The notes under the pieces: generated by a model | Told to the model about the DNA's origin: nothing | Databases searched by the model: none | What the model saw: the letters and a program-made list of their open reading frames with translations, nothing else | In this document: positions 1 to 64,000 of the stretch, in pieces | Layout of the letters: each line of letters starts with the position of its first letter | Position numbering within the stretch: the stretch's first letter is position 1 | Source of the DNA: Octopus vulgaris | Taxonomy: Eukaryota | DNA: 64,000 nt | NCBI GenBank assembly: GCA_951406725.2 | Contig: OX597815.1 | Span: 53,754,001-53,818,000, forward strand | Reading direction: 5' to 3' | Translations under genes and position numbers: made by a program

Positions 1-292
1 CAACAGACATTATGACAGTGTCAATGCAGAAGTGCTTGATGCTTCTTCTCTTTTAATATCAATGGCGATTCCTTTATATTTTTTGTCAATTCATTTTCAT
101 TTTTTATTCTCCCCTCTCTCCTACATATGGGAACAGAATGTTGACAACGTGATGAATAGGAGTGAGGTCTTTGGAGAAACTCCGGACAATACATCTCCGT
201 CCCGCGGGATGAATTCTAAAGAATTACTCATCAAATTGAAAATCAAGTCAGCCGTTGTATTGTAATAAAAGATTATGAATGAATTAAGTTGG

Positions 293-664
293 TTCCATCC
301 ACGGTAGTGGCGGCGGCGGCAACGGTGGTGGATGGTAATAACGCTATGATGGTGTTGTTGTGGACGGTGCGTGTGGCGGCAGTTGATGTGGAGATGATAG
401 TTATTGTTATAATGGTATTGACGGTGAAGTAGGCGATGTTGCTGCTGGTGGTGGCGGTATTGATGGTGGTGATAGTAACTGTTGTGAGCATGGCGTCAGT
501 TATAGTGGAGCAGTTGATACTGCTGATGGCAGTGGTGGTGACATTGCCTGTGAGGATTGCGTTGGTGACGGTGGTGCTGGTATTTGTAGCAAAAGAGTTG
601 TTAGTGGTTTCGTAGCATTCGTACTAGTACAGGTAATTCTGGCAGTAATTATAGTGGTAGTGTT

Positions 665-700
<36 letters not shown>

Positions 701-744
701 CAACAGTAGTAGTGGTGGTAGCAGTGGTGGTGGCGGTGGTGGTG

Positions 745-802
<58 letters not shown>

Positions 803-960
803 CAGCAGCAGCAGAAGCAGCAGTAGTAGTTGGTAATACTGTGCAATGCTGGTGGTGCTTGCAGCCATGATGGAGCGATAATCCAGAAGCAGAAGTCGTC
901 GAGAAGGCGGCAGTGATGACGATATTGATGGCGATACCGTGAGGGTGACAGTCGAATCAG
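293..960. repeat. Low-complexity GGT/TAG/GCA trinucleotide region, pure (TAG)n/(TGG)n at about 665-835
   Basis: Repeats read directly; they explain the poly-L, poly-S and poly-Y ORFs. Confidence 0.9.
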
Positions 961-1024
961 TGATGATAGGGGAAGTTCAAGAAGTGACGGTAGAAACTAC
1001 AAAAACAAACAGAACTGAAACTGA

Positions 1025-1200
1025 TGGTTGTTGTTGTTCTTTAGGCCCTGGTCTTTGGCGAATGAGGAGGTGAGAAGGCTTGCTTAATACATACCTGAAA
1101 TCACAATCTTTTATAACTATGTAGGACTGCATTATTTAACGTGTTGCTGATATTTTAAACGGCAGTGCTATCCTATGAGGGGGATTTCGCTGCACTATTT
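1025..1200 (+). mobile_element. Degraded dispersed repeat (family C; probable old SINE)
   Basis: Motifs gttgttgtt..ggccctgg, taggactgcattat and gatttcgctgcactattt recur at about 2765-3005(-), 14008-14175(+), 17445-18500(-), 20312-20530(+) and 57960-58060(-). Confidence 0.55.
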
Positions 1201-1300
1201 CGTTGAGGGTCACTGATTTATGTGAAGAAGTGGAGAAGTTAGTGGTGCCGATAGCATGATAGCAGCAGTAGTGACGGCGCTAGATGAGGTGATAGTGACA

Positions 1301-1670
1301 GTGGTAAGAAGTTTGCTTCCCAAATACATCGTTCCGGGTTCAGACCCACTGCGTAGCACATTGGGCAATTGTCTTCTTCTGTAGCCTCGGGTCCATCTAA
1401 AGCCTTGCGTATGGGTTTGATAGAAGGAAAATGAAGAAACCCGCCGTATGTGTGTGTATGTGTGTCTCCGTATGTTCCTATTTGTTCCCCACCAGCGACT
1501 GACACCCTGTTTAGGTGTGTTTACGTCCCTGTAACGTAGCGGTTTGGCAAGAGAGACCGAAAGAACAAGTCGAAGGCTTAAATACAAGTGGCGGGGTCGA
1601 CTTGGTAAAATACTTCAAGATGGTGCTCCAACATGACTGAAACAAGTAAAAGATAAAAGATAAAAGATAG
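1301..1670 (+). mobile_element. tRNA-derived SINE family A
   Basis: A/B-box-like head (gtggtaag...gggttcagaccc), ttgggcaattgtcttc core, internal (TG)n, and tail ggtgctccaacatgactgaaacaagtaaaag; many copies in the window. Confidence 0.9.
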
Positions 1671-1684
1671 ACAGGCAGACAGAT

Positions 1685-1718
1685 TGATAAATAGATATAT
1701 AGATAGATATATAGATAT

Positions 1719-1773
<55 letters not shown>

Positions 1774-1845
1774 CATAGAGACTAAGAGAAAGAGACAGGC
1801 ACGAAGAAAGAGAGAGACAAGAGAGAGAGAGAGAGAGAGAGAGAA

Positions 1846-1898
<53 letters not shown>

Positions 1899-1905
1899 TC
1901 AGAGA
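1685..1905. repeat. (GATA)/(GA)n microsatellite
   Basis: Read directly. Confidence 0.95.
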
Positions 1906-2386
1906 CAGAAAAAAGAGAAAAAGATACGGAGAGGCAGACATAAATAGAACCGAATAGAACCGGTTGTATCTAAAACGTACTGGTTCTCTAAACACTTGCC
2001 TAAGAAATACAATCAGGCAGTTCTTTTTTTAATATATCGTGTTTTCAGAAGTTGACTTTCTATTAATTTTATCCTTGTATAGACTTAAACCACAAATAAT
2101 TTATGATTTACAGTATAGCTTCTCAAAGTAGGCGCTACCGCCCGCCACCCCCGATTGGCGCTGAGACGGTCCAAGTGGGTGCTGGTGCCTAAGGGGACAG
2201 TAGAGAAAAAGGAGGCGTTTGCAGGAAGGCAGTAGATTGGGGGAAGCTATGAATTTATTATAATATTATTATATTATTGTATACAAATTATGTAATATAT
2301 AAAATATTATACTAAATATCAAATGATTTATAGTATATACTTAAAAAATCCAAAGCTGTGAATAGTTTTCAGAACATTTATAAAGA

Positions 2387-2426
2387 GGTCTCACAGCTGT
2401 TTATATATCCCTTCATCACAGACGGT
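2387..2426 (-). ncRNA. Hammerhead remnant with stem II partly deleted, in an AT-rich pLTR-like segment
   Basis: Minus strand: gtct GTGATGA aggg atatat AAAC agct GT g agac. Stem I gtct/agac and palindromic stem III ACAGCTGT are present; the core is mutated. Confidence 0.4.
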
Positions 2427-2764
2427 GCGTGAAAATGTTTAAGTAATAGTTATTATAGAGAAGATATGAAATACAGAGTGAAGTGGAGGAACGAAAACAG
2501 ACGTGATATACGTAGACCGCCGATAGGAAATCCTCTACGCAGTCGGTGGATGTGTAAGAAATAGCGGCCACATCTCTTTTGAATCACACTCACTATTCTA
2601 AAACTTGGAAACAAACATTAGATAATTTAATACTAGGAAATTTTAAGAGAGAATGGTCTAGATGTGCATGCCTTTATCATATAGGTTACCTTGTACTGAT
2701 GTTGTTGGTATTAGTACCACCAATACCAACGACATCTGTAAAATTGTCATCACCAATAAGAACT

Positions 2765-3005
2765 CCTAAAACAGTTTACTGACCAAATGAACTATTCTGA
2801 GACATGGTTAACACGCTAGAAATAGCAACCAAATTCTCTCAGATCACACCATAACTACTTATAAAAGAGAAAGACTTATTCAATAATGGTTGCCTTAAAT
2901 ACATTATTGCTGAAAATGAAATGGGGCAGCATGGCGGTAACTTGTCTGGAAAGCCTTTGATCATAAATCTGCTCAATCAATATTGACCTAGAGTTAAAGA
3001 ACAAC
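2765..3005 (-). mobile_element. Family C dispersed repeat
   Basis: gctagaaatagcaaccaaattctctcagatcacacc...tttgatcataaatctgctcaatca...aacaacaac is the reverse complement of other copies. Confidence 0.6.
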
Positions 3006-4330
3006 AAAAATAACAATACTATACTCGATATAATCACAACAACAATAACAACGAGATTACTAGCCTCTCTACCACATCCGACATTATCAACATGAAACTA
3101 ACCATCACCATCACCACCACCACCACAACAACAACAACACCATCACCCCAGCATCAACAATAACAAAAACAACACCAACGTCAACGAAACAACAATGCAC
3201 CATCCACATTTCAATTGTCCACCACCATTATCATTAAGCCTTACGTTTCCTCTTTTTGTATTTCTGCTTCTCCATTTCCCACTCCTTCCTTCCTTCTTTC
3301 CTTTCTCCTCCTCTTCCTCCCTTTTCCTTTTTATTCGTTTTATCCTCCGTCATTTTCTTTTGACTTCTTCATCTTCCATTTTCTGTCTCCTCCTTCTGGT
3401 CCTCTCTTCCCGCTCCTATTTACAAATCCATCCAACTTCACGTCCATCGGCACATTTGCTCCACCACCACCATTACCGAAACCACACAAAAACGCATATA
3501 CTTCCCCGCGCGCGCGCGCATGCACACACATAATACTAACACACATGCGCACATTTAACCGCTCCCATCTATTCAATTTCTTTATAAGGCAAACACAATT
3601 TGTTCTCTCCGGGCGAAACGAGGATTTGCTCTAATTACATTTGAATTTAATCCACGAGAGGAGAACTTTTCACGGTGCAATCGAGCCAAATCAAGTCGAC
3701 TTCTTAAGACCTCATTCACACACACATCACACCAACCCATCACCATTAAAGCTCTTATTCTACCAGCCTACCACACCATACCACCTCACACAGCAACACA
3801 TCACATCACACCACACAACACCACAACTCTCTACACTAATCTCTTTCTCCCCTTCATATATCTACCTTCCTTTCTCTATTTATACCTCATGATCTCTCTC
3901 TGTCTCTGGCTGTCTGTCTCTCTCTCACACACACACAAACACTCACACTAGTGCTCGCAGTTTTACTCCCACTCACTAACTCTCCATGGCTCTCCCTCAT
4001 GTCTGATTGAGAGCGATTCGTAAAAACACGCTCATTTGAAATTAAGTTAGACCGAGTTGTCCGAGGGATTGAAAAGCTGGAGCCTTTTGTTGAAGAAGAG
4101 GGGTATCATGGTATAGTGACGTGTTGCAAAACAGGCGGTATGATTTGTGTGCAACGCTAATAGAATTATCAACAGACTATATCGAATTAAATGTCATCTT
4201 CTGGTGATACATTAAATATTTTAGACAGCAGCTGATCACCTGATCCACCACCTTCTCAAGACACTTAACTTTGCTCTAAGAACGAAAGTGGTTTTCAATT
4301 CCTCTTTATCGTTAAAGTGTATCACGCACC

Positions 4331-4332
<2 letters not shown>

Positions 4333-4361
<29 letters not shown>

Positions 4362-4572
4362 TGTATGTATGTATGTATGTATGTATGTATGTATGTATGT
4401 ATGTATGTATGTATGTATGTATGCATGCATGCATGCATGTATGCACGTATGTATGTATGTATGTATGTATGTATGTATGTATGTATGTATGTATGCATGT
4501 ATGTATGTATGCATGTAAGCATGTATGAATGTATGTATGTATATGAACATATATTTGTAAATATGTGTGTGA

Positions 4573-4613
<41 letters not shown>

Positions 4614-4830
4614 AGTGTGTATACGTATATCATATATCTGATAAATACGCATACACATGTGTATAAACACATACATATTTGCAACTGCATATACACATGT
4701 ACATATATATACATATATATATATTTATGTGTGTGTGTGTGCATGTGTGTGTATACATGTGTAAATATGTACGTATTTATGTGTGTGTATGTATGTATAT
4801 ATGTATGCATGTATGTTTGTGTATATGTTA
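4333..4830. repeat. Compound (ATGT)n/(TA)n/(TG)n microsatellite
   Basis: Read directly. Similar tracts at about 5385-5865, 6330-6475, 6735-7045, 16940-17120, 37490-37785, 41950-42055, 46212-46302 and 51555-51665. Confidence 0.95.
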
Positions 4831-5381
4831 ATAGCTTCGGTATGAGACTTTTTATGCGTTTGAATTGTTTTATGATATTTGTATTTATTTCTGTTCTTGT
4901 TTTTCTGATTTTGCAACCGTTGTTATTTTGTGCGCTGTTGTTGTTGTTTTTGTAGTAGTTGTTTATTATTCTAGTTGTTGCTGTTGTTGTTGTTGTCCTT
5001 TAGGATTGATACTGAAGTAGTAGGGATTTTATTGATGTCTGCTTCATTCTACCAAGTGTTGCGTTGGGGATACTTAAGTGTATGTCTGTGTTAATAAATG
5101 TTTATGTGTGTAAGTATATACATGTTGTGTGTGAGTGTGTGTGTGAGTGTGTGTGTGAGTTAGTATGTGTGCATCTTACACAAAAGACAGAATGATAATG
5201 AGAGATAAAGAAAGAGGAAAAGGGAGAGTGGGAGAGAAGAAATGAGATGAAATTCAATAGGGGAAAGACAAATTGTTAAGTTTGTATTTCCCTATTTGCT
5301 AATAAAAGTGTGTTAGCTTCAATGTACGTTTGTGTCTATGTATGGTACTTGTATAAAAAGTGTCAATAAGAAAGCGAGAGC

Positions 5382-5423
<42 letters not shown>

Positions 5424-5798
5424 AAGGAAGAGAAAGAGAGGGAGAGGGAGAGAGAGAAACATGTCAACATGTATGCGATTTGCATATGTGCCGATTTTAG
5501 GATTGCAGCTTGCAAGTTTGTGTACAGAGTATTTAACTACATAGACACACACACACACACACATACACACACATACACGCACACACGCACATGTTCGTAC
5601 ATACATACCTACATACATATATACAAACATACATACACAAACACACACATAAGTATATATATAAGTATATACATATACACACATATATACACATATATGT
5701 ATGTATGTATATATATATGTATATATGTATGTATTTATGCATGTACGTATATATGTTAATACATTTATACATAAACCCACAAACATTATATGTATGTG

Positions 5799-5867
<69 letters not shown>

Positions 5868-6160
5868 ATAAAACCAGCACAAGACAGAAACAAAATAATT
5901 GTGACGTCACTCAAGTACCTAAAACCATCTTCTGTGAAAGTTCGCTTTTAAAGTTGTCAACCGCTCTTAAATGGCAGGATGTTATTAATTCCTCAAATGT
6001 GCAGCTAATCGTTTAGCCAACATAATAATGATAATATTATTGTTATAGTAGTAGTAGTAATGGCGGTGGTGGTGGTGATGGTTGTGATGGCAGTAATGAT
6101 AGTAGTTATAGTGGTGGTGATATTATTATTATTATTATTATTTTTTTTTTTTTTTTTTTA

Positions 6161-6195
<35 letters not shown>

Positions 6196-6232
6196 CATTA
6201 TTATTATTATCATCATCATCATTATAATTGTT

Positions 6233-6331
6233 CTTATTTCATCCTTTCGAGGTCGAAAAATTAAGTACCAGTGAATCACTGGGGTTGATGTAATCGACTG
6301 GTCTCCTCCCCCAAAATTTTCAGGCCTTGTG
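6233..6331 (+). mobile_element. SINE family B, 3' fragment
   Basis: tttcatcctttcgaggtcgaaaaattaagtaccag...ccccaaaattttcaggccttgtgc. Confidence 0.8.
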
Positions 6332-6332
6332 C

Positions 6333-6473
<141 letters not shown>

Positions 6474-6894
6474 TGCTATTGTCGTTCTTTGTTATTGCTG
6501 TTGGTGATGGGTATGCTGGAAGGAGAGAAATAAGACGTCTGCTGACACGGATAAATGGGAGGGTCAGGGAGCATTCTAGTCAAATATATTCAAAGGACAA
6601 ATGCAATACAGTATTTAAACAAAGCAAAATCATGGTAAATTATTATAGTTTGATTCGGATATAGCTGTGAAAACAACCGATCTGTCAGAATAGCTCCAAA
6701 TACGTAAATACTCATACCTGCCTGCACACACTTACGTATGTATGTATGTATGTATGTATGTATGTATGTATGTATGTATGTATGTATGTATGTATGTATG
6801 TATGTATGTATGTATGTATGTATGTATCTAAATATCTATCTATCTATTTATCTATAGATAGATAGAGAGACAGGCAGACACATACATACATGAA

Positions 6895-6926
<32 letters not shown>

Positions 6927-7154
6927 ATATATATATATATACATACATACATAGATATATACATACATACATACATAGATATATACATACATCCATCCAT
7001 CCATACATACATACATAATGCATACATGTACATATGCATATACATGTTTGTGTGCTTGTATAAGTGTTTTTGGTATATAAATTTTTTTATGTCATGTTAA
7101 TTTACTTAATACTTTTTAGCAGAGTACTTTATTAAACTCTTAAAGGTTGATTAT

Positions 7155-7196
7155 CAGTGACGTCAAAGTTTCAGTTTATTTACCTTCATCAGACTG
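7155..7196 (-). ncRNA. Minimal type I hammerhead ribozyme, near-intact
   Basis: Minus strand: cagt CTGATGA a ggt-aaataa-act GAAAC tttgac GTC actg. Stem I cagt/actg, GUC cleavage triplet. Confidence 0.7.
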
Positions 7197-7265
7197 TTCG
7201 ATGTAGGCAAGCAAACCGAAACACTGGAACCATTTCCAACTTTCCCTTGGTAACACACACGCACA

Positions 7266-7351
<86 letters not shown>

Positions 7352-7366
7352 TGTGAATTTTGTGAA

Positions 7367-7545
7367 TTAAGAAATGTGGGGATTTGGATATGTTGCTTCC
7401 AACACAAGGGGCATGCCTGTTTTAGCAACCAACCTTGTTCCATTGCAGAGTCTGGGTGTACCAAGGTTTCTTAATAGCATTATGGGAGCACCTGTTTTCA
7501 TGATCAGAATGTGTGGTGGAAATCCTGGTGGCTGAAGTGAATTAA
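7367..7545 (-). pseudogene. Helitron Pif1-family helicase fragment
   Basis: [39 protein letters not shown] matches the Helitron helicase motif P.H.L.LK.G.P.MLLRNL....LCNGTRL. Confidence 0.9.
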
Positions 7546-7546
7546 A

Positions 7547-7760
7547 CAATAATAATAATAATAATAACAACAACAACAACGTCGAAAAATAATTTAGGAA
7601 TGAGAACCCAGGTTCGAAATTTCCCCAAGACACCCGATGAAGGCTGGACGGTATATCATCCGAAAGGTTGTGTTAACAACAAACAAGATGAGGACAAATA
7701 TCCGTCAATTGTAAATAATGTAAATAATGTACATAATTGCTCATCTCTTAAACATAGAAC
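7547..7760 (+). mobile_element. Penelope-like pLTR fragment with a mutated hammerhead (7629-7674), inserted in the Helitron
   Basis: gacac CCGATGA a ggctg...catcc GAAA gGTT gtgtt; the segment separates the Helitron N-terminal and helicase pieces. Confidence 0.6.
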
Positions 7761-7831
7761 AGTACTTCTTTGCTTTACAATGTATGCACTCAGTTGTCAT
7801 TGCACCAATGGAAACTCTGCTTAATGAACTG

Positions 7832-8077
7832 CTAGATCATAACTGGAAGCTGCTTCATAGAAGTTGCTCCTCTTCGTTCTGCAGTGGAAATCCTATTTCT
7901 TGTCAGTTGTGCATACATTTGTTCATCACTTTGAGATACTCTGACTTTTGTAGTGCATAGTCTGTTCGTTTCTTGGCGTGCTTCCCTTTCTGCAGCTATC
8001 TTTCTTTCCCTGGACAGAGACATTCTTTTGGCTGACCTTGATAGTGTTGGCAAATTTGACGCTTTCCTTCTAGGCAT
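7832..8077 (-). pseudogene. Helitron RepHel N-terminal R/E-rich segment
   Basis: MPRRKASNL...AEREARQETNRL...QSDEQ, typical of the charged N-terminal repeats of Helitron Rep proteins. Confidence 0.6.
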
Positions 8078-8468
8078 GGTTATATACGTATACAGAAATA
8101 CAGGAGTGCAGAAGATAGTAAACAATGAAAATAATTTGGTAACGGAAATTATGTTTCTTAATACGACAGGCAGAAAGTAAATACAATACTTTATTTTCAG
8201 AAAATAAAGTATTGTATGTGTTGAAGCGAAATTTGTCACTCAGTGAACCAAAGGGCCAGTATCGAAGGAACCAGGAAAAAAAACCGCCAGAAAAACATAA
8301 AACCGTACAGAGTACAGTGAAATTTATAAAGATGCTTCTGTCAGTAAATTATGAAATTACTTACATAAGTGATTGTGAACTCCTTTCTGTCAGTAATTTG
8401 CCGTTGTTTGTTTGTAAAAAGCTATTGAAAACTTAAACTTACAGTGAAAACAATAGAGAGTGAGTGGG

Positions 8469-8517
<49 letters not shown>

Positions 8518-8799
8518 AACAGAAAGAGAGCTTGCTAGTAAGACAGACAAATAACAGAAATATAGATAGAGAGCTATAGATAGATAACATATAGACAGAT
8601 AGATACGGAGAGATAGATATAGAGATAGAGAGATAGCGATAGAGATATAGTTATAGAGAGAGAGATATGTTACAGAGAGAAAGATAGAGAGAGACTGATG
8701 GATAGAGAGATATACATAAAGAGATATGCTACGTCACTGACGTTAGAAAACTGGAAGTAAATATTTAAAAAACTTTCAAAGATGTGAATATAGTATAGA

Positions 8800-9923
8800 A
8801 GGCAATATTTTTTAGTTTTAATTTTAAAAAATCAAATGAACAGCCTAATATTTGTCCGGGGTAAAATTATTCTTGCATCACAAGTATGGAAGCAATTTAT
8901 GAAGCCGTTTCGCGTGAAAAGTGTATACGCACACATCACTATTTATATCATGGTTTGTGTTTTTAATTTCGCACATGCGCATTTTTTGTTTTTGGTTTTG
9001 TCGACTGCACAGTATAGTAGGGTCATTTGGGCACCGTCTGTAAGAAAAACAGCACCATAATGCGATGATGCAATGATGAAGCGCGATTAAACCAACTTTT
9101 GCTCGAAATTTCTCGTCAAACGACAAGGGAACTGGCAGAGAAAATGGAATGCTCCCACACTGCTATATAGAAGCATCTTCACTCGATGTGAAAGTTTCAG
9201 AAGTATGGAGCACGGGTTCCGCTTGCTTTAAGTGACAACAACAAAAATCAACGAGCCACAATCTCCACTGCTTTGCTTGCTCGTCACCACTCAACTCATG
9301 GACACAAGCAACGATTTCTTTACTGACAACGAAAAATGATACCTGTACATCAATATGAAGCATTGTAAAACAAGATCGTCATCTGCTTAAAACGATGTCG
9401 TGCGTATGGTGGGAAGGGATTATCCATTACTAATTCCTTGAACGGAACCAAACGGTCAACGCGGAACTCTATGTTCAATAGATGGAACGACTCAACACGG
9501 CTATTCAAGAGAAAAGACTTAATCGGCAGCATGGAGTTCTTTTGCTGCACGATAACGCCCGCCCTCACATCACCAATATGACCTAGGAAGCTATTCAAAC
9601 GCATAGCTGGGAAGTGCTGCCACACCCGCCGTACTCTCCTGATTTGGCACCAACTGATTTCTACCTCTTCCGATCTCTTTCAATTGCTATGCACGGAGTT
9701 TCATTCAAAACTGATGCAGAATTGAGAGCTTGGTTGGATCAATTTTTTTTGTCAAAATCGGGTGATTTCTACCAATGAGATATTGAAAATCTTGTTGAAC
9801 GTTCGGAAGAAGTTGTAAACAACAATGGTGAATACATTATTGATTAATTAGTTGTTATTTTTATTAAACCTTTTAAAAAATTTAAAAGTTTAAAAAACGG
9901 CAGGAACTTAGTTGCCAACCCAA
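8800..9923 (+). mobile_element. Degraded mariner (DD34D) transposon; left TIR not found
   Basis: Peptides TTRELAEKMECSH, HDNARPH, WEVLPHPPYSPDLAPTDFYLFRSL; right TIR aaaacggcaggaacttagttgccaacccaa followed by TA. Confidence 0.88.
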
Positions 9924-9934
9924 TATATGTATAT

Positions 9935-9974
<40 letters not shown>

Positions 9975-10293
9975 ATATATATATATATATATATATGCGC
10001 ACGTGTGTATGTATTTATGTATGACCGTGTATGTATGTATGTATGTATGTATGTAAGTATGTATGTGTGTCTGTCTGTGTGTGTATGTCCTTGTGTGTAC
10101 GTGCGTATTTGTGTGTGTGCGTGTGTGTGAGTCTGTGCGTGTGTATGTGTGTGTGTGTGGTCATTTCCTGGATAGCTGAAGTAATCTCAGCTTTTGAAAG
10201 ACTACACGTCACTGTTTGGGAATGCAACAATATCAACATCATTAACAAGCTCCCCAAAGATCATACAGTATTTTAATTTAACTGGTAGATGTA

Positions 10294-10510
10294 AGACGGC
10301 AAGCTGGTCGAATGATTTGCATGCCGGTTAAATGCTTAGCGGCATTTCGTCCGTCTTTTCGTTCCGCTTTCAAATTCCTCCGAAGTCAACTTCGCCTTTC
10401 ATCTCGGAGTTGATAAAATAATAACAACTGACCATTGGTGTTGGTATAATCGTCTTTCCTCCCGAACTCCCCAATGAAATTGCTGGCCTTGCGCCAAGAT
10501 TTGAAACCAA
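10294..10510 (+). mobile_element. SINE family B
   Basis: gacggcaagctgg...aaatgcttagcggcatttcgtc...aaattgctggccttgcgccaagatttgaaacc. Confidence 0.85.
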
Positions 10511-10976
10511 TATAACTGCAAGACATTCATCGTTTTCAGTAGACACTTGTCATATCTAAAACAATTTTACACCACTTGTCTCCGCAAACTTTCAAATTGG
10601 ATGGAAAAACAATGTTCCAGATCAGAATTGTTTCAATCGATAAGCTTCAGTATATACTTCGTTGCAATAGTTCCAAGTTCACTATATCGGTCATATCTAC
10701 TGTATTCAAAATAGATGCATACCCATGCAACGCCTCTAATTTGAGATTGCCACTAGATAGAGAATGATTGGTGTGCAGAACAAGTGATATTGCAATTTAG
10801 TGAAAATAACACTGAGAGTTATGAGCATTCAAACGGAAACTTGGTAATATCTTGCTCAGAATAGAGCGCATGTTGCATCATCAACAAAGATGTAAAATAA
10901 TCACAAAAAAAGTTACATTCTGCCTGTCTATCTATCGATCCAACTTCCTTTCTCACTCTCTCTCACTTTATACATA

Positions 10977-11070
<94 letters not shown>

Positions 11071-11071
<1 letters not shown>

Positions 11072-11184
11072 GCGCAAGCGTAGGTGTATGGTAAGAAGCT
11101 TGCTTGCCAATTCCTACTGTGTAGCCTGAGGCCTACGATAGTCTTATGTGTCAATTTGCTAGATAGAAACTGAAAGAATCCCTC

Positions 11185-11190
<6 letters not shown>
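11071..11190 (+). mobile_element. SINE family A, degraded 5' part
   Basis: ggcgcaagcgtaggtgtatggtaagaagcttgctt...gaaactgaaagaatccctcgtata. Confidence 0.75.
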
Positions 11191-11234
<44 letters not shown>

Positions 11235-11257
11235 ATGTATGTATGTATGTATGTATG

Positions 11258-11293
<36 letters not shown>

Positions 11294-11553
11294 AACGTAT
11301 TTTATGTGTTTATATATATACCAAATATATACGTTTTATTCATTATTTTGCACATTACTTAATGATCGGTATATTATTTTTTATCTTATATTTAATATTT
11401 CTATTATATGTAATTTTCTAGATGGTGTAATTTATTTTTTCATTTTGAATTGATAAAAGGTGTTTTTTTCTAATTTATATTATATTTTGTGAAATTTGAT
11501 TTAGTATTTCTAAATTGAATTTTCCCCTGTAAGTTTGGAATAATATTCCCTCA

Positions 11554-11657
<104 letters not shown>

Positions 11658-13116
11658 CACATACCATTCGAACACAATGCATCCACAGTGCATATACAAG
11701 TGTTCACACATATATACAGGTTAAATCTAGTTGTATTACAGAAGCGTTTTTAAAAAAAAATTCTCCCTATCCCCTCGCTTTCAGCCCGTGTCTGTTATAT
11801 AGTAATTTTAGAGCCTTTTGGTGTCTTCTTCTAGCATGTTCGGTAGTTGCCCTTATAATAATTATATTTATAAAATTATATACTTTGTATTAATTTTTTA
11901 TCTAAATTGGTTTTTGCAAAAGTCACCCGTCAGTAAATCAGAATTCCATAAATACTTAATTTTCAATTTATTTGTTCATTCTAATTATGAATGTTTAATA
12001 ATTGAATGCTGTGAGTTAAAATCACCGGTTTTTTTTTCAGCATTTGTCTATTTATTAGTGAAGTATCATATAAAATAATTTTTTGGTTTAATTTTGGAAT
12101 TAAATGGTTTTGATTTACTCTCATGTGACTTTTGGCTAACCCTGCATATTTCATGTATGAAATATCTATTAGACACATGCAGAAATACACACGCACACTC
12201 CTCAGGCATGTTTATACATATATGTATATGTGTATATATATATATACGTGCGCGTATGTGTACACTTATGCATATATGTCATGCGTGTTTGTATATTTAC
12301 ATTGAAATAGGATCCAATGCATTTACATGTAAAAAGCCTGACTAATGCATTTGCCTAAAGCTCTACATATTTCGTCCACACATTCACACATATCCACACA
12401 CACGCTCTCACTATTAAACATTCACAAACAAACATAACATGCACAGCCAATGAATTGAAAGAGGAAATTTTTATCAGTCTTAAATAGTATCAAAGAGTCA
12501 ATATAGTAAGTTTACTAAAGTCAGCCACTGTAAGCGAATAATTATTTAAATCTTAAACAAGCCGACAGACGGCTGTGAACAAGTCATTGACAAAGTAAGA
12601 AAAAATCTCGGTGTTATGTTAAGAAGAAAAAAAACTAAAACAAATGATAAAATATTAATAAAAGCAATGAACATCGAACGCATCGGTGAAAGAAAAATAA
12701 CTATATATCAAAACAGATTGTTTGCAAGCGTCCGGATATTCATTGCTCTAACGAGTATAGAAATAGAAGGTTTTAAGTATAATTCTAAATGGCGTCTGAG
12801 CAAATATTATTCTCTAGTATTTTAGTTAGATGTTAGCAGACAATGAAAAGAAAACAAAAAAAAAAAAAACTTAGCAAACAAGCAGAAACCAAAACACAAT
12901 ACTTGGCTATCGCAAGCCATTTTCTGTCGTTTTTGTTCTCTGTTGTTATTTTATGTAATTTTATTTCTTCCATAGAAGACCAATGGAAGTGTGTCTCTTC
13001 ACGGGAGCAGAGTGTGGAAGCAAAGAAAATAAGGAAACAACTATTGGAGGATATGACCGTTGTTTTACAGATCCGCAAAACAAATGTTCCTCTAGAGAAC
13101 GGAATAACAATGAAGG

Positions 13117-13147
<31 letters not shown>

Positions 13148-13651
13148 AGCTGCGTTGAATTATTACTTAAAAATATGGAGGATACTAGCGATTTGAAGAG
13201 AGACAGGATGCACAGAATTATGTTAAATTAGGACTACAATAGTATTTCAAATTTCATCAGGAACAATAACAAGGCTAATGTATGACTGAAAGGCCAAATA
13301 ACAATAGTCATAGCTCTATTAGAACGGAAGGTGGAGAAAAAAAAATCGAAATACTGGTAACACTTGAAACAACAAGTAAATCTAGGAATAAAACAACAGG
13401 CATAATGTAATAATACTGGTGACAGGAGTCACAACAATAAGTGAGAGGGCAGTATTAACAATTGTGTGCTAAAATTGCATACAATGCTGTAATGAATACA
13501 ATAGAAATGCTAGAATTAATAGAATGGTTGTTATTTATGGTATCAATAAAAAATATCTTGTACCAACAGCATTATTAGACATCTTAACAATACTGTCGAA
13601 AATAGTACTCATTAATGGGTTGTTAACAAAAGTGAAAGTAATAATGGCTTT

Positions 13652-13855
13652 AAAACTTGGCACAAGGCCAGCAGTCTTTGAAGGGAGGGTGAGGTCGATT
13701 ACATCGAACCCAGTTCTCAACTGGTACTTACTTTATTCGCCCCGAAAGTATGAAAGGCAAATTCGATGAAATTTGAACCCAGAGCGTAAAACCGGAAGAA
13801 ACGCCACTATGAATTTTGTATGGCGTCTTAATAATTCTGCCAGCTCACTGCCTTA
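13652..13855 (-). mobile_element. SINE family B
   Basis: Reverse complement of the family B body (ggcacaaggccagca...tgccagctcactgcctt). Confidence 0.85.
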
Positions 13856-14194
13856 AAAGTGGGAGTAATAATACTAATGCTGTTAATAATCTACAGGAAA
13901 ATGAGCTTCTAGGAATACTATATCCAGACTAAATATCTGGGAAAGATTAGGATTCACACTTCTGTTTTGGCTCACCTCTAGAACTTTTCCTTGTGTTACT
14001 GGTATGGCAGTTGTTGTTCAGTCTCCAACGCTAATCGAGCGTACATGTGATAAAAGGCATTTTGTTATGACCATCCAGCTTTCATTTAATATTACATTGT
14101 TTTAAGTTTCTAAAATACTAAGGTTATTTGATTATAATTTCTAACGGATCGAATGACAACATAGAAGACCCCTGGTTGATCCTGTCAAAACGTA

Positions 14195-15317
14195 CCAGGT
14201 CATCCCATAAGTTCTGTCCGATTTTACCTTTTTTAAAATTGAATGAAATTTAATTGTATTTTAGAATGTCTAATGGAATTAAAAATTATTTTTATGAATT
14301 TGTGTACAAGTAAGCTAATTAAATATTATTTTACTGAATAATAGAATTAAAATTTCTTTGATTAAAACCCTTTCTAAAATGAAAGTATCCAAAGAGCATT
14401 TAAGGCACCTAATGCTTTATGAATACAAAAAAATGGAAACTCTGCAGCCGAAGCGACTCGAAACGTACCCTCAGTTTATGGGAAAGAATGCTTGAGTGAA
14501 AGAACTTGCAGAAGATGGCTTGCAAAATTCAGAAGTGGAGATTTCAGCCTTGAAGATGAAGATCGAACAGGACGTCCAGTTGAGTTTGATGATAAGCTCT
14601 TTGAGGCATTGCTTGAAGAAAATCCTGCATTATCAGTTGAAGAATTGGCAATAAAGCTTAGATCAAATCATACAACTGTTCATCGTCATCTTCAACAATT
14701 TGGAAAGGTTCCTAAACTTGGAAAATTGGTGCCTCATGAATTGTTCGAAAGCAACCGCAAATCCCGAGTTGACATCTGCTCTTCTCTCCATTCTCGTGAA
14801 CTCATTTCACCCTTTTTGGATAGACTTGTGACTGGTGACGAAAAATGGATCTTCTATCGAAATGTTAAACGTCGTAAACAGTGGCTTGGTAAAAGTGACA
14901 AAGCTCAACCACAACCGAGAAGGGAACTTCATGGGAAAAAGGTTATTCTCTCTATCTGGGGGGATTGCAAAGGAGTAATTCACTTTGAATTGTTACCACC
15001 TAATGCAACAATCAATGCTCAAGTCAGCAATTAGAGTGTTTGAACCAAGCTTTGGAGTGATGTTTCATCAGGACAATGCGCGACCCCACACTGCAAAGAT
15101 CACATCACAGAACATCGAAGAGCTTGGTAGGGAAAAAATTCCTCATTCACATTATTCTTCCGACCTTGCTCCTTCAGGCGACCATTTGTTTCGTAGTTTA
15201 CAGAATCCTTTGGGGGACATAACTTTCGCTAGCCGGGAGGAGATCGAAACTGACATTTAAATATAACATTTGATCACTTGTTTTCTTTATTCGGATTGAA
15301 CTTATTGGACGACCTGA
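14195..15317 (+). mobile_element. Mariner transposon with both TIRs and TA target duplication
   Basis: ta|ccaggtcatcccataagttctgtccga ... tcggattgaacttattggacgacctga|ta. Confidence 0.93.
14379..15260 (+). pseudogene. Mariner transposase, frameshifted
   Basis: MKVSKEHLRHLMLYEY, then LVPHEL, VTGDEKW, HQDNARPH and YSSDLAPSGDHLF; at least two frameshifts and deletions. Confidence 0.93.
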
Positions 15318-15644
15318 TAAATATTATCAAAACTACTATTATTGATGTAAGTTTTGGTTCCGATTCCTACTTCCATTGTAAGTTATTTCGCTTTATTGAA
15401 GTCACTAATTGCAGAGAGAATCTTAAACAGATGTAGACAATTTCTCGATCATTCTGACTTTATGACAGAATGACCATCTAAATATTATCAGCACCCATCC
15501 CAGTACTTGACTAACTTACGTTGAAATAAGTACAAGTGACACGTTAGATGAATTGATTTGAAAGAAACCAATGTTAACAAAATATTGTTTAACCAGTTGG
15601 GAATAAGAAAAAGAAATCATAGAATAAACTGATCAAGGGGGAAG

Positions 15645-16078
15645 GTGAGGCAGTGTGGTTAGAAGTTTGCTTTCTAACCACATGGTTTAAAGTTCAGTGC
15701 GTGGCACCTTGTCCCCCTATCATATTTTTTATTGATTCCGTAATTAACAAGCATCTGTTAATTCTAGCATTTCTATTGTAATCATTATAGTGTTGTGAGC
15801 AATGTTAGCATACAATTGTTAATACTGTCTCTTAGCTTCGGGCCGACCTAAGCCTTGTGACGGAAACTGAAAGAAGCCCGTCGTATGTGTGTGTGTGTGT
15901 GCGCGCGTGCATGTATGAGCGTGCATCTGTCTTTGTGTCTGCTTCTCTTCTCAAACGTCACTTGACAACAGATGTTGGTGTGTTTACGAAAAGTACTAGG
16001 GTTGATTCATTCGACTAAACATTCTTCAAGGTGTTGCCCCAGTATGACCGCAGTCTAACAAATAAAGGGTAAAAGATG
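15645..16078 (+). mobile_element. SINE family A interrupted by a foreign insert of about 110 bp (15722-15832)
   Basis: Head at 15645-15710; body resumes at tagcttcgggccgacc (15833). Confidence 0.85.
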
Positions 16079-16937
16079 AAAATATGTTGTTTGTTAGGAT
16101 TTTTGTCGAAATCGGTATTAAAATGATTACGTCCATGTGATGCTTACTGACGACATGCAATTATAAACCTCACAGTATTTGATTCCATAAATGCCATCCA
16201 TATAAAAAAGTTTACATTCAACTAATAATGTTCAACGAATCCTTGTATTAACTTTACCCACTAGTCTCCACCCGATGATTTGAGAAAGTACATGGTAGAA
16301 ATTCAAATCCAACTAGGGCAAATACAATAGGATTAGCCTCGTGAATATTGTGGCTACATTTAACAAAATCAAATAGTTCCATCATTTTCCACCCTTAAAT
16401 TCAGTTGTGCCAAGAATTTCAAAGAAATAACTCAATCATTCATAAACACCCAACATATATTTTGATTACCCGAAATGAAAATATTCTCAAAATGGAGATT
16501 CACTCAAATGTCAAAACTTCCCAATTTACTTACTAGTAAAAACATACATGAAGAAGTTACTGATTGCTTTCACAAATTTTCCAATACCTATGAATACATA
16601 GCCTATTGATTTTCACATGTTAATAGAGAAAGAAAAAGAAAGAAGAAAAGCACTTGAGCCAACCAACAATTAACACCCTAAAGTTAGCCAATAATTTACA
16701 CAGAAATTATGCGGAATGATTAACTCCTTTGACTTCCAAAATTTTACTAACTCAACCCAACAAAGATACTTTGAATCTGAACCCATCCATAGTTCAGCTG
16801 AACAAAGAATATGTATCCTGTGATCTTAATCTTCTCTTTAATTCTTTCTGTCACAGATATTTCACAGTTAATTGTTTACAAACAGTCAATAGTGCATCTT
16901 CTTCAAACGCACGAAAGTAAAACATTAACTAAATACG

Positions 16938-16986
<49 letters not shown>

Positions 16987-17031
16987 GACGTATATGTGTG
17001 TGTGTGTGTTTTAGTTAGCTAGCTAGCTAGC

Positions 17032-17123
<92 letters not shown>

Positions 17124-17498
17124 TGCGGGACATAGACTCATAAAAACTGAATCATGTTTTTACTCTTTAAAATTCAGATCAGGTTTGCGAAAGAGACATT
17201 TACACTGTTTACTTCTTGAGAAATTTCAAACAAACATATTTTAGTCTTGTTTAATGTTTACGTAGTACACTTGGTGCTACTCGTCACTCCCTAGACATTC
17301 ATTTTGGTTTCATGGGGAGAATTATAAAATGCTGAAAATAAAAAGTTACTAGTGTGAAAAGGATGTCTCTAATTGAAATTTCAAGTTCTCTAATTTCTTC
17401 TTAGTCATTTACCTTACATTCACGACACCAGCGAATAAAGGAATCACTACGTGACTTCCTAACCTGTCAGAAATAGCGACTTAATCTTCAGACAACAT

Positions 17499-18405
17499 CA
17501 GTGGTTCTCAACTGCTTTTTATCTATGGACCCCTTTGATTACTATTCTATTCTGGTGGACTCACACAGCCATTCAATGTTTAAAAACTAGTTTATAGATA
17601 CTTCTTTCAAAATTCCTATTTTGCCTTTCATACATTAACCTGTGTAAGCTGAACTATGTAAACTATCCGAGACAGAAACGAAGCTGTTTCTTGCAATAAA
17701 ATTGGGCTGTCCGGAAAGTTCGTGCCGATTTTTAAAAGAAAGAAAAAGGTCAATAAGTACTTGCCATTACCCAATCTTTACCAGGTGCACATGAACGACG
17801 GATTTTCATAGGTTGAGGCTTTCTGCCAATTCTCGGGTTGTGCAATGTGGGTTATTCTCAATTAATGACTTGATTTGGTCATCATCTGTAGTGGATGGTC
17901 TGCCTAATCTTCTCTTTATCAATAAGGCTACAATCTCAGCTCGGAACTTTGCGATCCACTTCCGTAAAGTTCTTTCGGATAAAGAAACATCACCGTAAAC
18001 TGCGCATATTTCTTTGGTTGCTTGTGAGGCATTTTTCCCTTCACGGAACAAGAAAAGCATTAAGTGCCAAAAAGGAACTTTCTTATCTTCCATTTTAAAG
18101 GGTTACAGAATTAACATAGGTTATAGGAACATAAACCTTCTTCCACGAAAAGATAGCTTAAAATGTGCTCTAAATGTGGGTGAAGTCAAATCCTATTTTA
18201 TGGGCTCAGCCATGTTCTAAAATAAGTCGAAAGGTAAGCTACAGTAAATCGGCACGAACTTGTCGGACAACCTAATACATCCAGAGTAACATTTCTTCAA
18301 GGACACTTTATATACTTCTGTGTGTTCTGTGTGTACCCAATTTATTATTTTGCTTACATGGACTCTCTCTCAATTTCTTATATGGACCCCGGTTGAGAAC
18401 CACTT
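17499..18405. mobile_element. Non-autonomous hAT (Buster/Charlie-type) element hosting a mariner
   Basis: TIRs cagtggttctcaa / ttgagaaccact; decayed 8-bp TSD gacaacat / gattacac. Confidence 0.8.
17702..18275 (-). mobile_element. Internally deleted mariner retaining the N-terminal HTH region (ORF 17806-18093)
   Basis: TIRs ttgggctgtccggaaagttcgtgccgattt / aaatcggcacgaacttgtcggacaacctaa; MEDKKVPFWHLMLFLFREGKNASQATKEICAVYG...GRPS...TTRELAESL. Confidence 0.92.
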
Positions 18406-20912
18406 GATTACACTATGTTTTTAAAATAATACATTAAATGATATAGCTCTAGATACAATGTCTGAGTAAAATGGGTTATTTATTACCGAAATGCGTATCT
18501 GTTCTCAAACTATTTGTTTATTCGAGGGGAAAGGTGTTTTTTTATGTAATTTTAAGGCTGCATTTATTATGTTATATATAAAATGAATGGTTTTGCACAT
18601 AAGAAATGACATTTTTATTTCTAGTTTTAGGCTATTCTTTACTTTTATCCTTTTACCACATGCAATTGCCTTTTTTCTTCTTCCTCACCTCTCTCTCTTT
18701 CTCTTCCCTCTTTCTGCATTTACGTGCGTGAATGCGTTAATTATATACCTATAACTGTGTACGTTGATTCGTATTTCTTAACATTCGTTGTCCGTCCACA
18801 CAGGTATCTGCTCATGTGTGTGTATGTGTGCGCATGCGTGCCAGCGCGCGCGCATGAGTATATTTTAAAAGTTTTATCAGGATCTTTATTATCTATATTT
18901 TAACATAACGGATCTTATCAAGTTCTTGTCTTATTATTTCATTGTCACACAATTAGTGAGGTAACACTTACACTAGTGATGACAAGAATTAAACAATTAA
19001 TAGCGACACATCTACAATAATAACAAGACGAATATAAACAACAAAGACAACAAATAATGACTATGAAATAACCTAAGAAAGCAGAAAATTTGATTTTGAT
19101 AAAGGAGTAGCTTTAAATCACATCAGACCAAAGAAATGGAAACCAGACAAAGAACCTAAATCGTACAAAATTTAAAACGAAATGAAACGAAATAAAACCA
19201 ACCCAATCCGTACTACACAAACTAGGCAAAGATTAAACTAAACCAAACAAATCGAATGGAAGCCAAACTAAACCAAATCAAACCTTAACTAAACTAAATC
19301 AAGTCATTCTAATCAGAAATATAAAAACGCAAAACTACGAAGCCAAATACAAGGAAATAACCCAACAATATTATTCCAATAGATTCCGATATCGTATGCT
19401 ATTGTGTCTCTTATTAAAAGTAACTCTCTCTCTCTCCCTCACCCTCCCTCTCTCTCTTTCTCTCTGTCAGAATTTTATTGCTATTAATATATAACACATC
19501 TTTCTTTTTCATTTCCTTCGTCCTTTATATTATCTTTCTTATTTTCCTTTCTTTTTTCCCCCAATTTACCTTATTTCTGCTTTTCTTTCTACTTTTTTCA
19601 TTTACCTTTTTTCCTGTCTTTTTTCTTTCTTTTGTGCATTTCTTTGTTTTATTTCGTCTCTTCTTTCTTTGTATTTGTTTTTTTTTTCTCCGTTCTTTTT
19701 TCTCTTCCAACTTCTCTTCGTTACCCTCTCTTTTCCACCTTTTATTCCAAACTAAACATTTTATTTTTTTCTCTTCTTAAGTCTTGTTTCTATATCTTGC
19801 CTCTTTTTCTGCTATCTCTCTTCTTTTTTTTATTTCCTTTTTTTCCATAACATTTGTTTTGTGTCACATTATCCGAATCTGTCAATATTTTTATTTACTA
19901 ATATTCAGTATCATATTCATTTGTTTATCATTCAGATTTTAAGATGCAGCGAGGAAGATTGGAAGAAACTAGTGGATGGCAGCTATATCAATATGGCACC
20001 TTTAGACAAGAAAACTAAGTATGATGGGAATGATAGACACGAGACGGCATTTGAAGATAAGATGGCCGCAATGTGACAAAATGGCATTCACTGATGAAAC
20101 AATATGGATATCGTAGATAAAAGAACAAACGCTGGGAGGATAGAGTTAAAAGGGAGATGTAGATATCTGAGTCAATAATTTTTGGAGGAACAGCGGAGAT
20201 GTAAGGAATAGCAATGTTGCTGGTTCGTTTCCTGTTGCTACTCCTATAATCAGTCAAGACACTTGGTCAAAACACTCAGTAGCTTATTGTACTACTTTTA
20301 GTAAAATGATGCTGTTGTTATTATTGTTGCTTATCTCTGAGTCAGCACTGATACAATAAACTTATGAACATACACGTACCAGTGCGTCGTGCCCGTTTTC
20401 TTTCATGTGTATTGTATTTAGGATAGCATAATCCAATGTTTTCTTCTAATTATAAAACGGTAGGCTATGTGCTATTCGAGATACTTGAAAGCAATCTCTT
20501 ACTGGTTAAGCGAGCGCTTGTCAATATATCTTCGTTGTCTCATTGTTAGTAAGTATCAGAAGTTGGAGTGAATTTTACTACTGTAAGCTGCATTTGGTTT
20601 ATTAAAGTAATCAGCATCCCCGGGGAAAGTCACATTTGGTAGCCTAGTTTCATATCAGGAAAATTTGTTTCGCATCCACTTTAACGCCACAGAAGTTCAA
20701 AAGGTCCCTTGTGCAAGTCAAAAGCAATCAAAGCCGTCACCACGTCAGTCTTTTTTTACGTATTTTGCATCTGAAGCATATTTTAAAAATTCTATTCCTT
20801 ATCAACTTTGAGAGAGAGATTTTATAGAAATTTTATTGCTATTTCTGTATCAGATAGAACAACCACGTAGAAGGTTTCTGGACTGTACATAAAACTAGTG
20901 AAAAGAAATATT

Positions 20913-21310
20913 CTTTTCTACTTTAGGCACAAGGCTCAAAATTTTGGGGGAGGGAGCCAGTCGATTAGATCGTTCCCAGGACGCAACTGGTACTTAATTT
21001 ATTCGACCCCGAAAGGATGAAAGGCAAAGTCAACCTCGGCGGAATTTGAATTCAGAACGTAGCGGCAGACGAAATACCTATTTCTTTATTGCCCACAAGG
21101 GGCTAAACACAGAGAGGATAAACAAGGACAGACAAACGGATTAAGTCGATTATATCGATCCCAGTGCGTAACTGGTACTTATTTAATCGACCCCGAAAGG
21201 ATGAAAGGCAAAGTCGACCTCGGCGGAATTTGAACTCAGAACTTTACGGCAGACGAAGTCCGGCTACGCATTTCGCCCGGCGTGCTAGCGATTCTCTCAG
21301 CTCGCCGCCT
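20913..21310 (-). mobile_element. SINE family B dimer with 17-bp TSD
   Basis: TSD tagtgaaaagaaatatt (20896-20912) / tagtgaaaaggaatatt (21311-21327). Confidence 0.92.
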
Positions 21311-22269
21311 TAGTGAAAAGGAATATTAAAAAATATTTTTACTTTTAGTTCTGAAAAATTATCCACTCAATTTAATAAAACCTGCTATTCAACATACTGA
21401 AGATATCTCCCTCAGAAATGGTTGGATGATTCGAAATGTTATTGGTTCTGACGTCTTAGTGTATGTCCGATACCGTACAGGAAAATTTTAGTAAGAATGC
21501 ATAAACCAGGCAGTTTAGTAAAGTGATGGTAATGTTAAAGAGTTGATTTCACACATTAAATAGAGAGGAGTATGAAGAGCACAACATATCCAGAGAACTT
21601 AAGAAAGTGTATGACTCCATACGCAAAGAATCCTTTAAGTTGCTCGAGGATATTCCACATGATAACGATGGGTCTTCTATTTTGACAGATGGCTCCTAGC
21701 CAATCTGTTAAAAACAGAAGACAGTGCGGATAATTTTGCTATGTGCTTCCATTTACGTCGGCACATATTTATTCTTTTTTCAATCATAAATGTAGGTTGA
21801 TTACCTTTTTTGAAATGGAAAAACGCACAGAAATCTAGCATATCTTTGATGCTATTAATTCTGGTTTTAAATGAGTCGCTATATTTATCCAATGAAAGTA
21901 CAACGACGCCGTTAGCAAGTAGATCTGCGGTTTTGAGTACAAAGCAAGTGTATTGTACTCCTGTTTGGTATCATAGAATGTTATCCTTCCTTACCGAAAT
22001 TTCTCCTTCTGAGAGCCTTGGGAGTCAGGACGCTGTTCATCAGGATAAGCAACGAATAATAGTGGATGCCTACAGACTCACTCTTATATCATAATATCTC
22101 CTGCTGTGTTATAAGGATGGTGAGCTGGCTTTAAACCTTATGACGGGGAAGTATTACACCTACAGAAACGAATTTCCGAATTTTTGACATACCCAATTAA
22201 ATGAAATAACTGTAACTAACATCTTTTCACCCGAAGTATAACTTATTTGCTTTATAGTGATATATACTT

Positions 22270-22695
22270 TCTTTACTCCCTTTACTCTTTTACATGTGTC
22301 AGTCATTTTACTGTAGCCATGCTGGACAACCGCACTTTAGTCGAGTAAATCGAGCCCAGGACTTATTCTTTGCAAGCCAAGTACTTATTCTATCGGTATT
22401 TTTTGCCGAACCGCTAAGTTACGGGGACGTAAACACACCAGCATCGGTTGTCAAGCGATGTTGGGGGGACAAACACAAACACACACACATACATACATGT
22501 ATATACATACATACATGTATATATATATATACATGTATATACGACGGGCTTCTTTCCGTTTCTGTCTACCAAATCCACTCACAAATGTTTGGTCGGCCCG
22601 AAGCTATAGTAGAAGACACTTGCCCAAGGTTCCACGCAGTGGAAATGAATGTGGTTGGTAAGCAAGCTACTTACCACACAGCCACTTCCTGCGCC
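22270..22695 (-). mobile_element. SINE family A, near full-length
   Basis: Reverse complement from head (ttaccacacagccacttcctgcgcc) through tail. Confidence 0.92.
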
Positions 22696-23989
22696 AAGTG
22701 AACCTTTTTATTGAGTTTTTAAACAAAATATAGCTGTTTTCTAAATCAAGGGACCATTATACTATTGTTTTTGTAATAAATAATCGTTGTTCGAAAAATC
22801 ACATGAAATTAATTTAATAACGGAAGAAAGTTAGATGTTTTCCTTTCGAAATTTAGTGCGAAAATCTTGAAAAATTCTAATTAATCTCATAAAGAGATAT
22901 ATAAATCTATCAAAGAAATGACGTGTCAAAGTTGGCAGTTGCACGCAAAATGAAGCCTAATAAAAAATATATAATAAAACACAAAATTCAAAGTATTTCT
23001 TCCTCAATTTTCTGTTGATTTCAGTTCAGCATTACACGCTATCACCATCTTTGCTACTTGTCCGGTTGTGTTTTGTTACTGAATTTTTACTCTACTCTTT
23101 ATAATACACTCACTTTCATTGTGGCATTCAATGTCAGCCGTGTAAATGGTTTTGTCGATTATATGATGCGGCCTTTAACAGTTTGGACATGTGATAAGTT
23201 AGATTCGATGCGTGATAGCATCAAATGCCAGAGAGTAAGACACACGAAAATGTCAATGTAAATACATTCTTACATTGCTACAATTACTGGAAGAGAAAAA
23301 CAATGACAGTGATTGGATCAAATCTTATAACCTTGACAATTTTCTGTCTCGAAAACATGCAATCTCAGAATAAATCACATCAAGGGACAAAATTTCGTCT
23401 AATTTCCAATAGTTTTAAATAAGTTTTGTTAGTTCATACGACTTTCTCGCACTTCTTACTTATATTCTAACAAAACAACATGTATATGTATATATCTATC
23501 ACTGACATGCCTCAATAATTGAAATTTACTGTGTTGTTATTATAATAATCAAGAAAACTATACATAACAGTACAGACCAATATCTATATTAAAATACACA
23601 CATAGCTAAATAATACATAATTGCATACAATTCTTTATTTTTTATCCACACCTAAAGTGGACAAGGAAATTCAGTTGCTTGTTATTTCAGTGATGGATTT
23701 TATCCACGAACGGGTTGTTAGTGACATTGAATTCTTGCAGGAAAAGTAATTGTCGTTTGCTATTTCTTTTATCGACTTCCCAAAGTTAAAAAGCTATGTC
23801 CATCCCGGTTCAGTTTGAATTCAGAATCTGAGCATAACTAATTATCGCAAGCATTTAAACTGAAGCTACCTATCAACAGTCCTGTGCACATATATACACT
23901 ACAATATATGTATGTGCGTGTGTGTGTGTGTGATGTGTGTATGCTGTATGCGCACAGACACACCACATATATATGTATATGTGTGTGTA

Positions 23990-24034
<45 letters not shown>

Positions 24035-24036
<2 letters not shown>

Positions 24037-25300
24037 TAGTGTTGTATTAATATACGGTTGTAGTAGGGTTGGAAGATTAGATTGGGAAAAAGAATATATG
24101 AGAGTTATGGGGAGATAAGAACGGGGTGGGGTTGTAATTATTTGCATTTTGAGAATAGATTTAGTGCTCGATATTTGCAGGTGAATGTTATACTGCTGCG
24201 TTCATTAAGACAGACCATAGATTGCAAAGTAGCCATGACCTCGGCTATGCAGAGATCACACTTATTATTATACCCGCTGTAAGGTTTGCCGTGGGTAATA
24301 ATAGACCATTCGAGAGTGTAAGGGATTGAATTAATCGTTAGTTTACTGATAAGTTGAAATAACGATGTGCTGTTAGAATTTGTTGAGGATTTGAAGCTAG
24401 AGTAGTGATTGCTCACTTTAGCTTTGAACGTTGTGCTACATGAGCCGATGTAAAATATAGTTGTAGTAGTTAATTGATACTGTGGCCTTATAAACTATGC
24501 TTTTAGTGCGACAGCGGTTATTCAAAGAACAGGAGGTTGCGCATCTACAGTTGCATAGGTTTGTAAGAGGTTTTCCAGATGAGCTTGTGAGGGGATTGTT
24601 ATTTAGAGAGGGATCGGTGTTTGGTTGGTTATTATAGTTGGTGCTAGGGTTATGATATGTTAAGGAGTTGAGGGCGGTGTTTTTCGGTTGTATGGTATGA
24701 TAATTATTGTGTCCAGTGGTATCCTCTGTGGTATTCTCTATTATGACAGGAGGTATATTTGGGGATTGTGATAAATTTAAGGGTCGGGTGTAAGCAATGG
24801 CACTATAGTTGTAGTTGTGAGGGTTTGTTTTGTTATGGGGGTCAGTTGGTTTATTGGGTTTATATGTATGAAGTTGGAGGTTATGCTGAATTAATTTACT
24901 AAGGTTGGAGTTAGCTGTTGATGAATTTCGGTGTTTCTTGTTGTTAAGATGTCGGATAACTCTAGCAATATCGGTGGTGATGGTGGAGCAGGACAATTTT
25001 ATAGATTGGATGAGGTCGGGGCTAAATATTTTCCTAAAGGGGTTAGATTTAGGGAGGTGTTTTTCGAGTACGGTGAAGAAGAGTTTGGATACTAGAGTCT
25101 GGTTAAGGGCGAAGTGGGGGTGGAACAATATGACGTCTCAGATACTATTTCGTTTTATCCGATTAGGGGCGGGGTTATCTGGATGGAAATAGGGTTTGGA
25201 GTGCGTATCTTGGTGTCTGTTTTGATGGGTTGTGGTGTATATTGGATTAGGGGGTTATCTGGTGGCGAAGGGGGTGGTTGTTAAGTCGTTATGTATATAT
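24035..25300 (-). mobile_element. 5'-truncated Penelope-like retroelement (RT C-terminal region, Cys linker, GIY-YIG endonuclease)
   Basis: LEKHLPKSNPFRKIF...IKLSCS; CNCRCATSCSLNNRC; IVYKATV...YIGSCSTTFK...NHYSSF...LEWSII...KPYSGYNNKCDLCIAE...LNERS...CKY. Confidence 0.88.
24138..25128 (-). pseudogene. Penelope-like ORF C-terminus with a frameshift inside the GIY-YIG motif
   Basis: ORFs 24436-25128 and 24138-24416 are joined by a frameshift between IVYKATV and YIG. Confidence 0.85.
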
Positions 25301-25304
25301 ATAT

Positions 25305-25733
25305 TAGGCGCAGAGTGGCTGTGCAGTAAGAGGCTTGCTTCTCAACCATATGGTTCCAGGTTCAGTCCGACTGTGTGGCACCTTGGGCAAGTGTCTTCGA
25401 GTGTAGCCTCGGGCCGACCAAAGCCAGTGGATTTGGTAGACGGAAACTGAAAGAAGCCCGTCGTATTTATATATATGTGTGTATGCATGAGTTATGTGCG
25501 TGTACGCGCGCACGCATGAATGTGTGTGTTTGGGTGTGTCTGTGTTTTGCCCCCCCCCCCCCCCATCGCTTGACAGCTGATATTGGTGTGCTTACGCCTC
25601 TGTAACTTATCAGTTCGGCAAAAGAGACTGGTAGAATAATAGGCTTACAAAGAATAATTCCTGGTGTCGATTTGTTCGACTAAGGGTGGTGCTCCAGCAT
25701 GGCCACAGTCACATGGCTGAAACCAGTAAAATA
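25305..25733 (+). mobile_element. SINE family A, full-length, at the Penelope inversion junction
   Basis: ggcgcagagtggctgtgcagtaag...ccagcatggccacagtcacatggctgaaacc. Confidence 0.92.
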
Positions 25734-25946
25734 ATAAGGCCACAGTATCAATTAACTACTGCAACTACATTTTACATCGGCTCATGTAGCACAACGTTCA
25801 AAGCTAAAGTGAGCAATCACTACTCTAGCTTCAAATCCCCAACAAATTCTAACAGCACATCGTTATCTCAACTTATCAGTAAACTCAACCCCTTACACTC
25901 TCGAATGGTCCATTACTACCCACGCCAAACCTTACAGCGGATAAAA
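25733..25946 (+). mobile_element. Inverted duplicate of the Penelope GIY-YIG segment
   Basis: ataaggccacagtatcaattaactac...aaaccttacagcgg is the reverse complement of about 24270-24492. Confidence 0.9.
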
Positions 25947-25956
25947 TAATAAAATA

Positions 25957-25987
<31 letters not shown>

Positions 25988-26163
25988 TATATTTCTGTTA
26001 ATTTCTTTCCTTCTCCTTCTCTTCCTCTAATTTACCTTTGACGTTAAATCTGTTAACGGCTTTTAAAAAATATTATTTGTTAGCGTCCTTCTTACATTAA
26101 ACATTTGCGTACGTGGTAATCATGTTCGGTTAAAATGGCTTATTGAGGTATTTTGTTTCTTTT

Positions 26164-26252
26164 CTTCCCTGATGAGATGAATGCATTGTTTTACACCATT
26201 TTTATTCCCTCCGGAATAATCTCAATGCATTTTTCGAAACATATGTTGGAAG
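26164..26252 (+). ncRNA. Type I hammerhead ribozyme with intact core, in a pLTR-like segment
   Basis: cttcc CTGATGA gatgaatgcattg...caatgcatttttc GAAAC atat GTT ggaag: 5-bp stem I, about 12-bp stem II closed by G-C, palindromic stem III ACATATGT. Confidence 0.8.
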
Positions 26253-28580
26253 TATAAATGGTTTGAATAACACATGGGTTTGACTCCATTTCTTAATTTA
26301 TCCACACACACACATGCATATATGTATATATATGAGAATTTGTTTTGGGGTTTGATATGGAGCTGAAAAGTCTTCGAGTCAAGATCAAGTGATTTCTATT
26401 GGTAAGGTACTGACAAACTAGTAGAACGCATATATAATCAAAGATCGATTGAAAAGTAGCCTAAAGGTTGTATTTCCCCAATCCCCTACGAAGATGAGTT
26501 ACAGTGGGGTTACCCTTAGAGTGATAGTAACAAAAATCAACAAGAAATTTTGCTGGACCGCATACCTGGAGAAAGTACTATGGTGACGAGTTCTTGGAAA
26601 ACATTCCACTGTTTGACGGAACTTAGCAGCCAGAAGAATCAGAGCTAAATGAGTCAGAGCTAAAACGGTACAAGTACTTTTATTCTTGTTGATATCTCAA
26701 AAGTGCTCGATTCTGTCTACTGAAGTACCACAGTGTGGGAGAGAACCTGAATCCACATGGTTTCATACCGGTCATCTTAACCAAACAGCCATATCTGCTC
26801 CACTTTGTATAATTAGCTTAGTGATATGCACATGTGTATTGGGGTTGATAGAGGTAGTAGAGATATTCATAAATACCTGTAGAGATTGTTGTTAACAGAT
26901 GAGCTAACGTCAAGGTATGGTGTACGAAGATGAAAAACTATAAATGAAGTGGTTTCCAGTACAGAGATGCTAATATGAATATGAAGTGGGTATCAGTAAA
27001 ATCGATAGCGACACCGAGATGTAGGGGAGTTTCAAACATGAATGGAAATAGTAAATGAAAAAGCTATCTCATGGTGCTTCACAGTGTGATCGGGGATGAC
27101 AACAATTAAGATAACAAAGTTTACTCATTTGAGGGAGAAAATGCTGGTAGAATCTACTTCCTTTGATGAGGGTACGAAGAGAAAACATCGAGCTTAGATT
27201 TAAACAAACCAAGCAACTCCAACAGTGCAATATATTCTTCGGATAAGCGACGAAAGCGTTTGAACCAATCGATTTACGAGAGCCTTGATGTAGAGATTAT
27301 CGACGACTTAATTCTTCAAGTCAAGAATATACTTGGAGAGTGTCGAGGTGTTTTTGCTCTGTTCAATCCGAGAAGTTAACTATTGCTTTTGATCTATGTA
27401 TTTATTTTACGTTGTTGCTATTTAATATAAAGTTCTTTGCTCAACACTCTATGCTTTCAGTAATACAATTATATACAGGGGAACATAGCAGTTGCATTAT
27501 GGCACAAAAGATAGAATGATATTTAAACAGAGGTTTCAGCTAAGTAGTAGATCATATCAAATTATCTTCACTTGCTTTTTTACTGGTTGTATTATCCTGT
27601 CTCGGTATTTTTCTGGAAATTTCTTTGTATGTAATAAGTTGTAATATTTTGCACGGTTTTTAAAGGATTGCTCTTCGGAATAAATGTCCTTTCTCCATGT
27701 ACTAGTGTTCTTAGATATGCATTTTAAAATAATGAGTGGATGGTTGCAAATTTTCGTTAAGATTTCTGTATTGACTAATTTTACCCAAGCTTTAGATTAG
27801 AGTTATATCTAAAAAATTAACTTGGCTAGCATTAGTTGAAAGTGATACCTTAGTTGATGCTAACTCCTGTAGCTAAACTTGTATTGTTTAATGAAAGAAT
27901 GATTGTATTTTGCTGAGTCGACGGGTACTGACTTGTATGGCATGGGTGCTGATTTGACCTACTACATTTCTCCAGGTCTTACGCAACTCACTTTTAATAG
28001 CATTTAGGTTCTGCTAAGAAGTTAGTCTTGTGATCAGTTGATGTAATATAAAGTCTCTGACTCGGAAAGTTCCGAGGCGGGGGAAGCAAGAGGTATTTTC
28101 TTTTGTGTCTCAGCTTGTGTTTATGTGTTGCTGTGAAATTGGCCCCAAACTAGGTAACTTTTTGAGAAGTCTTGGTAGTGCGTTCTGCTACTGCTCTTAT
28201 CTTGGGGGTTCTGCCGCTGTTTCCGTTGGTGATGCGGTTGTTTCTGCCGCTGGTTTTGCTTTCAAAGCTTCTGTTATTTAATTTCAATGTAATTGTTGTA
28301 GTCATATGTTGTTGTTTCCGAACCTGTGGCATTGGCATTAGTGAGGGCCTTCTTTTATTTGTTCTTCAAAGAGCATATCAAAGCTTTTAAATGGTTGTAG
28401 CATCACAGATGTGACATCTTCTCTTTCGGCTTTCTACTGTCACAAAAAAGAGTTTTTCTGGCCAGTGAATCAGGTCAAAGGTAACTCCTGATCTGTTTGG
28501 AGCAAGAGATCCATTCATATCCATGACCATTTCTCCTAGTACAATTTGGGCAATTCTAGTATTGTGATGTCCTCTTCAGC

Positions 28581-28758
28581 AAGGGTATACGTATCAGTAA
28601 CAAAAGAGTAATGAATAAGGACGCATTTTGTAGCAACAACAGCATAACAAGCTTTAAAAGCGTTATAAAAAAAAGGTGAAGAGAAAAGAAACAACTCGTC
28701 CAGTACCACAAAATGCGTCCTTATTCATTACTTTTTTGTTACTGATACGTATACCCTT
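28581..28758. repeat. Inverted repeat with 51-bp arms (28581-28631 / 28708-28758), one mismatch
   Basis: aagggtatacgtatcagtaacaaaagagtaatgaataaggacgcattttgt versus its reverse complement. Confidence 0.9.
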
Positions 28759-29007
28759 TGCAATAAACTTTAATGCATTAGAAATCACTTTCACTGAGGG
28801 GGATAATCATTAAGTGACGGTTTCTCTGCCGCTAAATTTAACCGTTGATATTGTTAGAAATGCACATATTCTCTCAGTATGACAGTTTATGTAGCCAACA
28901 ATCTGTAAGACAAATATTGTTTAACAGTAAGGTTACATATATTTTTATTATATAGAGCTAATTCATTTTCATAAATATTTGGTGTGTAACATTATTTTTC
29001 TCTTATA

Positions 29008-30091
29008 GGGAAGACCGAGTCAAGTTGTTACACGGGTAAGTTGCTACAAGCCCATTGTTTCCAACTTCAAGAAATAGGTGGCACTCGGGTCTCTACCCCA
29101 TGAAGGTCAACTCCACAGCATCATGACTGCACATGTGTATTGCACTGGTGCGTTGTCACCAGAAAAGTTATGGTTCAAAAAACGATTTTTTACTTCAAAA
29201 GTTAAATTTTGTCACAAAGTTATTTCCTTAACAACTAAAGCACACATGGTGTTACTAAAGTAGTTTGTGGCTCATTAGAAAGTGTTGGCAGTTGCCTTTG
29301 ATACATAAAGGTGTGTCCTGGATGCCATGCATTGTTAGTGCTGTGTACGAGGTAATCCCCTGAAATCCATGGTCGGGGCTAATTGTTACAGTGTATCAAC
29401 TTACCCCAGGCATGTAAGAACTTACCCCTTCTATTTCAGTTTAACATTCCATGCCTAAAAATTAAAAAAAAAGGAGGACTACAAGGGTGGGGTACTCCTC
29501 CTGATGTCATGGAAAGAGCTGTTAGGTTGCGGATGAAAAGAAATCATTACAGGATGTTGCCGTAAAACAACGCATAGTGGATGAAATAAACGAACGGAAA
29601 TCCAAACTAAAGAAGGCAACTGGTACAGAAAAGGCAACAAAGGGGAAGGGAAAGTCAACTAAAACAGGTAACGGCAAAGGAAAGCAGCCTCGCAGCTAGC
29701 GATTCCGACTAGATGGCACATGTAAGAATGGCAATGTAACAGTTAAGATATGAGGTGGTTCAAAGCACAGTTAATTAAAATAATGCTTCCTAGATGCAAG
29801 AAGCAGGAAACGTATTCATTTAAAACTTTATTCACATAATTCCGAGTTATCGAAAGTGTCACAACGTAACCCGCACTCGGGGAAAATTGTTACAGCCCAC
29901 ACCACCTCATTAATTAGAACGTGTCTAATTAATGTTATGTAATTTCTCTTTTTTGCTGGTGATAACAATAAATAGATATGTTTTACTAATTAAATCTGAA
30001 AAGAAATTTCAGCTGTGTTCATTTATGTGGGTGCCAAGGCAAAAAAAAAAAAAAAAATGAAAAAAATGTAACAACTAGACCCAGTCTCCCC
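29008..30091 (+). mobile_element. pogo/Tc1-like deletion derivative with TA TSD
   Basis: ta|gggaagaccgagtcaagttgttaca ... tgtaacaactagacccagtctcccc|ta; remnant MPKN...TPPDVMERAVRL resembles a pogo N-terminus; internal subterminal motifs ttgttaca. Confidence 0.75.
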
Positions 30092-30174
30092 TATGCTGTC
30101 AGTTTACATGGCTAATTTATCTTGCTGTTATGTTTTTATTTCTTATGTGCTTCCTATATTTTTCGCACTGAGTA

Positions 30175-30385
30175 ATGCGGTGAGCTGACAGAAACGTAAG
30201 CACGCCGGACAAAATGCTTAGCGGCATTTCGTCTGTCTTTTCGTTCTGAGTTCAGATTCCGTCAAGGACGACTTTGCCTTTCATCCATTTGGGGTCGATA
30301 AATTAAGAACCAGCTGAGCACTGTAGTCTATGCAATCGACTTTCTACTCCAAAATTGCTGGCATTTTGCCAAAATTTGAAACCTA
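30175..30385 (+). mobile_element. SINE family B
   Basis: gcggtgagctgacagaaacg...caaaatttgaaacc. Confidence 0.88.
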
Positions 30386-31129
30386 TATTTCTTGCATTGT
30401 TAATACCTTCATTTCTTTTTAATGTTCCGCCATAGAGAAATGTATTGTAAAACTGTTTCTGGTGAGAGTTCTAAAGAAGGAGGAAATTACTGTACAGAAT
30501 TGGTATATGAAAAATAAATCAATTTTCAGAGACTACAGTACGATATTTAAAGACGACAATCTCAGACCATTGTTCCTGTAGAATAGTAAAATATTTTCTA
30601 GAAAAATTCTATTTTTAATTGGACTACTTTTATATTTTCCATTTGCATTTTTCAAATATTTAAGACGTTATTACATACTCTGACAAGCTGAGAGTGTACC
30701 GTATCAGTATAAAAATGTAGAGGTCGTTGAAAATGCCCTTTACAGTTTTTTAGCATAACTTAGCATACTGTTATTACTAAAGAAATAAACAAAATCGTCG
30801 CGTCTATTTTCTTCTCGTAGAACGGTTTTTCAAGAGGAAACTGGCAAAAATATTTCTAACCCATTTTACCCGAAAGATACTAATTACTGTTGTATAATAA
30901 TACATTCCTTATGTTCAATTACGCCAACACCACCTATACATTATAAGCAATATGTCCAAATTAAATTCGAGCTATTGTTTTAGCTAAGATACATAAACTC
31001 ACACGCACACATGGTATTATTACTTGAGGCTGTGAGAACATTATAATGTATGCACCGTCTTTGCAATAAAACAATTGATTATGATAATGTCAATTAAATG
31101 ACTGATACTGTACTGTGTAGCGTAATATT

Positions 31130-31295
31130 GATTTCAAATTTTAGCTCAAGACCAGCACGTTCGGGAGAGGGATTACATCGACCCCAGTGCTTGACTGGTA
31201 CTTATTCTGTCGATCCCGTAAAGATGAAATGTAAAGTCAACTTCAGCAGACGGACGAAAGCATTTCGCCTGGCGTGCTAACCACTCTGCCGCCTT
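31130..31295 (-). mobile_element. SINE family B, internally deleted
   Basis: Reverse complement motifs gattacatcgaccccagtg and catttcgcctggcgtgctaac. Confidence 0.8.
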
Positions 31296-32077
31296 CAAGG
31301 AAACGATATTTGTTATGCTGATCCCCACACAGCACTAGAAGCAATGTAAAATGAAGTGATTGGCTCAAAAACGACATCGCCCGCTTTGGGAGTTGAATCC
31401 ACGATCTAGCGATCATGCACGCAACACCCTAACCATTTGGCTATATGCCTTCAGAGTGTAGTGTAATATTACTTATATTTTAAAAAGACTAATTTGAACA
31501 AAAATACCCTTAACAATTTAAAGACCATGTCGTGGTGTGATCGTCCATAGACTTGAGGTTTTATTAACTCACCGACGCTCCAGCCGAGACAGCAAATGTC
31601 ATTCCTGAAACAGATGAAAGTACTTTTTCAATGGTCGACGAAGATATTCTTCCGCTATCATTCAAAACAATGTTCAGACAGTCAAATACTAAGCATAGTA
31701 ATATCGTGGATGCACTTCTCTTTTGATTGTAGAAAAGTATAGGCTGATCGTGATCTGAAGGGACAAGTATGTAATTAAACTCGATTTGTTCGAATTTCTT
31801 TAAATAGTCCTATGATGGACTAGAAGTAACATGTGTGATATTCTCTAATTATAAGGCCTGAAATTTTGCGGTTGTATCTTAGTCGATTACATCGTCTCCA
31901 CACAACTAGCACTTGATCGATTTAGAGCGATGAAACGCAAACTTGACCTCAAAGGTAGCATTTGAACTCACAACAAAAGCCGGAATCTGTGCTGTTAAGC
32001 TTTTTGTCAGGCATGATAACGATCCCAACATGTGCAATATCTGTCAATAGTTAATATGTTAATATGTTAATTGTTAA

Positions 32078-32472
32078 AGGCGGCGAGCTGGTAGAAACGT
32101 TAGCACGCCGGGCGAAATGCTTAGCAGTATTTTGTCTGCCGCTACGTTCTGAGTTCAAATTCCGCCGAGGTCGGCTTTGCCTTTCATCCTTTCGGGGTCG
32201 ATAAATTAAGTACTAGTTACGCACTGGGGTCAATGTTATCGACTTAATCCGTTTGTCTGTCCTTGTTTGTCCTCTCTGTGTTTAGCCCCTTGTGGGCAAT
32301 AAAGCAATAGGTATTTCATTTGCCGCTACGTTCTGAGTTCAAATTCCGCCGAGGTCAACTTTTCATATCATCCTTTCGGGGCCGGTAAATTAAGTACCAG
32401 TTGCGTACTGATCGATCTAATTGACTGGCTCCCTCACCCAAAATTTCAGGCCTTGTGTCTTGAGTAGAAAAG
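32078..32472 (+). mobile_element. SINE family B dimer with 17-bp TSD
   Basis: TSD aatatgttaattgttaa at 32061-32077 and 32473-32489. Confidence 0.93.
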
Positions 32473-33179
32473 AATATGTTAATTGTTAATAATATGACAC
32501 GTGGCTGCTTCACTCAAAAGGAAATACTTAAGAAATATTTTAATATCCCAGATAATGATACATGCAAATCATTTAAGAGTCATTGCAATTAGTACACATG
32601 AAAGCAGACCTTCTCAAACAAGATCAATACAGACGTGAAACAAATCAACAAGTTCGGTTGTAGTGTCAGAGACAATTCAAAACTTACATTGATACACATT
32701 AACCATTAACTTCGGAATTGGTATAAATTCTGGGAAACGGAAGAATCGGTTATATCGACCTCTCACACTGTTGAAGTGTGACTGAGATGAAAATATTGAC
32801 AAAATTAAAAATAAGAATACAATTGAAATATCATCGAACCTGGACTGATAAGCATTGACAGAATCATAAATACGAGACCTTCTCCGCTCATATTACGATT
32901 CAATAAAAAAAATAACGTCAGTATATCATATATATAAATACATGTGTGTAAATATCATGCATACATACACGCGCACGCGCGTGTGAGTGTACTTATGTAT
33001 GAGTATTTCTAAGAGTGTAGGTGCGTGTGCGGAGGTGGGGGTGTTTTCGTATCGGTTGTCTTTAAATTATCATTCTTTGTTTTGGTTTAAATTGATTCGT
33101 TGCATTTATAGTGATTGTATTGTCGCAACGCTCCTCTTTTTTTTTTTTTTGCTGTTGATTGACATTAGATGATTACATT

Positions 33180-33880
33180 GCTTGCAGTTTATAGGTTGTT
33201 AATATTTGTTTCTTGGAGTCATGAGAAGTGAGAGCAATGAGGCGATAGTTCGTTCGGTAGGAGGGGTTGCATTCCTTTCAAACAGAACACACTGTAGTAT
33301 GTTTCCAAATGTCGGAGTATAACCTTGTAGATACTGCGGGATTAAAAAGTTTTAGCGTGTAAAGGAGAAAGTTTGAGGACATATTGTAGTGAGGGACATT
33401 GTTAGAACTGATGGATTCATTCGTTTGAAACAAATGGCGCTATTTTCATACCTGGCATGTGTATAAGCAAAGGGGCGAAAAGAGGAATATTTGGAGGGAA
33501 TCGGTTGAGGGTGTGTGACGTGGAGTTGGATGCAAAACAGGCAACGAAAATTGAGGCTTTCTTTATGGGAGTATTGCTTATGGAGCTATCATTGTTTAGA
33601 AGATGAAGAAAAGAGGACTTTACCAATATGGTGGAGAACGTTTCGGCAAGGATTCAGAAGGATTGGTTTCGGTTTAGGAAGGAGTAAAGCTCAAGATCTG
33701 TGTGATACACTAGGGCATCATAGAATTCTTACAGGAGTTGTGCTGCTGGGTAAACGTTACCCAGCTTGGAGGAGGATGAAGAGATTCTCCAGGTATTGTA
33801 GAACTTGTTTTTATTCAACTACAAAAAAATCCATTTGGAATCATTAGGGCACTGGATTTTTGTGCGGGATGTGTGAAGTG
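33180..33880 (-). mobile_element. Degraded LINE ORF2 fragment (CR1/Jockey group)
   Basis: NDSSISNTPIKKASIFVACFASNST resembles the pre-RT motif KA..F...FASNSTL of this group. Confidence 0.6.
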
Positions 33881-33884
33881 ATAA

Positions 33885-34167
33885 ACCTCGACTTATTCTA
33901 ACGGTCTCTTTTGTCGAACCTCTAGTTTACGGGGACGTAAAGAAACCAATACCGGAATTGTCAAGCGGTAGTGGAGGACGCACACACACTTATTCACAGC
34001 TCTCTCGCGCGCGCGACGAGCTTATTTCAGTTTCCGACTATCAAATCCATTCACAAGGCTTCGGTCAGCCCGAAGCTATAGCTGAAGACAATTGTGCAAT
34101 GTGCCACGCAGTGAACCCGGAATTATGTGCTTCACAAGCAAACGTCTTACTACATAGCTACTCCTGC
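33885..34167 (-). mobile_element. SINE family A, partial
   Basis: Reverse complement of the body and head. Confidence 0.82.
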
Positions 34168-34219
34168 GACAAACTAGTGCTTGTGTGTAATATTTAATGT
34201 TGTGTGTGTATGTATATGT

Positions 34220-34262
<43 letters not shown>

Positions 34263-35064
34263 TGTGTATCCGTGTGTGTGTGTGTGTGTGTAGGCTGTGG
34301 ACTCTCTATAGAAACAGGCCGCTGTACATTGGAATAGTATTGCATATACATAACGATTCATTATCGTCATATAAATGTAAAACCGAATAGGAACTAACTC
34401 CATTGCCTATGTATTAGTTGCGGGATAAGCTGAAATGGAAACTGCTTGGCTAAAAGGTGTAACGGATTTTTTCTGTCTATAAATTAACTGGGCCATCTGA
34501 ACACATTTTCTTTCTCACTCTCTGTTTCTTCATTGAGATCCAGATTTAAGTCGAACTTATGTATCATTTCTAGGAATGTAGCGCTTATAATTCGCCAAAT
34601 GTTCATATTTTCATTCTTGGTATACGTACATAAAATATAACAAATTGTTGGTCTAAGGGAAATAACTTTTATAAAGTATATACCGTAATTATGTCCCTTC
34701 TTTTGATTAACACATTTTGCCTTGCATTGTATGAAAAGTTTCTTCGATTTTTCTCATGCTATGACTGATTCCCTTAGTCACCCAGTTAATAAACTGAATT
34801 AATTAATTGATTAATTAATTAATTAATTAATTACATTAATTACATTAATCAATCAATTAACCAATCAATCAATTCAGCAACATATATTAACTGATTTACT
34901 GATTGATACATATATATTTAATACTTAGTGATGTTTAGCAAGATTTATACACACACACATACACACACACACACACACACACATAAAGATATGCTTGTTT
35001 GCCTGTAGATAGATAGTTAGACAGACTGAGAGAGAGAGTCTGTGTGTGCGTGTGTGTGTGCGTA

Positions 35065-35109
<45 letters not shown>

Positions 35110-35121
35110 GGGAGCTTTATG

Positions 35122-35480
35122 AACTAGGTGTTAAAACTCGCAAGATGCGACATTGAAGAATATGTAGACAGGCTATACTTCGCACGCAAGGATGGTGGTT
35201 GTGGTCTCAAATCTGTATTGATGTCATATGAAGGACATATTGCGACACTGAAACATCTGCAGCAGAGAAAAGAGAACAAATTTGTGACCATGAAATTAAC
35301 AACTTAATTAGGATAGCTAATGAACTTGAGGCGAGGCAAGAAAGAAAAGCTGACACAGATCTCTTCCCAATGAGCGTTGTTAAAATTTATTTATCAGAAC
35401 AAAATATAAAGAAAAAGAAATGGATGACCTCACTGAGGTACATTGGTACCTGGAAAGGAAAACAAAAACTATAGAAGAGA
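35122..35480 (+). mobile_element. Non-LTR retrotransposon fragment (R4/Dong-like)
   Basis: RLYFARKDGGCGLKSV matches the post-RT motif RLY..R..GG.GL. Confidence 0.6.
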
Positions 35481-35549
35481 CTGTTTTGGAGAACACTCCT
35501 TTGTTTATGATCCTATTTACATACCATATATATTTATATTCTCTTTAAC

Positions 35550-35740
35550 ACTTTTATACGTTTCAGTCATTTGATTGTGGCCATGCTGGAGCACCGCCTT
35601 TTGTCGAAGAAATCGACCCAAGGACTTATACTTTGTTAAGCCTAATACTTATTCTATCGGTCTTTACCGAACCGCCAAGTTTCGGGGACATCAATATCGG
35701 TTGTCAAGAAATGGTGGGGGAACAAAGACAAATACAAAGA
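35550..35740 (-). mobile_element. SINE family A, 3' half
   Basis: tttcagtcatttgattgtggccatgctggagcaccgcc... Confidence 0.85.
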
Positions 35741-35755
35741 CACACGCATGCACAC

Positions 35756-35814
<59 letters not shown>

Positions 35815-36060
35815 CATACACACACTGGTATATATACACATACATTCACACACACAGTTATATACATACATACCCGCACACGCACGCACACACACACACA
35901 CACACGCACACACATGTACACACACACACACACACGCACACACATGTACACACACACACACACACGCACACACATGTACACACACACACACACACACACA
36001 CCGTTTGTAGAAAACATAAATCCGAAAGAAGAAGCATACTCTAAGATGTAGAGCAGTATA

Positions 36061-36218
36061 TATTAAAAATGAGGTAGGCTGGCTTATGGGAATGCCTTAG
36101 GCTTCCTGTCCATAAAGTTTTCTGCTTTATGGCGTATCATCAGATCCCAAAAACCTGCTGGTCCATCACCCCTTAAAAATAAGATAAACCCATAAACCGG
36201 CTTTCCTCATTTTTAATA
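36061..36218 (-). mobile_element. Short element with inverted ends of about 30 bp enclosing a variant hammerhead (36088-36148)
   Basis: Ends tattaaaaatgaggtaggctggcttatggg / cccataaaccggctttcctcatttttaata. Minus strand: ggga t CTGATGA tacg ccataaag-loop-ctttatgg acag GAAGC ctaag GCA t tccc. Confidence 0.6.
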
Positions 36219-36236
36219 CATACATACATACATATA

Positions 36237-36294
<58 letters not shown>

Positions 36295-36299
36295 CTTTG

Positions 36300-36337
36300 A
36301 GTAGAGTTGGTAGACAGAAACTGAAAGAACCCCATTG

Positions 36338-36381
<44 letters not shown>

Positions 36382-36580
36382 CGTGTTTGTGTGTGTGCAT
36401 TTATGTCTGCATGTCTTTGTCCCTCCACAAGCGCTTGAGCATCGAAGTAGGTGTGTAGGTGCATAAACTAACAGTTCAGTTAAAGTATCCGACAGAATAA
36501 GTATTAGGCTTACAAAGAATAAGACTTGGCATCGATTCCTTCGACTGCATTCAGATGACTGAACCAAATAAAAGGTATCT
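36300..36580 (+). mobile_element. Diverged SINE family A, 3' part
   Basis: tggtagacagaaactgaaagaacccc...aggcttacaaagaataag...gatgactgaaccaaataaaag. Confidence 0.8.
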
Positions 36581-36611
36581 CTGTATGTATGTGTGTGTAT
36601 ACATATATACA

Positions 36612-36642
<31 letters not shown>

Positions 36643-36673
36643 GATAATACACACACACACGCACACATGTATG

Positions 36674-36707
<34 letters not shown>

Positions 36708-37582
36708 TGTATGTATGTATGTATGTATGCGATAAGATTTGCACATGCGCAAAACATGGTGAAAAGCCTTAAAAAAAACAACTAATAAACGTTGATCTAA
36801 GGGACCTAACACGTGTCAAGTGTAATTCGCTTATCTCCCTTGTATTGTAAATATGGGTGTGTGTTTGTGTTGTGCAAATGTGTGTATGTGTGTGTGTGCG
36901 TGTGTCAATGTGTTTGAGCGTTTGTGTGTGCTCGCGCGCTCATGTGTGCGTGTGTGTATCGGTTTCTACGAAATATATTCTGGTTGTCAAATCTATGAAA
37001 GTCTCTACTCATCGAAGTACGTAGTTGATCATTCCGCAGGATAATCAGTCATAAAATTCGATGAGTAGATTATCCTTAAATTTCTTGTGATTTTGTACGT
37101 GACAACTTGGACCGAATGTATCCGACTATATTTTAACCAATTCATGTTTTTAGTCAGTTTCATTCATAAATATCTGGGTCAAAATGGAATCAGATAACTG
37201 CTGATGGTACTGCGTGTGGCTGGATCGAATTCAGGACCTAATCATTGTGAAGTAACTTTCCTTCCAAATTGATCTAACACCATCACACTCATCACCTCTC
37301 ACCATATCACATCATACCATGGACACTCATCTTTTATTTGTTTCAGACATTAGGCTGCTGGAGTGAAGAATTTTTAGTCGGATAAATCCACTCCAGTACA
37401 TTTTTTTAAAGCCTTATACTAATTAAATCGGTGTCTTTGCCGAACCGCTAAGTCAAACGGTGGTGATCGACACAAACAGTCTTACACATATATATGTATA
37501 CATACATACATGCATACATACATATATATACATACATACATACATGCATACATACATACATACATACATACATGCATACATG

Positions 37583-37614
<32 letters not shown>

Positions 37615-37784
37615 CATGCATGCATCCATGCATGCATACATACATATATACATACATGCATGCATGCATGCATGCATACATACATACATACATGTATACA
37701 TACATACATACATACATACATACATACATACATACACACACACATATATGTTTGTATGTATGCATGCATGTATGTATGTATACA

Positions 37785-39202
37785 TAACCAAATGAATAAT
37801 AACAGACGATGGATAATTGTCAGCTCATTACAGCCGTTTCTTAAGCATTTTTAAATAGAAGAATGAAAACATTGCTTCATTCAGAAAACCGTAATCATCC
37901 GATGAAAGGTAATTTCACAAACAAAAAAATATCCCAAGAATACAGCAGGGACGACAGACTTCAGTCACGGCCCTGTCGGTTTTTTGTCGTGATGTAATGT
38001 TCTCATCTTCTATAAAAAAAAGATGAAAGAAACGGTTGTAATGAGCTGACAATTATCCATCGTCTGCTATTATTCATTTTGATTATAATTCACTAACGGG
38101 ATTTACGACATGTCGCACGGCCTGGAGAATACCAGTAACGCACAATCAACGTAACGTGTGCTTTAGACCAGCCCTTAGGCGCTAAATACTCATAGGGATC
38201 CGATATGATATGGCTCAATCATTCTTCGGAACCACAGGTTTATCCAATCCTACCTGTTGTATATTATTTCAAGTATATATTATTTCAAGTACCCGATTCT
38301 GTCTGAATCCTTATTTTACTATATGTAAACATACATACATACATACATACATACATACATACATAATATATATGCTGGCCACTTGATCAGATCGATATTT
38401 AAATATCGATATTATCCTTATTTATAAATTTATATAATTCGTCAATTCAATGCGGTGTTTATTTTTGACCATATCGCGCTTGTGAGGTGGTTCACGGGCA
38501 ATTCACACTGGTCTTGTACATACGAGCATATATATGTATGTATGGACGTTCGTATATGTAAGTATAACGTGTGTTCTGTATATATGTATTTGTATTTATG
38601 TGCCCATCTGGTATATTCAACTGACGAAGGCAGAACTTATTTGAAGCAAACCCAGAAATCAAAGATCTTGAATTATCCAGTAAAATCGTTTTTTGCTAGT
38701 TTATTTTGTCTCTCTGTCATATCTCATGGCGCGATATGAACATTTAAGGTGGTTTTTAGGTCAGGGTTTTGATTGCTATCTCGGCATGGTGGTATCTCTC
38801 AGATACCCTTATTTATAGTCTTATATATATATACACGACGGGCCTTTTTCAGTTTTCATGTTTCAAATCCACTCACTGCGCTCTTGTCGGTCCTAGGCTG
38901 TGGTAGAAAAGTGGGAAAGAACCCGGAACCATGTGGTTGGGAAACAAGCTTTTTACCACACAGCCTCGCCAACCTATGCACACGCATTTTATAAAACGCT
39001 CTCAGTGATTAAATGTTCCGCTCACACCAGACTCTCAGTTTATAAATAATAGTTTAAAGCTTCCTTTTGTCATGAAGTAGTGTTCTCATCTTCTATAAAA
39101 AAGAAGTGAAAGAAACAGTTGTAATGAGCTGACAATTATCCATCGTCTGCTATTATTCATTTTGATTATAATTCACCAACGGGATTTACGACTTGTCGCA
39201 CG
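37785..39202. mobile_element. Penelope-like pLTR arrangement: one inverted copy (37785-37884) and two direct copies (37985-38119, 39065-39202) of a 100-135-bp unit
   Basis: Shared gaaac(g/a)g(t/c)tgtaatgagctgacaattatccatcgtctg; direct copies 1083 bp apart; a degenerate HHR-like motif in each. Confidence 0.7.
38615..38673 (+). ncRNA. Type I hammerhead ribozyme candidate
   Basis: attcaa CTGACGA agg...ccca GAAA tc aaa g ATC ttgaat: 6-bp stem I, stem III ATC/GAT, AUC triplet; stem II is weak. Confidence 0.65.
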
Positions 39203-39349
39203 CCCAATATACATATATATGTATATATACAAACATATAAGAGATGGCCATAATAGGACATCTGACTCACTAGAAAGAGCAGTTAAATTCCAAACCACTA
39301 CTAGTTGTAATTATGAAATGGAAAGAGAAATAAAAACGTTTACCCTATC

Positions 39350-39431
39350 CTTTCTGGACTATGCATAGTTTCGGCAATCTTTGTAAATAAAATAAATTAT
39401 TTACGATTGGCGTTGCCTCTTCAGCAGAAAG
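39350..39431 (-). ncRNA. Canonical type I hammerhead ribozyme
   Basis: Minus strand: ctttctg CTGAAGA ggcaa...ttgcc GAAAC tatgcata GTC cagaaag. Perfect 7-bp stem I, 5-bp stem II with G-C closing pair, palindromic stem III, GUC site. Confidence 0.9.
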
Positions 39432-40117
39432 CCAAGGCTAGCATATAGGCACGAGGCGATAAGGACCGTGCCTCGAGTCTATATGCTATAACTTTTCAAA
39501 ATCCACCACCATCGCGCGGTTTCTCAGCAGTAAATATAACTGCCGATTTAATTTCAAAATTATCCAAAAAATCTTTTTATCATTAATTAATAAATTTTAG
39601 GGTAGCAAAAAATATCTAGAAAAATTCTCCGCTACCAGCGGTCAAGTGAGAAAGAAAAAATAGTCAATAGACTATGTAATATACATTCAAACATATAAGA
39701 GATGGCCATAATAGGACATCTGACTCACTAGAAAGAGCAGTTAAACTCCAAACCACTAATAGTTGTAATTCTGAAATATATACATATATATATATATATA
39801 TATACACATATATATATATATACGTATATATATATGGCATTGCATAAACCGCTTATGTTTTGCAATATAAATAATTAAATAAATAAATACATAAATAATA
39901 ATTTTACGCCACAGCTTATAATCCAGATATTTTTATAGAATTGTATCCAGCATATTCCTTTTAGACATTAGCGTGGAAATACTTGAGAAGGTGAGATTAT
40001 ACAAAATTTATATTTGAATTTATATTACAAAGACTCGTAAAAAATAAAATTAGTACAATGAACAACAGTATAATTGAAATTATATAAAGATACTTTAAAC
40101 AAATCATATACATATAT

Positions 40118-40288
40118 ACAGGAGTGGCTGTGTGGTTAGTAGCTTGCTTACCAACCACATGGTTCCGGGATAAATACTGGGCTTACAAAGAATAAGTCCC
40201 GGGGTCGATTTGCTCGACCAAAGGCGGTGCTCCAGCATGGCCGCAGTCAAATGACTGAAACAAGTAAAAGAGTAAAGAGTAAAGAGTA
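40118..40288 (+). mobile_element. SINE family A, head fused to tail (internal deletion)
   Basis: caggagtggctgtgtggttag...ggttccggg joined to ataaatactgggcttacaaag...gactgaaacaagtaaaag. Confidence 0.88.
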
Positions 40289-40360
40289 TATCAATAACAA
40301 CATGAATATATAAAAATAAAATATAATATATTCAAGAAACCATACTTCAGGAACAATATA

Positions 40361-40864
40361 TTATTTTCTACTCCAGGTACAAGGCCCGAATTTTTTTTGG
40401 AGTGGGGCCAGTCGATTAAATCTGCCCCAGTATGTAACTGGTACTTAATTTATCAACCCCGAAAGGATGAAAGGCAAAGTCGACCGCAGCGGATTTGAAT
40501 TCAGAACGTAACGGCAGACGAAATACCTCTAAGCATTTCGCCCAGCATGCTAACGTTTCTGCCAGCTCGCCGCCTTTTTAAAGTCAACCTCGGCGGAATT
40601 TGAACTCAGAACGTAGCGGCAGGCGAAATACCTATTTCTTTACTACCCACAAGGGGCTAAACACAGAGAGAACAAACAAGGACAGACAAACGGATTAAGT
40701 CGATTATATCGACCCCAATGCGTAACTGGTACTTAATTTATCGACCCAGAATGTATGAAAGGCAAAGTCGATCTCGGCGGAACTTGAACTCAGAACGTAA
40801 CGGCAGACGAAATACCGCTGGGCATTTCGCCTGGCGTGCTAACGTTTCTTCCAGCTCGCCACCT
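40361..40864 (-). mobile_element. SINE family B multimer with 15-bp TSD
   Basis: TSD ttcaggaacaatata at 40346-40360 and 40865-40879. Confidence 0.9.
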
Positions 40865-40969
40865 TTCAGGAACAATATAAGTAAGATTTTTTTTTTAACA
40901 TATAGAAGAGAGAATACTGGATTTAGTAACAAAAAGAATTAAAAGCACTGTTTTCTTTAGATATTTGGT

Positions 40970-41860
40970 TTTCGAAATTTACAATATCTGTTTCAAAGGT
41001 GAGTTTGGCAGGCCAGGCTCTTGTCAGCCTTACTATGGTAGCAATTTATTTTGCGAGATGCAGTGATTCCAAAATCTATAAGCGAAAAATAGAATCAAAC
41101 AACTTTTTGTAATCAGAAATGTTATAGCCAGCTTTCTCTTGAGTTTTTGATGTTTAGAACAGCATAGTTTTTGTAATGAAATGTTGCTAGATAAAATCTA
41201 ACACAACTTTCTATCGGCCTCTCATTAATCACTACCTTGTTGGACTGGAATACAGTTTTGGAGAAAATGACAAATGCTTAGATAAGCAATAGCCCTATAA
41301 TTTTGCGCCAAGTCTTGTATTGGCTATCACGTTTATCTATATTATCGTAAGCCAATTTGGTATGTCAATTCGACCTTCTGCTGCTGTCTTAAATATGCAC
41401 AAGTTGTTAACGACCTGTCGAACGTTAACATGTTGTAGCAGTATCCATCTATTAAGTCTATTCCTGGTTTCTTTTCATTATGCATCTCTCTAGTTTTAAA
41501 GTGTTTTGAAGTGGATGGTGTATTCTATTCAGACATGATGCAGTGTAGTTGAAATATTTCTCTCGCTTCCGGGTATTGGAACAAAATGATTGAAGATTTT
41601 ATTGAAAATGTAGTGAGTGCTTACTGAATTGTTATTTTCCTTCAAACTCTGGTATCACAGGTTATTGGTTCGCGGGGTAAACTTGTGGTTAATGATGGCT
41701 CGTTATTATCTTTTCAGCAGCGTAATTTCTCACTGAAAGTCTGGAGTTTATACTTAAGAGTTATTAATTTTCCGTCAAAAGTGTGGAGATTAGAATCTCT
41801 ATATGATTAAGGTGTTGCTAATGTTAGCTGACCTTATTGTTCACATTATACCTTATGAAT
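40970..41860 (-). mobile_element. Very degraded L1/Tx1-like LINE fragment
   Basis: Minus-strand peptides HTFDGKLITLK and LCIFKTAAEGRIDIPNW resemble the post-RT motifs S..GK..L.K and L..PK..GGLG.P. Confidence 0.4.
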
Positions 41861-42402
41861 GTATCTAAAGGTTCGATTTAAGCCGCCTAAGTTATTGTAC
41901 AGATATATCGACATACTGACGTATATGCATAAGGTTATGTATTAGTTTATGTATGTATGTATGTATGTATGTATGTATGTATGTATGTATGTATGTATGT
42001 ATGTATGTATGTATGTATGAATGTATGTATGTATTTATGTATGTATGTATGTATTAGTTTAGCACAAAGCAATCTCCACAGATATTGATTTGTGCTGAGT
42101 ACAGATGCTAAACTCCTCCGTTCGAACTGTTCTAATCCCCAGTTTTGATAAGTAATATTTCCGCACAAAATGTTTTCTACTATTTTTCAACTCTTATGCA
42201 TATCTCACACAAATATAACATTTATATACTATTCTGGAGAACTGAAATAGGCAGATGTTCTTTAAGAGGACACACCTTTGTTTATGATCATACTTACATA
42301 CCATATATATATTCTCTTATACTCCTCTATACGTTTCAGTCATTTGATTGTGGCCATGCTGGAGCACCGCCTTGCATGTATGTATGTATGTATGTATGTA
42401 TG

Positions 42403-42468
<66 letters not shown>

Positions 42469-42881
42469 TGTATGTATGTATTATGTATGTATGTATACAC
42501 ACACAAATATCTTTTTATTTGGTTCAGTCATCTGACTGCAGCTATGCTGAGGTGTTTTTCAGTCGAAGGAATCGATTCCAAGTTTTATTCTTTGTAAGCC
42601 TAATATTTAATCTGTCGGATACTTTAACCGAACCGTTAGTTTACGCACCTACACACCTACTTCGATTCTCAAGCGCTGCTGGAGGGACAAACACAGGTAC
42701 AGATAGTGTATCGTATAGCCAGCTAGAGACAATATTTCTTGGGGCTAAATAGCAGTAACATGTTGGCAAATAATCTTTACTTTAGACTACTGTTACTGAA
42801 TGTCTCTCGGTAAGTGATTTAGAAATAGTGATGTTTCTATCTATTAGATCAGTGTCTGTGTGTTACTTTGAAAATTATATA

Positions 42882-42947
<66 letters not shown>

Positions 42948-42985
42948 CAGGAGTTTAGCAGCGTTATCTCTAGCCAAGCAGTTAT

Positions 42986-43030
42986 TCTATGCCGAGGAAG
43001 GGAAATAACCCAAAAACCGCGGTCCGCAGA
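42986..43030 (+). ncRNA. Satellite hammerhead, copy 1 (core mutated)
   Basis: tctatg CCGAGGA a ggg-aaataa-ccc a AAAAC cgcg GTC cgcaga. Confidence 0.65.
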
Positions 43031-43344
43031 TATAGCTTTGTGCTAAGTGGGGATGCTAAACTCTTCTTTTCGAAAATATAAGGACACAGATAGTGTGTCG
43101 TAAAGCCAGATGGAGACGATGTTTCCTGGGGTTAAATAGCAGTAACATTTTCCCAACCGGGACTGCCACATTATGTTGGCAAATAATCTTTACTTTAGAG
43201 TACTCTTACTGAATATCACTTGTTGAGAGATTTAAAAATTACAATGTTTCTATTTATTAGATCACTGTCTGTGTGTTACTTTAAAAATCATATATATATT
43301 TTAAAACAGGAGTTTAGCAGAGTCATCTCTAGCCAAGTAGTTAT

Positions 43345-43389
43345 TCTGTACTGAGGAAGAGAAATAGCGCAGAAACCGCGGTCCATAGA
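43345..43389 (+). ncRNA. Satellite hammerhead, copy 2 (core intact, stems eroded)
   Basis: tctgta CTGAGGA a gag-aaatag-cgc a GAAAC cgcg GTC cataga. Confidence 0.7.
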
Positions 43390-43548
43390 TATTGCTTTAT
43401 GCTGAGTGGAGATGTTAAACTCCTATGTTCGAAAATATAAGGACACATAGTGTGTCGTATAGCCAGCTAGAGACGTTGTTTCCTGGGGCTAAATAACAGC
43501 AACATTCGTCCCATCCTGGACAGCCACATTATGTTGGAAAATAATCTT

Positions 43549-43587
<39 letters not shown>

Positions 43588-43775
43588 ATCTCCTCCTTCT
43601 CCTTCTTCTTCTTCGCTGCCAGGAATTTCCCAACGACCTCGAACCCACAAGAGTAAAAAAAGAGTCAGAGACAGGAAGAAACAAGGAAAATGCCCCTTGT
43701 ATTTGAATACTATGCAAACATTCTTTTAAAAAAACTTTTTATTTAATTTTTCCAAAATTTAATTGTTTTCCATAC

Positions 43776-43815
43776 TTAGAGTTGAAAAAGTCTCAATGAC
43801 TGAAACCGATACTAA
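43776..43815 (+). ncRNA. Degenerate hammerhead-like motif in a pLTR-like segment (about 43620-43870)
   Basis: ttag ag TTGAAAA agtc-tcaat-gact GAAAC cg ATA ctaa. Confidence 0.4.
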
Positions 43816-43943
43816 CATGTTTTTTATGATAAAATTATTTTAGCTTTTTCTACTTTGACTTATTTTCCTTATACACACACCCACATCCATACACACACAC
43901 ATACACGTACACATACACACACATATATATATATACATATATA

Positions 43944-44515
43944 TGGTCACCATATAGTGCCAACTAACAGAGTAGCTTGAAACAGTCCAACATTAAAAAG
44001 ATTGAAACAGTGCGGCAGGTGAGCTACAGGGATGGGGCGAAGGCGCGACATATATACAATAATCTACATATGGAAAACTGTAGAAGGGCTTGTACCTAAT
44101 TTCGGCATTGGATGTTATTCAAATGCCAGAACTGGCCGTTTTTTATTATACCAACGGTATCATCCACCCATCTAAATTCAGGACCAGGTACAGCAATAGT
44201 CTAGGGTCCAAAGGCCCACAGTTCTTCAATGACCTGTCACAATGACCTGCATAAAGTGGAAGTAGATGTCTTCAAAAAGGAATCCTCCTTTCCACAATAC
44301 CGGATGAATCAACAGCCCGGCATGAAGTGCAGACAAGAGCAGCGGAAACAAACTCCCTTATACACAGAATAGGCAAACAGCTGGGACAAAAGCACATACA
44401 GGAGTGGTGATGTGAAACACCCCAGACTGAGGAGATTAGAAAGACCACGGTGATGGTCCAGCATGACCACAGCCGCGTGGCTGAAACGAGTAAAAGAATA
44501 ATAGAATAAAAGAAT
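43944..44515 (+). mobile_element. CR1-group LINE 3' end including tail
   Basis: WSPYSA, RRDIYTIIYIWKTVEGLVPNFGI...NARTGR, NSLGSKGPQFFNDL; ends in ccagcatgaccacagccgcgtggctgaaacgagtaaaagaata. Confidence 0.8.
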
Positions 44516-44538
44516 GTATAAACACACACACGCACACA

Positions 44539-44613
<75 letters not shown>

Positions 44614-44673
44614 ACACACGTAATCATGAGTTTGCGTGCGTGTATGTGTATATTTGCATATGTGCATATTCTA

Positions 44674-45895
44674 TCTGCTTGAGCATAAAGTAAGCAATGT
44701 TTTGAACCACGAAGAATTTGTACCGGATTTTTGCCGAGTCTTGGATTCTTAAAAACTTTTTTATTTGAAATTTTCTGATAAAAGACACTTAGACTTGCCC
44801 AAATGCCTCAATAAATTAACATTGATATTTTTTCCACCGTTGTTACAATCATCTGAAATGGTATTGTCAAAGTGCGATATTGAAGCAAGTTTGCTCCTCA
44901 ACTTCAAATAAGGAGGTAAAGCAGCTGAAACTGCTTTCGATGTTAACGAAACGTTTGGTGAGGAAATGACCAGTGAGTGGTCAGTTCGAAAATTGTTTAA
45001 ACGATTTCGCAATGGGAACCGGGACCTTGAAGATTGTGAGCGTAGTGGACACCAATCTGTCATCGATGACGGTCAGTTATAGTTCGTCATTGAGAAAGAT
45101 CTACGAAACCACTCGATAACTGGCAGCCAGAAAACTGCCTGCAGCCATTCGCATGCGATCAGAAATTCAAAAAGCTCAACAAATTGGCACCACGCGATTT
45201 GAATGAAAATCAGAAAATATGCAGATATGAAATTTACTCATCGCTTCTTCTCCCTAACCAGACCGATCCATTTCTCGACCGTATTGTAACTTGCGATGAA
45301 AAGGGGATTCTGTACAGTAATGAAAAAACGTCCTTCGTAGTGGTTGGACTAAAATGAAGCACCAAAAACCTTCCCTAAAATCGATCTATTCAAAAAGAAG
45401 GTTATGGTGACTGTTTGATGCTGTTCTTGCTGGACTCATCCACCAGAATTTCTGAAAATCCGGAAAACATATTGCCATGCAGAAACATATTGCCATAAAA
45501 TTGCTGAAATGAACGAAAAACTGCTACTCCTCTGTCCCAGACTGGTCAACAGAAAAGGGCTAATCATTCTTCATGACAATGCTTGACCACAGGTTTCACT
45601 TATAACGCTCCAGAAGTTGAGTGAACTTGGCTACGAAGTTCTTCCCCACACAGCTTATTCTCCAGACAATTCTTCCACCGACTACCACTTTTTCAAGGAC
45701 CTTGGTAGTTTCCTGCGAGAGGAGTTTAAAAATAAAACCGATGCTGAAAGTGCGCTCCAGAACTCCAGATTTTTATGTTACCAGAATAAACAAACTTGTA
45801 ACTCGATGTGTTGATTGTAATGGCACTTACTTTGATGAAATATCTTGTGATGAATTTCATATTTCAAAACGTTGTTTACTTTTTACTCAGCCTGA
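44674..45895 (+). mobile_element. Degraded full-length mariner with both TIRs and TA TSD
   Basis: ta|tctgcttgagcataaagtaagcaatgttttgaa ... ttcaaaacgttgtttactttttactcagcctga|ta; ATG at 44858; IVTCDEK, HDNA*PQ, YEVLPHTAYSPD...DYHFF. Confidence 0.92.
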
Positions 45896-46207
45896 TAGGT
45901 TTTTGTACGTACGTATGCACGTATGAGAGAATGCGGTGCCATCTTGTAATCTTTTATTCTTTTACTCATCGATCCCTAGTCTGGGATCATACCTGGGCAC
46001 TGCTAGTAAAAGGATTTTAGTTATGTCGAGCTTTGTATTTCGTCTTGTTTTCAGTCAAGAAGATAAAGTCAATAAGGACTTGATGGCACGTAACTCGACA
46101 GAACCAAACTACATAATGTATGCTTGTTCCAAACACTGATTCTGCAGTTTATCACACCTTTTATTCAATTGATTTCTTCCTACCAACCTACCTACCTACC
46201 TACATGT

Positions 46208-46302
<95 letters not shown>

Positions 46303-46305
<3 letters not shown>

Positions 46306-46821
46306 GTTGTCCGGAAAGTTCGTGCCGATTTTTAAAGGAAAGAAAAAGCTCAATAAATACTTGCCATTACATTTTTAATCAACCAAACATGAACCATTTT
46401 GTTGCACAATGCGTCTCCATCTTTCCTTTAACTTGAAAATACCCTCTTTCCAGAATTGAGGTGGTTTCATCGCAAAGAATTCATCAAGGTATCTTTTTAC
46501 GTCATCCAAGGAATTGGAATGTTTACTATTAAGACTATTCTGCAGAGATCTGAATAAGTGGAAATCAGAAGGAGCAATATCTGGTGAATATGGAGGGTGG
46601 TGTAACACATCCCAGCCGAGCTGCAGCAATTTTTGTCTGGTTCCCAAAACATCAAGTGCCGAAAATGAACTTTCTTCCATTTTAAAGGGTTACAGAATTA
46701 ACATAGGTTATAGGAACACAAATCTTCTTCCACGAAAAGATAGCTTAAACTGTGCTCTTAATGGAGGTGTAGTCAAATCCTATTATATGGACTCAACCAT
46801 GTTCTAAAATAAGTCGAAAGG
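46303..46821 (-). mobile_element. Internally deleted mariner of the same family as 17702-18275, retaining the C-terminus (ORF 46375-46680)
   Basis: Same TIR tgggttgtccggaaagttcgtgccgattt and same 5' UTR; LGWDVLHHPPYSPDIAPSDFHLFRSLQ...W...NG; second TIR missing. Confidence 0.92.
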
Positions 46822-48499
46822 ACAACAAGCAATAAGACAAGGCAAACATCTCTTAATGTTTGTTGTCCTCTTTAACAATTATATATCCGCTGCACCGGAA
46901 ATCTTCAATGATTCCATAACTACCGTCTCGGCTATAACCTTGGAGCCCTGGTAATCCCTTACAGCACTTACCTGGAGTGTTCCTAATCGTTTAGATCACC
47001 TGTGAACTAAACCCCCATAGTTTGTGTGTATGTGTATATATTCAATTGTACTGTGAGCAAAGCTGACGTGTTAAATGATACTTCAGCAGACTCGGAAATA
47101 TATAGAAGTCAGCGCTGTTTGCTAAGACCTTGTTCTCCAAATTCTCCCCGCAATGTCAGCACTAATACCAACGTTTAAGAATATACACAGGGCTGTTGAA
47201 AAGATCTTCAACTTGGATGTCGAGATTAGGAGATAATTATAACTATTGGTAACTTCCACACCAATAGTGTCATTGACAAAACCCACGTTAAGTGGAGGAA
47301 TGGAAGTAGACGTATAAGATTAGTCCAGTATTGCACTGTATCCCTTAAACAACATCTACTGTATTTATGTAAAGAGAGAAATGAATACCCTACATCTATG
47401 TACTACAGTGAAAAATAATTGTATGGTAAAATTTGGTGAATAACTTATGAATAGGCACTTTGGATGTACACTTATTCCATGAGAATCAAGGTTAGTTGGA
47501 GTAACCTATTTAAACAAAGACTTGGAAGAGAAATATCCATCTTCATAAGAGAAGATTATACGTGTGTACATATCCTGCAAACTAGAAAACAGAAACAACT
47601 TTACCAGGAAGTATAGCCGAAACTATATAGATACACTACCTCTTACCTAGAGCATCAGAAAGAAGGTTATTTCTAAATTTCCACGTTTTGATAAACTTCA
47701 TTAATTGTGTCATACCAATATGGACGATATGAGTAGATGTTTAAGAATGTTCACATTTGTCCACGATAGGGACTGCTGAGTTTCCTAAAATTTTTTATGG
47801 TATAACTATTGCAATTAGATGTTGCCTTAAGATATTTCGTCGGATATTTGTGAATATTCTTTATAAATTTTTACTGAACACATTTTAGTGTAGAGCTGTG
47901 ATAAACTTTGAACATCAGACTCAAGCCTTAAAGGCCGAGAGTAGGATCCTCTGGGAGCCTTTCATATAAACCTGACTGCATGTAAAAAGTTGTTAAACTT
48001 TCCAGAAGTTTTCCAGATTAGGTTTATGGATATATATACGTCATATGCACACATTTATATTTGCATACGATATACGTACGCTTGGCAACTAAAGTGACAT
48101 GCACGACCTCTACAAGAGTGCGATTTTATTCACACTCCCCCATACATAGATCCATACATTAACTCATTTACACATTCAAAACCCCACTAACTGTCTTGAC
48201 ATATGTATAAGAAAAGCATTGTAAATTTGTTACTGACTGGCTTTCGATTCTGCAAAATATAAAAAAATTAAATAATTCTAAAGAAAAAGCAAACACACAT
48301 ACATAGAAACACATTCACATACACAGTCATGCACACTCCTACACATACTCACATACTCTTACATGTATACATACAAACATACATACATATGCTTCAAGAA
48401 GTACACGCTTCGTGATAACTTCCGATACGATTCCATAATTAGCGTACTTCCATAAAAACCTGCAAGAGAAACGCTTTAAATATGCCAGAGATTACGAAT

Positions 48500-50450
48500 G
48501 AATGTGTTTGTCATACATTTAAGGATAATGTTACCATTAACATATAATGGTCAGGAGTCAAAGAGACGTACAACCTTTCTTAGAGTCGAGACTGTTACAA
48601 TCAAAACCCTTTTTGAAAGTTTTGTTTATGTAATCTCAGGCCAGGAGATAGCTACAAAATATCTAAAGAACAAAAGAGAGAATGAAGCCCTTAAACTCCA
48701 CCAGAAATGTGTGTATGAAACATTTCTGTAGACGACATTAACAAGTATAAACAACAACTACCTCCAAAATCATCAAAATACTGACAGTGGGATAAACATA
48801 GATAAAACTGCTGTTATATCATAGATATAAATATGTCAACATATAAAATATTGACGGAATATTCGCATCAGAATCGACTGGTACTGTTGTTCCGTGCAGA
48901 TGATGTCATGTATAGTTGTAGAGATGCGACTATTTTTTCGAAATCTGAGAAGGATAATATATACAGCTACTTCGAAATCTAACTCCACGAACTCACTAAT
49001 TTTAATTCAGTGTTGTATCGTGACAACGAGCTAGTAGTGTCACATCATAGATATCTTTAGAATGAATGTTATAGCAATATTTTATAACCTGAGACCTAAA
49101 TACATTCTAGCTTCCAATAAAACATAGATTTATTTTAATGAGAGTCTTAGTTGATTGCATAATAATCACAAGTATTTGAAGAAACCTAAAGAAAGAATAA
49201 AATATATGAATAGGCACTGCTTCCAAATCCTATTGTTTTAGAAACCAGATTAGTAATATTAATTCAATGAATTCTTATCTATCTTCTAAAAATATCCTTT
49301 ACAGGGCGACATTTTTCTACAACTATGCTTCAGCCTTCGGCGGCTTCAAAATGAATATTTTATAATTCTCCAGTAGTCAATTAAGCTATGATTGTCAGAA
49401 AAATAGACAAAGAAAAATTAGATGGTTCGCCTCCATTCCTTAAACATTATACATAATGAAGTAAGAAATTCACAGCTCTTTTAGAGGAAATTTTGTGACA
49501 AATCATAGCTATAGGTAGCATTGAATTCAATTAAAGCTGTTCTTTCAATTAAACACACTCATCACCAGCAAGACAGATGTCTATGGTGTTCCAGAATTTT
49601 CGTGTGAGAAGGCTGAATCATAATCTTGAAATCAAATATTCATCATCATGCATGAAATCAAAGCCACCTCAGCAACAAATAGTTGAGAAGAGATATTACA
49701 TGAATATTTTGTTGATGTTAAGTTCACGCATACATTTTAAAGCTGCAACAAAATTTTGAGGAACATCAACAAACAGACTTTCACAACACTAAACAGGTTT
49801 GAAACCTGAGAGAAATCAAAACGGATTTTACAAACAGGCGGAAAAAGTCGTGATAAAATACAAATTGTACTCCAACGGAACAATGAAATATCAGCTTCGT
49901 GGAGTAAGCACATATAAGAAGAAAGATTAAAGAAAATTTAGCAATTGCAAAATATCAGGAAATATTTTCTTTATAGATGCCTACATCCTCTAACAGCCCA
50001 TTGGAATATCACTATGATAATATTTATCTCAGAGATTACACTTATCGTGACATACACTGGGCACTCATTAATCTACATAGACACTCACGTAATACATATC
50101 TGGAATTCATAATAATTCTGACGCCCTCAAATCAGTTAGATAGACACACATAAGATTCACTTCTTAATGACATGCAAACTTTCTTCAATCACTTGTTATT
50201 GCAAACTTTTACGGAATCCGGACATGTCTTGGAATATTCTTTCCTTTCTAAGCCTTGCTCAGAGAGATCCACATACTATCAATTACTCACGTTATATACA
50301 ATTTCTGCAGCCATTTTGCATATCTCTACTCCTTCTGACATTCAAATTGTTTAAAGCCACTTTACATAGAATTGTGTTAGACTCACTTAATTTCACCTCC
50401 ACCTGACATACTCGCTTTCTTAAACCACATGTCACACTAAATGTTCCATG
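48500..50450 (+). mobile_element. Highly degraded non-LTR retrotransposon RT region
   Basis: YNLRP (about 49083) and QGDIFLQLCFSL (49302) resemble the RT motifs N.RPI and QGD.LSP.LF; many stops; boundaries uncertain. Confidence 0.45.
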
Positions 50451-50744
50451 TATTTTGACATTTCAAACGAACTCTTTACGAAATAGACATTCCTTATGTA
50501 AATGTTACTTAAGAATCAAGCAGCACTTTGAATCTGACCATATAGACTTTTCAATGTACAGGTCTCAAGTTTTACATAACTTAGCTAACAGCAGATTATT
50601 CCCCCTTTCATACGATTTCACAGTTTTGCTACTTTAGAGTTACAGACATACGTGTGCGTGCACACACCTACTCACACACATGCACACATATATACAGGTA
50701 TGTATGGATACGTATGTATGAATATACAAATATATAGCTTTTCT

Positions 50745-51112
50745 TTTTTGAGGTGTTTCAGTCACTGGAGTAAGGCTATGGTCGGGGACCACCTTGAGGG
50801 GTTTAGTCAAACAAATCGATCCGCGTACATTTTAAAGCCTAGTACTTATTCTATTGGTTTCTTTTGCCGAACCATTAGGCTACGGGGACGTAAACAGACC
50901 AACACCAGTTGTCAAACGGTGTCGGGTAAAGAACACAAATACGAAAACACATACACACTCACACAAATATACAAGAGGTTTCCTTCAGATTCTGTCTACC
51001 AAATTCACTAACAGGCTATAGCATATGACACTTGTTGAAGGTGACACGCAGTGGGACTGAACCCAGAACCATGTAGTTGGGAAGCAAACTTTGTATCACA
51101 CAGCCACGCCCA
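50745..51112 (-). mobile_element. SINE family A
   Basis: Reverse complement from tail to head (cacagccacgcccacg). Confidence 0.85.
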
Positions 51113-51553
51113 CGTGCACATACACATATTTGTCTGTGTCTCTATGTATCTCTATATGTATGCATGTATGTATGTATATATGTATGTATGTATGTATACA
51201 TCCCTAGAAACATATTCTGAGTGCGTGCGAGTGAATATATTTGCTTGTATGTGTGGCGGAGTGACAATGTTTGTACGTTTGTGACAATAGCCATAGCAGT
51301 GAACGAAAGAAAAAGAAAACAATATAAATGGACTCATCAGTCGAAAGAAGAAAGAAGCCAGTTGATATCACTTAGTAACATGAGAAAGACTAAGAAGTCG
51401 GCAGTAGCTTCGACGGCAAAGAGCATGGCACCAGTTGAATTAGCACCAACTACATTGGCCAAGTGTAACATTAGGAAAACTGCTAGTATCATCATCATCA
51501 TCATCATCATCGCCAACAGAAGTTGCTGATGCTGCCGTTACTGCTGATGCTGA

Positions 51554-51665
<112 letters not shown>

Positions 51666-53406
51666 TCAAACGATAACAGTTTGAATATCAATCATATTTT
51701 TTCCACATTGATGAAAACTGAGATTGTGATTTACTCACTTCGTCTTATTAAACAATAGCAAAACAAGTCAGGTCAAATGGCTGCAATCGGAAATAAAATA
51801 ATAAGACCAGAGCTCTACTTCGGCTTGGTTTTGCAATGGCTGTTTCACACGAAAACCAGTTGTAGAACTTTTCTATAGGAAAAGACAATAAATAAATAAA
51901 TATAAAATAAATCGAGATAAAAACAGAAACAAAGGAGCAAAACAAAAACAGTATGAAACAGTATGAAACAGCAATCGTTTTAGCAGTAGTAATAACAGCT
52001 TCAGTGATTTTTACTTGCGGCATAAATAACAATATCTATAACCAAAGCAACTGTCATTTCATGCTGACGGGGCTAAAATACATTTGACTTTATTTATGAT
52101 TCTTAAATGGAATTTTATGAAAGCAATTTTATTCAAAGCAGAACAAATGGATTCTATATTGCAAAGTTATTTCCAGAAAATATCTCTTTATCAGTTGGAT
52201 GAATTTTATATGATTTATAGTCTTAGTTACAGCAGTAAGATCTGTTTGAAATAGCCACGGGATTTTATATTTTGAAGTACATATGTCCAGCACCCAGCAA
52301 CTGGTACAATCAATTCGACGGATTCTCCCCAGTTTCTCCCCACCTAATTTTACATCCGTTTTGGGTCAACCCGAAACCAGGTAAAAATCATTTATTCAAG
52401 GTGTGGTGCAGTAGGATCGAATTCGAACGTCACGTGGTCTTAAACGCACTTCGTAACCATCTTCTTAATGACAAATGCAAGTTAGAAGCGAAAATGAAAG
52501 GAAACGTATTTCCTGGTCAGACATGCTGGCAGTTTGCATACACAAAGATTGCTCAACTTTTCAGAGAATTTGGGAGTGGTGAGAACCAGAATTTATACAT
52601 TATATTCTCTACTATAATTGAGTTACCGAACGACTTCATCTATTATGCAGACAGTTCAATCAAGTTATTAGCAATTCGATTGATGGTTGCTTAGTTTCAG
52701 CTGCAGGTCAGTTTGCTATATAGATTCGTTATTTAGTAAATGCAAGCTTGAACACCAGAGAGTTTTGTTATGATTATAATTACTTATAAATATTTAAAAG
52801 ACGTTTACATGTTTATTTACTAAAGAGGAAATGGGTACTCAATTGATTCATTAAGGATATTTGCATTTCTATTTAGGTAGGCTATTGCCGGCTTCGACTG
52901 AAGAATGGATTCAAACCTCAGGTAAACACTCCATTACCATAGTCAGCTAGCACTGATTGCAAAACTCAAAAGAATTATATCCAAATTCTTATAGCCAACA
53001 TTTAGTCATTTGATCAATCCATTAATTTAAAAATGTAATTTTATGGCAATTGTGTGAAATAAAAATTAATTACTGGAACTTTATTCATACAAAGTGACTA
53101 TCTAAAGCAGTGGTTCTCAAACTTTTTCACCTACGAGCTCACTTTTTTATGATCAATGAATCCCAGGCTCACTGACTTCTAAATCAGTTACCCGACCCTC
53201 TTCCGGAATATAAACCCCATAAAGTAGTAATTGTTTCTATATGCTAGCTTCATGCACGGGTACAATCGCAATCGTTAAATAAAAACTACATCAGTGTTAT
53301 AATATCCTTTTGTTTATGGAACCTGCAAGCAAAAAAAAAAGGGAAACATCGAGAAATGGAAGAAATTTATATTTACATTTACATTTACAAGAAATGAAGA
53401 AGCAAT

Positions 53407-55202
53407 TTAATGGCTACATTGCGGTTGGTATTTTTCAGTTAGGGTATCAATTTGAACTTCAAAGGATTGGTTCAACTCGAGACGCAAATCTCCTCTTTTC
53501 GCAATTTGAAGAACACGCCGTTTTTTTTTTCTTGTGAAAATGTCACTCACTGCAGAAAATCCATCTTTAACTAACCAGGATATTGGAAAGCAGAGGAGAA
53601 ACGGGTTTGCTTCAAGAAAAAATGTATATGCAGCCAACCACAAAGACGTTCTCTATCCAACTTCGTCATTAAGATTGCATTCTCCTTAAGACCAAGCAGC
53701 TCGGCTACAAGTTTGGAATTAAGATCTTGATCGCTAATAACATCATAATGATGAAGGTCAAAAACCCACTTCGGTGGCTTCAAGTCGAGTATATCTTGGA
53801 AGCATCTTCTCATATCCATTTGCAAGCTCTTCAAATAGCTGACACAGCTGGTGATTACTGCTTCTGGTTGTTCCGTTTTAACAAGATGACTAAAAAAAGG
53901 CAAATTCGCCCCTTTGAAACTGAATTACCCATAAACCAAAGCTTGTTTGTGAATGACCGTATCTTCTCGGTACAGTCCACTATCGCCGCACCGCATCTTT
54001 GAATCAGTTTATTTAAGGCATTTACCTACGAGAAAATGTTGGCAAATTAGAAAATTTTTGCCTTTGTCTCGATATCATTCATTTTGCCTTTTCCTTTTGC
54101 TTCCACCGGCTTGCTTGAAGGCGCATGTTCTCAAGGAAAAGCAGAAGTGAATCCCACATTTGTACAAGGCGTGAGAGACAATCGCCTTTTGACAGCCATC
54201 GAACTCAGGTATGTAATAGAAGCGTTTTGTGCTCCTCATTTTCGCAGAGTTTTGAAAATAGCCTTTCGTTGAGAGCATTGGCTTTGACAAAAGTGTCAGA
54301 TGAAATCGCCAATTGGAGGGCACTTTCCATTGAGTGATTTAGCAGCAAGGTGTTGTCGATGGATGATGCTGTGAATTGACAAGATGTCGGATGCAATTTC
54401 TTACAATTTTGCTATAAATCTATTGTGTCTACCTGTCAATGCATTTGCACCGTCTGTAGCAATTTGCAGCAGATTCGATAATGGGATTTCTTTTTCTTCG
54501 AAATAAGATTTGACAGCTTCAAATATAGTCTCACTCTTTGTATCAGTTAAGCTTTCATAAAGGAAATTTCTTCACGTATAGTCAGCTCTTCGATAAAGCG
54601 AACGTAGACAAGTAGCAAGCAGCAGTAATGAAGAGTTGTTTCAGATTTGGAGAGAAAACTTTAAAGACTTTAAGCTTGACCACCAGTTGTTCCTCCAGCT
54701 TTTCTGCCATCTCTTCCTGCCTTCTTTTAACTGTATCATTAAACAAAGGGACTTTGTGTAGAACAGGGCGGCCTCTTCTCTAAGCATTTCTTTTACACAC
54801 GCCAAAATTGTTGGTTTAACTAGAATTTCAGCGATTGTATGAGATTTACTTGCCTTTGCAACTAATTCACTCACTGCGTTACTTGCTCTCAGTCCCTTTT
54901 TTTTACCAACATCGTTTTTTCTGTATGAATACTTCTAATGGCAGATGTGCATTTTTCCACCGCATCTCCAACGTATTTTCAAGATAATCGAGACTTCTTC
55001 CAACGGAACCAGGGTGTGTCATTTGCTGATGGGCCATTAATTTCGATTTCTTCATGGAATCATTCGTCATCACCAATCCACAATCCAAGCAATTTGGTTT
55101 ATCTGCATCGCTGTATGATGATGCAAAACCAAGGGGTGGGTGGTCTTGGTTGTTCGATCGGGTAAATTTCCTCTTTTCGAAACTGATGACATCATGTTGC
55201 AA
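53407..55202 (-). pseudogene. Buster-type (ZBED5/ZBED8-like) hAT transposase, multiple frameshifts
   Basis: BED-like KPNCLDCG...MKKSKLMAH...H; VAKASKSHTIAEILVKP; FSLQI; LLVYVRF; NERLFSKLCENEEHKTLLLHT*VRWLSKG; GDLRL...SH stop. Confidence 0.9.
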
Positions 55203-55358
55203 AATTTGAAGAAAACTAAAAAAAAAAAAGAAAAAGACCTCTTATGATTGTTCTTATAACGTGATTCTAACTGAATGCATAAGATGAAAGTCGCTAGCAC
55301 CACATTTTATTAATGTTTTGGTTGAGATTTACATAGCCCATTGCACTATCAAATTTTC

Positions 55359-55444
55359 TTATCGATTTATCCGTGGTTTCTAGAACCTTAATAATATACT
55401 ATAGTATATCATTAAGGTTCTAGAAACCACGGATAAATCGATAA
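55359..55444. repeat. 86-bp near-perfect palindrome without spacer
   Basis: ttatcgatttatccgtggtttctagaaccttaat-a-atatactatagtatat-c-attaaggttctagaaaccacggataaatcgataa; one mismatched pair. Confidence 0.95.
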
Positions 55445-55482
55445 ATCAGAAGGAATGTATCGGCTTCGTAAAAATGAACAAA

Positions 55483-56715
55483 CTAGAAAACGCACCCGTC
55501 CTTTGGACGGTTTAAGTTGCTTTGGTGGTATTTTTTCACCAAATAATTGTACGACCGAGAAGGTTTATGAGTAGGACAGCAATCTATGTTTCCAATTAAC
55601 CTAGGAACGAAAAATAAAATTGAAGTCTGGTTATTGTGAAGGTCGTTGCACTTAAAGGATCATAGATCATATAAGTTTGCAAGCGATGCAAAGTAGAACT
55701 ACTGAAGTGTTTTGGGAGTAGATTATGGATAATGGCTACAAAATATAGTTGATTTTTAAGCATATTTTATTCACTTTTATTTTCATATATAACATATAAA
55801 CATGCACATCTTTTGGAACATTGTAACTTTATAAGATTTTGCAGGCACATTTTTAAATTAACATTTATTTACATGAAAGAAAATTATCGGAGACATAACA
55901 AGTGTTAGGCGGAGGTAAAGAATACGCACACCATCCGTTTTCGGCTGTGCATATTCTTTACCCTCGCTCACGTGAAGTGCTAAAAATAATAGCTAAATAA
56001 GATTTTTTTTGATAAATCTTTTAAATTAACATAAACATTTATTTACATGGAAAAATTTACTGGAGACATAACACAATGTTGTGCTAAAAATAACAACTAA
56101 AGATTTTTTGGATAAATCTTCAAAATTGACATAAACATTTACATGAAAGAACATTACCGGAAACATAACACGTTTTGTGCTAAAACTAACAGCTAAATAA
56201 GAAATTTGGATAAGTCTTTTGAATTAACATAAACATTTATTTATATGAAAGATAAATACTGGAGACATAACACGTGTTGTGGTAAAATTAACAGCTAAGT
56301 AAGACTTTTTGGATAAATCTTTTAAATTAACATAACACGTGTTGCGCTAAAAATAACAGCTAAATAAGTTTTTTGGATAAATCTTAAATTTACATAAACA
56401 TTTATTTTCATGAAAAAAAATTACCGGAGACATAACACGTGTTGTGTTACCGTTGCAGGTAGGCAGTTGAAATAAATAAATAGACAAAATTCTTTCACTT
56501 TTAAAAAAATTATGAAAGACCCTACAAACCAAGAAAAACAACTATGTCCATTTACGTCCATTTACGCGTGAGCTCTGGGCAAAATGTTATAGTGCACGAC
56601 CATCCTTGGGACATAAGGAATGCGTGTGTAAAGTTTGGTGAAAATAGGTTGAGAATTGTGGAAATGTATGCGTTAGTCATTATACATACACATACTGTGA
56701 TTTATATATACTAGA
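55483..56715 (-). mobile_element. Complete non-autonomous Helitron inserted in the hAT
   Basis: Minus strand reads A|TCTAGTATATATAAA ... hairpin ccgtcc-3nt-ggacgg ... CTAG|T; A-T insertion site, no TSD. Confidence 0.85.
55855..56447. repeat. Minisatellite of about 100 bp inside the Helitron
   Basis: gga(g/a)acataac at 55889, 56062, 56159, 56261 and 56426, plus a partial unit. Confidence 0.9.
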
Positions 56716-57020
56716 TTAAAGCAGAATACTTACCAAACAAATATTTGTTCGACTGATCCATTAGATAAGAGTTAAAAATATTGACCGTTTTTGATTTCAA
56801 TAGATACACATTTATATCACTAAAAACGTGCTGCATAGGTGATTGTAGCAGATAGGCTCAAACTTGTCATGGGTGCTGCTAGGAAATACATATAACAGGT
56901 ACACTGTCATAAAGATGCTTGCATTCACGGAAGACTCACCACTCCACAATTGATTTGGTCAAACTGCAAATCACATGCTTACTGTAGTGGTGTGATCTGA
57001 GAAAAATATTCAGTCAAGAC

Positions 57021-57116
57021 CAGCGTTGTCAAAGTTGTTACGTTTGTAACAACTTTGACAAATTTAATGTGTTGTTACGTTATTTGTTACGTTTTGGAAT
57101 TTTCTTTGTTACGTTG
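57021..57116. mobile_element. 96-bp insertion with 8-bp direct flanks and a perfect 15-bp hairpin
   Basis: gtcaagac at 57013-57020 and 57117-57124; tgtcaaagttgttac-gttt-gtaacaactttgaca; ttgttacgtt four times. Confidence 0.7.
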
Positions 57117-57327
57117 GTCAAGACTACAAATTGAATACTAAAAACAGTTTGTTTCCAATCCAGAAAAATTGCAAGGCCCCCTCAAAATTTTCCCAGGCTT
57201 AACGTTGAGAACCACTCACCTAAAGGATTGCCCTAGAAGATACACTCTGTAATGCTTAACCTCAGCACTCAGAATCAGCGAAACCCATCGCTTATAAACT
57301 GTGCTGGTTATTTACCTATCTACAATA

Positions 57328-57406
<79 letters not shown>

Positions 57407-57407
57407 C

Positions 57408-57620
57408 TGGTTTCAAATTTCGGCACAAGACCGGCAAGTTCGGGAGAGGGAGTAAGTCAATTACGTTGACCCCAGTCCTCAACTGGTACTTATTTTATCA
57501 AGTCGAAAGAATAAAAGGCAAAGTCGATCTCGGTGGAATTTGAATTCAGGACGTAAGGACGGACGAAATGTTGCTAAGTATTTTGCCCGGTGTGCTGATG
57601 ACTCTGCCAGCTGGCCGCTT
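57408..57620 (-). mobile_element. SINE family B
   Basis: ggtttcaaatttcggcacaag...ctgccagctggccgctt. Confidence 0.88.
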
Positions 57621-58786
57621 TTATGCATTTATATAATGCTATATATACTTTTTTTTAATTATGAACATCTTGAGCATTTTTCATTTGAAAGGAAAATCGA
57701 GCAATAACTTTACATCAGTGTGTTACAGGTACAAATATTGGCATTATATAATTGAAGTAAATACACTGTGAGTTCTGAGCTGTCGTAAAGTAACTTTCTT
57801 GTTAAAGAGAACAAGCAATTAGAAACAATTTCGACTTTCCCCTTACCTTATATACGTAATTCACAATGGCAGTTAATTTTACATTACACTATGTCGTAAA
57901 AGACATGAGTAAAGACGTACTGATATGAAAATTTGTTTATAATAAAAACTCATTGGGTAATATACACTTAGATACATTTTCTGAAAATAATGCAAGATGG
58001 TCATGAGTGGAATGCTTCTAATTATAGCTTTATGTATCAGAGAGATCTGGCGTTGACCAAAAATACCAACTGCAATATATTTGAAAATTAACTAGTCCAG
58101 AGCGTAATTTTTTTACTGCCTGAGCAAATGTAAAATGCTGATAGATCACTAATCTTCTTCTGTTTATTCAGTATTCTATAGACTAAATCATTTATCGTTA
58201 TTTGTCAAGAAGGAAGTTTTTTTCCAGTTTGTGTCTGAATTTACGTTCAGTTGAGCAGCAACTGGCATTTAGCTGCATAATGTAGTCTTGCCGGAATGAT
58301 TCAGATGAACTGAATCGGAACACTAATGGTGTTTATCATAACTAGAAAAAGTGTCTGCTAACAATGATGACGACGATTACAACAATGACGGAATATGTTT
58401 TGTCATCAACACTTGTTCCGATGACTAATTTGCGCGTAGGGAACAATAATAAAGATTACAGGAAAAAAAAAAAAGAAAACAGGCTACTTTTGAATTTAGA
58501 AGTGTATGGTGGGAATCACTATGAAAGCGGTCTTTTTTATTGTTTATCATCCTTGGGTAAACTTTAAGACAACCAAACCGCTCTGTAAGTATGTCTAATT
58601 TTCAAATAGTTTTTCTCACAGATGTGCGCGAAATAACATTTTTGTCTCTTCACAGCATAGCAACTCATCCGAATATACTATCTGTATTGAATGGTTTTTA
58701 CCAATGTAAACCACTAAGTCTTTGTTTGAGCTTTACCTTATGTTTTTCTCAACTACAAATCAATATGTATTATGAGATAAACGAAA

Positions 58787-58998
58787 GATGGCGAGCTGGT
58801 ACAGTCGTTACGCGTAGAACGAAGTGCTTAGCCGCATTTCTCTCGTCTCTTTACATTCTGTGTTCAAATGCTACCGAGGTCGACTTTGCTTTTCACCTTA
58901 TCTGGGCTGGTAGAATTAGGTACCTGTTAATTATTGTGCTCGTTACATTCGACTAGCCGCCTCACATGAAACTCAGGCCTTGTGCCTATAGTAGAAAG
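58787..58998 (+). mobile_element. SINE family B, degraded
   Basis: gatggcgagctggtacagtcgtta...ggccttgtgcctatagtagaaa. Confidence 0.82.
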
Positions 58999-59003
58999 TT
59001 TCA

Positions 59004-59790
59004 TTAGATAGCAAAAAAAAAAAGTTTAAAGATTTTTTTTCGATTAAAACCACAGATTTGTTTTAGAATTTCTGCTCCTCGATTGATTGTTAGATTAGAT
59101 GGAGTAGATCTAGCAGCTATATGAACAAAAATGTTTTCATTAGTATTTAGAATTTTGTGAAGTTTTTCATTGTTGCAACTGACCGATTCGATTAATCTAC
59201 GATGTGCTGAACTACAGCCTCTCTTCGGCAGCGGGTTATATCCATCAGCATGTGGCTTAACTATATATTGTCTATTCCCTCGTATTGGGAAAAACATCTC
59301 TCCGCAGCAAGCATCATGTTTCATTCATGTCAACTACTGTCTGGTTTCGCAGCGTTTCTTTAGAGACACTTTCCCCTAAATTCTCAAGAGTTGGTCTTCA
59401 CTGTATCCGATTTGGAACATATATCCGATTTGGAAGCGAAACAAAAAAGCTGTTTCTATACATCGCAAATACATGCGTGAGACATATAGGTATTAATTTC
59501 CTCAAAGAATAATATGGTTTACGAATCAATCTTAAGCTAGACACAACTTATTGAACAGTGACCTACTCTCCTGATATATTTCTCAAGGCGTTTACGATAA
59601 TTAGTAAGTTACATTATGATGGTTAAGTTCGTACATTTAAGCAAAGCTAAAAATATTCATGGAAATCCTACCATTATTTTAAAACCTTTGCCAAAAGGCT
59701 TGCAAAGTATCAGGAGGCCCCAAGAGACATATACGTATCAATAGAGCATGATTACCGTTATATTTTACGAAACCCTCATTTGTCGTTCAC
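59004..59790 (-). mobile_element. Degraded L1/Tx1-like RT fragment
   Basis: IRGNRQYIVKPHADG may be a decayed YADD motif; the rest is poorly readable. Confidence 0.4.
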
Positions 59791-59803
59791 AGCAAGAGAA
59801 TCC

Positions 59804-59839
<36 letters not shown>

Positions 59840-59841
59840 TG

Positions 59842-60050
59842 TAGGAGTAGGAGTGACTGTGTGGTAAGAATCTTCTTGCTTTCAATCACATGGTTCCGGG
59901 TTCAGTTCAGCTAGGTGGCACCTTGGGCAAGTGTCTTCTATAATAGCCTCAGGCCAAATAAGGCCCTGTCAGTGAATTTAGACGGAAACTGAAAGAAGCT
60001 GTCTTCTTATGTATACATTTGTACGTGTCTGTGTGTGTCCCCAATATGTG
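59842..60050 (+). mobile_element. SINE family A, 5' half
   Basis: aggagtgactgtgtggtaag...ggcaccttgggcaagtgtcttc...ggaaactgaaagaagc. Confidence 0.87.
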
Positions 60051-60054
60051 TGTT

Positions 60055-60100
<46 letters not shown>

Positions 60101-60103
<3 letters not shown>

Positions 60104-60931
60104 GAAATTCTCTAGAGGAAGAATTCAGCGAACACCAGAACCAACTTTGGCGGGCAGGACATATGAAAAATTAAATAAATAACAGACTTAAATGCATACC
60201 TCGGTCTTAACAAAAGAATTACTTGCATAATTCAAGTGTCCGTGACTTCATCAGTACATTCGATCCTCGAGATGCAAACCACAAGACTAACCCCAGCTCT
60301 CTGTGTCAAGACAGACACGTGCTTAGTCTTACTGATTACATCGGGAATAAAATTTCAAATGTCTTGGTTCTGGCGTGCTGAGAGACTCCTGAAGCGAAGG
60401 GCTGCAGTGAATAATTCACTCCGGGTAGTGCTTACAACTAGGGAACGTATTTATTTAAATATTTAAAAATTGAGGGAGATAAATTAATATTAATTTTAAT
60501 ATCAATTTAAAACCAGTAGTCCAGCATTCAAAAAATCTGAGGAGTCAGAGAAAATTCAAATATATGTGTATATTGGCAGGGGCTGGCCTGCTAGGTAGCC
60601 GGCCAGAATGCTAGAAGAAGATCATCAAGTAATTCTTTTGTTAAGACCGAAACCGAGGTATGCATTTAAGTCTGTTATTTATTTAATTTTTCATATGTCC
60701 TGCCCGCCAAAGTTGGTTCTGGTGTTCGCTGAATTCTTCCTCTAGAGAATTTCCCTTGTAGTTTGATCGTTGATGATCTTCTTCTAGCATTCTGGCCGGC
60801 TACCTAGCAGGCCAGCCCTGCCAATATACACATATATTTGAATTTTCTCTGACTCCTCAGATTTTTTGAATGCTGGACTACTGGTTTTAAATTGATATTA
60901 AAATTAATATTAATTTATCTCCCTCAATTTT

Positions 60932-60938
<7 letters not shown>
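60101..60938. mobile_element. Hammerhead-bearing non-coding element with double inverted repeat (A-X-B-A'-B') embedded in (TA)n
   Basis: A 60101-60225 is the reverse complement of 60626-60757; B 60459-60628 is the reverse complement of 60770-60938; HHR parts at 60191-60260(-) and 60645-60666(+). Confidence 0.85.
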
Positions 60939-60994
<56 letters not shown>

Positions 60995-61260
60995 CTAGCG
61001 ACAGAAGCAGTATCAATACCAAAAGGACACATTAGTGTTTGAAAAGATGCCGATATTCTATATATAGTAGCAGCTTGACTGGATTACGGTGACCGGACGC
61101 CTCTCACTGATGGTTTCCTATAGAATGAAATCACGAAAGACGACTCTCGTCTGCTAACATTTATGTGTGGACATTTATGCACCAAGCGCCTATAACCAAG
61201 CACCTAATGGTGCAGTGTTTGGTGTTCTAACAAGACATTCACTATATATATATATATATA

Positions 61261-61685
61261 TTCTTTTATTCCTTTACTTGTTTCAGTCATTTTGACTGTG
61301 GTCATGCTGGAGCACCGTCTTTTAGTCGAAGAAATCGGCCCCTTGACATTCTTTGTAAGCCTTGTACTTATTCTATCGGTTTCTTTTGCCCAACCGTTAA
61401 GTTACGGGGACGTAAACACACCAACATTGGTTGACAATCAATGGTGGGGGTCTAACAGACACTGATATATACATACAGGTACACACATACACTCTCATAC
61501 GCACACACACACACGTGCGCAAACACACACACACGCTCATATACGATGGACTTCTTTCAGTTTCTGTCACAAGTCTTTCGTCGGCCCAAGACTACATTAG
61601 AAGACATTTGCCGAAGGTGCCGCGCAGTGGGACTGAACCTGGTACCATGTGGTTGGAAGCAAGCTTCTTACCTCACAGCCATGCG
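61261..61685 (-). mobile_element. SINE family A
   Basis: Tail-to-head reverse complement. Confidence 0.9.
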
Positions 61686-62242
61686 ACTTAGGTATTAGGA
61701 AACGCCCACATTGTTAGAAATAAGGACTAAAGTGCTCTAATGATGTGTTAACGTACAAGAAGGAAAACACTTATCACATAACATATAATATGTAACAAGG
61801 ATCAAATGGTTCGAAAAGTGCTGATCGAGAATTCTTAACATTGGACGCGTCAGTTCCGGCAATTTCCGTTGCCTCATTAGTTTAGACAGCTCGACTTCGA
61901 CTCTTTCCGGGCTCACTTCGCCTTTAGTATCTATGCTTTTTGTCATCCAAATAATTGAGTGATTTAGCGATTCACTAATGCAATTAATACAAACAGAAAT
62001 TTGCAATGTTTCATCAAAAAGAAAAGTTACAAGTGTCACTAAATGCGACTAGGGTGTTAGGAAACAACTACATTGCTAGAAATGAGAGCTAAACCGATTG
62101 TTACTTTTCGTACGAAAATGGTCCCTGTTAGTGCATATGTTTTCATTCATGTGCGTTAACTACAGCATTAGACCGGTTTAGCTCTTATTACTAGCACTGT
62201 AGGTATTTCCTAATACCTAGTCGCATTTAGTGACACTTGTAA
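61682..62242. repeat. Foldback structure: two direct arms (61682-61785, 62027-62096) and one inverted arm (62127-62242)
   Basis: tgcgact(t)aggt(a/g)ttaggaaac...cattg(t/c)tagaaat in both direct arms; tttcctaatacctagtcgcatttagtgacacttgtaa in the inverted arm. Confidence 0.75.
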
Positions 62243-62257
62243 TTCTCCTTTTTGGAG

Positions 62258-62590
62258 TACTTATTCCATGGGACTCTTTTGCCGAACTACTAAGTTACGG
62301 GGACGTAAACACACTAGCATCGGTTGTTAAGCGATGTTGGGTGGACAAACACAGACACACAAACATACACAAACACACACACACACACACACACATAAAT
62401 ATATGTATGTATATATATATATATATACGACGGACTTCTTTCAGTTTCCGTCTACCAAATCCACTCACAAGGTTTTGGTCGGCCCGGGGCTATAGTAGAA
62501 GACACTTGCCCAAGGTGCCACGCAGTGGGAGTGAACCCGGAGCAATGTGGTTCGTAAGCAAGCTACTTACCACACATCCACTCCTACGCC
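62258..62590 (-). mobile_element. SINE family A, tail truncated
   Basis: Reverse complement of the body and head. Confidence 0.9.
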
Positions 62591-62604
62591 TATATATATA
62601 TATA

Positions 62605-62745
62605 TAATACCGGAGTAAACACATAAATGTGAAACAAGGTGGAAAAAAGAGTATTCAAATACCAGTGGTAGAGTAATATGCTTTATTTAAAAGCAGCAGA
62701 AATTCAACAAAACCTGTTACTCTGAGTTTCACGTTCCCGTGAAAA
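62605..62745 (-). mobile_element. pLTR-like fragment with the 3' half of a hammerhead (62713-62740)
   Basis: Minus strand: acg-ggaa-cgt GAAAC tcaga GTA acagg; the CUGANGA half is absent. Confidence 0.5.
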
Positions 62746-62851
62746 TATAAATAATATATAAATATATGCATATATACATACATATATGTACATACCTACA
62801 TATATATGTATATATACATGCATATATGGGTACAGGACATCAAAAAACGTG

Positions 62852-63165
62852 ACAGTTTCGTCAAAGAAATATGTGGGTCTCACAGAGGGGAATTTTAAGG
62901 CCAGGTTCAACAATCACACCTTGAGGTTCAGGTACTGGGATAAAAGAAAAACATCCAAATGATCCAATCATATATGGTCCTTAAATAATAAAGGTGTCGG
63001 TTACAACATCGATTGGAAGATCTTAGCCAAGTGTAAGCCTTACACCAACGGCAGTGGAAAGTGAGGTACTTGTGATATGGAAAGGTGGCTCATCTGGAAA
63101 AGCAGCTTAGACCTTGCTACATGTCTAAATTGAAGAACTGAACTTTTTAGATCATGTCCATATAT
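62852..63165 (+). pseudogene. Penelope-like GIY-YIG endonuclease fragment
   Basis: KYVGLTEGNFKARFNNHTLRF...SNHIWSLNNKGVGYNIDWKILAKCKPYTNGSGK*GTCDMER...LN*RTELFRSCP; not in the ORF track because of stops. Confidence 0.88.
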
Positions 63166-63424
63166 GGCTAAATATTTGTTACGTTTATGTAGGTGTACAT
63201 GCATGTGTTTCACGCGAGTGTGAGTGAGCATATGCATATGTATAGCATGTGCGTTTTTAAACGTGTATTTGAATATAATTGTGCGCGTATGGGTATGTGC
63301 ACGCGTGTGTGTGTGCGTTTGTGCGGATAAGTATATATGTACATCGTGTGTGTGTGTGTGCGTGCGTGTATGCGGGTATGTATATATGCACATGTATATG
63401 TACATGAGTATGGTTGTATGTATG

Positions 63425-63455
<31 letters not shown>

Positions 63456-64000
63456 CTGTGTGCTTGTGTTTGTCTGAACCCATCTTCAGAACCGGTGTCG
63501 GTTTCTTTAGGTCCCCGTTATAAAATTTATTCTTATGAATTTATTATAGGTTCTAATTCGAATGAGATGAAGTTGCTATTTCTAGTAGATCAAGCAACCA
63601 GGCAGAGGCTCCAGGGTTAAGAACTGAAAGATTTGTGAATTTAATCCTTCAGATTTTAAATCAACGCTTTTATAGCTTATGGCTAAATCGGGAAAGTATT
63701 CAGTGACAGCGAACCAAATTTTTCCATAGACGCCAATATAAAGTTGTGTGAAAGGAGCCCCATTTACCATCGATTATGAGATATTTGACATAATCAAGTT
63801 ATATCAAATATCTGAGTGATATTTACAACAAGAATGGAAAAGAGTCTGGATATATTGATCTTTCACTTACATACAAAGCATAGACTATTCCTATATCACC
63901 ATGGTCAAAGGCATTTAAGCCTCGACTATCCCATCTCATTTTAAGATATAGTGCGTATAAGACATTTTATATTGTCACCTTTGATGAAACAGTAGAGCGT

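Follow-up and report, generated by a model that had tools for sequence, protein, structure and literature searches.

A hammerhead ribozyme in the Octopus vulgaris genome belongs to a high-copy, protein-free repeat that is likely a non-LTR retrozyme copied by a Penelope-like enzyme

The window analyzed here, a 64,000-nucleotide stretch of Octopus vulgaris contig OX597815.1 (forward-strand positions 53,754,001 to 53,818,000), carries on its minus strand, at 39350..39431 in window coordinates, a type I hammerhead with a complete core and three stems. The core consists of CUGAAGA (39424-39418), GAAA (39372-39369) and C17 at 39357, with cleavage predicted between 39357 and 39356. Stem I (6-7 bp) joins a 5' arm at 39431-39425 to a 3' arm at 39356-39350, stem II (4-5 bp) joins GGCAA at 39417-39413 to UUGCC at 39377-39373 and continues into an internal loop and an AU-rich hairpin whose inserted 8-bp helix occupies 39404-39397 and 39390-39383, and stem III is a 4-bp helix formed within the 12-nt palindrome ACUAUGCAUAGU at 39369-39358. 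Direct reading and a descriptor match agree with the first-pass annotation of this DNA, made from the letters alone, on every core nucleotide and stem, and the cleavage position it predicted is correct by the same reading. The site thus has the conserved hammerhead core (CUGANGA, GAAA and UH, with three helices of which helix I is open). A type I descriptor run over both strands of the window had this site as its single match, against a mean of 0.05 loose matches, none of them as strong, in shuffled windows (n = 100), and strict and relaxed hammerhead descriptors gave no second convincing hammerhead in the 64 kb. Rfam returned only microsatellite look-alikes: no family reached the gathering score anywhere in the window, and near the hammerhead none matched even at E ≤ 10, a miss that likely reflects the long insert in loop II. 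The same core recurs in hundreds of other copies, which argues that it is no assembly error.

Folding predictions for this site are mixed. The 82-nt hammerhead folds more stably than all of 200 shuffled sequences (z = -2.95), and the predicted minimum-energy structure is not the hammerhead, which lies above it by 2.9 kcal/mol in both the 82-mer and 39444-39337, by 6.3 kcal/mol in 39450-39335, the construct proposed in the first-pass annotation, and by 8.7 kcal/mol in the whole repeat unit, in models that ignore tertiary contacts. Such a gap is common in the family described below (median about 3-4 kcal/mol in three large clusters), and the window copy ranks 58th among 95 arms, 2 of 97 having been dropped. 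In these models, then, the predicted ground state is a different fold, and this counts against the retrozyme reading that we favor. The stem III hairpin is marginal by itself (+0.4 kcal/mol), and the palindrome is predicted to form an intermolecular duplex at -15.9 kcal/mol. A constrained fold places a distal extension of stem I past an internal loop (39438-39433 with 39347-39342, spanning 39342..39438). Among constructs that include this distal stem, 39444-39337 is predicted to misfold least. As a sequence the window ribozyme is an intact family type and likely active, although misfolding is predicted.

The hammerhead belongs to a high-copy mobile repeat, a context that the first-pass annotation had overlooked. 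Alignment to other copies delimits a single minus-strand insertion at 39225..39777, which comprises 1.2 units of a 458-nt noncoding monomer, is truncated at its 5' end at 39777, and ends 3' at a point of the family that we call A (about 39227-39221). The overhang beyond one unit creates a terminal direct repeat with a period of 458, a pseudo-LTR-like redundancy whose 3' copy (39228..39319) and 5' copy (39686..39777) differ at 4 of 92 bases, one of them at the eroded end. Three private changes fall within 26 bases of the 3' copy (39288-39313); the corresponding stretch of the 5' copy has none. A second 3' end used by the family, point B, is internal here (39582..39590), with a long hairpin at about 39600-39640 lying just 5' of it, and another stable hairpin (39439..39488) directly precedes the ribozyme on its 5' side. 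Both junctions lie in the presumed target, a TA-rich microsatellite at 39204..39227 on the 3' side and a TA microsatellite at 39778..39836 on the 5' side. A different 141-nt repeat pair, 93% alike (37982-38122 and 39065-39205), adjoins the 3' TA flank. The unit is 34% GC with a longest frame of 48 codons and one hammerhead, and when folded as a circle it is more stable than expected from 60 shuffles (z = -6.1). It therefore has the makeup by which retrozymes are recognized, a noncoding unit of a few hundred bases with GC below 45% and one type I hammerhead. With one hammerhead in 1.2 units the window locus falls in the monomer class, outside the "active" class that the rule of Li et al. (2026) reserves for two hammerheads. 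The first-pass annotation had set the intact stems against decayed neighbors; the window holds no further copy of the hammerhead family.

The genome, in contrast to the window, holds many copies. Exact matching found 329 instances of a 24-mer from the 3' half of the ribozyme and 1,002 of a 19-mer that lies downstream of it by about 75 nt, whereas the reversed controls matched nowhere; these counts are of arms rather than loci and are lower bounds, and they amount to about a thousand scattered family pieces. A 241-base query gave 974 candidates, and among the 40 that were scored the best other copies are 89-95% identical. Numbering the unit from the first base 3' of the cut (u1 = 39356), we classified the ends of 162 arms from 113 loci, after 7 overlapping or duplicated loci among 120 had been dropped: 81 arms end at A (u120-145, mode 136), 63 at B (u218-250, mode 229) and 18 elsewhere. 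A and B are about 95 nt apart, 131 of the 144 A or B ends run into TA repeats, and the 5' ends, which are truncated, are variable. The window copy was first scored as "other" because its alignment ran into the microsatellite, and by sequence its end is A. The polarity of these fixed 3' ends is independent evidence that the ribozyme (minus) strand is the RNA strand.

Many loci consist of two arms placed back to back, and these combine the two ends in a constrained way. Among 44 such loci 33 are A+B, one is B+B and none is A+A, with one end unclassed in the other 10, where independent choice would give A+B in about half. A set of 63 loci chosen by the 19-mer with the ribozyme disregarded (7 of 70 dropped; four loci shared with the 113-locus set) contains 17 A+B and one B+B, 16 with one unclassed end, 28 single arms and one complex locus. 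Where the arms of one locus overlap they differ by a median of 3.4%, compared with 9.7% to other copies; 15 of 25 two-armed loci have arms within the closest tenth, and the 10 without clearly closer arms count against this pattern. Two fixed 3' ends, 5' truncation, back-to-back inverted arms and TA microsatellite targets together make the family footprint like that of a Penelope-like element (PLE) and are the features by which a PLE-mobilized insertion is recognized. In one locus (L151, 1867-2086) the upstream hairpin and the ribozyme are missing through a clean deletion inside the copy, between about u322 and u5-10, as though reverse transcriptase (RT) had skipped a structured block.

Direct tandems with two ribozymes are rare, with three clear cases among 172 loci (18 of 190 dropped): L054, L091 and L198, with spacings of 478, 468 and 489 and with 3, 4 and 9 mismatches in about 140, respectively. 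A further case (L108) is broken, and one apparent pair proved false. None of the 172 loci holds a long array of units, unlike classic retrozymes, and this counts against the retrozyme reading. The three tandems supply, at the level of the family, the at least two hammerheads expected of a retrozyme, and on its sequence features the family qualifies as a further member of the animal non-LTR retrozymes. Assembled contigs of two presumed-RNA runs hold family pieces, one of them across the cut site, a match that shows neither strand nor cleavage. By word-level matching, 25-39% of the words of the element also occur under three other organism labels.

The family is in effect a natural mutagenesis series, with strict selection and compensatory change during spread and none after insertion. 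We compared 37 complete ribozymes from loci chosen outside the ribozyme. Pairs 1-4 of stem I are formed in 37, 37, 36 and 36 of them, with swaps between G-C and A-U, C-G and U-A, and U-A and C-G; the stem I described earlier as perfect does form all 7 pairs in the window copy, but the seventh is formed in just 7 of the 37. The second pair of stem II exchanges G-C for A-U across subfamilies, and stem III occurs in four types that all keep a self-complementary 12-mer, one of them with U-G pairs. In all, pairs 1, 3, 4 and 5 of stem I, 2 of stem II and 3-4 of stem III covary across subfamilies, and 479 of 518 stem cells are paired compared with 414 ± 4 in 2,000 partner shuffles, a null that ignores relatedness. 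A tree built from the flanks places the stem types in different clades, though several forks are weak. Core position N7 varies freely and no other core column has a variant shared at ≥8%, in a tally where sequence of the 3' core had served to select many of the loci, a bias that does not extend to the 5' core. The suggestion that the palindromic stem III permits dimeric folding gains from these comparisons, the palindrome being kept by compensatory change in the three other subfamily types with an identical UGCA loop in 35 of 37, but a double hammerhead at the window locus, which has one ribozyme, would need two RNA molecules.

Changes private to single copies, which postdate insertion, are as frequent in the core (9/355) as elsewhere (410/15,307; Fisher P = 1.0). 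Together with the covariation, these equal rates argue that the ribozyme is filtered at each round of spread and decays freely once inserted, and so it is likely kept working by the spread of the element and not by a benefit to the host. Across 499 columns the window copy carries 6 private changes (1.2%), below the lower quartile (1.6%) and median (2.5%) of 52 arms. Because the core decays at the background rate and about 45 sites at 1.2% have better than even odds of staying unchanged, the intact window stems require no host selection. Of the two causes offered earlier for the perfect stems, recent insertion thus accords with a copy younger than most, and selection acted on the replicating element and not on the window copy. 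If a published Octopus vulgaris clock in which a distance of 0.09 corresponds to 25 million years (PMC13282606) applies, the insertion is about 3 million years old.

The loops also suggest a tertiary contact. In the window, GCCAA in the stem II loop (39411-39407) is complementary to UUGGC in the stem I loop (39435-39431), a candidate Watson-Crick contact spanning 39407..39435, and the corresponding five pairs of GCCA(G/A)/(U/C)UGGC are formed in 117, 125, 127, 103 and 126 of 130 ribozymes (3 of 133 dropped), in counts for which the motif was placed by best match, so that the first pairs lean toward pairing. Only the fifth pair varies (G-U in 90, A-U in 24 and G-C in 12 of 130). This conserved complementarity, a candidate pairing of 3-5 bp, suggests a short pseudoknot. 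Some copies depart from the consensus elsewhere: nine of the 37 (L157, L158, L188, L198, L149, L173, L156, L187 and L145) form a subfamily with A opposite A at the G10.1-C11.1 position that was nonetheless amplified and has covarying stems, a subfamily represented by L163, L169 and L180 has a CCGAUGA core (U4C) together with its own palindromic stem III, and G8 has changed to A recurrently in five unrelated copies (L150, L160, L170, L183 and L202), one of them at a CpG.

The repeat in the window has no open reading frame with a telomerase-like RT and a GIY-YIG domain and so is not itself an autonomous PLE. A GIY-YIG family search of the genome recovered an element that occurs in many copies and has an open frame of 781 codons. 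The frame is present in 8 of 8 copies examined, and its protein matches RVT_1 and GIY-YIG. The intact protein (765-781 aa) has a CxxxCxxC linker and is Neptune-like by the description in PMC8557442. In L233 (1664-5040) and L234-L240, an upstream frame of 300-480 codons overlaps the 765-aa RT and GIY-YIG frame, and short tandem repeats lie 3'. In 20 of 30 loci the 3' region of this PLE contains a minimal motif resembling a hammerhead, with a U3-A8 core, a variant described for PLEs (PMC4209133). The element stops in (TA)n at either of two points separated by about 40 nt, and 5 of 20 have the tail of about 40 nt. Its ends and those of the repeat have in common just the final AAT before the TA run. 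We rejected the intact PLE as a sequence donor (the best blastn match, which lies in TA-rich ends, has E = 0.04, and 8 loci gave no profile match), and shared 3' sequence with an autonomous partner was absent from two PLE groups (12 loci of one, 30 and 8 of the others). The window itself holds a decayed PLE-like remnant (24040-25137 and 25635-25949; thumb and GIY-YIG-like motifs by eye) that runs out into TA repeats; a fragment on the opposite strand lies close by, and the genome has 147 matches to the remnant. The remnant, taken as 24138-25137, was also rejected as a partner, as 12 related loci showed no likeness to the unit; it had no Pfam match, and no longer homologue was found. Used as the query, this one family gave no PLE-like protein beside 190 loci of the repeat. 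The intact TA-targeting PLE is therefore a candidate mobilizer and no more.

Two known systems resemble the octopus repeat. Animal non-LTR retrozymes, as described by Cervera and de la Pena in 2020 (PMC7229834) and by Li, Clavereau and Pollet in 2026 (10.64898/2026.07.22.740005), likewise have a noncoding, low-GC, highly self-paired unit with one type I hammerhead and occur as many dispersed monomers in genomes that also hold PLEs; the unit lengths given are 170-400 nt (PMC7229834) and 51-972 nt (10.64898/2026.07.22.740005), compared with 458-489 nt here. The octopus family differs in its rare tandems, long loop II hairpin and 4-bp stem III. PLEs and the hammerheads of their pseudo-LTRs (PMC4209133, PMC8557442 and PMC11167929) share with it two fixed RT starts, 5' truncation, partial tandems, an inverted arm, AT-rich or (TA)n targets and a hammerhead upstream of the starts, but the octopus repeat lacks RT and endonuclease and has a full hammerhead where that of PLEs is minimal, and its two ends are about 95 nt apart compared with a PLE tail of 30-40 nt. 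In the PLE footprint described in PMC8557442, copies form partial tandems and lie at microsatellites, with a 5'-truncated arm in inverted orientation and sometimes a tail, and PMC11167929 accounts for it biochemically: reverse transcription starts at two internal sites, and both cut strands are extended. In that in vitro work the PLE PAc showed no difference between strands in its start site, whereas the octopus repeat has, almost without exception, one arm at each end. Compared with metazoan type I hammerheads (newt, schistosome, and axolotl HHR_Amex1/2), the octopus family has all core bases, a 6-bp helix I, a 4-bp helix II with G10.1-C11.1 and a palindromic loop 3. Its helix III has 4 bp, where most of those have 1-2, its loop II is an internal loop topped by an AU-rich hairpin that varies, with 44-73 nt separating the two halves of the core, and its tertiary contact may be a short Watson-Crick pseudoknot. 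No Rfam model matches the family.

Taken together, we consider it probable that the protein-free 458-nt repeat is a non-LTR retrozyme copied by a Penelope-like enzyme and that its one insertion in the window is truncated and has a single ribozyme. An alternative that we regard as improbable is that the unit is the pseudo-LTR or UTR of an autonomous PLE and the copies its 5'-truncated ends. PLE pseudo-LTRs do bear type I hammerheads, partial tandems, inverted arms and tails (PMC4209133 and PMC8557442), the same footprint as here, but long arms enter the preceding unit and reach about 2.5 units with no coding sequence (L054), the 190 loci gave no PLE-like match to that one query family, and the repeat bears no likeness to the intact PLE. 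Domestication, in which host selection keeps the window ribozyme as an RNA-processing element, would account for its intact core and stems but is very hard to credit given that private changes hit core sites throughout the family as often as they hit the background, that intact stems are expected in a copy so little changed, and that it sits in a TA microsatellite as its siblings do.

Somewhat less remote, though still unlikely in our judgment, is a nonautonomous element copied through template jumps from linear multimeric or uncleaved RNA, with no circle, whose ribozyme does no more than trim the transcript or shape the RNA for the PLE protein. Of 72 arms from the 19-mer loci, 45 cross the cut site intact, as a linear template would allow, and 26 stop ≤43 nt 3' of the cut, as a cleaved 5' end or a pause of RT at stem I could give. 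Only one stops in the next 32 nt (P = 1e-6 for the excess against this 3' neighbor bin and 0.02-0.03 against upstream). The excess was nevertheless rejected as a sign of cleavage in vivo because the ends are diffuse; spread over u1-u38 with no sharp point, and with 4 of 73 within about 2 nt of the cut and no pileup, they do not favor a linear cleaved template either. PAc, moreover, used unprocessed RNA in vitro (PMC11167929). Linear templates would presumably shrink with each truncated round, yet subfamilies 20-30% apart and copies of more than a unit persist, and circles have been shown for coral, mussel and axolotl retrozymes (PMC7229834).

Under the retrozyme reading, the rare two-ribozyme loci would be transcribed and the transcript cut at each hammerhead, either as a monomer or, through the palindrome, as a double hammerhead. 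A host ligase would then join the monomer into a circle, as RtcB does with axolotl and mussel retrozyme monomers (PMC7229834). A PLE protein would nick (TA)n and start reverse transcription from A on one DNA strand and from B on the other, and synthesis would run back over the ligated cut site, at times for more than two units. The window copy would cut a passing transcript once and could not by itself release a monomer or circle. Two published observations count against this reading: PAc, the sole PLE tested in vitro, inserted normally even with a mutated hammerhead (PMC11167929), and cleavage was lacking in 8 of 9 Xenopus retrozyme dimers (10.64898/2026.07.22.740005). The absence of a pileup of 5' ends at the cut site counts against it as well. 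A more specific version, which we put forward only tentatively and think rather less likely than not to hold in full, is that the family is a long-lived lineage of viroid-like RNA circles whose spread needs a working, dimer-capable hammerhead with the pseudoknot contact, and that a dimeric PLE enzyme copies one RNA on both cut strands, always from A on one and from B on the other, recognizing structure over shared sequence. If true, it would show the purpose of PLE-type hammerheads and assign the two PLE starts to strands in vivo.

The window locus, a single passive copy, matters little in itself. The family bears on the question of whether PLE-type elements need their hammerheads or carry them along (PMC8557442; dispensable in vitro according to PMC11167929), and the A+B arm rule together with the intact TA-targeting PLE offers an enzyme-template pair for trans-mobilization of an animal retrozyme, which is proposed in the literature but for which we found no demonstration there. 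Our literature search found no paper on cephalopod retrozymes, although supplements of retrozyme or PLE papers may list cephalopod motifs, and none on twin priming in Penelope elements. Neither "ribozyme" nor "retrozyme" occurs in the main text of an octopus repeat annotation from 2026. Other mobile elements have left remnants in the window as well, including a Mariner/Tc1 transposase at 14423-15034 (Pfam Transposase_1 and HTH_48), another at 46375-46689 recognized by eye only, and a Pif1 helicase 2B fragment at 7367-7672 that is probably the remnant of a Helitron.

Follow-up and report, generated by a model that had tools for sequence, protein, structure and literature searches.

Non-LTR retrozymes are repeats of 150–450 bp with less than 50% GC, and have already been described in coral, mussel, and axolotl (PMC7229834). 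Retrozymes have also been linked to pseudo-LTRs carried by Penelope-like elements (PLEs) (10.64898/2026.07.22.740005). Likened by description rather than by sequence comparison, the closest known systems to the octopus repeat reported here appear to be the axolotl 353-nt and mussel 350–390-nt families. The axolotl family (Rtz_353, with the ribozyme HHR_Amex2) resembles the octopus unit in being a tandem of ~350 nt with a type I hammerhead ribozyme (HHR), a 2-bp helix III with a tetraloop, and a mismatched basal pair in helix II; it differs in that the mismatch is U·U rather than A·A, the host is a vertebrate rather than an invertebrate, and activity and circles have been shown in axolotl, whereas the octopus unit is known from sequence only (PMC7229834). 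HHR_Amex2 is a weak ribozyme on its own (22% cleaved in 1 h) and a better one when dimeric (PMC7229834). The retrozymes of Mytilus galloprovincialis share with the octopus unit a mollusc host, a repeat size of 350–390 bp, a type I HHR, and low GC; their circles have been shown, however, and some of these hide the HHR, whereas the fold predicted for the octopus unit leaves the core open (PMC7229834). Newt satellite 2/HHR_Amex1 is likewise an HHR tandem (~330 bp) that functions in dimeric form and has a palindromic helix III, but this helix has 1 bp against 2 bp in octopus, and the octopus array has just 2.3 units (PMC7229834). The HHRs of PLE pseudo-LTRs are also of type I and arranged in tandem, their helix III is palindromic, and A9 is followed by an additional nucleotide (PMC4209133; 10.64898/2026.07.22.740005); compared with the PLE motifs as described there, the octopus motif has no ORF nearby, a short helix II, an extra A before G12 as well, and a long rod that extends helix I. 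For cephalopods, 235 Rfam-type hammerhead loci have been counted, and counted only, in the giant squid (PMC6962438). No described cephalopod retrozyme family was found in the literature searched, a collection that lacks most subscription papers and repeat databases, and neither "hammerhead" nor "ribozyme" occurs in the available part of the Octopus vulgaris repeat annotation (PMC13282606).

The window analysed here, a stretch of 64,000 nt from the genome of O. vulgaris, contains an array of 2.3 head-to-tail units with ~86% identity and a repeat of ~358 bases (Table 1); the 2.3 tandem units had been claimed in an earlier note on this DNA. The same note termed the array a ~360-bp tandem satellite; the monomer size holds, but the start-to-start spacing is non-uniform (387 and 357 nt, owing to the deletion and (TA)n expansion in unit 1), and "satellite" is too strong a word for 2.3 units. 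The hammerhead cores are 359 nt apart, and the HHR-bearing block 42931–43194 is 86% identical to 43290–43552 over 265 nt (E = 4e-85). The tandem array was not reported by TRF when run on the window. A single contig of sequencing run X1, which may be the source sample, spans 43191–43506 with no differences; thus, the locus is not an assembly artefact. The predicted monomer has 36% GC. A Pfam search with curated cut-offs gave no match for the ORF fragments across the locus, and ARAGORN identified no tRNA genes. The dispersed repeat to the left of the array is, we assume, the common octopus SINE. Between the flanks of the array, which ends in microsatellite DNA or in the tails of repeats, neither a target-site duplication nor a terminal inverted repeat of at least 7 nt was found; target-site duplications (>4 bp) are optional for non-LTR retrozymes (PMC7229834). 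Neither a reverse transcriptase (RT) nor a GIY-YIG domain was identified by Pfam in the 98 ORF fragments of 39500–46500 or in the 150 longest elsewhere in the window, and the only matches in this search were fragments of mariner and Pif1. The mariner transposase fragments lie at 14423–15031 (+), 17809–18102 (−), and 44912–45079 (+). The first resembles other sequences at 93% and 82% identity and a Limulus sequence at 78%, and the named matches to a mariner transposase fragment of the window come from Limulus, from Octopus, and from other arthropods. The window also includes a minisatellite at 55969–56397, with periods of 102 nt and 65 nt.

Table 1. Features of the octopus hammerhead repeat locus (positions are those of the window).
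Feature	Position	Strand	Details
Left neighbour, dispersed SINE-like repeat; array inserted into its tail	42513–42695		8 other matches in the window, 70–82% identity
Repeat unit 1	42699–43085	+	387 nt; lacks 26 nt near 42761; (TA)n expansion inside the unit at 42876–42942
Repeat unit 2	43086–43442	+	357 nt
Partial unit 3	43443–43552	+	110 nt; runs into (TAC)n at 43549–43587
Rod (inverted arms) around HHR copy 1	42950–43064	+	−38.5 kcal/mol, z −3.0; 0/200 shuffles as stable
Type I HHR motif, copy 1	42986–43030	+	helix II GGG/CCC intact; core altered by U4C (42993) and G12A (43013); predicted cut after 43024; predicted inactive
Predicted cut-to-cut monomer	43025–43383	+	359 nt; circular fold −87.6 kcal/mol, z −2.65; 0/60 shuffles as stable
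Rod around HHR copy 2	43268–43451	+	inner part 43295–43350 with 43384–43439
Type I HHR motif, copy 2	43345–43389	+	helix I 43345–43350/43384–43389; core 43351–43357 and 43372–43375, intact; predicted cut after 43383
Segment (~85 nt) common to a far larger repeat family	43431–43514	+	from coverage depth; second hairpin inside

Units 1 and 2 each contain an HHR motif with a helix I of 6 bp, a helix II of four positions, and a helix III of 2 bp with a palindromic loop, a layout that is canonical for metazoan type I HHRs (PMC4209133). The palindromic helix III, ACCGCGGT, is present in both copies (43016–43023 and 43375–43382). Three claims of the earlier note proved accurate here: this palindrome, a good stem II with a mutated core in copy 1, and an intact core with an eroded stem II in copy 2. 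The latter core matches the consensus CUGANGA / GAAA / UH perfectly, and helix II (43359–43361/43368–43370) has an A·G mismatch at 43360/43369; in addition, helix I of copy 2 has an A·C mismatch at 43350/43384. In both copies an A·A (43358/43371 and 42999/43012) lies between the core and helix II, with a G-C pair next to it; this is either a mismatched 10.1/11.1 pair or insertions on either side of the G-C pair. The 10.1/11.1 pair is the most conserved after 15.1/16.1, and only U·U is given as tolerated in the available text (PMC3088659). There are precedents for a U·U mismatch and for single insertions, and an A·A in this position occurs nowhere in the portions of the hammerhead literature examined (PMC3088659; PMC4209133; PMC7229834). 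The A·A may lower activity. As candidate partners in a loop 1–loop 2 tertiary contact, there is a bulge six pairs away from the core, at the place expected for loop 1, and an AAAUAA loop 2, which presumably resembles that of Schistosoma.

Part of the stretch is present in 20 of 24 sequencing runs (five organism labels; none recorded as RNA). Four of the 24 runs were compared with one unit (43191–43548) at a likeness of at least 80%: X1 (organism A), X10 (D), X8 (C), and X20 (A, guessed to be RNA), with organisms B and E left out. The matching contig records number 1951 in X1, 1724 in X10, 2160 in X8, and 251 in X20, and most are <95% alike to the unit. For X1, 6 records match at ≥99%, 118 at 95–99%, 677 at 90–95%, and 1150 at <90%; for X20, 2 of the 251 match at ≥99% identity. 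Among the 15 of 66 joints listed, the exact head-to-tail joint (43548 to 43191) is found in six contigs of X10 and one of X20, and in none of X1 or X8, the joints of which are near-equivalent with letters in between. One X10 contig of 689 nt repeats with a period of 358, with a diverged HHR part. The fraction of records that continue into unlike sequence is 0.02. The unit is a dispersed, tandem-forming, multi-copy family common to three organism labels. Because the family is multi-copy, with head-to-tail joints elsewhere, the unit is not confined to a single locus, which the earlier note had named as part of an outcome that would count against it.

Among the 40 of 95 variant rows listed for the four runs, there is no variant in the core or the palindrome. 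At 43338, 43350, 43367, 43369, and 43386, the majority letters restore the helices or loop of the HHR, and each accounts for 60–94% in each of the three DNA runs; at all five positions they agree with copy 1 and with the consensus reconstructed in the earlier note. The family majority thereby mends helix I and the CCC side of helix II. For the GGG side, G at 43360 (the middle G) is absent from the 40 of 95 variant rows listed. Ten of these 40 rows were checked, and each reaches at least about 53% in some run; thus, many copies may hold A·C at 43360/43369, and GGG as the family majority on this side of helix II lacks confirmation. The reconstructed consensus therefore stands for most of its letters, which coincide with the listed family majority, but not for the middle G of the GGG side, and it includes the A·A without drawing attention to it.

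Each HHR caps a long hairpin with arms that directly continue helix I. These arms (ggagtttagca...taaactc) had been recognised in the earlier note, and they do close stable rods, that of copy 2 having an energy of −36.1 kcal/mol (z −3.3; for copy 1, see Table 1). With the majority letters, the z-score of the 116-nt rod changes from −2.7 and −3.0 (the two copies) to −5.4 (0/300 shuffles). The enclosing pairs number 61 (59 Watson–Crick and 2 G·U) vs. 48 in copy 2, and all 11 of the majority changes within them are toward Watson–Crick pairing; these pair counts lean toward the majority version, because the structure was predicted from it. In the circular fold modelled for the monomer, copy 1 supplies the 3′ arm and copy 2 the 5′ arm to which it pairs, and the core is open at the tip of the rod. 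With majority letters the monomer fold has a z-score of −6.1, and the minus strand of −7.2. Because the rod folds equally well on the minus strand, it is no argument by itself for a role as RNA, and only the core gives the strand. The palindrome duplex of a dimer is calculated at −14.1 kcal/mol. The pairing of 3′ arm with 5′ arm in the modelled monomer would be the same pairing that a double hammerhead needs, and would hold the ends for ligation.

The unit also contains a second hairpin (43460–43491; 32 nt), which lies outside the HHR and has counterparts at 42716–42747 and 43104–43133; its pairs are mended by the majority letters (z −2.9; 1/300 shuffles). In the three DNA runs, sequencing depth peaks at 43479–43490, at 126–340 times that of the bins covering the HHR, figures that express depth and not copy number. 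A very large repeat family likely has its conserved core in the segment 43431–43514. Judged by eye, the loose ends before 43426 resemble diverged 3′ arms, so that this larger family may carry related hairpins. Upstream of the array, 42050–42126 (+) forms a hairpin (z −2.8) and is 81–85% identical over 52 nt to the 3′ arm of the unit, without a hammerhead; it is possibly an internally deleted relative. Candidate Pol III A- and B-boxes seen by eye at 43400–43440 and 43460–43485 were dropped, their spacing being too short relative to the consensus.

A strict descriptor of the motif (perfect core, at least 5/6 pairs in helix I, and a palindromic helix III) matched once in 200 dinucleotide-shuffled 64-kb windows, both strands included; this figure is optimistic, because the descriptor was composed after the motif had been seen. 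A loose descriptor gave a mean of 0.375 matches per shuffled window, and three loose matches were reached in 3 of 200 shuffles. Taken alone, each motif of 45–46 nt folds no better than shuffles. Rfam gave no match at the gathering score in the whole 64-kb window, and no hammerhead at E ≤ 10 in 41800–43800 or in either copy alone. For natural, mutated copies, the absence of an Rfam match speaks to the score of the model and not to the anatomy; as the motif escapes Rfam, standard annotation would miss the family. Two further hammerhead-like motifs occur in the window. That at 38605–38680 (+), with the motif at 38621, is perfect in its core and shares with the main unit the A-GG...CC-A arrangement round helix II; it follows TATG-rich DNA, is unlike the main unit in sequence, and folds no better than shuffles. 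The other, at 7140–7205 (−), near 7192, combines a perfect core and an AAAUA loop with A-U as the basal pair of helix II; it lies downstream of a (GT)n run, its fold is no better than those of shuffles, and it gave no Rfam hammerhead at E ≤ 10 (7130–7220). About 200 nt upstream of this third motif, on the same strand, is a fragment of a Pif1 2B domain (7370–7672 (−); E = 2.5e-13), probably a remnant of a Helitron helicase. In scans with the HHR pattern, there were no matches in viral contigs or prokaryote genomes; the one match in metagenome contigs (L001) was GC-rich, bacterial-looking coding sequence with no BLAST similarity to the unit, and was attributed to chance.

We consider it probable that the locus is what remains of an old insertion, now dead, by a non-LTR retrozyme family, and that it comprises 2.3 mutated copies with one type I HHR per unit. 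The features by which retrozymes are recognised at the sequence level are present: the unit size, one type I HHR per unit, multiple copies, non-coding sequence with <50% GC, and a monomer predicted to be self-paired. The class proposed in the earlier note, a retrozyme-like HHR repeat of ~360 nt, is supported by the multiple copies, by the head-to-tail joints elsewhere, and by the fit of the listed majority letters. Mobilisation of the family is probably by PLEs. According to this proposal, read-through transcription of a tandem would yield multimeric RNA (PMC7229834; PMC4209133), in which the hammerheads would cut after GUC, either singly or as a double hammerhead paired through ACCGCGGU. The monomer of ~358 nt would then fold back, with the long arms holding both ends together, and a host ligase of the RtcB type would close the circle. 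A Penelope-like reverse transcriptase would copy the circle for more than one round, giving rise to short tandem insertions, often in microsatellite-rich DNA. The copy described here would have decayed after its insertion, without visible selection on the ribozyme. Counting against the retrozyme reading are the missing Rfam hammerhead match, the A·A next to the core, the A·C that many copies may have in helix II, the equally good fold of the rod on the minus strand, the lack of a target-site duplication of at least 7 nt, and the finding that only one of nine predicted Xenopus retrozymes cleaved in vitro (10.64898/2026.07.22.740005).

An alternative that we regard as unlikely is that the unit is the pseudo-LTR of an autonomous PLE, and the locus a 5′-truncated partial tandem of such an element. 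In this case the type I HHR with its palindromic helix III and the nucleotide added behind A9 would be expected, as these are features of PLE pseudo-LTRs (PMC4209133), and the termination of the array in microsatellite or repeat-tail DNA would be consistent with it; PLEs also account for 21 of the 22 in a Xenopus survey in which 24 of 57 retrozyme families match known elements (10.64898/2026.07.22.740005), and make up 6.83% of the O. vulgaris genome (PMC13282606 supplement). However, no remnant of RT or GIY-YIG exists in the 98 ORF fragments around the locus, the tandem of period 358 recurs elsewhere with so few records entering unlike sequence, and the 6-bp helix I, short helix II, and 2-bp helix III are canonical, whereas minimal PLE HHRs have a helix II of 7–8 bp (PMC4209133). 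The two readings converge in part if pseudo-LTRs gave rise to retrozymes. The long inverted arms might instead matter as DNA, with the unit being a foldback element (MITE-like or Helitron-derived) and the hammerhead a captured, inactive passenger. The near-complete Watson–Crick pairing of the arms (59/61) and their equal folding on both strands would accord with this, as would the small hairpin outside the HHR being the most deeply covered part of the family, and the retention of hairpin and 3′ arm without HHR in 42050–42126. We nevertheless hold a DNA-level element to be decidedly improbable: the arms are internal to the unit and the flanks of the array have no terminal inverted repeat (≥7 nt), helix I runs straight into the arms with the first bulge six pairs from the core, at the expected loop 1, and the unit multiplies head to tail.

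That these very copies are an active source of 359-nt linear or circular RNA is very improbable. The two tandem motifs at a distance of 359 nt, the cut-to-cut sequence that is still predicted to be rod-like, and the two X20 records at ≥99% identity (the run guessed to be RNA) would fit an active locus, but copy 1 is without G12 and U4, and pairs of both helix II and helix I are broken in copy 2. G12 is the general base of the hammerhead. As it has been lost, copy 1 is predicted to be dead. Mutual rescue of the two lesions in a dimer was dismissed on the geometry of the dimer: in a double hammerhead each site would take CUGANGA, helix II, and GAAA from one strand. With one strand giving both core and helix II, and the other only the cut site, the lesions cannot complement each other. 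The release of monomers proposed in the earlier note is therefore not supported for this locus, and a transcript of 42950–43424 is predicted to release none. An active locus is expected to have two consecutive complete HHRs (10.64898/2026.07.22.740005), and here the core of copy 1 is changed twice and helix II of copy 2 is mismatched. Furthermore, the copies differ at 2 of 11 core positions, against 1.6 expected from a background of 21/145; core divergence is thus as neutral decay would give. The locus is a decayed copy, and probably a dead relic. The possibility that the likeness to a hammerhead arose by chance in an ordinary tandem duplication has been largely refuted, and we give it almost no credence; it would accommodate the silence of Rfam, the frequency of the loose descriptor in shuffled windows, and lone motifs that fold like shuffles, but not the rarity of the strict descriptor (1/200) or the mending of the helices by family-majority letters.

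It is conceivable, although quite unlikely, that the locus shows the margin of a cephalopod retrozyme superfamily, very large and so far unreported, in which an A·A-closed hammerhead within a rod of ~60 pairs constitutes an editing-gated ribozyme. If this were true, the circles would be prime substrates for A-to-I editing by the host, and cleavage would be turned on once editing of the A in the A·C of helix II (43360/43369) had restored that helix. As a relic of a non-LTR retrozyme family, the locus probably extends these elements to the octopus lineage, with class and mechanism being those already described. If intact members of the family cleave, the basal A·A of helix II would widen the hammerhead core that is tolerated, and the family would provide an invertebrate test of the proposed origin of retrozymes from Penelope pseudo-LTRs.
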